Origin: Podarcis melisellensis
Taxonomy: Eukaryota
Reading direction: 5' to 3' (one strand)
DNA: 64,000 nucleotides
Assembly: GCA_964234715.1 (NCBI GenBank)
Contig: OZ174284.1
Below, piece by piece: positions 1 through 64,000 of this stretch (position 1 is its first letter; each line of letters opens with the position of its first letter). The position numbers and the translations under genes were made by a program. The notes under the pieces were generated by a model. That model was not told the origin of the DNA. It saw only the letters and a list, made by a program, of their open reading frames with translations, and ran no database searches.

Positions 1-3000
1 TGCTCATGCCTTGTGTGGTCAAGTGGGCCTTACATTTTCCCATAGCCTTAATAACAATGATAGAAGTAGCAACATGAAAATTGCTTTTAAACACCAGACA
101 AGCTTAAGTTAAATAATCATCCAGTACCAAAAACCTACATCTAACCAAACCTCGGACTACAATGAGAAGGCCTGGTCATACTGCTTTTAGAATCCCATTG
201 CCCAAATTTGCGTTTTTTTTCTCGTCTTTTTTTTTGGGGGGGGGCCTTGTTTACATTCTATGGTCTTCCCTGTCAGGGGGCTCAAACTTGCTCACCGCAG
301 CAAATCTCAGTCAGCCTCTATTAAAGGTTTCCTCACAGTCTTGGAGCTGCAGGAGGCAGAGAGAGGTCTCATTCTTTCCTCAGCTCCCAAATTAGGCAGG
401 AGCCTCAAGATTTTTTTGGCTCTATCCTATCTCTGCACCTGCCTCAAAGGGGGGAGCAGGGAGGCAGACAGGCATTCAGGGCACCTGGCAAATACAAAGG
501 AAAGTTAATGCTCTTCTCACCATCACCTCTGAGCTTGAGGGCGAAGGTGAAGCAAAAGCTTATCTGCATTTGCTGAATGCTCCAAGTAGCCACCAAAGCT
601 ACCCTTCAAACTGGGATTGAAGAAGGGGACAAGGGCTTCTTCTTGCACTGCATGGAATGCCCCAATTTCGAAGCTGCGGAAAAGATTATACACAGTAAAA
701 AAAGTTGGGAGTAAAAAAAACGGTAAGACATCACAACAGGAACACAACCAGCAGGGAAGAGTTAGCAGAGATCGCTAATCCTCAAAAGTATTTTCAACTG
801 GTATGTAAACATCTTACAAGTATGTGCCAGGCAAATTACCCTGGGTAGGGCATTCCAAAACTAGGACAGGGCTACTGAGAAATCAATTTCATAGTCACCC
901 ACCTAACCTCTGTAGGTAAATGCACATGAAGAGCCTCTCCGAAGCCTTCCTAAAGAAACTTGTCCATAAGAATCACAGTGCGCACAGGATATTCACATCT
1001 GCGGAACAGATTTTCCTGAAAATTCTCCAATACAACATCTAATCTGCCTGCCACAATATCTGCATTTTTTTTAGTAGGGAGATGTGGTCTATTTCTATTC
1101 CAAAACCATATTCTACGTTCTAAGGTCAGTACTCACTACATTTGCTTGCCTGGCCATATTTGTTTTCAGTATATTCCTTCCAAACACAGTTCAGTACAAA
1201 TACAAAAAATGTCTTGCCCAAATCAAATGCACTTTTTTTTGAAGCTGTGGTAAACATACAGGCAGCCCAAGTGAACTGAGCTGAGAGGAAGCCACCAGGT
1301 GGTTTCTCAATTCAGCTAAATTTACTCACAACTTTCAAGGAAGGCGTAGCTGAAGAGAGAAAACCAGCTTGAACCTTCTTTCACTCAAAATAGTCAGAAG
1401 ACAGAATTTGAATACCTAGGGGTTTTTTATACTTTCTGTATAAGCTGTTACATTCTAGGGTTTAACTCTAACTCAAGGGTGGCTAACCTGTAGCCCTCCA
1501 GAAAGTAACAACTCCCATCATTGGCTGGAGATTATGGTTTTGGGAGTCCAACAACATATGGAGAGCCACACGTTCCCCACCCACCGTTCTAAGTGTTTGG
1601 CTCAAATGCCAATTTCACTTGACTGCCTTTACTTGGAAACAAAGAAATTTATACTGGCTTTATTTCAAGTGTTCACAATGAACAGCAAGGTGAAGTATGG
1701 ACAATTTTTGTGGTCCGAGTAACAATTTTACTATTCTATTACAGTCTTTTTACTGCAAACTATGTTACTCACCACCACCAAATTTCCTGTTACATTCACC
1801 CCCACACAGAAAAGTTGAGCAAACGTATAGCAGTTTTGGCAAAATAGGCAGTACATCTTGTTTTTGGAAATTCACAATGTCCTTCACTAGAGAAAATTCA
1901 ATAGTTGTCCTGGGTTCTCTGCATGGAAAGAACTCATTTGCATTAATTACACGCTATGTGCCATTCATGACATGGAAGGAATTGTGCCCACTCAGGGGCA
2001 CACTGCTGGCCCTTACTGTTGGAACACCAACTTCAGAAAGGTGTTTCCCAAACTATAGCTTCCGCTTTTCTGATTATCCATATCAGATTGCAATGAGGAC
2101 AGACACAACTATTTGGAAGAGCATCTTGCAATACCTTTGAAGTACTGCCTGTGGAGGTGAATGCTTATGAGTAACTTGCAAATGTGACATGAATTATTGT
2201 GGATGCACTGCAGCAACGACAGCATGCTGGATTGTGAAGCACTTCTCTTGCACTTAACTTAGTAACTCTTTTCCCAAAGCATTAGAAAACCAATCAGATG
2301 TCTAAAAATTTCATGAACTAGAGACTTGTCCCAAGGCCATCTTGCATTGCTCCTGGGCACAGGTCACACTCCCGAGTATGAACATATCCCGAGTATGAAT
2401 ATATCTGCTTATGCATCTTTTTGGAAGTCACTTTGTCACTGTGCCGTTTCTCTCCAAAAACATTGTAGGGAAGCCCAGAGAAGCAACTCAACTTCTCCCT
2501 ATTTCACCTATAGTTACCAGCTCTGCAAAATATAACGGTATATTACTTTTTCTGAATATGGGCATTTTTGCATAATGGCTACAAGTTCACCAAGATACTC
2601 GCCTATCTTGTGGAAGTTGAACATCTTGCCTTGATGATCTGGGTGTCCTTGGTTATGGGCTAAGATAAATGGCAATGAAACAGGATGACTGAAGCACATA
2701 AAGCAATGGTTGTAGTAACACCCTGTGGCTGAAGTCAAGTCCATTATGCAGTTTATCCAAATCTGGATGTTTCCCCCACCCATCAGACACTTCTCAGTCA
2801 GGATGTAACTTCAAGAGTTCCACTTCACCAAATGGGTTTTTTCAGTATGAACGTTCACATGAGCTGTGTCTGTCAGTCTCCACAAAAGCAGTTGTGTATC
2901 TTAGAATCAGAATCTTGAGTGAACTGGTTTTGTTCTTGGCTGATGTTTTTGGGTTGTACCTGATGATTCTGTCACACAAACTAAGAGTATTCCTTTGATA

Positions 3001-5035
3001 TCTGGCAGAGTTCAAGACTTCTCTGTCTGAAATACTAATCATTTTTGGACTTACTGAAATTCCTCAAGGGTTTCTACTCTTCGTGTAACACTTAAAATAA
3101 TCAATTCTTATTCAGCTGTACTTCTCCGCTGTACTCGAATTGCTGCCTCTACAAATAAATAATACCATCATTAGCACCTGGTACATAACACAGTATTTAT
3201 GGGAATATGGTGCTTTTAGTTAAACACCTGCCACTTTTCAATACAGTGGCTCCTCCTCCGCAAGCTGGGTATATTGGGATTTTCCATGTGGTTTATTACA
3301 GCTATCAAAGGAGCAGATCCTATCATTTTGGCTTTTAATTCTAAGTGAAGAACTAACTTCACTCAGCTTAGTGGGCAAATTTCAAGATCATGATTGTGCT
3401 GATGATGACTATCAAATTTCATGCCAGGTATTACTGTATTTCTGTTGTGTTCACCAAGTCCACAAACAAGCTGAAGTAGTTTTGGTCACCAAGCTAGCAA
3501 TGAAGGAGAATAGGTTTATCTAATTATCCGGCTTTGGGATTCATAAACAGTTGAAACTGCCAATAATGCCACCTACAACAGACTAATCCAAGTCAAACAT
3601 TTTTGGGGGCACAGTGGGCCTGTAACAAACAAAGTTAAAAGCAAAAGGTTATAAAATGGTTAGTAATCAAATGGGGGGAGGGTGAAATAAAAGAACTATT
3701 CTGACAATAAGTATGAATGGTGTCAGAAGAGTTCATTACCAAATTTACACGTTTCTTCTTTTATTTCACTCTCCCCTCAATCATCCCAGTGTGAAGCAAA
3801 TTTTGTAAGGAGGAAATGTCATGCAAGCCACTGTTTGTCTAACACTTGAAGGGAAGCTGGGTTTGACACTGTCAAGGTTGCATCTTCCTGAAACATTAGT
3901 CTTCAAATAGATCTACTTACAATTTCAAAATCTACTTGTTTTCTGTTTGATACCATGGAAAAGCAAACAGCACACTTTTTAAGAATTCTCCATTATTGTA
4001 TGCTATTTTAAAAATTCCCTTCAGAGCTGTAACTAAAGCAGATAACTTTAGCAACAAAATAAAGTTATGTAAGCAACTGGGCTTCACCCTCAGCTATAGC
4101 TTATATATTTTAGATTAATATCCCCAAATAGTCCTAACACTGGGGAGGCCAAATGTTCAGGTGTCTGTTTTTAAATGTTACCACTGTAAAACCAAAACAA
4201 TCCAAGATCCACCTATTGATGGTTAGGATTAATAATGCAGTTCAGCAACAAGTACATGCAGCACAACCTAATAATATTTAGAACTAGAAGAATGTAGGTT
4301 CTTCTTTTTTTAAGAGCACACAAGTTCCAAGGGTATTTCCAGCCCTTGCTAATGATTAGTTAACAGCATTAAAAAAAAGTCAGGCTACATCCAGATATGG
4401 TCAAATATGTCCAGTCTGATGGGTTAGGAATGTGCCCTGTCACTTTAGGTTGCACCAAGTCATGTGTTTTCTTCAAAAAGAGTGTAGCTAAGGAGGTCTA
4501 TCCTGTTACATTTAGCCTCTCCTTCACCAGCGTCATCCTTGGAACCTAAAATGGAGATCAGAAATCTCCCTGCAAGGGGAGGGAGCTCAGGATCTTCATC
4601 CATTAGTTTCACAGAAAGGCAGCTGCACTACACTAAAACAACCATGCGATCATCGATGACCAACTTCCTCCTTGCATCCCCAACACGGACTACGTGAAGT
4701 GTGTCATATTTTCCCTTGCAAGGCGCGGATGTGTCTGGAAATCCGGAAAAAAACACTGAAGGATGGAGTCACTCTGCGCCACCACCAGCTGGCAAGAAGA
4801 GAGAGAGGCCTTAATGCGGGTCGCACAAGCCGGTTAGCAAAGTGGATCCCAACCCGTGGGCAGGATTCCTAAATGCAGGGGGGGTCAGACTAGATGACCC
4901 TGGGGACCCCTCCCAACTCTACCTCTGCCTTGTTTAACAGAACTGCAAACTGAGCTACACGAGCCCACCCTCCCTCGCAAAAAAAGAGAGAAGTGTTTTT
5001 ACTCCGGAGTCCCAACAGTTCCTCTGCATTCTCAG

Positions 5036-5145
5036 CAGTGGCGTAGCGTGGGTTGTCAGCACCCGGGGCAAGGCAAGTAATTTGCACCCCCTAACCCCCA
5101 GATGTTGCGCCCGGCCCCTCCTGCACCCCCCACGCTACGCCACTG
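5036..5145 (+). mobile_element. Non-autonomous hAT-type MITE
   Basis: Perfect 17-bp TIR CAGTGGCGTAGCGTGGG; perfect 8-bp TSD ATTCTCAG (5028-5035 / 5146-5153). Confidence 0.9.
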
Positions 5146-7640
5146 ATTCTCAGTCCCGCGATCGCCACGGGCTGGCAGTTCGCGTCCCTCCCTCCTCCCT
5201 TTAAGCCGCCGCGGGCGTCACGCGCTCCGCCTCCCCCTCCCCCCCCAGAACTTTCCCTGGCAGAAGCAGCGGCGGCTGTGGGGGGAGGGGAGGTCCCTGT
5301 CAAAACAGTCGACGCCCTTCGAGGGAGGAAGAAAAAAGACGCTTCGCTGAACAGCTGCTCGACGCGGGCGGGCGGGGGAGGGGCGTGTATTTGAAAAGAG
5401 GAAGGCAACCGCCGCGACCGCACGGAAAGGGACTCTCTCCCCCCCCTCACATCCCTGTCAAGCCGAAGAGCCACGGACGACGCCACCGCCGCCGCCTCCT
5501 CCTCAGCCAGCTTGATCCTCCGCCAAGCCCCACACAAGAATGCAACGCGGTCACATGACCTCCGGCGGACGTGCGGCTCCCTTCCCTCTCCAGGGACACC
5601 TCGCGCCATCTTGGACTGACGCAGTTACAGCTGCCGACGAGGCGCCGCCGAGCAGCGGACCTTCCTCCGAGCCCCGACGCCGCCGCCGCCACCCCGGCTC
5701 GGTTGAGGGGACGCGGTCGCCCGACCCCCGCTGTCCTTCCGCCCCCTGGGCCCCGCCGTCCCTAGCGCCTCTCCGGAGAAGCCTCTGCCCCCTCTCCTCA
5801 CCCACGGCGGCTGGTATCATGGCGCCCGTTTTCTCCCTTTGCACCAGCCACCCCCGACAGCTCCCCGAGCCCTGCCCAGCAGCTGCGTCTGCCCCTGCTG
5901 CAGGATGATGTCAGCGCCTGCCAATCGGAGCGCGCCTCCGAGGCCCGTCCGCAGAGCTGATTGGCTGCGCGGCCCGCCGCCGCTCCCCCCGCCTCCTCCT
6001 GACTCAGTGCGCTCTCCGCGGTTCGCTGCGGAGAAACGGCCAAAGACAGGAAGGGGGAGGGGAGGGAAGAAGGGCAGAGGGAGGAGGAGGGAGGAGGAGA
6101 ACAACCACCTCGCGGCGCGACAATCACCAACCGCCCCGAGACGGCGGTCGCCATTTCGTATTACAACAGGCGGAACCCCCAAGTGTCCTAGAAAGGGAGA
6201 GAGAGAGAAATAGACACACATCGGGATTAGACAAGGGGGGTGATAATAATAATAATAAACAATAAGCACATCCACACACTCCACCATGGTCACAAGACAT
6301 TTAATCGCCCTCCCTTTCTCACCCCTCTGAGCCCCATGGCAGCCGCCTTCTGTGGGGTCCAGTCGGGCAGCCAGACCAGTGCCATTCCCACCTCAGCTGC
6401 TGCTTCTTCCTCCTACCGGGAGCGAGCTCCTCTTAGGCTAAGCCTCTTCCTAACTCCCTCCTCCTGCCACTCGATGGTCTCGGCTCCATCAAGGCAGGGC
6501 AGGAGCTGCCAGCCCAGCTTTTATCTGGTGCCCCGAGCTTGCGCACTGAAGGAGGCTCACTCAGCCCCTGGTGGGCGTCGAGCGAAAACCCAAGCCTGCC
6601 TGCCTGCCTGCCTGCCTGCCTTCCCCTCCCTCGCTCGGCTCCCGCCGGAGGGGCTGCGAGCAGGCGGGCCGGGAAGCGGGCTCCGTGCGCGGGTGGCGGG
6701 GAAGGAAGGCGCTCGGCACGGACGGGGAGGCCGCCCTAGCTGGTTGCCGCGAGCAAAATGGGGGACGGGACGGGGACGAGTTGCCCTCTTCTCTCGGCGA
6801 CAGGTGTCCCGAGGTTTCAGGGCCATTTCCTCCGCTGCAGTAATCGTTCGGAGGAAGCGGATCCGACCCTTCGCTCGCACCTGTCCGAAAACGAGAAGAA
6901 GAATCCCTCCGGCGAAAGGCTCGTGCTGTCGGACGCCAGCTGCCCGAGACCAGCCTCTCCGCGGCCGCCGCCGAGCTGCTGCAGCCCGGAACCCTTGGCC
7001 TAGAAAACAAACGCAGTCGAGCGCGGCTTCCTCCCTGGCCGCCCAAACGCTCAAGGGACACGTTTCTGCCAGCTGCTGAAAAGGACTGGTTTTCACGTCT
7101 GAAGTCCAATGTACGGCTTACACGCGTGCAGAAACCCAGAGCCATGCCAAGTGGTCCCGAGATGACACTTTGCACGTTGCTCACCGAGGCCCCGGGAACG
7201 AAACCAGTTTGTTTTGTAGATCCTGAACTCTTAAAACATACATAGACGGTCGGGGCTGCGACCCGTCAGCCTTCCTTAGGAAACCCTTAAGGCAACTTCC
7301 TCCTTTCCCTCGCCGCCTGTCACAGCCCTGGCCGCCCTGAATACGAACCCAAACGACTCCCCCTGCCCTCGTCCCACCCGGCGCTTCCCCGACCCTCCTT
7401 TCCACCCTGCGCGCTCCCGCCGCCTCGCTTTATTAAGGAAACACACACACACACGTTGCACAAATGGACCCGGCGGCGGCGGGTGGGTGTCGTCGGGCGG
7501 GGGGCGTCTTGCGCTGCCGGGCACCAACGGAACTCCAGCCCACAAGCAAAATGGCGGCTGTTTGGCTTCGCCCTGGTAACCCTGCCCCTGCCAGGCGGGA
7601 CGGGTGAACCCCGTGCAGCGGGAGGAAGGGGGGGGAGTGA

Positions 7641-8036
7641 GGCGACGCCATTTTCCCAGAGAGAGAGAGAGAGAGAGGCAGTGACATAGGAGGGAGCGTA
7701 GGCGGCTGCGAGGAGGGAGACGCGAGCAGGAGCAGCAGCAGCGGCGGCCGCGGCAGCAGCAGCAGCAGTGGCAGTTAGGGGGTTTGTGCAGAGGTCCTGA
7801 GGCGAAGGCGCTTCTCCCTCGGCCGCCGCGGGACTCTGGTGCAGCCCAGCCGCCTTCCTCGGGGTTCCCTGCTGCCAGCCAGCCTCTCCCCACCCCGGGC
7901 TCCCCACAGGCGGCTGAGGGGCTCCGTCCTGCCCAGGCGAGGGACATCCGCAGTGGGACTCTTGCATTGTTTTGGTTGGGGTAAGAGAGGGGCTCGGTGA
8001 AGGGGGTGCTGCTTGCCTGGCCTGTGACCATTACAG
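7641..8036 (+). other. KMT2E: KMT2E non-coding exon 1 (5'UTR); start approximate
   Basis: Starts near CGCCATTTTCCCAGA (YY1/initiator-like); ends at strong donor CAG|GTGAGT (8037); possible alternative donor GGG|GTAAGA at 7981. Confidence 0.7.
7658..7677. repeat. (GA)n microsatellite at the start of exon 1
   Basis: Seen directly. Confidence 0.9.
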
Positions 8037-11000
8037 GTGAGTCGGCCATTATTATCCTTATTTATTGTGGTTGTCAATGCCCCGTGAGGGGAGCCTGAGG
8101 GGGAAAGGCGGCAAGAGGGGGGGGGGGGAGAGAGAGACACCTTTCAAAAAGAAAGGCTCAAAAGTGGCGGCGCATCTCGTTTCCTCTGGGGTGTGTGTGT
8201 GTGTATTATATACGCGTGTATTATATTCATTCTGGATTGTGGCTCTTCTTTTCACTCCGTATGCTCCGGTGGGGGTGGACTGGCTTATAAGGGAGAGGGA
8301 GTCGCTCTATCTTGCGAATATGGCGCGTTATTGTAACTGGCGGAGCTGATGGGTGGTGTGTGTGTGTGTTTTTGGGGTGGGGGCCCCCGCCATGCCAGCC
8401 TCCTGCTAGAAATAAATCTCCCAGAGGTCGCTTAATGCGATGGAAGCGTGCTTTTTTTTTTGCTTGTGTTGTCTCTCGCTTTAAAGAACAGGCGCGGGGT
8501 TTTCTTTCTATTTTTTTTTTTGGCCAATATTGTATGTTATTGGGAGCCGAGCTTCCCGTAAGACGGATTCGGGCGCTATGTCCTTGTCCAACCCACCCGC
8601 CACTGTTATTTGTTGTGTTTTGTGGTACTGATAGGGCTCATTCCGGGCCTAATCTTCCTTTCCACACGCACACATACATATATATACACACATACACCTC
8701 TCTCATTTTATCTTCCATCTTCTCGTTTCCCCGATCCGTGTGTAGTAGGCGAGCGGCGAACAGTTCCGAAGACTTGGAGGAGCAATTTAAAAGGGGGTGG
8801 GGTGTCAGGAGGGGATTTACCCCCGGGGTCCCCCTTTTCAAAAGCTGGTTGCATAAGGCTCTATTTTGCCCTCATCTTTGTGTTACCCTCCGTGCCTCCT
8901 GCCCAGGGCTGGCGTACCGGGAACGACACATAGGCAACCTCTTTCTTGAAAGGAGTTGGTGGCATAGACCCTGCTGCTGCAGACATGGGGGAGGAGAAAC
9001 AAACGGTCCACTGTGTAGTACTAAATAGGGTAGAAGAAACATAATATAGTCCAATTAGAAAGGTCCCGTCCTTCTCAGCACTCAATCATCGAGGAATGCG
9101 CGGTGATTAAAAGCCCTAGTTAGTGGTTTTCAAATGATGTAGACAACTCTCCGAAATGCTACCCTTAGAGTAAACCCTATGAATTTAGGGCTGTTTTCCT
9201 CCTCCGTATATTTAGATTACCTTTCAAGAGATTAATAGTGGAACACTCCCCCCCCCCCGTTTAAAAGCATATCTAAAAGAAATCAAAGCAACGCCGGGAA
9301 ACCTAGGTGACCTACAGAGGAGGTTTGATGACACACGCTATACTTTTAAAGTTACTTTCCATAAAAGTGGAGTAAAAACTGTAATTTCCCTCTTTTGTCC
9401 TTTAGAGATTCTAAAAATGGCGGCCTCAGGCTGATGTTGTGGTAATCTAATCAGCTCGGGTCCTCCACACCCCATGCAGTGCATTTGTCTGCAGCACATT
9501 TATAGGCTTAATATGCTTAAATGAAAAAAAAGACTGCCGCCTTTAAGTCATGAACGAAACGTATCTCGTCTTTACTACGATTAAAATGCTGGGTTCCAGC
9601 TGATTAATTTTATTGGTTATTTGTGTGAAAGGCACAAATCAACGAGACCAGTCTTCCTAGAGGAGGGGATTGATGACGGACTGGTGTAGCTGCTGTGGTC
9701 TATGTGTGTATATTTGAAGTGAGTTCATATGCATGCCATATTAATCTTTTTACTTTTGTTTTTAAAATGGTGGACAAGTTCCTCTTGGCCTCTTAATCTA
9801 GATTTGTGCTGTAATGTCTAATGCTGGCATGCAACCAGCATTACAATGAGAACATGAAAATAATTTTTATCATGGCACTTCATTTGAGACTGTGATAGCA
9901 CTATCAAGCCAAATAATTTCTAATCTATTAATAATCTGTTGCTGCTGGATAGATTTTTTCCTATGTTTCTCCCTCCCCCAAGGAATTATACAGACAGATT
10001 TAAAACTCCCCCTTCTTCGAGGGGTGGGTGTGTTAAAGGTTAAATGTCTTAAATGTGACGTTTCTACATGATTTTTTTGTTATACATTACATGTGAAATG
10101 CATATTTCACTGTGAAAAGGGATTGTGCTAATTGCCACTGACAAATGAATAGTGATGATGCATTTAAAATACAGTAACTATTGTGCTGTTAAGCCTTCTC
10201 CTTTATATTCCCTCCTCCCCTGCCCCCTTTCCGGGTCTGTTGAATACAGTTGAGAGCAACATGCTTATCTAAAAGTATATGAAAGTTTCACTTAATTATA
10301 TTTTTAATTTTTTTGCAGTTAGAATGACTTGAGGGGCAATTTGCAACTTTAATGTGTTTGTGTAACTTTCTGCAAAATATTATTTAGCAGTGGATTTTCC
10401 CTTCAACCCTGGCAACATTAATTTACATATATTAACTTGACTGTCTTGCATAGTTAATAACCTGCTTCTTAGACATGTAAATGGGGACAAGGTATGCATT
10501 ACAGGGCTATTCATGTATGCCTTCAGTATGTTGTGGGCCAAGAACATGTTTTAATGTATGGGACTACAATCCTTTATCCATTTAGCAGGGGGTAAGCACC
10601 ATTGAACTTAATGGGACTTGTAGCTGAGTAAATGTGCATAGGCATATCTAGTCAAAACGATTGTCACTTTAATGATTTTAATATTTTTCATACTGTATAT
10701 ACAGTCTTGTGAACCTGGAAAAAGTTGATCCTTGATTATAAACAATTTTGCTTAGGTGTTCATCTTCTCATTTGAATTATAAATTGAATTTTGTGTGCTG
10801 AAAAATCAAGGGTGGCATCTAAATAAGTTAGAGTAGAACTTAAATCCATTGATTTAAATGGGTATACTCTGACTATAGAATAGTTAGTTGGATGCCATCC
10901 AGATGGTTTGGTTTTATTTACCCCTTATGATGACAATATTTGGTTTCTCCAAAATGGGATTCCAAGAAAACAGAATATTATGTTAATTCAAAACCCACTA

Positions 11001-13320
11001 TTAAAAGAGAATTGAAGCCATTTTAAGGCCTTTGTTCTATGTTGTCTGTAATGTGGAACTGCTAGTAATGTTGCATTCCACTAGTGGGTTCTGAACTGTA
11101 CGTATCCTTATTCTAAGTTTTATTTTGTTCATTGAGATTTTTAAAGAAGGCTCACCTGGTTTAGTGGAGCTTCCTGGCTGTCATTTACTGGGGAGGGGCA
11201 AGGCAGTGAGCAGACTGCCATGGTGCACTGGCAGAGCCAACTCAGTGCTTCCACTAGTGTTTGATGCAGGATCTCTTTGCCCCTCTCCCTCCCAGCAAGC
11301 AGCAGTGACATATCTTTTGGGAAGCAGCATTGCAGCTCTACCTCATCAAGAAAGGTAGTTCTGCACCCAGCAGAATTTAGGATTGTAGCCTAAATGATTT
11401 CGTACTGCAGATTCATTTGTTAGAATCAAAAAGTGAGCTTCAGTGGGTCACAAATCTGGAACACAACTCGTATATTTCATCCAGCGAACCATAGTGTACC
11501 TTTTGGTACGCTGAGAGTCACAGTAATAGGACTCAATAAAGTGTTACATGGCTTAAATTATTTTTTCCATATGTAGAAATCTTATGCATGTTTATTCAGA
11601 TATAAGTCCAATGGTGGACAGCATAGTAGTGTGTCAGTGCTCACTTGACCTCCTGGTAGCAGAGTCACTTCTGCTTACCTGAAGGAAGACTGGGAGGGAT
11701 GATTTGGCTGGGAGGTCAGTTCTGTGCAGATTCACAGGTAGAAGAACCATGTTGGCTCCCCTGCCTTGTTTGCATGCTGACTTCCCCACCACCTCACCTC
11801 TCCCACTCTTGCTTTTGGTAAGTAGCAAATCAGTGATCCAGAGGTCTGGTTATTACATTTTTCAGGAATTACATTCTTCCTTTAAAAGTGCAGCAAGGTC
11901 TTTGATCTGAGCTTCTGTTAAATAAACTTTGGTACCATAAGTGAGATGAGCCTTGGTTGAATTCTGAAACTTCTTTTCAGAAAACCTATTTTTGTAAATT
12001 GCTGAGTTATGGAGCACTATAAAATAGAATAAATAGAGCTAACCTAAAATTTGTTGGCATATTTTCTCTTCAAGGAGGACAAATTCTTGTACAGCAGCTA
12101 AGTAAACATATGGGGCTCCATTCTTCTCATAGAAGGAGCTTCTAATTTACAGAAGAAATCTTCTGTATGAGCATATCAGAAGCACTGAATCCAACATATG
12201 ACTATAAGAAGTCCACTGCGTGCTGTTCGTCTCAAGCCCTTGACCAAGACAATGTCTCAAATAAAAATTCAATGTAATCTGTAGCACAGTTGATCCAAAA
12301 TAAGTTGGTTTATTATTTCTGTTAAGAATTAAAATATTCTCTGAACTACACTGAGTGACATCCGTTTGTGTCAGCCTGCTTGTGCCAACAGGGCTCCCCC
12401 TATCTGTCTCCACTGTTGCTTCCCGAGAGCCCCCCAAATCAGAGGATTCTCTGAAACAAACTGGGGTGTGGTTGGGTTGCAGGGGTGAGGAGAGGAAGGG
12501 GAAGTTCTGTTGCTTTTGCTGGCACAGCTGGACATAGTCTCCCGAGTCTGTAGCTCAAATTTTCATTAGTCTGTGATGTAATGGAAGCCTTCCCACACCC
12601 CGTGATTTGTAACCTGTAAAAAAATACAATCGTATTTTATCTCTTTAAAAGAGTGAATATTCAGATTTTTGTTTTACTTAATTTTAAAAATGCCTGGCAC
12701 CATCTTTATCTGTTTTTAGATGGCAGACAAACCCCCTCCCGTGAGCTTTTGGACCTTAAGTTGAAGAGTTTCAAGTGCTTCTCATCTCTTAGTGGGGCTG
12801 GTTCTGTGAAGCCATTGTCTTGTAGGTTTTTACTGGTTTGTCGTCACTCTTTTTAGTGTTTATACTTTCTTGTAAGTCACTTTGGGTCTCTTTTGTGAGT
12901 AAAGCAACTAATTAATATAAAAAATAATAGAATTAATCTTGTGTACATGTTTTGTATCAGGGCTTAACATCTAATAAGGTTCAAAGCTTGTGGCTCAAAT
13001 ATTTTTTTGGTGAAGTTTCCAAATCATATCCTGAAATATTATCTTAAAAGGAGCAGCATCTTGGACTGAAGGTGGGGAAAGTAGTGGTGCTTTCTTCTCA
13101 CTTATTTAAATGGTGCAGTGCATTTCCTTTTCATTTGAATTGCAATGTAATAATGGAAAGCTTTAGCAGGAATGCAGTGAACATGACACTAAGCCAAAGA
13201 TTAGCTTCAAATGCACATTTGGAACTCCAATTTAATTTAGACCGTGATATACAAAAGAGTATATTTTGATTCACCAGTTACAATTCCAACATTTTCAGAT
13301 TTCTTTGTTGTTGTTGTTGT

Positions 13321-13485
13321 TTACTTATTTATTACATTTACAGTATATACCACGTTCCCCTCCAAGAAGCTCAAGGTGGCAGACGTGGTTCTTCTCTCCT
13401 CATTTTATCTTAACAACCCCTTGAGGTAGGTTAGACTGAGAGGCAGTGAGTGGCCTAATGGTCCAGTAAGCTTCATGGCTGAGTG
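13321..13485 (-). mobile_element. Squam3-like SINE 3' part, antisense
   Basis: Reverse complement of the SINE body and tail (GAGGTAGGTTAG.CTGAGAGGCAG, TTTATTT tail). Confidence 0.55.
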
Positions 13486-14072
13486 AAACCAGACATTCTA
13501 TAATCTTTGAAATATGCCTTATTTGACACTGAAAAGAAACCACCTATTCTTCTACTGTTTCTTGAATTTAAATATAAGGAGAAGTTGGTTATTGGGGGGG
13601 GTGTTGCATTCATGCTTTATAGTTGAAAGTAATAAACTGCATTATATTTGTGGGATGATTTCAGCTTTCTCATGAGTAGAATTCTATTATTGGAATACTC
13701 GCACTGGAGGAAGAGAGGCAATATTTACTAATTCCTCCTTCCTGCAGTTCTCCTTGACCCCTGAAAAGCTGCTCTAAAAGTTTGATTCTCCCCCTTCCCT
13801 CTTTCCAGCAGGAAATCCCTTTGATTTCAGTCCTGTCTGTGAATGGAAGGAACACTGAATCCAATCTGATGTCTTTTAAATGTTTTAAACTACAATAATA
13901 GAATACCATTTTTCAGCATCACCTCCTTCGCAATGCATTGATGCAAGACTATAGGAGTGCAGCCTTCTGGGCAGTGTTAGAAACTCAGATATTTAAGCTA
14001 ATCTCTAAATGGCACTTTAAACCCAGGTTATGATCACCACAATGGAATGTCTAGGCACACCCCGGAGGGAGA

Positions 14073-14077
<5 letters not shown>

Positions 14078-14126
<49 letters not shown>
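14078..14126. repeat. (TAT)n microsatellite
   Basis: Seen directly. Confidence 0.95.
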
Positions 14127-14328
14127 GATTTCATTTCTATACCACTTTATATTTTAAATTAAAAAATCCCAAAGTGGTTTACAGCACATTAAAACATAAA
14201 ATCAAACAATCCAGAATACAAATTCAAGCTTCAGGGGAAATATTTCAGACCCTTCTCCAAGTGACATCATTTTGTTTTCCACATATTTATTTACAGACTT
14301 AATGTATATAGCTGCCCCATAGTACTGT

Positions 14329-14532
14329 AGGAAGCCAGTGTGGTTAGAGTGTCAGACTTGGACCTGGGAGATCAGGGTTCAAATCCCCACTCTGTCATGA
14401 AGCTCACTGGGTGACCTTGGGCCTGTCACAGGCGTGTAGCCTACCTCATAGGGTCATTGTAGGGATTAACTGGGGGGGGGGTGAACCATGTACTCATTGG
14501 AGAAAAATGTGGGATATAAATGTAATAAATAA
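14329..14532 (+). mobile_element. tRNA-derived SINE (Squam3-like)
   Basis: GTGGTTAGAGTG / GGGTTCAAATCCCC boxes, CTGGGTGACCTTGGG body, AATAAATAA tail. Confidence 0.7.
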
Positions 14533-15534
14533 GCTCTTCTGCTTACCAGTTTAAGAAAGCTGGAGAGACAGCCAGATGGAGATGTCAGTCACCAACCTGC
14601 CATCCAGAGATCTCCAAGTGGTCGCAATTGGACCTGCGCCAGTAGCAAAATGCGCCTGGCTAATTTCTAACACTGCTTCTGGAGTAGTGCATATTTTTTA
14701 AATAAAGAGAAAAATATCTTCTCATCATGTTATTTCCAATGAAATAACCATTAGTAGCCACCACAGTCAAGTTGCAGCACATATATTCCTTTCAATGTAG
14801 CATTCTGTTTCAGTGGTTAAAGAAAAGAGACCACAGACTAAAAAGCTTATGGCAACTGATCATAGAACCATTTTCTCATAAGTTTTGGGAGAAGGTTTAA
14901 TTATTGTTTATTATTCCACCCAGTTCAGGAGTAAAAACTAGGAAAATATCTAAGATTGCAATCTTAACTACACTTACTAGGGAGTAAGCTCAATTGAACA
15001 CAGTGGAGCTTACTTCTGGATAAACACAGAGAGGCTTGTGCTATAGTTTCTGCTGTCTTTTGAGGAGGTACTAATTTTGTCAGGGCCTGCACAAGACATT
15101 TTGCTGCTTGAGGCAGAGCAGCAACCCCTCTCCTCAAAAAAATAAAATATTATGGTGCATAATATCGAAGGTCAAACAAGTTATTCTGGCAGTAAAAATG
15201 CAGCAATAATAAAATAATTTTAAAAATTGCTGCCCTTTCAAAACAGCCCAGATCAGCAGCCTAAGCATTGCTAACTCTTAGAAACATTAAGTTCATTTCA
15301 TTGTTATCCCATCCTTCCATGGGGCAAAGTGTGGCATTAACGTCCCCCATTATCCTCCTTCATAATAACCATAGGAGGTAGGTTAGAGAGAATGAACAGA
15401 GATCCCAGATTTCCCTGATTTAGTCCGCCAATCTGACTACTACACCACACTGCCTTTTTAATATCAGGACTTTATAACAAAAAATTATTTCACTTGATAT
15501 GAAATGAGACAAGCTAATCCACATATTAAAAGTA

Positions 15535-15717
15535 CAGTAGTACCTCCGGTTACATAACCCTCTGGTTACGTAAACTCCAGGATGCAAAAGCGGCAAACCC
15601 GGAAGTATTTGACCGGGTTTCGCCATGCATGCGCAGAAGCGATGCTCAGGTTGCGGAAACCTCGGGATCCAACCGGACCTCTGGAACAGATCCTATCTGC
15701 AACCGGAGGTACCACTG
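15535..15717. mobile_element. Tc1/mariner (Tigger-like) MITE
   Basis: TIRs CAGTAGTACCTCCGGTT / AACCGGAGGTACCACTG, flanked by TA on both sides. Confidence 0.85.
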
Positions 15718-15979
15718 TATTGGCTTTATTATTTTCCAATTAATCTGTTCCACTACCACCACACCCCCTATCCTACATTTTCCTTACCTAAATGACCACT
15801 TGATTCATGTTTGTCTTCCCTACCATAGCTAGAGAAGGGGGGGGGAATCCAGGACCACATTATTATATACTAGATTTACAGTATATCCCACCCTTCTTCC
15901 AGTGAACTAAAGTTGGTGTATATTATTTTCCCTCCCCTTCACTGATATATCTCCACAACAACCCTCTAAAGTAGTTCTA

Positions 15980-16112
15980 GTTACAGGTAGGTAGCCGTGT
16001 TGGTCTGCCGTAGTCGAAACAAAAACAAAAAATTCCTTCCAGTAGCACCTTAGAGACCAACTAAGTTTGTTATTGGTATGAGCTTTCGTGTGCATGCACG
16101 CTTCTTCAGATA
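15980..16112. mobile_element. Penelope-like repeat fragment inserted in an antisense SINE
   Basis: GTAGCCGTGTTGGTCTG...GCACCTTAGAGACCAAC...AGCTTTCGTG...TTCTTCAGATAC; flanked by 12-bp direct repeat CCTCTAAAGTAG; family assignment from memory. Confidence 0.6.
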
Positions 16113-19100
16113 CCTCTAAAGTAGGTTAGGCTGAGTGATAACTTAAAAAAGAAGTAAGTGTCAAGTTCCAGACTGTATGGGAGGGACCCACAACTTAAAA
16201 CGGAGACTTCAATCTCACCTCATACCCAGCAATGCACATGGTGCTAGGGAGAGCAGAGGTACTTCTGCTTCCTTGTGATGTATTGTTTTCTTCCTCCTCC
16301 TGTTGTTCCCTTTCTTCTATAAAACTGGCAGGAGGAGGAAAAGCAGCGCACAGGAAAGTGATGATGATGGCAGAGTTCACGGGATCCCAACCAGTCTGCC
16401 ACTTGTAAAGCTGCCCCCTATTGTGCCACCTGAGTGGCTTGCTTCAATGTGCCTCATTATAGAGTTGGCTCTAATTTTTGTACCGTCACAGTACATGGGA
16501 TGCTAACAGAGTAAGAAACAAAAAGTTAAGTCTCTGTACTGAGGAACTTACAATTTGAAATTTTAGATTTGGGCTGCCAGGGGATGAAGATTGGAAAAGA
16601 GATTAATCAAAAGAATATGTGCCTAGTTAAGTTAGACTTCACTTTAGTGAGGAGTATACCCAGCAATAATTTCATGGAAAAATTGGTTTTCCCAATTAAA
16701 ACAGCTCCATACATTAATTATTCAGAATTTTAAAAGGTGGCATTATGAATGTATTTGTATCAGTACTTTCCATTGTGCAAGCAATACTTGGAAGTTGTAG
16801 ATTTCCTGGCCTGGGCCTTGGTCACCTTAAATGCGGAGAGATTGACTGTTACAGTTCTTAGGAGTTTGTTTGCTTCCAAATCTCAAACTAGATTAGTTTT
16901 TGTCCCTGGATCTGAATTTCCAGGGCACAGGGGAGGCTTTAAAGAGGGTTCAAACTTCATTTTAAAAAATGGAAGCAGAATGATGCAGATTAAATTTTAT
17001 TTTGTGTTGCTCCCCCCCCCTTAAGAATTACTGTTTCCAAAAAAAGGCACCTAAAAAAAGAAAAAAATAGCAGGACTGGAATGGAGACTGCTACAAAGAA
17101 TGGACTGGGAGTAGGGGAAAGCCATAGAAAAGTGAGTTGGGTAAAAGGGACAGGGAAGGCTTTCCCACTGGCCTCCAGTAGTTCTGCATTGCTTGATATT
17201 CAAACTTAAAGATACAAACATGCATTCAGTGCCTCTAATACCTACTAATCATCTTCATCATCTTCTTCTTTTACTTCCAAATGAAAGTTAGAATTCTAAG
17301 GATGTCAAATTCTACCTTGCAAGGTAAGCAGATATGAAGTAGGCTATATACACCCTAAACTGGACTGCTCTGGCAGGTCCTCCGCCTTTCTGCTTTGAAA
17401 ACAAATGCTTGTTATTTCTAAACTTAGACAGCTGTTACTGCTTTAAATACCCTGTGTTCTAGAAGTAGAATAGAGCTTAATTGTAGGGAGGTACGATAGG
17501 TGCTTTTACTATTTTGAAAAAGTGATTTTTCTTTGTATTTTGATTGCTCCGTGGAACCCACAGACTTGTGAAGGCCAGATAGAACTACATTTTTCCGAAT
17601 GTCAGCAGACATATTCTAACTCTTTATAGGTTGACATAAAAAGCTGAGTAGGATATGCTGTAGAGTCCCATTACTTTAGTCAGAGTCATTGGCTCTTCTT
17701 GCAGTACATGCTAACAATTACAATATGCTTTTTAAAATATATATATATTAAAGAATATGCCTGTTTCTTCTCCATCTCTCCACTTCCCTTCCTTGTTTCT
17801 TTTATTCTGTTCTAGAAAGGGGCTAGAGACTATGTAGGAGCCAACATTTTCTTTAGATAGAACTGTTGGCAAAGCACAATTCTATTCAGGTGCAGGAGGG
17901 CATGCTGAGCATTGTCTATTACAGTCACTTTGAGCTAAGTAAAGATAGATATGGATATAGGTGTGGGAAATCGACTGAAGGAGCCAACCATCTGGCTTAA
18001 AATACTGGTCCAGGCTCTTACTGTACACTACCATAACACCTTGCAACGTAAGATGGGGGTCTCCAGGTGTTGTTGAACTACACTTCCCATTATTTCTGGT
18101 CAGTGGGTGTGCTGATGAGAGCTGATGGGAGTTGGGAGACCAACAGCATCTGGAGTGCCATAGGTTCCTAACCCTTGACCTAAGGAAACTGCTGGCCTGA
18201 ATTGCTGTACTAAAGCAATACTACTGCAGATTGCTAGATAACATTATTGCAGCTTCCAGCCCACCTGAGTCTTGCTGATATGAGGAGCCAGTAGATTCTT
18301 ATCTGACCTCATAAAGCTGCTGACCTTGGTCTGATTCTTCAATTAGAGATTGTAGGCCAATTCTCTGCTGAAACACCTGCCTACCTCTAGACTCCTAGCC
18401 CTAACATTTGGCTATAGTGTGAACTTGAGATTTTAGTATCTTATACCAAAACCACAAAAGAAGTATCAAAAAAGCAAAGCAGAACAGAATTGTATAACTG
18501 TTACCCTGAAATGTCATCAAAGCAGCCTTAAGTCTGGCACTATATGAGGTAATAAAACAAATTTGCAAAATAAACCGGATTCCTGTTTAACAGATGTGAG
18601 AAATTGAGAATAAGACTATAAATAAATTACCCACGATCCATCATTTTAATATTTTTGAATTAATAATTAATATTTTGTGAAGGAAAAAGTTGAAAATAAA
18701 GTGTATACTTTTATGCAAATATTTTTATTTCATCATTTGAAGTTCTCAAAGGAAGATCAAGAACTTCCAGTGGATGGATGCAGATCAGGATAAATGCTGC
18801 AGGTTCTGTAAATAAGTTGCACTCTGTTTCTAAAGCTTTTGTTCTTTACTGTGTGCAATCAAGTTCATTTATGTTGTGTAGGAGTCAATAGGTGAGATCC
18901 AACTAAACTACACATGGAGTAGATCTGTTTAAATCAATGGATTTTACTCATGTTCATTTGTTTCAATGAGTCTGCATTGAGAATGGTGTAGTTGGATACC
19001 ACCCAACAAGGGTTTCAGATTCTCTCTTCATCAGCACAACTGTTCAATGAAGAGGATAAGATTGCATTTAAAGATAATATAATGGGATTTATTCAGTTGC

Positions 19101-20660
19101 CCATAGTTCTCATTTTTGAATTCAGGGATTTCAGAATAGTGTGTTTTGTTTTAGGAAACTGTGTTGCTTTGGAAATTTATCCCTGGGTTTAGCAATGGTG
19201 GACAAGCATCCCCAGATGAATGCTGCAGTTCATATTCACAGGGGAGTGCTGGTGTGCCCTCTCCTGAAGCTTTCCTTGTTTGAAAACATGGTTTCACATG
19301 ATATCCAAACCAGGAAGAGACTGTTGTTTAAGTGCTACTGCCAACCAGGATATTCCTTCCTGAAGACTTCACAGCCTAAACAGACAAGATATAAGGGGGC
19401 GGATTAGGTAGAATATAAGAATAGTGGAAATTAAGAGAAGGGGAAAGGGCTAACCTGGAAGGTGAAAGCAGCTTGATAAAGAAGTCCTAATCTGTTCTGC
19501 TCTCTATCCTCCATTTCCCTTTTCAAATTGCTGTGGAGAGTCTATGCATTCAGACATATAATCTTGACCATGGTTTATGTTATCAGGAATGACCTGAGGC
19601 ATTCCTCTGGCTCATGTTCCTTCTCCTCTCCACATAAGGAGAGTTAAAGCATCTGCATCATGCAACTTGGGGAACTATGATTTAACCAAAGTTAGTTTAA
19701 ACTTTAAAGGGTAAAACTGGTTTCAGATTCTTTTTGTGTTAACCAATTTAGGTTAAATCAAACCACAGTTGTCAAGAGATTGTACTGTTTTGCATTCAAG
19801 GGAGGAAGTTGGGGCAAGAGAGAGTGCAAGTTAAGATTCCTGCAATTCATTCCAAATCACCTACACCAGGCCATTTCCCTTCCTCCAAACCATAGAGTTT
19901 GTATTCTTGCCACATCCCACTTCACCATATCATTTCAGTTTAGTGGATATTTTCCTTTATTCCAACAGCACTTTGCCGTTACATCTGAACCAGCAATCCT
20001 TTGAGCGAGCCTTCTAAAGCATGATTGCAAACCATAGTTTGATTATTTTGGTTCTATTTTAGTTGAACAAACATCCAGTTACTTACTTTATGGGGACTCA
20101 TTTAATAATCCCGTTTGAGGACTGTTAGTGCAGGAAAATAGTTATGTTGATATTGTATGCAACTTTCCTGTAAATAATGAAGACAACTGGGTTTGTCGGC
20201 CAAGGGTGGTTCTTCTGTTTGTTCATTCAACATATTGTAGCATATTGCTGGGTAAAGCTTAATTCAGCAAAGGTCAATCTGACTCGCAACCAGGTATGTC
20301 CTTTTGGGTTGATAAAAGTGCTAAAAGTGCTAAAAGTGAGCTTTTATAAAATACTTTCTGAGTATCCAGAACAATTAACATACACTATCTCAGTAATCAC
20401 AAATGTTCTATAATGCAGGCAGCCATCACAGTTGGGGGCTTGGGAGATAGTAGTTTGCTGTAGGCCATCTTGTGAGTTTGTGAGTGAAGTAAGATTTAAT
20501 CTAGGAACATCCAGGTTTGTAACTCAAACTCTTAGCCATTGTACTATCTATACTAGCTACTTCATAGATATATAGGTGCTATTAATGGAGTGGGCTCAAT
20601 GTTAGACAGTTTTAGAAATACATTGAGGCTAGGTCAGAATAGGCTTGCATACCTGTACAC

Positions 20661-20868
20661 TAGGGCTGGGCGATACACTGGTTTGAAGTCCATATCATTT
20701 TATCTGTTTAATAAGTTTTGACCTGGCAATATGTCGCAAATCATGGTGGGTGTGCTACACAAAAATCGCAATGCGGGGGAAACCGTGAAGCCAGCCAGTG
20801 CCTCCTCAGACATCACAATATTTCTGTGATATATCACAATGTTGAAAAACAGATATCGTCCAGCCCTA
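20661..20868. mobile_element. hAT-type MITE (TAGGG ends)
   Basis: TIRs TAGGGCTGGGCGATA / TATCGTCCAGCCCTA; degenerate 8-bp TSD CTGTACAC / CTGAATAC. Confidence 0.8.
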
Positions 20869-21801
20869 CTGAATACTTGGAATACCATGTTTCAAGTGTG
20901 TTCTCCATTATGAAGTTTGAACCTCCATGCAGTGAATATAGCTTGAAATTTTGGTACCTGAGACTTACCTTACTATCGCTATAGTCTGTTTTGATAATTG
21001 GATTTCTGTGTCCAGTGTTAACCATAGCTTTTGAAATATCACAGCGATATGAACTCCTAATGGTGTTAGGAGTAGAATTTCATGTTTATTTTTATGGCAT
21101 ATGAAGCTGTTGGTTGCTACATCTAGGACAGTGCCTACAGAAGATGTAATGAATATTGCATCTTCAGTATCTTCTTAGTGTAGAGGGCCATACCAGGTGG
21201 CACTGACCTGTGGAAAGCTGTCACTGGAGATTCACAACATCTTTCTTCTCTTGCAAATCTTCCTTTTGCACTTTTCCTTCTCTGAACTAGGAAAATGGAT
21301 AGGGTGTAAGACCTCATGCCAAAGTTATGTTTCTGGCATGGGATGAGGGAAAGATAGGAAGTGGAGATTATTGGACTTTTGACTAACAGTGGCTCTGCAG
21401 CCACTTATTGCCTCCAGATGGCATAACTTTTTCATATTTGATGCCTCTCTCCTTCCTTCCATATCCTGCACTGCATGATATAAAGAGGCCTGTGTCTGCT
21501 GCCTTGGTTCATTGCCTCATACTACCTCTATAGTACTGGTCCATCAGCAAATTTAGTTCCACACCCATATTTTAGTATGGTGCTATGCTGTAAATATCGA
21601 TATAATTCACTATTTCCTTGTTAAAAGTTTTTGAGGTGACTGTGACTGAATTAAGAGATTAAAACAATGATTGTTACTAATGTAGTTAAGTGAGCTAGTT
21701 TTAACTTTTAGAGCTGTTTGACATTAACATCATGGTTATGAGATGCCTATTGCTTTCAGGTAATAAAGATGATTTACTACAGTTGGTTGAACAGCTTCAT
21801 C

Positions 21802-21925
21802 CAGACAATAGTAATGAATGGATCAGCATCAAACTGGAAAGAGGTATCAAGTGGGATTCCACAGGGATCAGTTCTGAATGCAGTGCAGGTCGTCTTCATT
21901 AATGGCTTAGACGACTGAGTGGACC
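21802..21925 (+). mobile_element. CR1 LINE reverse-transcriptase fragment
   Basis: Translates QTIVMNGSASNWKEVSSGIPQGSVL...FINGLD, matching the CR1 RT motif SGVPQGSVLGP..FINDL. Confidence 0.8.
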
Positions 21926-23922
21926 ACAACTCTTAGCAAATAGGTTGGAAATATTTTAGAATATTCTACAATGGCCTTGATAAATTGGATAGCTTGCTAA
22001 CAATAACATTTAGACTACACTTACATGAAAATTGTATATGGGATTTAATAATAGGGACTAACGTGTTTCTCATGTTCCCGGGTTCATTTGATGTGGCTCA
22101 AAATTTGGTGTTCTAAAAGTCTTGGCAAGAAAAATTCAAACCCACCAGCTTTTTATTTTCCTCTGGCTAGAGGTTCTGATGAACGCAGCTAGCCTATTGG
22201 CAGGGCTTTGTTGTTGTTTAAATTGAGTTCTGAAAAAATATTTGATGAATACTAAGAAAATTGTGTGTACTCTCACTAGTACTGTCTTACAGTTTACCAA
22301 TGGAGAAAAGTTCCCTGTCAAACTCCACTGTAAACACATTGGTACATGAAGGCAGGATTTTTGAGGCCTGCAAGTCTGTGTTAACATAACTTGTTACATT
22401 TGATGTGTTAAACTTTAAGATCGGTATTAGTTTTAGCAACACTGGGATGACAGGATCTCTGTGAATGTAATGACATTTCTTAGGAAGCTGTATATATAAA
22501 GATTCTGTTTTAAGTGACATCACTCAGCTTACTTTAAATATATATATCTTGCCCATCCTGTGTCTCTCTTGTAGATCTGCTTGCAGTTAGCAACAGCCTT
22601 TTTTGAAGGATCTGTGAGGCTTTTGTATCTCCCACCACAAAAAAGTCAATATCTTCCAGTTAGCTTTATTGGTTGTTAAAAGTCATTACAGCCAAACAAG
22701 ATCCTAGCCATAATTACAGTACCCTTACATTTCATATTGTGCACCATAAAAGAAAGAAACAAACAAAAAAGCACAGGTTTACATCTTTAGTGGAGTACTA
22801 CAATTTTTTTAAAAAAAGCAGGGAGCCATTTAAAACATGAGCTTTAAAGCCAGAACAGTGTTGTAATAGATGCACGCTTCTGAAATAACTAGTGTCTCCT
22901 CCTCTTCAGATCAAGATTTTCTCTGCTTAGAAAACCAACCTTTTCTGCATTTTTTTTCTGGCAAGATGTGTCAGTTTCATTCCTGCTGAGGCAGTCAGAA
23001 CAGATGGTAAGCAATGAAATAGTTCAGACACACAAGAGGTTTGCTTATCGAACCTATTCCATATATATTTTACAACTAGGGAAAGTTTCTAAGCTGGGAG
23101 ATTGGGTACAGTGACTTAAAATTTGTAATTCCACACTTGTTTACAGCACCATTGGTTGAGCAATACCTTTCTCTGAGATTTGGTGAAATACCACTTGTGA
23201 ATGGGTACCTTGCTTTACAAAAGGTCAAATTACAGAGGAGGAAAAGGTTACAGAAATAAAAACACTAGACCCAAATGATATTCAGCGTGCACAGTTAATG
23301 TGCTACAGCTCTAGCTACCTTACTGAAGAGAACTGTAACAGATACTGTCTCTTGTAGCTAAATTTTAAAAAAGGGAGAACAACTATGTCAACAGCTCAAG
23401 TTGTAAAGGTTTAGAAAAGGAGTGCTATACTTTGTGATTCAGGCAGCATTTGGCGGCAGTAGATGAACACAAGTTGTTTTCAGGCTCCTAAAAACAGCTG
23501 CTTTGTTTTACACAGGAAACTGCCTGTGGCATGAATGTATATTAAATATAATGAAGTGAGCATGCGTGCATTCAAACACACACCCCTTAACTTTTTAATG
23601 TAAATAGTGAATCATGCACATACATATCCATCCTGTTGAGCTACAAATGATACTGCATGTGGGGCTAGAAATGCAGATTAGGTTTTTAAGATCTTCAATA
23701 ACATTTTCCATCCTTCATCAAATCATCAGCAATATATATTACATTTAACTGAAATATAACTAACTGTTGATTCAAAACAGCGTAAGAAACAGGAACTTGA
23801 ATATGAGGAAAATGGTTTGAAGAGTTCTCTGTAGGGAATCTCTAAGTGGCTTTTATATTGGAAAAAGTCTTTAGTGTGCCTGTATTGGGGTGGATAGCTT
23901 GACTTCAGTTAACCATTTAGAC

Positions 23923-24159
23923 CAGGGGTCGGCAAGGTTTACCTTGGCCTGGGCCGGTTCACTCCAGCGGAGATCCTTCTGTGGGCCAGATTGCACGCCT
24001 GCGCCCACGATTTCTGGCGTCTGTGCAGATGTGATTTCCAGTGCCGTGGAAGCAAGTCCCTGCGCCAATTTAGCACAGGAACTTGCCGAGCGCGTGGCTC
24101 AGTTCAGGGGTGGCTCGTGGGCCGCTTGTAGCCCATGGGCCTTAGGTTGCCTACCCCTG
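23923..24159. mobile_element. hAT-type MITE
   Basis: TIRs CAGGGGTCGGCAA / TTGCCTACCCCTG; perfect 8-bp TSD ATTTAGAC. Confidence 0.88.
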
Positions 24160-24841
24160 ATTTAGACTGCAGTTCTGTACATGCTTATCTGGGAGTGGAG
24201 TAGAGTAGATAGCTCCATTTTGAGTTCTTATTTTTTTCTGCAGTCACTATAAGTTTGCCACATTCCACATCGTTTGTCAATTTTTTTCAAAAAAGAAAGG
24301 TCCTGCCAAAAAATTCATCAGCATATTAATTCACTTTTCTCCTAATATACAGTTCTTTCCTACAATTTCCCCTATATCTAATATGTACATTTTTGCACAC
24401 ATTATTTGGTTAGAAAACTGCATCACAAAATTAAGAGACGTACAAATTTGGAAGGATAGCTGCATTTTGGTTTGCACATTGTTTTCAGAGATGTGAATTA
24501 GCAGGTTCACATTAAAATTGGAACTGACCTTCTCCATTCCTGCTTGGGATTTAGCTCCACTGAATTCAGTGAGACTGTACTTCTGTGTAGATATGTATAG
24601 AATTGCACTATTTCTTGACAGTATTAAATCAATGATAACCTTTAATGCAGAGACTGGAAATCTAGGCACTGATATCATCACCCAGTTTCAGCATGTGGGC
24701 TGGGAAAAGATATTTGGTCTGTAGACTGAAGAAACCGGCAATGACAGAATCAAAAGTAGCACAAGAAACTGCTCTCCACTTCCTCTGCTGCTGTTGGGAC
24801 AGACGGAGGAGAGAAAGTGACTGCAGAAAACTTGATGTGGA

Positions 24842-25584
24842 CCAGGGTTTCCCAAAATTGGGTTTCCAATTGTTTTTGGACTACATCTCCCATCATTCTG
24901 AGTCTAGGGCAGTTGTCTACCATCTCCATCTGGTATGTTGGCTAAGACCCTGCCTGCCCGTTGCCAGAGTGGTACATGCTCTGGTTATCTCCCTCTTGGA
25001 CTACTGCAATGCGCTCTACGTGGGGCTACCTTTGAAGGGACTCGGAAACTACAACTAATCCAGAATGCGGCAGCTAGACTGGGAGCATCTGTTGGGACCA
25101 TTTTACACTGGTCCTAAAGGCTCCCAGTAAGTTTCCGAGCACAGTTCAGAGGGTTGGTGCTGACCTTTAAAGCCCTAAATAGCTTTTGCACTCCTGAAGG
25201 AGTGTCTTCATTCCCATCATTCAGCCTGGACACTTAAGATCCTGTTCCAAGGGCCTTCTGGTGGTTTCCTCACTTGGAAGTTACAGTGAGCCAGGCAGAG
25301 GACCTTCTCAGTAGTCGCACCCACCCTGTGGAACGCCCTCCCATCAGATGTCAAAGAAATAAGCAACGATCTGACTTTTAGAAGACATCTGAAGGCAGTC
25401 CTCTATAGGGAAGTTTTTAATGTTTGATGTCTTACTGTGTTTTAATTTGTTGGAAGCCACCCAAATTATCTGGGCAACCCAGACTGATGGGCAGCATATA
25501 AATAATAAATTATTGTTAATTATCATCAGGGATGGTGGAAATTGTAGTCCAAAACCAGCTGGAGACCCAAGTTTGGGAAACTGG
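24842..25584. mobile_element. hAT-like MITE split by an L2 insertion
   Basis: Left arm CCAGGGTTTCCCAAA..GGACTACATCTCCCATCAT (24842-24896) and right arm GATGGTGGAAATTGTAGTCC..TTTGGGAAACTGG (~25528-25584) are inverted complements. Confidence 0.7.
24900..25515 (+). mobile_element. L2 LINE 3' end
   Basis: Translates VHALVISLLDYCNALYVGLPLK / RKLQLIQNAAARL (L2 ORF2 C-terminus), followed by a 3' tail. Confidence 0.85.
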
Positions 25585-26080
25585 TATCGACTTTCAGTTG
25601 GTCACCCTTCGTTTCAAAATTGGCATGTAGAGCCTTCATTTTAAATTATCTTAATGTTCTTTATTTTTGCTACATTTATTTGCTAAAGGAATCTCTATTC
25701 CTGTTTAATGTGAGTAACCATTAAAGCACAATTAAATCCTTAATACAGATGTTTGCACATAAACATGCACATTTATAAATGAAGGCTGCATGCATTTGTT
25801 GAGGGCATATAGTAATGATGCAGTTACTAACTTAATCAGTTTACTTTCAGCAGAAATGGATAGAATTAATAAGTAACGTGTAAGAAAGTAATTGAAATAG
25901 ATTTTACCCTTTTCTAGGATTGACATCTGAGTAAATGTGCTTAGAGACTGTGCTTATTGAGACTGTTCAGTCTCCAATAATTTAATGTTCATACTGAAAT
26001 TTTTAAAAAGGTAAGCTCTTTTAACTCATACATTTGAAATAAAAATTAAAAGTTTCTCTTTTTCTCTTTTGGTTAAACAG

Positions 26081-26266
<186 letters not shown>

Positions 26267-27095
26267 TAAGTATTGTGGCACAACAGCAAATTTGCAGAAT
26301 TGGTTCTGTCTTACATTTCATTTTATACATCTCTGCAGTGTTGCTGAGTTTCAGTTGGTTCACTTCTGGGCATAATAAACAGAATCAAAGTTTGTTGAAC
26401 TCTACCTGAAATAGATGTAAATGTTACAGTTCTTAGCTTATAGTTTTCCTTCTTAAAAGTCTTGACTTCACTTACATTTCAGTATGTATTGGAGGCCATT
26501 CGGTTATGTTATGACAAAATTGCTATTTTTAAAGCTTTGGCAATATTTTTTTTTCATATATAGTGTTCATTCATTTCTACTTTAGCATCTAGGGTGATTC
26601 TTAAATTAACATTTATTAACAATTCTCACAGTGAAACTCCATAACACCCCCCCCCTTGCTCTGAGCTATTCAGTTTGGGATGAAATCAGAATACTTATAC
26701 ATAACTTGTGCTTATAATAGAAAATAAAGTAATCAGGAGCACCTTCCTTCAAGGTCTATCTTTATGGTTCCTTAGTACAACCTGTAAAATACATCCTTTC
26801 AGGATACGGTACTGGCAACACAGGAAGCCTGTGGTGCTGTGCTTATTCTGCCACTAGATGTCATAATTTATTGGGGTTTCAGATACTGCTAACAGCATAT
26901 GGGCAGACTCCTACGCTGCATATGTGTTCTTAGAAACAATAAGAATTATTGATACTTGTCTACTCCTGCCTTGTAATCCTTTTTTGTGCTTCTTTGTTTT
27001 ACAACATTGTTGTCAGTGTTGTTCAAATGGATAGTATTCGCTTTATAGCGCACACCCATACCACTACAGAAAATTTACATTAGTATTGTTACTGA

Positions 27096-27359
<264 letters not shown>

Positions 27360-27609
27360 TAAAAGTATTTCTTCAAGGTTCTTTCCAATAAAGAGAACTT
27401 TAAATGTGCCTTGTTTGGTTGATTTTCCGGCTTATTGTGGGACGTCCTCCACTAAAGCAGCCAAAATCATGACACTTATATGGTAGAGCGGTTCTGATAC
27501 TAGAAGTCTTGTATTCACTCTTTATTACTGTCTCTCTCTTTTTTAAAAAAACAAAGTGGGTTGCATCCAGACCTAAACTTTCACGAATGGAATGCCAAGA
27601 TGAGCCTAT

Positions 27610-28066
27610 AACACCAATCTTGGCGTGATTGTACTGGCTACCAATTAGCTTCAGGGCACAATTCAAAATGCTGGTTTTGACCTACAAAACCTTAAATGGC
27701 TGATAACCGTAATACCTCAAGGATCACATCTACCCATGCAAACAGAACCAGACCCTGCAATCATCATTTGAGGCCCTTCTCTGCGTGCCTCTTCTGTGAC
27801 AGTTCTGAAGGGTGGCAGCACGAGAATGGGCTTTTTCTGCGGTGGCTGCATGGTTGTGGAATGCTCTCCCCATGGGAGATGACCTTGCTCCTTCATTACA
27901 TATCTTTAGGTGCCAGGCAAAAACATTTCACTTCTCCCAGGCCTTTGTTTAATTAAACAATCTATGGCCTTTTAAACTGGGGTGGGGGAATTGTTTTTAT
28001 TTGTTGCTATGGTATGTATTTTTGTGTTTTTAAATTGTAAACCACTCTGTGATCCTCAGATGAAGG
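27610..28066 (+). mobile_element. L2 LINE 3' fragment ending in an (AAT)n tail
   Basis: Similar to 25100-25500 (CTGGCTACCAATT..TGCTGGTTTTGACCT..TGTGGAATGCTCTCCC). Confidence 0.7.

Positions 28067-28111
<45 letters not shown>
28067..28111. repeat. (AAT)n microsatellite (L2 tail)
   Basis: Seen directly. Confidence 0.95.
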
Positions 28112-29100
28112 GGCCTCAATTGTGTCAATGTGCACCAGTGTTTGATGTAATATGGCCCTGGGTGCTGCACCATAGAACATTAACTGACACTGATACACCT
28201 GATCTTCAGTGGCTCTTCCTTCAGTGTAGGATAATGGGATCAATCTATAAATATTTTCAGAGTGATGAATAGGCTTGCTTTTCTTCCTGTAGATAAATGG
28301 CACCTAATTGGAGACAGTTGCTATACATGTATAAAATAGAAATAAGCCTTTAGTTAAAGAGGATAAGCCATGCACTTCACGAAAATGCACTCCATTTTGA
28401 AGAATTCTGGCATTTCTTCTAGCTAGGTGAAATCTGTATGGGTGCCGAGAAACAAGGTGTGCTTTGTGTCAGTGCCCTTTTTAAAATTCAGCTCAGATAA
28501 ATTTCTCTGCTTTATTATGTCATGATTGGGGAATGTGAGTGTGCACGTAGAGCATTGACTAGTACCATGCTTAGTGATGCCTGGCCGTTTTCCTAGATAA
28601 AGTTATTAGTGATGAAAAGATGTTTGCCGTTCAGATGAAATGTGAATATCAACAACCTAGCATGCAGTGGAAATTTGAGGAAAGCAATGTTTTCTTCACT
28701 GTTTAAAGAATAGTAGAAGATTAATTAAATGAAAATACTTTTTAGTGTATACATTAAACCATTCTCTTCTGATCTCTTCTAAGTTAGCCACACCCAGCTG
28801 AAAGTGTATGCCAAAATCATGTGAATGGAAATTAACTACTTCTGGTAACAAAACCAGTTGTAGCAGATCTCTCCAGTACACAAGTAATTACATTAGTTTT
28901 CAGATACAGTACTGATTTTATGATTAGTGCCTTTCAAAACCAGGATGGTTTGTCATCTGTTTTTTAACATCCCCGTTAAGGTAGCTTGAGCTTCAAAAGT
29001 TTGAAAAAAAAGTTTATATGAAAGTTATAAAAGAATGGAAGAGAGTGATATGTACATTGATTCTTTTAGAGTAAGCATTCACATGAAAAAAGTGTTTTAT

Positions 29101-29111
29101 ATTATATATAT

Positions 29112-29168
<57 letters not shown>
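29101..29168. repeat. (TA)n microsatellite
   Basis: Seen directly; ends 33 nt upstream of the PHD exon acceptor. Confidence 0.95.
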
Positions 29169-29170
<2 letters not shown>

Positions 29171-29201
29171 AACCATCTACCTTCTAAATATCATTTTCCA
29201 G

Positions 29202-29431
29202 GACCATAACTATGGTGCTCGCCCTCCTCCAACACCTCCAGCGTCTCCTCCTCCATCAGTTCTTATAAGCAAGAATGAAGTAGGCATATATACTGCTCCA
29301 AATTTTGACGAGACCTCCAGTGCTACTACTATCAGCACTTCTGAGGATGGAAGCTATGGAACTGATATAACCAGGTGCATTTGTGGATTTACACATGATG
29401 ATGGATATATGATCTGTTGTGACAAATGCAG
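29202..29431 (+). CDS. KMT2E: KMT2E coding exon 3 (DHNY HCF1-binding motif; start of PHD finger [20 protein letters not shown])
   Basis: TTCCAG| acceptor, AG|GTAAAG donor; 230 nt. Confidence 0.95.
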
Positions 29432-30224
29432 GTAAAGTAGTGCCATATATGCAAACATTCTTAAATATTTTTCTTGTGTACTACTGAAATCAGCCCTTCT
29501 TGTCCCTAATTGCTTGGAGCCATTTCCTTCCTCAGGCCCTTCATAGGCATTGTAGGGCATTATGCAAATGTGGGAGAAAGAGAAACCATCACCATTTTGT
29601 TATTGTGATAGCTGCCATTTTGCCTTCAGGATGGAGAGGGGAGGTGACAGACCAGCCAAGCCAGCAAAGACTTTCTGCAAACGGGGGTCATACTAAGAAG
29701 GGTCACGGCTCACAAGTCATTGTTAACCCTGCAGAAGGGTAAGAGGGAGGACTTGGGTAGGAGGAGCTTGACCAACTGTTGGACGGGTTTTCTGGGCCAA
29801 GATTAATGCCATTGGTATTTCTGAGGAGGCGACACATGACTAAAAGGGGTGCATGGAAATATACCAACATGTGACATCAGTTTTAATTGGAAACCCTGGG
29901 GGGAAATGCAGTGTGTATTTTGGCTGCATTGTCCCTTGGAACTGCATTTGTTTAAGATTGCTAGACTGCTTTATGAACTGCTCTTATGAAGGAGAATTCA
30001 AAAAAAACATTTTGGAGTTTGGTTAGGGAAATTCTGTCATCCAAAGAGGTGCGTATGCACAGCTGAACTTGTTCACAACCGTGAAGTGACTTGTCTTTTT
30101 GAATGGTCATAATTTATATTTTTTAATATTGTTTGAGGTGGAGTAATAGGGTATGTTGATAAAGCAGTTTATTAAATGAGTGATCAGATAGTAGAATGGA
30201 GCTTTGGGGGGAAAGAACTTGTAG

Positions 30225-30398
<174 letters not shown>

Positions 30399-31752
30399 TA
30401 AGTCACCTGTGGTCAATTAAAAAACAACAACCCTGTTATTTGCATGAGGTTTGAAATTCATAGCTTGAATGTTGAAGTGACTGTTACATGTCATCTTCAT
30501 GTTGTTTGAGTAGCTGTTTAAAATTCCTAAACTGTATTGCTAAATTAATCATTAATAGAAATGGAATAATAGAAATAATAGACTTGGGCTACAACCTGGA
30601 AATAATAATTCATTGAATTAGCCGATAATGGTGGCTTCCCTGCCATAGGTTATAAAAGTGCCTTTGCCTAGCAGGAAAAAAAAGTGACTGCTTTTTCAAT
30701 GAATGAAGGCTATTTTGCTATCTTTAAAAGATACTTATCTCACTACACGAAACTATTATTGAAGATCACAGTAGATTTAATAAAATGAGAAAATCAGGTG
30801 TCCAAATGCAGGTGTGAAATAAGGTTTTTGCATGTAGGTCAACTGCTGAATGGGCAAAAATATGGGCCTAATGTTGGGGGAAAGCTGCAATCTTGTCCCC
30901 TCTTACATGGAAGTAAGACCCATTGACATGAATAAGTAAGACCTGAGCAGTCATGAATAGATAGGATTACACTGTTATAGTTCCACACAGGAGGTGATCG
31001 TATTTCAGCAATGCGTACCCAAATGCACAACATACAAGTAGCTTTCTGCTACTACTGTTCTCTGAATTGGAACCATTGGCAATCAACTGCCATTGCTCAG
31101 TATCTCATCTGAGGCATAGTTTTGATACCCGACTCCTTCCTCTGTCTTGGGACAACAAAAAGACATGCAATCCATGTGAGAAAGGGATTTGCTTGTTGCT
31201 GGCACTTGGAAGGGTGTGTTGAAAACAGCTCCAATAACAATAATTGGGGGTTGAATGAAGCAGCCATTCTGCAGCACAGTTTTTGTTGAATGGCTGAAAG
31301 CACCCTCTTGTTCACTTTCACCACTTATTTAATTCTTCCCTTTTCACAATAAAGTATTATTTATTTTATTTATATCATTTCTTCCCTGAATTTATGAGCC
31401 AGGAGAATCCCTAAGCTAAATGGTTCAGCAGTTTCTCCTCTTAACTATGAAACTGGAATACTGGAAGGGACTGCAATGTTTTGGTTCTGCTTTGTTTTGG
31501 TACAACTGTTTCATTCTGGGCTTTATACTAAATTGTAAAATTCCTAGAGCAGGGAACTCCTTGCTAGGGAGTTTAAATAGTTATTGCGAATATTGAAAAT
31601 GAATTTTCATACAACAATGAGTGGAAACAATCATTTTATATCTCTGATTATTCCATTTAATGTGTAGGAGCTATCTGTCAGAAAGTTTAGATGCTTCAGC
31701 AACAGAGTAACGTGTATTCAGTTTTATTTCCTTTTTTTCTTTTTGTCAACAG

Positions 31753-31811
31753 GAACTTAGATAAAGAGAGGGCAATGTTGCTGCAGCGTAGAAAAAGGGA
31801 AAATATGTCAG
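31753..31811 (+). CDS. KMT2E: KMT2E coding exon 5 (NLDKERAMLLQRRKRENMS)
   Basis: CAACAG| acceptor, G|GTAAGT donor; 59 nt. Confidence 0.95.
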
Positions 31812-31946
31812 GTAAGTAACAAAGTTCTTAAACTGAGATACAATTAGTGAGTGATTCTCCCAAAAGCTACTGACACAATGCTTTTGATTTACAGCCTTAT
31901 ACCATTCAAGTTACTGCCAGTGTTATTTTTCTTTTTAATTCTGTAG

Positions 31947-32073
31947 GAGAGCTAGGGTGGTGTAGTTGTTAGAGTGGCATACTTGGATCTGGGAGATCAG
32001 GGTTCAAATCCCCACTTGGCCATGAATCTTACTGGGTGATCTTGCCTCTCAGCCTAACCTACCTCATAGGGTT
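31947..32073 (+). mobile_element. tRNA-derived SINE (Squam3-like), 3' truncated
   Basis: Colinear with 14329-14455. Confidence 0.7.
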
Positions 32074-32095
32074 CCAGTCCAAATCTTTATTATGG

Positions 32096-32165
32096 CCATA
32101 GACCAGCATAAGGCTTGTAGTTATGCACTTCCATAGACCAGCATAAGGCTTGTAGTTATGCACTT
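32096..32165. repeat. Perfect 35-bp tandem duplication
   Basis: CCATAGACCAGCATAAGGCTTGTAGTTATGCACTT x2. Confidence 0.95.
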
Positions 32166-33214
32166 CCACAGACTATTAACCATATTTTGATTACTTTGAT
32201 TCCCAGAGGTTCAAAGTGGACATAAAGAAGTTGAGACCACATGGTTACAGTTGTTTGGATGGTGGAGGAAAAAAATCGGTGTTAGATTTTTGAGAGTTCA
32301 CTTGGTGAGATAAGCCACATGTTAGGCGATCTAGCCTGAAATCTGAGAACAAATAAAACCTATATTTATGTTTGAGACGCAAGCAGCCATTTACGCACAT
32401 GAAAGGGGGCAGTGCTTGCATGCCTTTCTGTTTGGCTTTTACTGCCACCATTCCCACAGTCTGTGAAGCAACCAGTGTTTAGAAGAGGTTAGTGACTTGC
32501 TTGCTTGCAAAGGCTTTAGCACCAAACGCTGCAGCTGTAGATGTCACTTCATTGCCTATTCTAGATGGCTAAATAATAAAACAGTGAATAAAACAGTGCT
32601 TCAGGTGGTTACCAGGCCAGAAAAAATGCCACCCACTTCAGAAAAGGCTTATTAGCTAACAGTTTTCACATAATATTAGCATATTTCCAGGAATGGTTTT
32701 AGTCTTATTAATCCTTATTTATTATTACTGAAATGCTTCTCAAGGTCAATTTGTGTCATCATTTTTGTATTCAGTTTTTTTCTTTCATAAATTTATACTG
32801 ACAAATTGATGCACACTGAGTATAAAACCCTTCTTGCAACCTAATATGTATTTTATTATGTTGTACATTGTGGATTAAGCAAATATAAGTAAATGAATTT
32901 CTTATCCAAGCTTTGATTTGATTTAATGCCTTTGGATATCTTGTAATACTTTTGGAAAAACATAAGCTCCCCTAGTTAATTAGATTACTTGAGTAATCTA
33001 ATGCAAAACTGGTGTGGTGTTCCCATCCCCCAAAACCTGAACATGTAAATATAAATTTTACTGTCATTTAGTTACCAGTTTTATTACCATTTCCGTAATA
33101 TTATTTCCATAAATTGGTAATTGTATGTAAATATTTTTGGCAGTTCAGGGACATGCATTCATTATTGAAACAGTTTATAAGATATATTTCCTGGCTTCCT
33201 TTTTCTTTTTAAAG

Positions 33215-33387
33215 ATGGGGATACCAGCGCAACAGAAAGTGGTGATGAAGTTCCTGTAGAACTATATACTGCTTTTCAACACACACCAACTACAATTACT
33301 CTGACTGCTACACGAGTTACCAAGGTCACAGATAAGAAACGGAAAAAAAGTGGGGAGAAAGAACAAAACATTGCAAAATGTAAAAAA
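33215..33387 (+). CDS. KMT2E: KMT2E coding exon 6 ([24 protein letters not shown]...KCKK)
   Basis: TTTAAAG| acceptor, |GTAAGT donor; 173 nt. Confidence 0.95.
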
Positions 33388-33589
33388 GTAAGTTAATTCA
33401 ATTTTCAATTTCTTGTTATGTTTTTGGAGGTTCATTGTGTTTGAAATTTTTTCTTTCTATTTGAAATAAATCTGGATCATTGCTCTTGAAGGAGCACAGT
33501 CATTCTCCAATGGGGTTTGGAGAATTCAGAGGCATCTCAGTAACAGAGAATGGGCTATTGCAGAGTAGGACTGAAGGATGATGATGATA

Positions 33590-33717
33590 AATTCATTATT
33601 TATACCCCGCCCATCTGGCTGGGTTTCCCCAGCCACTCTGGGCAGCTTCCAACAAAATGTTAAAAATACAATAAAACGTCAAACATTAAAAACTTCCCCA
33701 AACAGGGCTTCCTTCAG
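33590..33717 (-). mobile_element. L2 LINE extreme 3' end, antisense
   Basis: Reverse complement of 25390-25510; a shorter related piece lies at ~55510-55542. Confidence 0.75.
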
Positions 33718-34101
33718 GAGGAAGCAGGAACAGAAGACTATTGAGATAAGAAAGTATAGAGAGGCAACACCCATGGCAAAACGAACAGCAAAAAGAAGGT
33801 GGTATTCAAGACCCAGGAAAGAAAGATGGAAGAGAAACTGGGGCAGGCTTCTAAATTACACCACACCCATTTCCATAATTTGGTGGGCATCTCCTTCCCT
33901 CCCCCCAGTTTATAATAAAGATGAAGTGGTCATATAGAACACAGCATTAAGGTTTTGTGCTACTGGTTAAAAAGCACATAGGTGAAGGAAAACTTCTGGA
34001 TTTGTTTTCACAAACAACATTTTCTATTCTGCAAGATAAAAGATTTTTGTGAAATGAATTTTAAATGCTCGTACAAACTGACATTTTAAATTATATTACA
34101 G

Positions 34102-34140
34102 GCTTTTCGCGAAGGTTCCAGGAAGTCTTCAAGAGTAAAG
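34102..34140 (+). CDS. KMT2E: KMT2E coding exon 7 (AFREGSRKSSRVK)
   Basis: TTACAG| acceptor, AAG|GTAAAA donor; 39 nt. Confidence 0.93.
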
Positions 34141-34409
34141 GTAAAACTTTTGTGCTAAATTCTTGCTGCTGTTTGGTTTCAAACAATGAACCATAAATTG
34201 GTCATCCATTTTGTCCATTATTATAGGGGATTCAGAAGAGTCAGGGGGATGGTTCACAATTCCTGCCTTTCAAAAAGTAATGCTCAAAGTGGTGATTCAT
34301 GAAAGCACTAAAACCATAATAACAACTGTATAAAAGCAAGCGGCAAATAAAATAACAACAAATGTCCCAAAGATCTACAACACAGTTACAGCAGCAGAAT
34401 ATCCAGAAG

Positions 34410-35400
34410 ATAGCTAAAAAGCATACTAATGAGCTTCAGGCAGCTTTGTTGCAGTATAGATAAATTGCTTTCTTTAAAAAGGAAGGTTTTCATCTTGCAG
34501 CAAAGCCCAGTAGAAAGTGGGCCTTCCAAAGAATGAAATTTGAGTCCTGAAGTGCTCAGGGGCACTGTCTGATTCTTGGGGTCGTTGACCTGTGGGATGC
34601 CTGGTTTATCCTCCAGAAGACTCCATTTCTTGTCTAGGCATGACAGTATCCTCATCCTAAACAGTAAAGGACTTTAAAGGTTATTCCCACACATTCAGTT
34701 GGGCCCAGAAACAAATTCGAGGCTATTAACAAAGTAGTTGCATGCCTCTGATACCTAGCACCAGTCAGCAATTTGGCCACCACATTCTGGATCAGCTGCA
34801 GTTTCTGGACGCTCTTGGACATCATTATTACAGCAGAGCAGATGTGATGCAAGGAAGGCATGTTTCACCATGGCCATACTTGGTTTTCTAGAACGGACAC
34901 TGCTGATGCACCAGCATAAACTGAGCAGAAGCATTCCTGGTTGCCACTGTCACTTGGACGTCCATGCTCAAAGTGGGACCCAGGAGCGCTCCCAGATTGT
35001 GAATTTGACTTTTCGAGGAGTGATTCCCCCATGCAGTAAGCATTAAACTCCTATTCCTAGATTGACATTCTTAACTGATCTGGAGCACCTCTGTCTTGCC
35101 TGGATTAAATGTCAGTCTGTTTGCCATCATCCAGTCCTTTACTGACGTTGATTGCAATTCATGTCCACAACCTAGGACTAGGTGAAAAGGAGAATTAAAG
35201 TTAAGCGCTAGGCAAATACTAATGGCATTGCACTCTTAGCTCCTAACAACCTTTCTCAGCAGTTTTCTGTTGATGTTAAACTGCCTTGAGTGACAATAGA
35301 ACACCGAGAGAAGTCAGTATCCAAGGAATCCAAAAGGAATCTATCCCCTGGGACCCACCATAAAATAGTTCAACACAATCCCATGCTGGCCAGTGCATCC
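34410..35400 (-). mobile_element. Degenerate L2 LINE, antisense
   Basis: Minus-strand ORF contains KSVQKLQLIQNVVAKLLTGA (L2 ORF2 motif); boundaries approximate. Confidence 0.65.
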
Positions 35401-35639
35401 AGAAGGCAACAGAATGCTCACCATGGTGCAGGTGGCAAGTGAAACTAAGGCAGTCAGCTTTGTTTTCAGTTTAGTAACGGGTGTCTAGTGTCAAATTAGC
35501 TACTAAGAATTATAAGCTGACTTGCTGTTCCTTAACTGAGTAGCATGGGGATTTAAATAGCTAATTTCTTCATACAAATGCATACTGAACTTAGCATTCA
35601 GGAGTTATGTGTCTGTTCTATCCATCTTAATTATACCCT

Positions 35640-35830
35640 ACACTTCTCATCCAAGGCCCAACTCCCCAAGAGGTTCGGACAGTGGCTGCAAGAGAAAGGG
35701 CCTTTTCCGTGGTGGCTCTCCAGCTGTGGAATGCTCTCCCCAGAGAGGCTTACTTGCTGCCATCGTTACATGTCTTTAAGTGCCAGACAAAACCAATCCT
35801 CTTCATCCATGCCTTTAGCAATTAAACAAA
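35640..35830 (+). mobile_element. L2 3' fragment
   Basis: Similar to 27780-27960 (GGGCCTTTTC.GTGGTGGC..CTGTGGAATGCTCTCCC). Confidence 0.65.
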
Positions 35831-35985
35831 CAATAGCCTGTTAAAGCTGTTGGTGGGGGACTGTTACTATGATTTTTTTACACATTTGATCAATTTACAA
35901 ATTGATTAGCTAATTATTTGGCTGCAGAGTTTTAGTTTCATACCAGACATCTTGTCTAATTTTATATATCTTAACTGCGGTTTAG

Positions 35986-36198
35986 GGCTCAGCTCCAGAG
36001 ATTGATCCTTCTGAGAGTTCCAACTTTGGATGGGAAACTAAAATCAAGGCATGGATGGATCGTTATGAGGAAGCAAACAACAACCAGTACAGCGAAGGTG
36101 TTCAAAGAGAGGCACAAAGAATAGCTTTGAGATTAGGAAACGGAGATGACAAAAAAGAAGTGATCACCAGCAACTCAGTCTTCAAACCTCCAGTAGAG
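35986..36198 (+). CDS. KMT2E: KMT2E coding exon 8 (GSAPEIDPS...[30 protein letters not shown]...FKPPVE)
   Basis: TTTAG| acceptor, GAG|GTAAGT donor; 213 nt; overlaps ORF 36055..36348. Confidence 0.95.
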
Positions 36199-36903
36199 GT
36201 AAGTGAAAATACATTCAATGCAACACCAGTCTTTTATAATAACTACATAGCACTCAGATTTTCCATTTCTCTAAGCAGAAACACAGTTCAATATGTTGAT
36301 ACCACATCTCCTGTATTTTTAGTACAGGAAAACCTCCTTGTTTATTGATTTTACATTCTGAATTACTCAACAGTTAATGAGGACCAGGTTACCGGTTATG
36401 ACCATCAATTTTCAACATTTTGAATTTAATTGTCAGATCACTACTGCAGATGTATATTTTCAGCTTTCCTGTTAAAATTTATTTTTTAAACAATGTAGCA
36501 ATTTGAGATAATCTAAATTACTCAAGTCTACCCGCAGAACAGCTGCAATGCCAGCTAAAACCCATCCCTTCCATTGCCAGCTTCCCCACAAAAGCTTCTC
36601 CAGGGGGTAAGGGGGCCTTGCTGAATAGGCTGGACTGTGGTTAGTAGAAAGGGGGATCCCCAAAAAGCACTAAGATACACATTTACAGTTCAGGATGCTG
36701 ATCAATATGTAGCTATACAATACTAAGATGGTTCTGGAATGAGCTGCTTTGTGCCGGGAGGAAGTCCAGACAGTATTTGATTCAGTGCTAGCTTTTAGGG
36801 CTGCTGTTAGATACATGGACATGGCTTCCCTTAACATTATTAACAATTTAAATGTAAATAGGAGAAAATAGACTCTTTTGGTTGCTGTTACCTAGTGGGT
36901 ACA

Positions 36904-37247
36904 GGGACACGGGTGGCACTGTGGGTTAAACCACAGAGCCTAGGACTTGCTGATCAGAAGGTCGGCGGTTCGAATCCCCTCAACGGGGTGAGCTCTCGTT
37001 GCTCGGTCCCAGCTCCTGCCAACCTAGCAGTTCAAAAGCACGTCAAAGTGCAAGTAGATAAATAGGTACCGCTCCGGCGGGAAGGTAAACGGCGTTTCCG
37101 TGCGCTGCTCTGGTTCGCCAGAAGCGGCTTAGTCATGCTGGCCACATGACCTGGAAGCTGGCTCCCTCAGCCAGTAAAGCAAGATGAGCACTGCAACCCC
37201 AGAGTCGGCCACGGCTGGACCTAATGGTCATGTGTCCCTTTACCTTT
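36904..37247 (+). mobile_element. Sauria (Squam1) SINE, near full length
   Basis: tRNA-like head with A/B boxes (GTGGCACTGTGGG, GGTTCGAATCC), ACCTTT tail; TSD TTACCTAGTGGG. Confidence 0.9.
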
Positions 37248-39421
37248 TTACCTAGTGGGGTAGCTTTGCTATGCATTTTTGTATTTTTATGTCTTGGGAA
37301 GCAGTTTAATGATTGCAGTTGCCTCAACTTCAAATTTTTACTCTCCTCTCCTCCACTGTTAACTCCAGTGGAACTTTACACCTGTATTCTGATGCAGTAC
37401 AGTTACTGTCACTTCAACCAAAATTTTAAGTAAGTAATGAAGGCAAAAGCATATTTCTTCCAAAATGTGTTTTTATGTATCAAATTTGCCAGTTACAGAA
37501 TGGAACAAATTACGTTTATGAAAAGAGAAAAACTGCCACGAGTTAACTTTTGATGAAAAATCCTGTTACTTATTATGGAAAGGTAGTTAAGGTTATTTAG
37601 TCAAATATGCCAACTAATAAGTAGGGTTATATTCCTTGGTGTCCTGGGCAGTCCACTTCTTTATTCAGAAAAACGAGTTTAATGATGTGTACAGGAAAAT
37701 AACAAAACAGTGTCCATAGATCTGACTCAATTTGAACAGCTTCCATTTCCTCTTTGATACAATGTTTACTCTTGGTAACACAATTAGCCAAATCATCTTG
37801 TGTGGTCTTGGAAGATCCAGTTTGACTCTTAGTAAAAATAAAATGTAGAGACTGTTTACCCTATTCTTAATTTTTTGTACACATCTTTTAAAACAAAAGG
37901 GAACACAGTCTCTGTCTTTTAAACATCTAGGTATTATAGAAAAATGTTCAAGTACAAGTACTAATTTCTTAAAGTAAAATACCCCTTTAATATATCATTA
38001 CAACTTCCATTCAGAGAGAATATTAATACTTTAAAAGGATACAAATTGGCGCTTTACTGCCTTTACTGAACTTTTAGCCCAAGGAAGCAATTTCTAAATC
38101 CTCTGTTGTTCTGATTATCAGTACACATCTGGCCATTAAATCCTTATAAAGAAAAGTGCATCATCTAATTTAACTATAATATTAACAAGGACAATTATTT
38201 CCAGTATAAACAAAAAGTAAAATGTAAACTACTGTAATCTGTTAGGTACTGTAAATGTCCCAACATTTCCATTTTTCCAGCACCCCATTCTTTACACATA
38301 CTGGCAAATAAGGAGGCAATTTGTATACTTTGTACTCCGTATGCTATACCAGTACGCTGAAAAAGTGCATTGTTTGATCAATGGCAAACATGGAGATAGT
38401 CACATCACCTAATAATGTATAGTTGTTCCATTCATTGTGTGCTTGTGGTTTACCAATGGCCGCCGCTTAAGAACTGACTAGAAAGTTCCTGTCCCTGTGT
38501 GGCTTTTGTACCACCTAGATGTTAGGTTAATCCACCTTGAAAATGTCATGTGGTATTACCCCCAAACCCTGAGCAAATAATTTGTCAGTAGGTTGCAAGA
38601 GAGAGTAGACTACAAAATGGCACCATCAGCCGACTGTCGTGCAGTCTATGGAAGGAATCTGCAAGCTGTTTGATAAATTAATGTTGTTAGAGAGAGACTA
38701 AGCATAAAGGAAAAGTTACATTCTCAGATCTTGTAATAAGAAGCATCTTTGCTTCTTTCCCTCTAGCATCAGCATGGCGCACGTGACGCACTCCTTGGAG
38801 GAATGTCCCTGCTTGCAGAGACCTTCGCCTAGATATAGGCCAATTCTCTTTTGCTCAGAAGTGACACAATTACAAGAGGTGTGAGTTCCTTAGTTGTTGT
38901 GTCAAGAGTACAGTAAGATTTTGCTTAGAAAGGTGTATTCCCACCTGAGGCTATTGAAATGCACCAGAAGTTTCCTTTTCCTAGAAATCAGCATGTTGAC
39001 ATTTTCATCAAAATGCCTTTTACTTGGCATCTGTCCTTCTGCTCTCGCCAGCAGATTAGAGAAAAGACTGCATATTTCGTGTGTTGTCATTACTTGCGCA
39101 CACCAGTTTCTAGCCTTTTTAACCAGAGGGTTTGAAACATCTTTTGAGGAAGGGGTTCCCTAATATACTTTGAAAGACTTGTATTGGTTCTCATTTTTTA
39201 GATACTGTGGTGTCGTTGTTTTCCCCAAAATGTAAAATTGTCTACATAAATATAAGACTGAATTTTATGATAGGAATAAAGTCAATTAGCTTTTAAAAAG
39301 AAAGAATATCATTGAAATTACCAAGTTGCTCCTTAAAGTTGTATGTTATAATCTGGTTTCTTAATAGCACTAATGCAATCAGCTTAATTAGATTTCTTAC
39401 ATTTTTCTTTTCTTCTTCTAG

Positions 39422-39586
<165 letters not shown>

Positions 39587-40534
39587 TGATCCTACAGTTA
39601 TTCTTTTGTTTTTCTCTCAGCTTCTGTCAAATCTTGCATTTTTATTGCCCTGAGAATGCAACTGCGCCTTCTGGTCTTTCATTACTTCACAGCACAGTTT
39701 TGCCTCACCCAGTCTTTTCCGTGTTTCTCACTTCAGCTCTTTGTCATTAGACTTCAGCTGGCTGCCATCTTCTGAGCCCTCCTCTTTCAGTTTACTTCAT
39801 TCATTCTTCTTCTTTTTGCCTGGTACCCTTACATAATTCCCTTGTCTTTTGCCATATATCTCTCCCCTTTCAAGATGATAATGACTGTTCAGAAGAAACT
39901 AATTGCCTAGTTAATGCTGCGCTTTAACACTGAACAAGGTAGGAAGGAAAGGTTACTTCAGAGAATAAGAACTGGCATCAGGGACCCTCACTGCCCCCTA
40001 GTGTGCCATATTGCATGAGCTGGCAGTGATCCTCACAGGGATTAACACAGTTCCCTTGTGGGTCTCATACACTTAGAAAAGCCCTTGATGGGGAAGCACA
40101 TATGTCTTTGTACTTGCCTACAGTCTCGACATGTTACATTGCTTTTTGTCTATTTAAACAGGTACATCTTCCTGTATCTAGCATTCAAGCACGTAGGAAT
40201 ACACAAAGCTTTCTTCCCTTGTCCAATGGGAAGTGGCTTCATGCTTCCTCCTTTACAAGGCCACACACATTTAGGATGCTCTATAATAGTGATTTTCTTT
40301 CCTTGCCTAAGATTTTAAGGTTGAAGCAGTCTGTATAAAACAATGTCCTAGTGGAAATGTAATGTTTGAAAGCATAGCAGCTAAAAGTGGGGACGTAAAA
40401 GCTAAACAGAGCTCCAAAACTGCCTCCTTTAAAATCTCTGACTCTATCTACTTTGGCTCTTCCTCTAAAGCGTTTCTGTCTTTACCATATTGGCCTTCCT
40501 CATCAAGTTGATAGTCTGCTACAAATAAAGATGC

Positions 40535-40927
40535 AGGACATGGATGGTGCTGTGGTCTAAACCACCAAGCCTCTTGGTCTTGCCAGTCAGAAGGTTGGCA
40601 GTTTGAATCCCTGCAATGGAGTGAGCTCTCACTGCTCTGTCCCAGCTCCTGCCAACCTAGCAGTTCGAAAGCATGCCAGTGCAAGTAGATAAATAGGTAC
40701 TGCTGTGACAGGAAAGTAAACAACATTTCCGTGTGCTCTGGCTTCCATCACTGCGTTCTGATGCACCAGAAGCAGTTTAGTCATGCTGGCCACATGACCT
40801 GGAAAGCTGTTTGTGGACAAACACTGGCTCCCTCAGCCTGAAAGCAAGATGAGCACTGCACCCCATAGTCAACTTTGACTTTGACTGGACTTAATCGTCC
40901 GGGGTCCTTTATCTTACCTTTACCTTT
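40535..40927 (+). mobile_element. Sauria SINE, more diverged copy
   Basis: Colinear with the 36904 copy; ACCTTT tail; TSD TACAAATAAAGA. Confidence 0.88.
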
Positions 40928-41892
40928 TACAAATAAAGAACACAAGCCAGCAATCTACCTAGCATCATAAGTACCTGCAGGAAAAGGAAACTATTCAGTA
41001 AAAACAATTCCAGATGAGGTATTCAAATATTCACAGGAAATCTGAAAAGAAAAAGATCCCACCAAGGGTTAACAGCCAGTCTGCCCTAAGAGAAAAAAGA
41101 ATAATCCTAAATATGGCAATTTGAGTTATTGTGAAAGCAAGCTTGTGCATTAATATTCTCTAATAGACCTTGCCAAGGAAATGAATTGTCCCCATCAAAT
41201 ACCCTCTCTCTACTTCTGGGTGTCTGATTATATCTTGGATGATGACCAGGAAATTTCTGAAAGTTTGGGATTCTTTTTGCACTCAGTACAGCATGGCTAA
41301 ATAGGGTCACTATTTTAAGAACATTTAATTAAAAGATCAAGCCAGCTTTAAGATCAAGGCAACATCATGCCAATTTTAATTATGGGAAATCCTTGTAGTT
41401 GCATAGTAAATCTAAAAAGCAATTTGTGTGCCTGATTCAATAATATTTGTTTCTACCAGCTGGAAATGAAGCTTGTTTACTCAGAAGGAAGTCCTTCTTT
41501 GTTCAGTAGGACTTACTTCAAATCTGCATAGGATTGCAGTCAAAGAGGAGATCAGCTAACATCTTGAAACACAGGAGAAATTCAACATTGTGCTATTGCA
41601 AACATTCCATCAGTGGAAGGATTTCTGCTTTCCCAGTGGAAAAGTCTCTCTTTTTCCTCCTCATAGACGCTGTTCTGGGGCTTCCCACAAACCCCAGCCC
41701 AATTTTAGGGGTGCGGCAGGGTGACAAGAGTGGGAGAAGTCCTTTTATGGGAATTTGCTATTGTTGACAGATAGCTCAATCCAGCTCACAGAAACGTATT
41801 TCCCTATTTTTTCAGAATTTTCCAAATGTTGAAAAAGCTAATTTATATGCGTTTAATGTCACAGTGGTTATATGTCTTTGCTGGTTTTTTAA

Positions 41893-42111
<219 letters not shown>

Positions 42112-42799
42112 TAGCGGCTCAGTAAATTAAAAAAATTCAGTGAATATATTCAACATAAAGTTCCAGAACGTTAGTGTTGCTAGTTTAAAATGAAGGCAAG
42201 GACAGTTGCTGTCATTTCACAGTATGCCTTTGTAATTGTAAAGTGTTATAAATATTTCCAAAGGTGCTATTTTCAGGATTCTCCAATTAAGTCTAAAAGA
42301 GGAATACATATTACTTAGTTGAAATCCTCATATATTATGCTTCCACGTAATCGTATTGGTAAGGATGTGGAAACAGAAGGTCTGTTTTTAATTTTTTAAC
42401 TTAAAGTACCTGACTTGGACAGATTTTGCATATGTGGGACAAAATATGCTCTTTTGATCTCTGCACTAGAATATAGAAGGCAACCACTTTAAAGTGATTC
42501 ATGATTTTTGCAACATCCCACTATATCCAGAAAACTTGTTTCCCTAGATTCATGTGCAAAGTCTAAAGAAATTTATTGGAATACTGTAAATTTGTCTATA
42601 AGCAATGGAATGGGCTATATATATCTTTAGAACTTACATAAGTTGATATTAATGATTACTATTGCAGTTGAGTGTTTCTGAACAGAGGCCTTTACCAAAG
42701 AAACAGTAACTGATTAAAGTACCTCGGTGGACCAAATCTACAATTTTTGTTTCCAAATATATTAAAAACTGTTTAAATATGTTATTTTTCTGTGTTTAG

Positions 42800-42909
42800 G
42801 TTAGACATGCCATTGAAGATGGAACCATTCATCTTTATATCTACTCCATCCAAAACATTCCAAAGGGAACAGAAATAACTATTGCATTCGATTTTGATTA
42901 CGGAAATTG
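42800..42909 (+). CDS. KMT2E: KMT2E coding exon 11 (SET end [36 protein letters not shown])
   Basis: TTTAG| acceptor, TG|GTAAGT donor; 110 nt. Confidence 0.95.
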
Positions 42910-43294
42910 GTAAGTCAGGTTGGGCACCAAATATTAGAGCTGAGTTGTCAGGTATGAAATTGCTTTGTTATTGTTAATCAAGTGGTCTCCATTCTTATAC
43001 ATTTTTAAAGATTACAATAATAGGATGCCATTAAAATGCAGTGGTCTTAAACCCCACAGTTTAACAGAGAATCTGACGTTGCTGTGATATCACATTAGAA
43101 TTGCAGGATCAGACATGTACATGTAACTAGCACATGTACTAGTTATGAATGGTGCTGGTAAGATTATCTTTCCACCGAACATTGCGGAGTTTAATTCAGA
43201 GTAAGCCTACAGAGGATCGGGCTACATAGAAAGCAGTACTGTGCAAATGCTTTTTACAAAGTTTTTTCCATATTTCTCTTTCTTTTTTTTTTAG

Positions 43295-43559
43295 CAAATA
43301 CAAAGTGGACTGTGCTTGTTTGAAAGAAAATCCGGAATGCCCAGTACTTAAGCGAGGCTCTGAACCTACAGAAAACATAAATACTGGATATGATACTAGA
43401 AGAAAAAAGGGCAGAAAAGAGAGAGATGTTTCAAAAGAGAAGGAGACTCAAAACCAGAACATCACCTTGGATTGTGAAGGAGCAGCCACCAAAACAAAGT
43501 TTCCAGACAACAGACAGAGAAAGCTTTCTCCCCTTAGGCTATCAATCTCAAATAATCAG
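43295..43559 (+). CDS. KMT2E: KMT2E coding exon 12 ([20 protein letters not shown]...[12 protein letters not shown])
   Basis: Long T tract, TAG| acceptor, CAG|GTATTC donor; 265 nt. Confidence 0.95.
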
Positions 43560-43916
43560 GTATTCCAGCATATTTAAAATTAAACCCATGACTCTGAAGC
43601 TTCCCATTTCCTTCAGGGTGGTGGTTGGGGCAACTCCCAAGAACACAGATTTTGTGGGCCAAGACGCCGTATGCAAATATAAAACTCCCAGACCTTCAAG
43701 GAACTGCTGGCTTGGGGCATGGGGGTGGGGTTATTTTAACTGGATGGCTTAGTAGAAGGTACCTCATCTTGAATTTTTAAAAATTAACTTGTTGAACAGC
43801 ATCAGAATACTTTTGCAGATCACAAATGTAAGAACATCATGCTGTGCCTTGGGATCCAGGATCTTACCAGGGTTTGTAGGCTGGTAGCATTTATATTTCA
43901 TAGTTCAGATATAACA

Positions 43917-44051
43917 CAGAGGTAGGGAACTGTGGCCCCTCCAAATGATGGACTCCAACTCCCATGAGCCCCAGCCTACACAGCCAGTGGTTAGGGATGG
44001 TGGGAATCATAGTGCAGTAACATCTAGAAGGCCACAAGTTCCCCACTCATG
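43917..44051. mobile_element. Degenerate hAT-like MITE (related copies ~1474-1582 and ~18050-18180)
   Basis: GGGAAC.TGTGGCC / GGCCACAAGTTCCCC inverted ends with internal ACTCCCAT / ATGGTGGGA arms. Confidence 0.6.
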
Positions 44052-45933
44052 ATACAAGCAGCTGTTAAAAAGAAGTAACATTATTTGTGTCACATAGTTC
44101 ATAGGATGTTAACTTTTTTTTAAAAAAAACACATCCTTACAAAGCATTTATTTGTTGGATTGGCAAATGCAGGAGGGATTGTTTACACAGTAATGTTTCT
44201 TTCCTCGCACATGGCTGAAAATTCAGTTCCACCTAAGGAATGGAACAGGAGCATGATGTGTAGGCTGAGGATTAGATGAATTTGAAGCGATCCTTAGTTG
44301 TACTTGTTGCTTTTCCATTTTCTTGGCAAGGCACAGCAAATGATTCCTTACTGATACTGATCTGCAGAGTCGAGTTACCATTGTTTTGGTTAGGGCATAT
44401 CTGCACATATCTATTGAATAGGAGCCGTTCTCTTGCCACATGGATATACTAGCTATTCTGTGGCAGCTGTCAGAGATATTCAGTGTCCCACCTTTTTTTT
44501 AAAAGAAAAAGTTTAGATTGGTTTTTATATTCCATCAAACCCGTTGAAAACAACAAAATCCTTGGGAGACTATGTGCATGCCAGGAAAATCATTCTAGAG
44601 TAAGATCCACTTGACGCTGCATCAATTTTCTTTTTAAGTCATATGTCTAGTGGGACATGAGAGATTTAGTTTCTGTTTTAACATATTTTTTTTCTCCCTC
44701 CATTCCACCCCCAATCTGAGATAGACTAAAGGGGAACATAAAGGGAGCTATTGGGAGCCATGCAGATCAGCGCACAATCTCCCAAGACACCTGAAATCCT
44801 CTTGCCTTTCTTTTAAATGCTACTGATTAAAATGCTGTGGACAGTGATTAAAACTGGGAGGTAAGAGAGGAAGGTGTTTCAACCCACAGTGTGCACTGCT
44901 ACTGAAATGGTCAGAATTCCACAGCATAACACAGCAAAATGAAATTCTGTTTTGGCAGTTGTACTTTTGGGGGGGGGGGAGTTGCACTCAGATATTTTCA
45001 ACTTTTGGGAAGCCCGGTACCTCAATCGCAGAATTGTAATGAAGAGTGGTCATCTGTGCCCCAAGTAATATTCCCGTCAGGAGTATCTTGTATTTGTAAT
45101 CATTTTCTGCACCCTTAAAACATCTAGTAGTTGTGAAAATTGGCTTTACGTGTCTGAAAACCTGCTTTTGAGGGTACGATTCATCACATCAAGTACTTAA
45201 AAACTTTTTTAAAGGATCAAGCAGCTAGTATTATTGACTGCTCTGTGATAAAATAGAAATTTTTCAGTAGGCAATTTTATGCACATACTAGGCATGCAGT
45301 CTTAGACACACTTGGGAGTAAGCCCTACTGGTTTCAGTGGGACTTTACTTCGGAGTAGACAAGTATGGGATTGTACTGTAAAGGAACAAATATTTTAAAA
45401 AACCTAGATTAATAGTGGATTAGCAAAGTTGCATATATATTATTAACTTTGAGGTGATGTTCTAGAACTAACCCAAAGATTGTCAGGCCAATTTTGGAGG
45501 CAAAACTGCCTACATTAAATCCTAGTTTCTTTTTTATTGTTAAAGCAGCTGACAGATTCAGGACACTTGTCTGGCTGTACTAGCTTGCATGTCTTCATAC
45601 AAATTAGTACTAAAACATATTTGGTCATTTCTTTTGTTGGCAAAAAAAGATGCTTTAGTCACTGGATATTTATTTCTAGATGTATGAAAGTTTGAATCGT
45701 TGCTTTTGCATGTTACTGTGGCTAATTGGTTGGCTGCTTTTGCAGTGGTGATGCGAGGCTTTTTATGGTACAATTCTATATACATGTCTACTCAGAAGTA
45801 AGCCCCACTGAATTCAGTAGGACTTGCTCCCAGGTAAGTGAGTATAGAATTGCAGCATAAGTATCATATAGTATTTGGAGTTCCCTCGGTTATAGCAGCA
45901 GTAGTAGTAGAGCTTCTGTAAAGCAGTCATTTC

Positions 45934-46065
45934 NNNNNNNNNNNNNNNNNNNNNNNNNNNNNNNNNNNNNNNNNNNNNNNNNNNNNNNNNNNNNNNNNNN
46001 NNNNNNNNNNNNNNNNNNNNNNNNNNNNNNNNNNNNNNNNNNNNNNNNNNNNNNNNNNNNNNNNN
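45934..46065. other. Assembly gap (132 N)
   Basis: Run of n. Confidence 1.
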
Positions 46066-46389
46066 CTTAAAGCTGTCACTACAGATTGGTGACAGCTGCT
46101 CTTCCCATGCTAATCGTTGCTGCCTCTCTTAGGTGTTTAGTGTTTGAGAATATTTGAAATCTGCTCCTGATACATGCTAACAATATCTAAAACTTGAGCC
46201 TGTGTGTTTCTATTTTTGGCTTGAGTGTTACTTTCTGAAAAAGGGCTGTGTGTGTGTGCGTGTGTGTGTTTGCGTGCGCTTTCTTGGGAGTTTACATATT
46301 CTTGATTTTGCGCTGCTGAAGTCTTGTTGCAGATCAAAGAATGAACTTTCTCTACCTTGAGATAAGATAAAATCCCAGTATTTTCTGGG

Positions 46390-46478
46390 GGTTAGGGTTA
46401 GGGGGCGCAAATCCACGGGTTAGGGGGCGCAAATTACTTGCCTTGCCCCGGGTGCTGACAACCCATGCTACACCACTG
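46390..46478 (-). mobile_element. One end of the same hAT family as 5036-5145
   Basis: Reverse complement matches CAGTGG(C/T)GTAGC..GGGTTGTCAGCACCCGGGGCAAGGCAAGTAATTTGC; the other end is not seen (possibly toward or in the gap). Confidence 0.8.
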
Positions 46479-46999
46479 TCCTGACGTAATGAAATATGAG
46501 GGTCGACTGAGCAGTTGAGAAAGTCTGGAGGAAGACATAACTGTTCACAGAATTAGCACAAAGCGAGCTGCTGATGCACCTCCTATTCCCCCCCCCCCCT
46601 TAATTTCATTGTTTTGCTGCTACTAATGTGGAGACAGCACACCTCTCTCTCCTCTGTTCCCCACTCTGAGGTCGGGTGTTCCTCCTTGGCAGGTGGCACT
46701 CTGGGAAAGGTGGCCTAGGAGAATGACTACATGCTGCCACTTTTCTACATGATCACATGCTGTAATTGGTTACATGTCTAGCCACCCCATTATCTCAGGC
46801 CACTGCTCCCAGAATGCCTTGCTCTGAGGAACGACACCTCCCCTTTCCTTCCTAAGGGATGCAGGAAGGAGAAGGAGCTGTGCTGCTGCTGGGATAGCAT
46901 CCATAAAACATCTTCATTTGGTAAATCTTCCTTTGGTAATCTTGCTTCTGCTCAGGGAAATAATTAACTGCATCAGCTTTAATTTTAATTTTTAACGTT

Positions 47000-47565
47000 T
47001 TTCCAGTTTTCCATTACACATCATGTTTTCCTATCATACATTGTTTCTGTACAGACTTCCCAACCTAACACTCCAATGCATTCTAGATATACCTTGTTTT
47101 TTTCTGCCTATCAGTGACTTTACCCCTTTCTCTTTCATTCCTTGGTTGGAGTTAGCTGTTGCTCATAAGGTTCCCGCTTCTTGGAATTTTATTTTGGTAT
47201 CATATCTTTTTAAATACTCCCCAAAGCCTTCTCACTTGCCCTTAGTCTGTTTGTTGTTCTGGTTCCTTATTTTGGGTGTCATGTTTTCTAATTCTGCAAA
47301 TTCTGTCAATTTATGCAGCCGTTGTTTTTTCGTAGGAATTCCTCTTTCTTTCCAATTTCTAGCATATACTATTCTGGCTGCTGTTGCATAACACAATAGA
47401 TTACGTGCCTTCATTGGTATGTCTTCGCCAGTTATAGCCAATAAGAAGGCTTCAGGTTTTGGGTGGAATGTAAATTTGAAGATCTTTTTTATCTCATAGA
47501 CCATCTCCCAATATTCTTGGGTGTGTTTACACAACCACCACATGTGTGTAAAAGATCCCTCTACT
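47000..47565 (-). mobile_element. L1-type LINE ORF2 C-terminus and 3'UTR, antisense
   Basis: Minus ORF 47232..47543 (H)MWWLC...PEAFLL...YATAARIVYARNWK resembles the L1 ORF2 region after the zinc knuckle. Confidence 0.75.
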
Positions 47566-50339
47566 GCATCAGCTTTAAAGATCTGTCAGTTAAGTTTGTG
47601 TAGGAATATATATGGGTGAGGGTGGTTATTACCAATCGCCAAAGTCACTTGCACAACAGTTTTGAGCTAGCACACAAACTAGTAGTTTGATAATTTAATG
47701 ATGTTTCTGTTCTGTTGGCAGTTTCCTTGAGTGAGGAGGCCTCATTTTTTAGGTCTCTGGAAAGAGAGGCTTATAATGTAATATACGAAGGGACGTTAAT
47801 AGGAATTGCAAAAGTGTGAACGCCGCTGGGTGTTATGTGGGTCTTTCATTATTCCATTATTCTTATGACCAGAGTGCATGGCATCTGATTGCAGGGTAGT
47901 GCCATGTTTCTGATGAAAGTTCATACTGCCTATACTAGGATGTTATATTCACCTGTGACATCAGCATTTATTTTATGCTGTATCTTGATTATGTTAAATT
48001 GATTCATATACTACCTTTTCTAGAAGTTCTAGCTTCTGAGTTATCTTTTAATATACCATTAATATTTAAAGGATTCCTTGTCATAAGGAAAAATACTGGT
48101 GCTAAGAAAAACTTGTGATGAAAGTAGCCTGTTTTCTCTATGTTTCAGTCGCACAAGGATTAAAAACAGTAGGCAAATCTTGGGTCTTCAACTGCTTTGT
48201 GCAACAGAAGATAATACATGCTATAACCCTTTTTTTTAATGTCCCACCAAGTTCCAGTTAATCATTTTCACCTGTATAAGGGTGAAGAGGGATCATGTTC
48301 TGTGATGAAATTTTTGGTCTTATATGGAGGAGTGGTATTATGAATAGGCCAGATGCAATTTAAGGGGAGTAAGTTAGGAAGTCCTCCACCTTTATCGGTG
48401 AAAAGCTATGAAAATCATGTTACTACCAAGCATGACACAGAATTTCCAGTTATAGTACCTTTATATAATGCATCTATTATCTGGAAATGAATTGGGAGCC
48501 CTAAAGGGCACAGCATAGCCTTGTAACAAAGTGATGAAACAGAACCAGTGTTATCCTTCACCACTGGAGAAATGGGAGCCCTGACTGCAGAATGCGAGAA
48601 TGCAAACACTGTGAGGTAGTAGGTAAACTCTGTTATCTTAAGTTGTGACCTGTCTCTCTAGTCTAGAGAAATAGAGCAGACTTGGCTAGTTCTTCTCCCT
48701 GTAGCTAGGTGTGCCAGCTGCATAGCTTAGCTGCCTTGACTATTAACAATTGGAAGGTACTTGCTGATAAATTTCAAAGTGAGATGGGGGCACACAACAC
48801 TTCCTAGCTTGCTAGGACAAAGAAACAAAAGTGTTAAGGCAACTTTTGTACCTGAGGCCGATACTTCCTCGGCTTCATGCAGTGACGTGTAAGAACTGCT
48901 TCCTGGAACTTTTAAGACCGTTCTTAGCAGGTACAGATCCCGCCGATCTTGGTGGAGATCTTTGCAATTCTGTCGGTATAAAACCACATAGAAATATTGC
49001 TGAAGTAAAGTGTTTTGACACACACACTCCTGAGGCTCTGTTGAGGGTGCACGGGGCCTGTTCCTGTGTGTGGTCCCTAGTTACAGTGGAAATTTTGTTT
49101 GATTCCTTGTAGTGTGATGCCATCTCTCCCAGGAACATATGCCACTGCTTCTCATCACTTGAAAGATCCCTGGTAGTTCAGCGATGATTTACTTTCATTT
49201 TTCCCTTCCCTTCACTTTGTTGTCTTATGAAAGAGTGGTGAAAGAGTGATAAGTTAAGAGCAAAGACTCATTAAAATTGGATCCATGAATGCAGGGATCT
49301 GGTGAGTTATTGGTGATGCATAAAGTGCCCGTTGGAGGTCCCCTGGCTTACATAATCAAATAATAGTTTGAATAATATTGTTCATTCTTAAGACTACTAA
49401 AAAAACATGGTAAAGTCAATATAATGGATAAAAAAATGGAATGCTTTGTCATATTAGATGGCACTTAAATAGAAATTGGGATGATAAGGTTTTCTGGAAC
49501 AAAATTGATTTTTACACATGAATAGAGAACAGCCAGTGCACTAAAATGCTCCTTATCACCATGCATTACTTTTTACCATTTTGAGGAACAGAAGTTGGCA
49601 TTTTGACTGGGCACCTTATGCCTTACTAACATGTGAAAACGTTGCTTAGCAGGTTTAAATGAATGCATTTCTCATGCTCTTAAGAAGTCTAAACCCCAGT
49701 ATCCCACCATCACAAATTAATGTTGTTTGTCTGTGCAGGCTCTGGTACACTCAGCAGAATTTGACGAGGAGCAAAATTACACTTTGTTAGCTGTAAATTA
49801 TAAATAGGTGTTTATAAAATAGTGTATTTTTTTAAAAAAATCATGGAAAGATGCTTTTTCATTCAACACAGGTTCAAACGGGAAGATAGCAATATACTGA
49901 TTTAAAATTGGGTGCAATATAGTTTTAAAACGACATTTTTCATATAGACATGCACAGAAAATGTACATCATATACTTTCATTACATCTTATTCTGTTAAA
50001 AACATTAATAAGCTTATAGTATTTTAATTCTAGTTGATATTCTTCTTTCTGTACCGTATAAGGAATTGACTGAAATTTATGAGTAAATATGGTGCTTGCA
50101 CTAATACATAGCTGTTTATTGTAGCTAATTTGTTTTCTTTTGCTCCAAGTTAAAAAAAACCACAGTGCCGTGCCTGCGTGTCAAACATCAGTATATAAGC
50201 TGGTATATAATAATAGTGCTGATCCTGTAACTTGTTTTGGCCGTTGTGCAGAAACAGTTGGAACATGGCTAAGTTTTATGTACTTTTATTTTATCTTCAG
50301 CATGCATTGCTTAAAAATTAATGTTGCTTAATTCTTCAG

Positions 50340-50504
50340 ACCAGAGAAGAACGGAAAATGGAAGCCATTCTTCAAGCTTTTGCCAGGCTAGAAAAAAGAG
50401 AGAAAAGAAGAGAGCAGGCTTTGGAAAGAATTAGTACAGCTAAAACTGAAATTAAACCTGAATGCAAGGAAACGCAGATCATCAACGAAACAGAATTTGT
50501 ACAG
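50340..50504 (+). CDS. KMT2E: KMT2E coding exon ([35 protein letters not shown]...EFVQ)
   Basis: TTCAG| acceptor, CAG|GTAGTG donor; 165 nt. Confidence 0.95.
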
Positions 50505-50917
50505 GTAGTGACATATAACTTTATTAAGTTTAAGCTGACTTGAAAGATTAAGCTTTTCTGTTATGTGTTTATGTTTGGGCAACACTTTGCTGCTATATGT
50601 TACTGAGCAGCTTTCTTTCACATCATCAAGGCTTTGTGTTGACCCAAAAGAGTGCCTTCAAAATCCCTTATAAAACTCCAGACTTCTGAAATGGTACTTG
50701 GAACAATGTGCATATTGTTAAAAGAAGACTGTCATTATGTGATACCAAAGTTGCCTCATCCATTGCTGAAAATGAATATTTTGGGATAGGGGGAAATCAC
50801 ATTAGAAATCACTTTCAAATATGTACTTACTATTGGAAAAATTACATAGCGGTTATTCTTTCTAGCTATACAAGGTATGCAGTTTATCTGACGTTGGTGT
50901 TTCATGCATTTTACAAG

Positions 50918-51226
50918 GAACCAGCAAAAGAGGAAACTGCCACTAAGCCAACCCCTGCCAAAGTCAGTAGGACAAAACAGAGAAAAAGTTTCTCTCGGAG
51001 CAGAACTCATATCGGACAGCAGCGGAGAAGGCACAGAACTGTTAGCATGTGTTCAGATATTCAACCATCCTCTCCTGATGTGGAAGTTAGTTCACAGCAC
51101 AATGAGCCGGAAAACACTGCACTTTCAGCTGAGCCTGAAACGGAGACAACTGTTCCTGAAATAGTTCCTGAACCAGAACCCCCAGCACTTAACAAATGCC
51201 CTACTAAATATCCTAAAACAAAAAAG
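50918..51226 (+). CDS. KMT2E: KMT2E coding exon ([15 protein letters not shown]...[11 protein letters not shown])
   Basis: TTACAAG| acceptor, AAG|GTAAAT donor; 309 nt. Confidence 0.94.
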
Positions 51227-53967
51227 GTAAATGTATTTCTAAGCTTAAACTGATACTTTCATTTGCGTATTAAATGTCTGCTGTGATGTTCTTTGCAAAG
51301 CAGCTCAGGGCAGCATTTAAGCAGGAATATACTGGTTATCAGCTCTGTTTTGGGATGAGGAGGAGGAGGGAGTGGCAATGGTTTCTTGTTTGAGCAAGCG
51401 CAGTAATGCAGGGGTACCACAAGAAGACCTTGTATGGTTCTGAGATGCATTATTTAAAGAAGGCAAGCGTGCTTTCTTCCTCTTGTACACTCACTTCCCC
51501 TAGGAAAAATAGGGAGGAACCTGGATACTAGAAGGTAGAAGATGAGACTGAGTCTCTGGTAGGAAACCTTGGGTAAGGATCAGGGGCCCCTGTTAACAGG
51601 AGGGGGCCCCCACCCCCCCATCCAAGACACCAGAATGCCATCATGAGATGGGTAAATAGGGAGAGGTGCAAGACAATGGAAAGACCTCAAAAAAGCAACA
51701 AAATATGTTAAGGTAGGTCTTCACAAAGGCCCAAGAAACATAAGTGAAGACCTCTGGGTGGTGGGACTACTCCATCTCCAATGCTTTTGGGTAGGGAATG
51801 CTGACTAAATTTTTGAAGTCAGAAAATGAAGGGAAGGCTAAAAGGTCTCCGTAATTCCTCATACCTCCCAGGAGTTACCCTCCTATCTAGGAGAAGTGAA
51901 TGCAATGACTTTCAGGGTAGGGAGGATCACAACACTGAATTATTGCACCTTAAGGGGCATGCGTCATGATTTGAGTGTCTGTCTGCAAGCAGGAACAGTT
52001 GACATCTCTTATTTTGTCCTATAGGATGCATCTCCTGTGAGGAGTCCTAGGTCTGGAGTTTGCCTTCCACTGAGAGGGAGAAAACACAGCATAGGCCTCC
52101 CTGTGAAGATATTGAAAGAGTTCATGTTAGGCTTTTTCTGTGAAACCGTAGGCCATGGCATGGTTAACAGTCAGTAGTTTTCTTGGGTTGGGTTTGCTTT
52201 CAGTTGCTGCTAGCTTGGAAGGAAATAGTGATCTAGGTGTCACAGAAATAGAGCCAGTGCAGTAGTCATTGTTCTTCAGCGCTTCTTTTCCACTAAGTAG
52301 AAACAAAATCCTAAAAAAGGAAATGAAAGTTTGTGGCCATCTTTTAACTGCGGGATTGCTCCAGTTCAGTGCATGCAGCGCATCTATGGAGGGGTTTCTA
52401 TCGTAGTCTGGTTTCCCTCTTCCTCTGTGGTACATATGCATGGATGTTCAGCATACCTGAGCATTCCGGGAAGCCTATATCCCAGTCCAGCCTCTCCCTT
52501 CTCAATTCATTCAGGGAACACATTCCTTGCAGCTCACATTCCTTGACCAGAAGGATGGGAAGGGCTGGACACAAATTTGTGAGGTATGTCTCCCATTCCC
52601 TATAATGGCCGGGCATATTCTTTTGTGTGCATGCCACCAGCTGTAGATTTATTGTTTGTTATATTTTTATTTTTATCCTGCCTTTCTGTGTAAGGCAACT
52701 AACAAAAACAAAACTGTTAAATGAAGTGAATGCAGCACAACAGCACAGCAATATTAAATAATGCAATATTACCAGTAAATAATAGGTAAGGATTCTGCCA
52801 TAGCACCAGAGGCTCTCTGAATTAAGAGGGGGCTTTCATCAGAAGACCAGAGAGAAATAGGCAGGCTTCTCAAGGAGAGAGTTCTAGAGCCCGGAGTAAC
52901 AACCGGGAAATATGTTTCTGATGTTTACAACAGCAGCTACATACAGAGAGCATGTCACAGTAGCCCAGTGTGGATATTAACAAGGCTTGAGTAATGTAAA
53001 TGGAAAGGGTGGTCTATTCCTGGTCACTGCTGCCACCTGAACAGCTCCAGGAAACTCCCGTTTTTAAATTCAAACTTTTCTTAAGATAACGAAATTGATT
53101 GGAACTTCAAGAGAGGACAGGCTGCTTGATCCGGCTCAAACAGTCCAATCCTGTTCACATTTACACAGAAATAAGTCTCACTGAATTAAGAGTGTGCTTT
53201 AGGTTGCTACCTCAGTGAGCAAAGAATGGCTGGGCTTGTGTGTGGTAAAAATGGTGACACCCATTAGAAAAAAACATAAGGGAAGGCTTATTCTACAAGA
53301 ACACCCCGCCATCCTGCATGCATTTAGACAGAAAAACTTAGGAACGAGTAAATTAAAAAGGATTGCTGATGCTTGTAGTACACACATCACTTAGTTTAAG
53401 AATGCAGGTTGTTTCTCAGTAGCATTAGCAAAAAAAGCTGACATCAGCCTCGCTGACTACAACTTTTAAACAGTGGCATTTTACCACAAATTTACCACTT
53501 TCTAGGATTTGACAGCAAATCAGCTCTTACCGTCTAGTATATTTTACCTTGACACAGCAGCCATGTCTACACAATTAAATGCTGGTTTAATAAGTCAGAA
53601 TACGTATGAGCTCTGTGTACCCACTCACAATTCTTTCCTGTGAGCAGGGAAACAAGCCAGGAACCCCCAGTTTCCCCATTCGATCAGGAATTAAGGTTAA
53701 TGGCTTTCAAACAAGCTCTGATGCAAAGCCATGGGTTTAAAGTGGCTTACAAACTTGCTTGTTTAGAAGTCATTAACCTGATTGTGCAAACCTGGTCAGT
53801 TACCTGGATTACCAGTGAACCTATAAACGGTGTATCTGTGTGCAGTTACAGCTTCATTAGTTACCATAGTATTTGCACTCTCCCATAGTACTGAACATGG
53901 TCTTAATGTACAGTTGATAACTACCTTCAGCAGAAGGGCTATGTTGACTTTTCCCTTTTCTGTTTAG

Positions 53968-54249
<282 letters not shown>

Positions 54250-54360
54250 TGATATTAAGACAAATAGCTAATTCTTAAACCTTGTAAAATATCTACAGAC
54301 TTGATAAGGCGGGTGGCTACTGGTGAAAGGCTTTTGCATAGTGCTACCTATTCATTAGGA

Positions 54361-54707
54361 GGGACGCGGGTGGCGCTGTGGGTTAAACCACAGAGCCTAG
54401 GGCTTGCTGATCAGAAGGTCGGTGGTTCGAATCCCCGCGACGGGGTGAGCTCCCGTTGCTCGGTCCCTGCTCCTGCCAATCTAGCAGTTCGAAAGCACCA
54501 AGTGTAAGTAGATTAATAGGTACCACTACAGTGTGAAGGTAAACAGCGTTTCCGTACGCTGCTCTGGTTCACCAGAAGTGGCTTAATCATGCTGGCCACA
54601 TGACCCGGAAGCTGTACGCCGGCTCCCTCGGCCAATAAAGCGAGATGAGCGCCACAACCGCCGAGTCGTCCATGACTGGACCTAACGGTCAGGGGTCCCT
54701 TTACCTT
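54361..54707 (+). mobile_element. Sauria SINE, young copy
   Basis: GGGACGCGGGTGGCGCTGTGGG head, CpGs retained; TSD TACCTATTCATT. Confidence 0.92.
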
Positions 54708-54952
54708 TACCTATTCATTTTGTCATCAAATAAAGACCTTATTTTCCATGAACTGTTAAATAACGACTTAGTCCACTTTTTGTTCCCCTTGTAAAAGTTT
54801 ATGCTGTCATGTCTTATATTATTTTGTAAAACAGACTATTGAGTTTTTTAAAAAATTGCACATGGCCTGGAAATGATTTAAATCAATAATTATAATGGAT
54901 CTCACTTGGCACCCACGGACTAGAGTTTAATTATATTCTTTTTCCTGCCCAG

Positions 54953-55097
54953 CGTTGGTTGAAGCAAGCTCTGGAAGAAGAAAACACAACAGTTGTAGAT
55001 AGGTTTAATTCACCATCTCATGAAAGATCTAGAAGTCCCACAGTCAATGGTGAAAGTAGAAGTCCCTTGTTATTAAATGACAGTTGTTCTTTATCAG
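54953..55097 (+). CDS. KMT2E: KMT2E coding exon ([11 protein letters not shown]...[10 protein letters not shown])
   Basis: CCCAG| acceptor, CAG|GTAAGG donor; 145 nt. Confidence 0.95.
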
Positions 55098-56069
55098 GTA
55101 AGGATTTTTGTTATATGGTGCAAGCCATCCTCTGAAATGGTTTAACCCTTTTCATCAAACTTGCAGGGGATCTCATGTTTAAGCACCCAGTTGGGCAACC
55201 ACTTCTCTCTACTTACTTTTGTACTAAATGTTTATGGTTCGTGGCATCTTTCCTGCTGGAGAATATATTCACACACTGCTTGAAAGTTCAGTTGCTTCCA
55301 CCAACAGAACACCCCATACCCTCTGTGTGTGACCAAGATTAAATAGAAGAGCGCTGCCCTGAGATATTTTGCTATCACAGTCAGTTCGTGAAATCTGACA
55401 TATATGCCTTTCTCTCAAGCTAGGATCTATACCTCACCACCACCTTGTGGAGAACTGGGCTTGTTGGAAAGTAAATTGCAGGTCTCTAGTTATAATAATA
55501 TAATAGTTTTTTATTTATACCCCGCCCATCTGGCTGGGTTTCCGCTTTCCTTCTTTAAGGAAAAGTACCTATGTGTTCTGAAAGGCATTCTTTGTGGAAA
55601 TGGAAAGAACAGAGTGAAGCATCTGGAAACCAATGTATTGATTTCTAGCCAACCAATCAAGTTTTAGGGACCCACCTGATGGACTGCAAATGTTTTGCCT
55701 GTTCTGCATTTGGTGGGAGGAGGTAGAGTTGGTTGGGTGTGTGTGTTTTTCCAAGCATAGCTAGTTTTCCTTCTGTGGAATGAGTAGTTTGTGGGGGCAG
55801 ATACCTGGTTTGGCAATTGAGACTCATGTCGAATCTCTGTATTGTACTCAAGGTTCCTTGGGCAAGTTGCTATATTTTGTGACTAGACAGACAGTTTCCC
55901 AGGTTTCCAAGTGTGCACATGGACTCTGGATGCTTTAGTTGAGATTACTGCATTGCAGGGGATTGGACAAAAACGGTTTATTGATGGAACCTAATAATTG
56001 TGTTCAAATCTTGATGGCTTAACAAGAAAGCATCAATTGTTGTTTTTTGTTTGCCTTCATAACATGCAG

Positions 56070-56323
56070 ACCTGACAACACCGCTAAAAAAACGAAGAGT
56101 CTACCAGCTGTCGGATTCTGCCTATTCAGAAACATCTACACCTATTCCTTCGCCATATGCCACACCAACCCATGCTGATCTCTCTGCCTCAGATCCATTG
56201 CTGTTTGCAACTCCTCCTAGAATAAAAGCAGAAGATGAAACCTGTAGGAATGGTTATAAGCCCATTTACTCACCTGTTACGCCAGTGATTCCATGTGTAC
56301 ATGGAAATGCAATGCACTTTGAG
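56070..56323 (+). CDS. KMT2E: KMT2E coding exon ([12 protein letters not shown]...[11 protein letters not shown]...MHFE)
   Basis: TGCAG| acceptor, GAG|GTGAGC donor; 254 nt. Confidence 0.95.
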
Positions 56324-56377
56324 GTGAGCTTTTGTATATTCTATACTCTTACCTGATTAATCAACTTGCATTGACAG

Positions 56378-56412
56378 GTTTGTTTGTTTGTTTGTTTGTT
56401 TGTTTGTTTGTT
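56378..56412. repeat. (GTTT)n microsatellite
   Basis: Seen directly. Confidence 0.95.
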
Positions 56413-56639
56413 TTAAAAAAATAACAGCTAGTTTAGCAAATGGTGGGAAGTGTGGTAATGGCTACCAATCCAGTCTTTAGAAGGGGATTAGACAAAATTC
56501 AGAGAAGTTTTAACTCCTAGCATATATTCCAGGGAGGCAGAATGAAATAAAGTAGTTTAGATGTTGTTTAAAAAATGAGGTGCTTTCATTTGTGATTTGC
56601 ATTAAAATAAAACTTCCATGCTTAACTTTTTTAATGCAG

Positions 56640-56696
56640 AATATATCTTCACCTGAAAGTTCCCCAGAAGTTAAGAGGCGAACGTATAATCAAGAG
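56640..56696 (+). CDS. KMT2E: KMT2E coding exon (NISSPESSPEVKRRTYNQE)
   Basis: TGCAG| acceptor, GAG|GTAAGG donor; 57 nt. Confidence 0.94.
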
Positions 56697-57437
56697 GTAA
56701 GGAGAACTGTAAGAAGTTACTGGAAAAGGCTTATATGCGTTTTGCAAATCTTCCTCCCAGCTATGAACAGCTGCTAATAATTGGGGAAGAATTGGAAGCA
56801 GAGCACAAAAGGTCCTGCGTTTAATCCCTGGCATCTCTATGCAAAACAGGAAGAGTTCTATCTGAAACCCTGGAGAGTCACTTCAGTTTCCCAGTACTAC
56901 AAAATTATTTTTTCTTGCATTTTGCTGACAAACCTATTACAGAAAGCATGTAGTATTGCGTAGAACATGAAAAAATGCATCTTGATAAACCCACCATTGT
57001 AGCCAAACTAAATAATCCAGATCTATTAAGTCCTTCCTCAATATTGATGATGATGATGATAATAATAATCTCCATCCCACCATGTTCATTGGCATAAGCA
57101 ATTCAATCTCCTGCCTTAAACCCATATTTTTCAAATATCCCAGAATTACTCAGGGTCTCATTTCTGTAATTCCTGTAATCTACACCAGTATTCAGTTCCA
57201 ATATTTTTTATGAATTGACATACCTTCCATATATGGACCACATCTGTGTTAAAGGCACAATAACCAAAAGTTGGATGGCACATTAGGATTTTATAGATAA
57301 ATGGATAGATTAAAAAAATACTTCAATGGAGCCATTAATGAAATAACATTTAGCTAGGTTCATACGGGGGTATCATTTTCATTTACTTTTCTCAGACGCT
57401 GTGTGTTACATCTAATTGCTTCTCTCTCGGTGTGCAG

Positions 57438-58010
57438 GGATTTGACCGGTCATCATCAGCAATGCTCGCACTCAACCCTTTCAGAAATTCCAATCTAACA
57501 GAAATGTGCCTGCAAGAAATAAAGACTATTGGATATTCCAGTCCAAGAAATAGGACTGATGGCGCCAGGCAATGCTCCGGAGAAAATGAAACGGCCTCAG
57601 ACCTCCAGTTGGGACTTGAAGCAATTGAGCAAAGTGCACTGCATAAAACTTTGGACAACCCCTGCCATGATAGGACTGATGCTAGCAGCCAGCTGGAAAC
57701 TGCTCACTGTGGACGGGGAACAGTTTATCCAACTTGGGTAAAGAGTCCCGACAGGACAGGTGTCAATTTCTCAATGAATTCTAATCTGAGGGACTTAACT
57801 CCTTCACACCAGCTGGAGGTAGGAGGTGGATTCCGAATAAACGAATCAAAGTGCCTGATTCCAGATGATGCCAGAGGTGGCATGTTCATGGAAACACCTG
57901 TTTTTTGTACTTCTGAAGATGGACTCGCAGCTGGCTTTGGAAGAACTGTCAGTAGTGACAGCTTGATGGACGGAAATTGCACACCCCAGAATCCTCCACA
58001 AAAGAAAAAG
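57438..58010 (+). CDS. KMT2E: KMT2E coding exon (GFDRSSSAM...[12 protein letters not shown])
   Basis: TGCAG| acceptor; weak donor AAG|GTTACA required by frame and homology; 573 nt; lies within ORF 57432..58091. Confidence 0.92.
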
Positions 58011-59547
58011 GTTACAACCTTTAAGTATAAATTCACACTTTCATTTAATGGGTTTATGATTGCAGCCTTACTTAGAACTTTTAAGTGCTGAACTTAAAAT
58101 ACTAAGTTATCAAATTAACGTTAAGGATGCCTACGTTTGTCTAGATCATGCCATTTAGTGTTTGTTCAGCTTCGAGAACAAAAATAAAATTTATAGTCTG
58201 TATTTACTAGTTTTGAGGAGGCTTGATTTTCTTTTTAGCTTAGAGGAAATTCTTTGTACAATACATAACTGTTGCAGATATGGTATAATTAAAAATAATA
58301 CCTTTTGATCAAAACTTCTCCCAGTGACATGGAATTTAGGAGTGAATGGTCTAGAATCATCTCATAAATGCAGCATTGTTGAAGCTTAGAAGGTGCCTGG
58401 GATAGGTGACCTTCTGTAAGCCATTCTGAATTTGCCAAAGAGGCGTATGATTATGATATGAATATAAAGGCAGTGGCTTTGATCCTCAATTCTATGAGCA
58501 GAGTGTTCCACTTTTGGAACAGGGTTTTCCAACTTCCCCCTTCATGCTACAGCCCCGCGAAAAGCTAATGAGGGCCAAAAAAACCCTCTGGAATGGTGGC
58601 AAAGGAAGCTGCTGTAGGAAGGGAGCAATGGGAGCATTGTCTCCCTGTGTGTCCTGATAAAAATGAAACACAAGTGGAAAGGGTTCGTTTTTAGCCGAAA
58701 GTTTAGCCATTAATGCTGGGGCAAGTATTTTAAGACAGACAAGCCAAATAGTTATGTTACTGCCCCAGTTAATCTGAAAGGAGGGGAATCGCTCAGACTG
58801 TAAAAGGACATTTTCAGTAGTTATGCTTCACCATTTGTTCTAATGTAGGAAGTCCAGTATGCAGTATCCCAAAATTATTTTATTACGATTGCTGCTGGCC
58901 ATTAGGTTGGAACAAAAGGGTCCACTTTCACTTGTGGAAGTCCTCTTCAGCCCACCGAAGGAGTGTTTGGTACCTTGTAAAAAAATAAAATGCAGCCAAA
59001 TATGTTTTTCTGGTTGCACCAGCGGAAGTGGAAGAACGGTCACTGAATTAACCGCTTACCCTCACCGTGCAAACTCTCACACAAGTATTTGCAGAACAGT
59101 GCTAGGAACTAGCCCGTCAGTTGCCTGCACTTTCTGGTTTGCAGGGACGAGGTGCACACTGGTGCACACTGCCTCGTTGCTCCCTTTTCACTCCTTGCTA
59201 GGCTCAAGCAAGATAAACAACCAGGAAGCCTTGGGTTCATGCTATGTCTGAACTAAGGACCGTGGATTGTTGCTTCGTAAATCGCAATGGCCACAATAAA
59301 TCAGAAAGTCTGGGTCATCGTTATGTGCAAACATGCTCATTCTCTTACTCATTCTAATTTTAGATTTATTTTTGCAAAAGAGTTATCCTCAAAACGAATG
59401 CCAGCCACTTTGCAACTAGATTCTGTGTTGAATTTTCTCTTAAATTAAACTCCACTTTTAGAATAGCCTAGAAAGAAATCTGGGGGAACTGTCCAAACAG
59501 TTTTGAGTTGAGACATCCCGCAACTGTTCTTTCCACTTTTCCCATAG

Positions 59548-59840
59548 GTGTCGCTTCTAGAATACCGCAAGAGGCAACGAGAAGCCAGAAAAAGCGGCTC
59601 CAAGGCAGAAAGCTTTGCCCTTCTAACCATATCGCCACACTCTGCTGGTGGAGGAAACAACGGTGGTTCTGCCGACGGGTATAACAGCAGCGAGAACGGG
59701 GAGCCAGTTGAGCGGGAGCACACGGCTAGCCTCCCTTTACCATTGCCAGCCACCGATTATAGCACCACTTCAGAAGAAACAGAAAACTCCTCTTCATCGA
59801 AAGAAGTTTCCAGCGAGAAGAACGATCCAGAAGTTCAGTG
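59548..59840 (+). CDS. KMT2E: KMT2E coding exon ([19 protein letters not shown]...EKNDPEVQ)
   Basis: CCATAG| acceptor, TG|GTAAGC donor; 293 nt. Confidence 0.95.
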
Positions 59841-60074
59841 GTAAGCTCCTCTAAATAAGTTGCTGTTAAATTGAGGGCTATTACAAAGAAAAAGAGGACT
59901 TTAGAGTAAAGCAAGTGTTCAGATCCTCAAAATAGGGTGGTGAAATTTCAGACTGATTTAATAAGGTGCCCTTCTGCTACCATAAGAAATGTATGCGTCA
60001 GCCTTTAAGGGTTTGAGCACTGGGGGGCATCTTCCATACAATTTGTGTAGTAGAATTAGGCAGAACACAATGTT

Positions 60075-60427
60075 AAAATGATGTTTGATTAAAAATAAGT
60101 GGCATTAGCAACAAAGTTAATAAGAATATGCAAAAAGGAATTGATAATGGATGGAATTATAGAGGTATAATATGTTAAGATATAGAGTTAAGATAAATGA
60201 AAGAGGGTAAGGATTTGCTGATTTGATTATGTAAATGGGATTACAAAAAGGGGAGGTGTGAGGAGGTCAAGGAAACAAGCTAATGAGGTTAAAGTTATAA
60301 AAAATGGATTTGTTTTTAATTTTTTCTTATCTTTTCGTCTTTTGCATTTTGCATTTTTATTTTTTATTTTTTATGCATTTTTGTATTTATGTCTTTGTAA
60401 AATCTTAAAAAATATTATATTAAAAAA
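60075..60427 (+). mobile_element. Probable L1-type 3'UTR remnant
   Basis: Purine-rich body, T-rich segment and terminal A-run typical of LINE 3' ends; no coding evidence. Confidence 0.45.
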
Positions 60428-60625
60428 AAGAGAGAGAATTAGGCAGAACACATGCTGTGCTTGCATGGGAAGTGTTTGCTGTGACCTTTCCCCCTCAAAG
60501 CACCAGTCATAACTACTTTTAAAGGAAGGCTTGGCTGGAAAAGGCTGTATTAGTACTCCACGTTCCTTAGTTCCCATGGATTTGCGGAGAGATTAAGAGT
60601 ACGACAATCTATAAAAATAAAATAA

Positions 60626-60706
60626 CGGATGTGGGTGGCGCTGTGGTCTAAACCAATGAGCCTCTTGGGCTTGCCAATCGGAAGGTCGGCAGTTCAAATC
60701 CGCTCG
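60626..60706 (+). mobile_element. Sauria SINE 5' fragment
   Basis: GGGTGGCGCTGTGGTCTAAACCA...GAAGGTCGGCAGTTCAAATCC matches the SINE head. Confidence 0.75.
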
Positions 60707-60809
60707 ATGTGTACCATGCAACTAAGTGTTCTCCTGAGCAGTAGGGAGATACATTTTTTTCAATAAAAAATTATCCAGCAAACTAAGACTTCATTCATTT
60801 TTGTTTTGA

Positions 60810-60917
<108 letters not shown>

Positions 60918-61159
60918 TGATCCTGAAAGTGCTCAATTGAACTTTGAGCAATTTCGTGGTTGTGTTTGGTCTGCTTCTGATTGAGCAGGAAGAAATGTAA
61001 TTATTGGTCACCATCTGATCTTGTATTCATATCATTTTATTAAGAATGCTTCAAGCTTGATTTTAAAAATTCAAACTTGAAAGTTTAATCCATCCAGTCA
61101 AACATCTTCATGGCCGTTGTATACTTCTGTCTGTAGACTTACAGTAATTCTTATTGCAG

Positions 61160-61245
61160 ATCCTGAAAATCCTGAGCCCACAAGTGAATGTCCGTCCCCA
61201 GATACTTCTCTGAAGGCTTGCAAGAGTCCTTTAAAAGTGAGCAAG
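61160..61245 (+). CDS. KMT2E: KMT2E coding exon ([28 protein letters not shown])
   Basis: TTGCAG| acceptor, AAG|GTACTA donor; 86 nt; restores phase 0. Confidence 0.92.
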
Positions 61246-61770
61246 GTACTACTATACAAAATATTTTCACGTTAGTGAATGCACACATACATGGCTTGAA
61301 TGTCCCTGCTTCTTTCCTGGTCACTATAGCTTAAAACTGATGTTCTAAATTTTGCCTGAATGCAGATATACTCACTGCCAGATGCTGGCAAGAATCCATG
61401 TTTGTGAAATTAATTAATATAAGCATTTAAAAGCTTAAAAGTGACTCTTTATCCATCTGTCTTATTGATGCACATCTAAAGGAGGAACAGTAGCTAATCC
61501 AGTGAGTAACTACACAATATTGTTTACAAGCCGGATAGTCACTTGCTTCTGCTGCTATTTATATTAAGCACCACAAAGTCCCATTTTTCTTTAAATTTGA
61601 TTTCAAAGTTTGTGTTTGTCTGCTATCCTCAGGAGTAAGAAGTGTTGCATTGAACCCCATAAACCTCACTAGTTGAACAAGCCTGCATTGCATCCATAGC
61701 TCTGAAGATAAGGGTATGGATATGCTTTAAACTGAAGTTACATGTTTGTTTTTGTTTTTCCTTCGTGTAG

Positions 61771-63276
61771 ACTTCTTCACCAAGTCCTGTAGCTCCTGTC
61801 CAATCACTTGGGAAAACACCCACAAAACAGGATGCCCAGTGGGAGACTCCAGCAGATGCTCCAGAGGCAGAGAACACAGCTCACCCCAAACCTGAACAGC
61901 CACAGAAACCGCTGGCAAACAACGCCGAAGCACTTTCGAAAAACCACCAGTCCCAGCCCCATTCGCGCAGTGCAGCAGATCAGCTCTCGCAAAAGCTGCC
62001 TCCTGCACCATTGAAGCTACACTGTCCCCCTTCGCCCCAGGTAGAGAACCCTCCCAAACCCTCTGCGCCCCACACGCCTGTTCAACACGGCTACCTTTCA
62101 CCAAAGCCCCCTTCACAACAATTGGGATCGCCATGCAGACCTCATCATCCTCAGTCACCTCAAGTGGGAACGCCTCAAAGAGACACTCACAGAAGCTTCT
62201 ATGCGGCGACGCAAAGCCTTCAGCCCAGCACCCAGCAGCAACCCAGCGCAACGCTGTTTCCCCAAACCTCTTCCGTCTCTTACAGCCAGTTCCACCAACA
62301 AAATTTGAACGCAAGCGCCCCGCCTCCTCCCCCGCCTCCGCCCCCTTCCTCGACTTACTATCAAAACCAGCAAACCCCCTCAGGAAACTTTCAAAATTAC
62401 AGCCAGTTAAAAAGTAGCATACCCGCCCAACAAACTGTGTTCCCCTCTGGACCAAACCAAGCACTTGCCGGCACAACCTGCCAGCAGCCAGTTTCAGGGC
62501 ACCATGTCACCAGTGGGCATTTCCTGCCATCTCAGAACCCCAGTATTCACCACCAGACTCCAGCTGTCGGGGCTCCGCCGCCGCCCCCGCCGCCGCCCCC
62601 TGCTCCAGGACCCCATCTTGTGCAGCAGCAAAGTTCTCATCAGCAACATCCCGTGGCCCACGTGGTGGGCCCCGTGCACGCGGTGGCCGTGGCTCCGGGG
62701 TCCCACATCCATTCTCAAGCTGCCGGTCACCATCTGCCGCCGCCGCCTCCGCCGCCTGGTCCCCTTCCTCACCACCATCCGACTCACCCCACCACAGGTC
62801 ACCAAGGTTTGCAAGCACAACACCAGCACGTAGTCAATTCGGCTCCGCCGCCGCCTCCTCCGCCGCCACCTGCCACTGTTTTAGGCTCTGGGCATCACAC
62901 GGCATCAGCGCAAGGATTGCACCATGCGCCTCACCAGGGGCCCCCACTCTTCCCCTCCAGCGCTCACTCAACACTCACTTCCTACCCCTCGCAGCCTCAT
63001 CACACACCTTTGGGACCTGGACCTCAGCATCAGCCTGCTGGGACGGGACCTCATTGCCCACTCCCGGGTCAGGGGCCTCACATCCAGCCTCAAGGACCAA
63101 GCAGTATTCCAACACCGACCGCTTCCGGGTTCTGTCCTCATCCTGGCTCTGTATCCCTTCCTCACGGTGTGCAAGGACCTCAGCAGGCATCTCCGGTGCC
63201 TGGGCAAATACCTATTCACAGAGCACAGGTGCCACCAACTTTTCAAAACAATTATCATGGGTCAGGGTGGCATTAA
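61771..63276 (+). CDS. KMT2E: KMT2E last coding exon, Pro/His/Gln-rich low-complexity C-terminus
   Basis: GTGTAG| acceptor; open frame continuous with ORF 62011..63276, ending [12 protein letters not shown]. Confidence 0.95.
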
Positions 63277-64000
63277 AATGGACCCCTTGCTTCTAAACAT
63301 TTTAAAAATGTTCTGTAAAAAACTGTATATTTCATATGTACCTGTTGAAGGTACTTTTTAAAGCTTGTACATGATACTTTGTATAAAAGCAAACACCAGT
63401 GCGCGCACTCTCATTGTATTCTTTCCATTTTTGCTTTTAAAAATTCCTGAGACTGTGCCCTTGAGCCAGTATTAGGCATTTTTTATTTTGTATGTGAACA
63501 TTCCAGCTGTTCGTTCTGGCAGTAGATTTGATGCTGCGTAACTTTAAATTTTATTGTTGCAGTTAAATTCATTTAGTGAATGTTTTCTATATTTACTTTT
63601 TATACATATGTAATTAAAGTACACAGCTAAGTGATGGCACTAACAGGTTTTCCATCTGTCAAACAGTTTTTGTGTGCATATAGATAGAAGATGCAATACA
63701 GATTTTTATAGTTTGGTGTGGACATGGCTCTTATTTCAACAGTTCTTTGCAGACATTGTAATTTAATGTATAGATTGTTTCTAATGTCTCTGACAAGTGC
63801 TGTAAATACTGTTTCTTTTGCGTGTAAAACTGCTTAATGCTTCTCATTTGATATAGTATTGTACATACAAGTCTTTTGCAAAAGCGTGTGATCTTTGTGG
63901 AAGTAGTACAGTATATGAACTTTAATTTTTTTTAATATACTGTCACATTGCAGCACTGGTTGGGCATTTTAATTCATGTTAATAAATCACAATTATGTCA
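63277..64000 (+). other. KMT2E: KMT2E 3'UTR
   Basis: AT-rich, repeat-free sequence after the stop codon. Confidence 0.85.
63981..63986 (+). terminator. Polyadenylation signal AATAAA
   Basis: Canonical hexamer ~700 nt after the stop, preceded by T-rich/TGTA elements. Confidence 0.75.

Follow-up and report, generated by a model that had tools for sequence, protein, structure and literature searches.

Conserved poison exons of KMT2E and of its paralogue SETD5 are short intronic exons that carry an in-frame stop and a conserved upstream flank within a dose-sensitive chromatin gene. In human KMT2E, NMD exons have been mapped to chr7:105064028-105064116 and chr7:105108544-105108658 (PMC7347940), and a poison exon is placed in intron 21 only (PMC11925151). 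Several cycloheximide-responsive NMD exons are described for SETD5, and the KMT2E events found in the accessible part of the same source are either frame-preserving or restricted to the 5' UTR (PMC13078869). The accessible part of PMC11632617 contains no KMT2E event, and an NMD-predicted KMT2E event reported from human cells, with its location not given (10.1101/2022.12.06.519414), could bear on the element described here. KMT2E is, in the sources consulted, a chromatin reader and not a known splicing factor; its PHD finger reads histones, its SET domain is inactive and it binds NCoR/HDAC3 (10.64898/2026.09.20.752984). Other alternative products of KMT2E/MLL5 are MLL5alpha, MLL5beta, NKp44L and vMLL5, which keep the N-terminus with the PHD finger and lose or change the C-terminus (PMC9973269). 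In the lizard Pogona vitticeps, proposed intronic starts with a strong-context in-frame ATG yield N-terminally truncated forms of the chromatin regulators jarid2 and kdm6b, which lose an N-terminal module and are marked by a sharp, temperature-dependent step in read depth (PMC9020659); kmt2e is absent from the two supplement files of that study. Further context is provided by PMC5892948, PMC9359700, PMC7935518 and 10.1101/566091. In the literature searched, neither the present element nor a KMT2E that lacks the PHD finger and opens at the SET exon was described.

In this work, we analysed a 64,000-nucleotide stretch of the genome of the lacertid lizard Podarcis melisellensis (contig OZ174284.1; hereafter the window), whose exons, when translated, encode KMT2E. 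Coding exon 8 is identical to Podarcis raffonei KMT2E, and most window exons are 90-100% like that protein. The element under study lies in the 3,223-nt intron that leads from coding exon 8 to the first SET exon. In human KMT2E, exon 5 contains the HCF1 motif together with the first part of the PHD finger, and exon 10, a 77-residue in-frame exon, precedes the SET exons (PMC11925151, supplement 1), so that the host intron of the element corresponds to human intron 10. The exon numbering of the original prediction, with coding exon 8 at 35986-36198, was right. The element resembles the conserved poison exons of KMT2E and SETD5 in its length, intronic position, in-frame stop, conserved upstream flank and dose-sensitive host gene. 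It differs from the published human KMT2E NMD exons in place, since these lie in intron 21 and, for chr7:105064028-105064116, presumably in intron 5, and in reach, since the evidence for it is limited to lacertids and possibly squamates. As in Pogona jarid2 and kdm6b, a strong-context in-frame ATG stands in an intron of a lizard chromatin regulator, although no step in depth was seen here. The product proposed for the element would be the opposite of the four MLL5 products named above. The features concerned are the following.

35986..36198, + strand: coding exon 8 of KMT2E (human exon 10), the upstream constitutive exon, phase 0; residues 257-327 of protein P0001
38640..38878, + strand: conserved block, acceptor region plus element; 0 differences over 38640-38876 against run X1
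38733..38766, + strand: candidate branch point (-31), polypyrimidine tract and AG acceptor; 10.3 bits
38767..38878, + strand: exon-like element of 112 nt, or of 114 nt if the second donor is taken, from sequence and donor use
38774..38878, + strand: 35-codon frame, open from a strong-context ATG and continuous with that of the SET exon
38780..38788, no strand assigned: candidate CpG-containing E-box with overlapping CRE-like half site, from a pattern count
38830..38832, + strand: premature TAG in the exon 8 frame; the used donor follows 46 nt later and many junctions lie beyond
38879..38884, + strand: used donor with GT at 38879 (joint 38878>39422) and a second possible GT at 38881
39422..39552, + strand: first SET-domain exon (human exon 11)

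All coordinates given in the original prediction, namely the acceptor, the ATG, the TAG, both donors and the 35 codons, were found to be correct. Read from coding exon 8 (phase 0), the element provides 21 codons ahead of the in-frame TAG (38830-38832), whereas the ATG at 38774, which has A at -3 and G at +4, opens a frame of 35 codons that runs to 38878 in frame with 39422. We scored the splice sites with weight matrices built from the 22 acceptors and 23 donors of KMT2E itself. The acceptor before 38767 reached 10.3 bits, above 16 of the 22 real acceptors and within the top 0.5% of intronic AGs (equalled by 9 of 2,012). The 38878 donor was middling (5.8 bits, equalled by 62 of 1,727 intronic GTs) and the 38880 donor weak (1.3 bits, on the small 23-donor matrix). 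As a pair, acceptor and donor ranked 15th among 647 pseudo-exon candidates, 14 of which stand higher by splice scores alone. An in-frame stop is expected by chance, being present in 3,488 of 3,924 intronic segments of the same length (89%). Of 62 comparable donors, 18 have an open in-frame ATG ahead of them and 6 have one in strong Kozak context, and a frame of at least 30 codons was found once, in the element itself. Thus, the stop and the strong-context ATG, taken alone, are weak evidence for a real exon, and the combination of two frames is by itself unremarkable. The element had also been described as CpG-enriched and not repetitive. The former stands with a qualification, as 4 CpG in 114 bases compare with 17 in the 2,762 bases that remain of the intron once its SINE is removed (Poisson p 0.006), yet 13 of 240 intronic tiles equal it; the latter was confirmed, since the element is single-copy in its own 1.57-Gb genome, which rules out a repeat origin. 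Motif names in this region (E-box, CRE-like and, at 38614-38621, YY1-like) are those we take to fit; by pattern count, 38780-38788 holds the sole 8-base E-box of its kind in the window. The YY1-like site adjoins the conserved block. Folding of 38640-38900 gave no sign of RNA structure (z -0.82), and Rfam matched nothing in the element, its one sub-threshold match falling outside. A coding extension of exon 8 to the distal donor was ruled out by a stop at 36346. Altogether, the sequence features by themselves exceed chance only moderately, and the reality of the element is carried by the RNA joint and by conservation.

The RNA sample comprised seven distinct runs among 18 that were guessed to be RNA, examined as assembled contigs, in which rare forms are lost, one contig does not equal one molecule, and depth is a poor measure. 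The original prediction had the 38878 donor joined to the SET exon, and this joint (38878>39422, GT..AG) was indeed present, in one contig of X1, a relative's presumed RNA, and thus in one of the seven runs, at depth 5.18 and with 28 letters on the short side. Between 38365 and 38878 the same contig is unspliced, also at the acceptor, before it joins 39422. The normal junction 36198>39422 was found in all four runs of one set (depth 58-152), and the three other presumed-RNA runs showed it as a loose end matching exon 8. The acceptor site is covered by three of the seven runs (X1, X3 and X4), the contigs of which cross it unspliced, and the 38878 donor by X1 alone; X2-X4 do not cover the donor, nor X13, X17 and X18 the element. 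Among the joints listed, 36198>38767 occurred in none of the seven runs, and no loose end at 38767 was among those listed. Use of the 38880 donor was not seen in the single run that covers it. From base 36199, where the intron begins, its cover in X1 is flat at about 4-5x, also in a piece downstream of the donor, and the spliced contig stands at 5.18x, so that this run contains nascent RNA or RNA with the intron retained (or DNA); no step in cover was visible at the element, within the limits of contig depth.

Comparison with the same relative pointed to constraint. The 237-base block 38640-38876 shows no differences from X1, whereas the rest of the intron differs at 59 of 1,700 positions (3.5%), and in the 512-base X1 contig the 12 substitutions, like the 12 gap letters, are all confined to 38365-38639. 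The probability of such a block is 0.0002 as drawn, 0.015 when corrected for choosing the longest run and 0.02 for the exon alone, all from one pair of species; the comparison ran as far as the donor. The contig of X4 over 38605-38789 has 2 differences (X1 over the same span: 2), and that of X3 over 38560-38787 has 5 (X1: 4). On these alignments, the exon and its upstream flank appear to be conserved within lacertids. As the block starts 127 bases before the acceptor and 134 bases before the ATG, the constraint is not on the peptide only. Beyond lacertids the comparison was negative. The original prediction had suggested looking to SETD5, the matching intron of which is about 420 nt long and unrelated (best match E 5.1), and to vertebrates at large, for which no matching isoform occurred among the non-squamate models sampled. 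In the accessible parts of the human and mouse NMD-exon catalogues the element was not recognised, the published exons being placed, in part after a review (PMC11925151), presumably outside intron 10. The teleost kmt2e intron (611 nt, L002) offered only a 12-base match. This exact match, L002:2588-2599 to 38827-38838, covers the stop and lies 87 bases from the fish donor, with uncorrected shuffle p values of 0.008 (exon) and 0.037 (block); the best match of the whole intron lies elsewhere (p 0.245), no fish acceptor is evident, and we treat the 12 bases as probable chance and not as homology. A repeat-derived exon of Zootoca, tried as a control for neutral drift, had no match at the orthologous place.

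The junction 38878>39422 is already in automated annotation. Two RefSeq models, XP_033018066.1 of Lacerta agilis (X6) and XP_060135523.1 of Zootoca vivipara (X7), start with the element peptide (35/35 and 34/35 residues, respectively) joined to the SET exon; being automated predictions, they record the junction and are silent on mechanism. They were the only two proteins with this N-terminus among the 302 KMT2E-related proteins sampled (15 members per cluster, which for the bird cluster means 15 of 902). The 35/35 and 34/35 identities have probabilities of 0.007 and 0.047 under an assumed neutral drift of 7%, and of 0.09 and 0.31, not significant, at 3.5%. A protein search with the peptide returned no match at E<=10, because both RefSeq isoforms sit inside the full-length cluster; two matches among the 50% representatives were rejected, both being repetitive proteins. 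Pfam found the SET domain and no PHD finger in the isoform, which from residue 35 onwards matches the solved SET domain 5ht6. Hence, the PHD-less KMT2E starting at the element that had been proposed exists as an annotated form with an intact SET domain in two other lacertid genera, its translation from 38774 being a prediction. The peptide of the poison frame occurred in 0 of the 302 proteins, which is weak counter-evidence, as it is expected for NMD targets.

A related pattern extends to other squamates. Among 267 long SET-containing proteins sampled, 11 start at a methionine inside the SET exon, which cuts away part of the SET profile (Pfam). Ten of these are RefSeq models from nine squamate species (geckos, a cordylid, anoles, an agamid and snakes), and the eleventh is a Logan protein in a turtle cluster that may be a fragment. 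In addition, one snake model starts slightly earlier within the exon. No such start was found in bird, mammal, turtle or crocodile RefSeq models within this partial sample. A start of this kind requires an event located after the exon 8 methionine and ahead of the SET exon and providing no in-frame ATG, and these models thus fit an upstream event without a usable ATG, which in the nine squamates is, we infer, the same exon as the element. Given these starts, the 35-residue peptide looks lacertid-only. Another 19 models, spread over the amniotes, begin with the first methionine that follows intron 5; they look like the same signature, and they probably sit where a published human KMT2E NMD exon lies. 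In automated annotation, an unproductive transcript is assigned its longest remaining frame as coding sequence.

Taken together, these results show a real, lacertid-conserved, low-level splicing element. We consider that it most probably acts as a lineage-restricted unproductive (poison-type) exon diverting a minority of KMT2E transcripts, a reading to which we give a probability of about one half. According to it, the downstream intron 38879-39421 would be removed first, and two products could follow, namely a transcript that retains the upstream intron, with its first stop at 36346, and, if the acceptor is used, a 112-nt cassette with its stop at 38830. For inclusion, all later junctions lie beyond the TAG at 38830-38832, farther than the approximately 50 nt of the NMD distance rule. 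Both products would have a premature stop ahead of many junctions and are predicted to undergo nuclear detention or NMD, so that the dose of the haploinsufficient KMT2E would be trimmed; the RefSeq isoforms from 38774 would then represent the longest frame left in an unproductive transcript and not proof of a protein. This reading is favoured because the conserved block covers the branch point, tract and acceptor and starts well before the ATG, because a strong acceptor stands 112 nt before the used donor in a region where contig depth shows no step, and because the other squamates seem to be without the ATG frame. The parallel starts after intron 5 and the NMD exons of the paralogue SETD5 also agree with it. 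Against it speak the absence of 36198>38767 among the joints listed for seven runs and the unspliced acceptor in X1, X3 and X4, the nature of the donor evidence (one contig with a short side of 28 letters from a run guessed to be RNA, and two automated models), and the long strong-context ATG frame with its E-box, which fit a first exon better. Of the poison exon originally predicted, the donor spliced to the SET exon, the in-frame stop and lacertid conservation were thus recovered, while the acceptor junction was not; its autoregulation by the KMT2E product found no support.

It is possible, though we hold it to be the less probable explanation, that the element is an internal first exon, with an intronic promoter in the conserved block, splicing 38878>39422 and translation from 38774. 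The resulting protein of about 1,540 residues would be devoid of the HCF1-binding motif and the PHD finger and would have the whole SET domain and the C-terminal region. Such a form would be unable to read H3K4me3 and might act as a competitor for NCoR/HDAC3. The donor side being alone seen spliced, the two RefSeq models being exactly this protein, the near-identity of the peptide across three genera, the unique length of the ATG frame among 62 comparable donors, the motifs in or beside the block and the precedent of Pogona jarid2 and kdm6b all agree with it. However, contig depth shows no rise in cover at the element, within its limits as a measure, and the contig continues unbroken back to 38365, ten ATGs upstream of 38774 on that contig are all closed, and a first exon has no need of a strong acceptor. 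Furthermore, the models of nine other squamates have no upstream in-frame start, the peptide has no relative outside lacertids, its conservation is explained equally by nucleotide constraint, and the motifs were chosen after the fact. First-exon use may also coexist with poison use. The fuller proposal of a squamate hybrid exon, acting as a poison cassette from exon 8 and as the first coding exon of a KMT2E lacking PHD finger and HCF1 motif from its own E-box promoter, we regard as improbable. If true, lizards would switch between lowering KMT2E and making a form blind to H3K4me3, and the choice might depend on tissue or temperature, as truncated jarid2 and kdm6b are reported to do.

A further and rather unlikely explanation is that the block is a conserved DNA element, such as an enhancer, or a region slow by chance, with a cryptic donor in low, unregulated use in nascent RNA that has no effect on output. 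The 14 pseudo-exons of KMT2E with better splice scores, a joint of the same depth as the unspliced intron pieces and a corrected conservation p of just 0.015 from one species pair are compatible with such noise, but the same junction was modelled independently in two other genera and the block spans the acceptor and ends, as far as cover goes, at the donor. In a variant of this explanation the element would be a stepping stone in the removal of the 3.2-kb intron; such a re-splicing site would require a donor immediately behind the AG, where none is present, and a recursive splice site was therefore ruled out.

KMT2E is dose-sensitive, and in lizards chromatin regulators are spliced and truncated in unusual ways during responses to temperature. 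The unproductive exon proposed here, if true, would be an extra dose control on KMT2E restricted to a lineage and an example of how such exons arise, and the PHD-less isoform, if real, a natural test of KMT2E function without its histone reader. As no human counterpart was found, medical relevance is low.

Several other observations were made in the window. Within the host intron, 36904-37250 is a high-copy, CpG-rich SINE-like repeat (19 CpG) matched by thousands of contigs, and at 36199-36213 Rhineura models lengthen exon 8 by five residues, as if from a donor 15 nt into the intron. The acceptor of the second SET exon (41880-41900) has no AG in the assembly, the first G at 41898 being preceded by CT, and contigs in four of four runs nevertheless join this exon directly to 39552; an assembly error, a variant or a non-canonical site may be responsible. 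The segment 43560-50339 is without a readable exon for P0001 residues 536-568, a segment skipped by several RefSeq isoforms. A second candidate poison exon, with an acceptor of 7.4 bits and a donor of 7.3 bits, lies at 29630-29738 in the counterpart of human intron 5, ahead of the methionine at which the 19 amniote models begin; the human NMD exon chr7:105064028-105064116 may be its equivalent. Finally, 51872-51916 is an in-frame alternative exon of 15 codons, identical to the insert of four Zootoca RefSeq isoforms.
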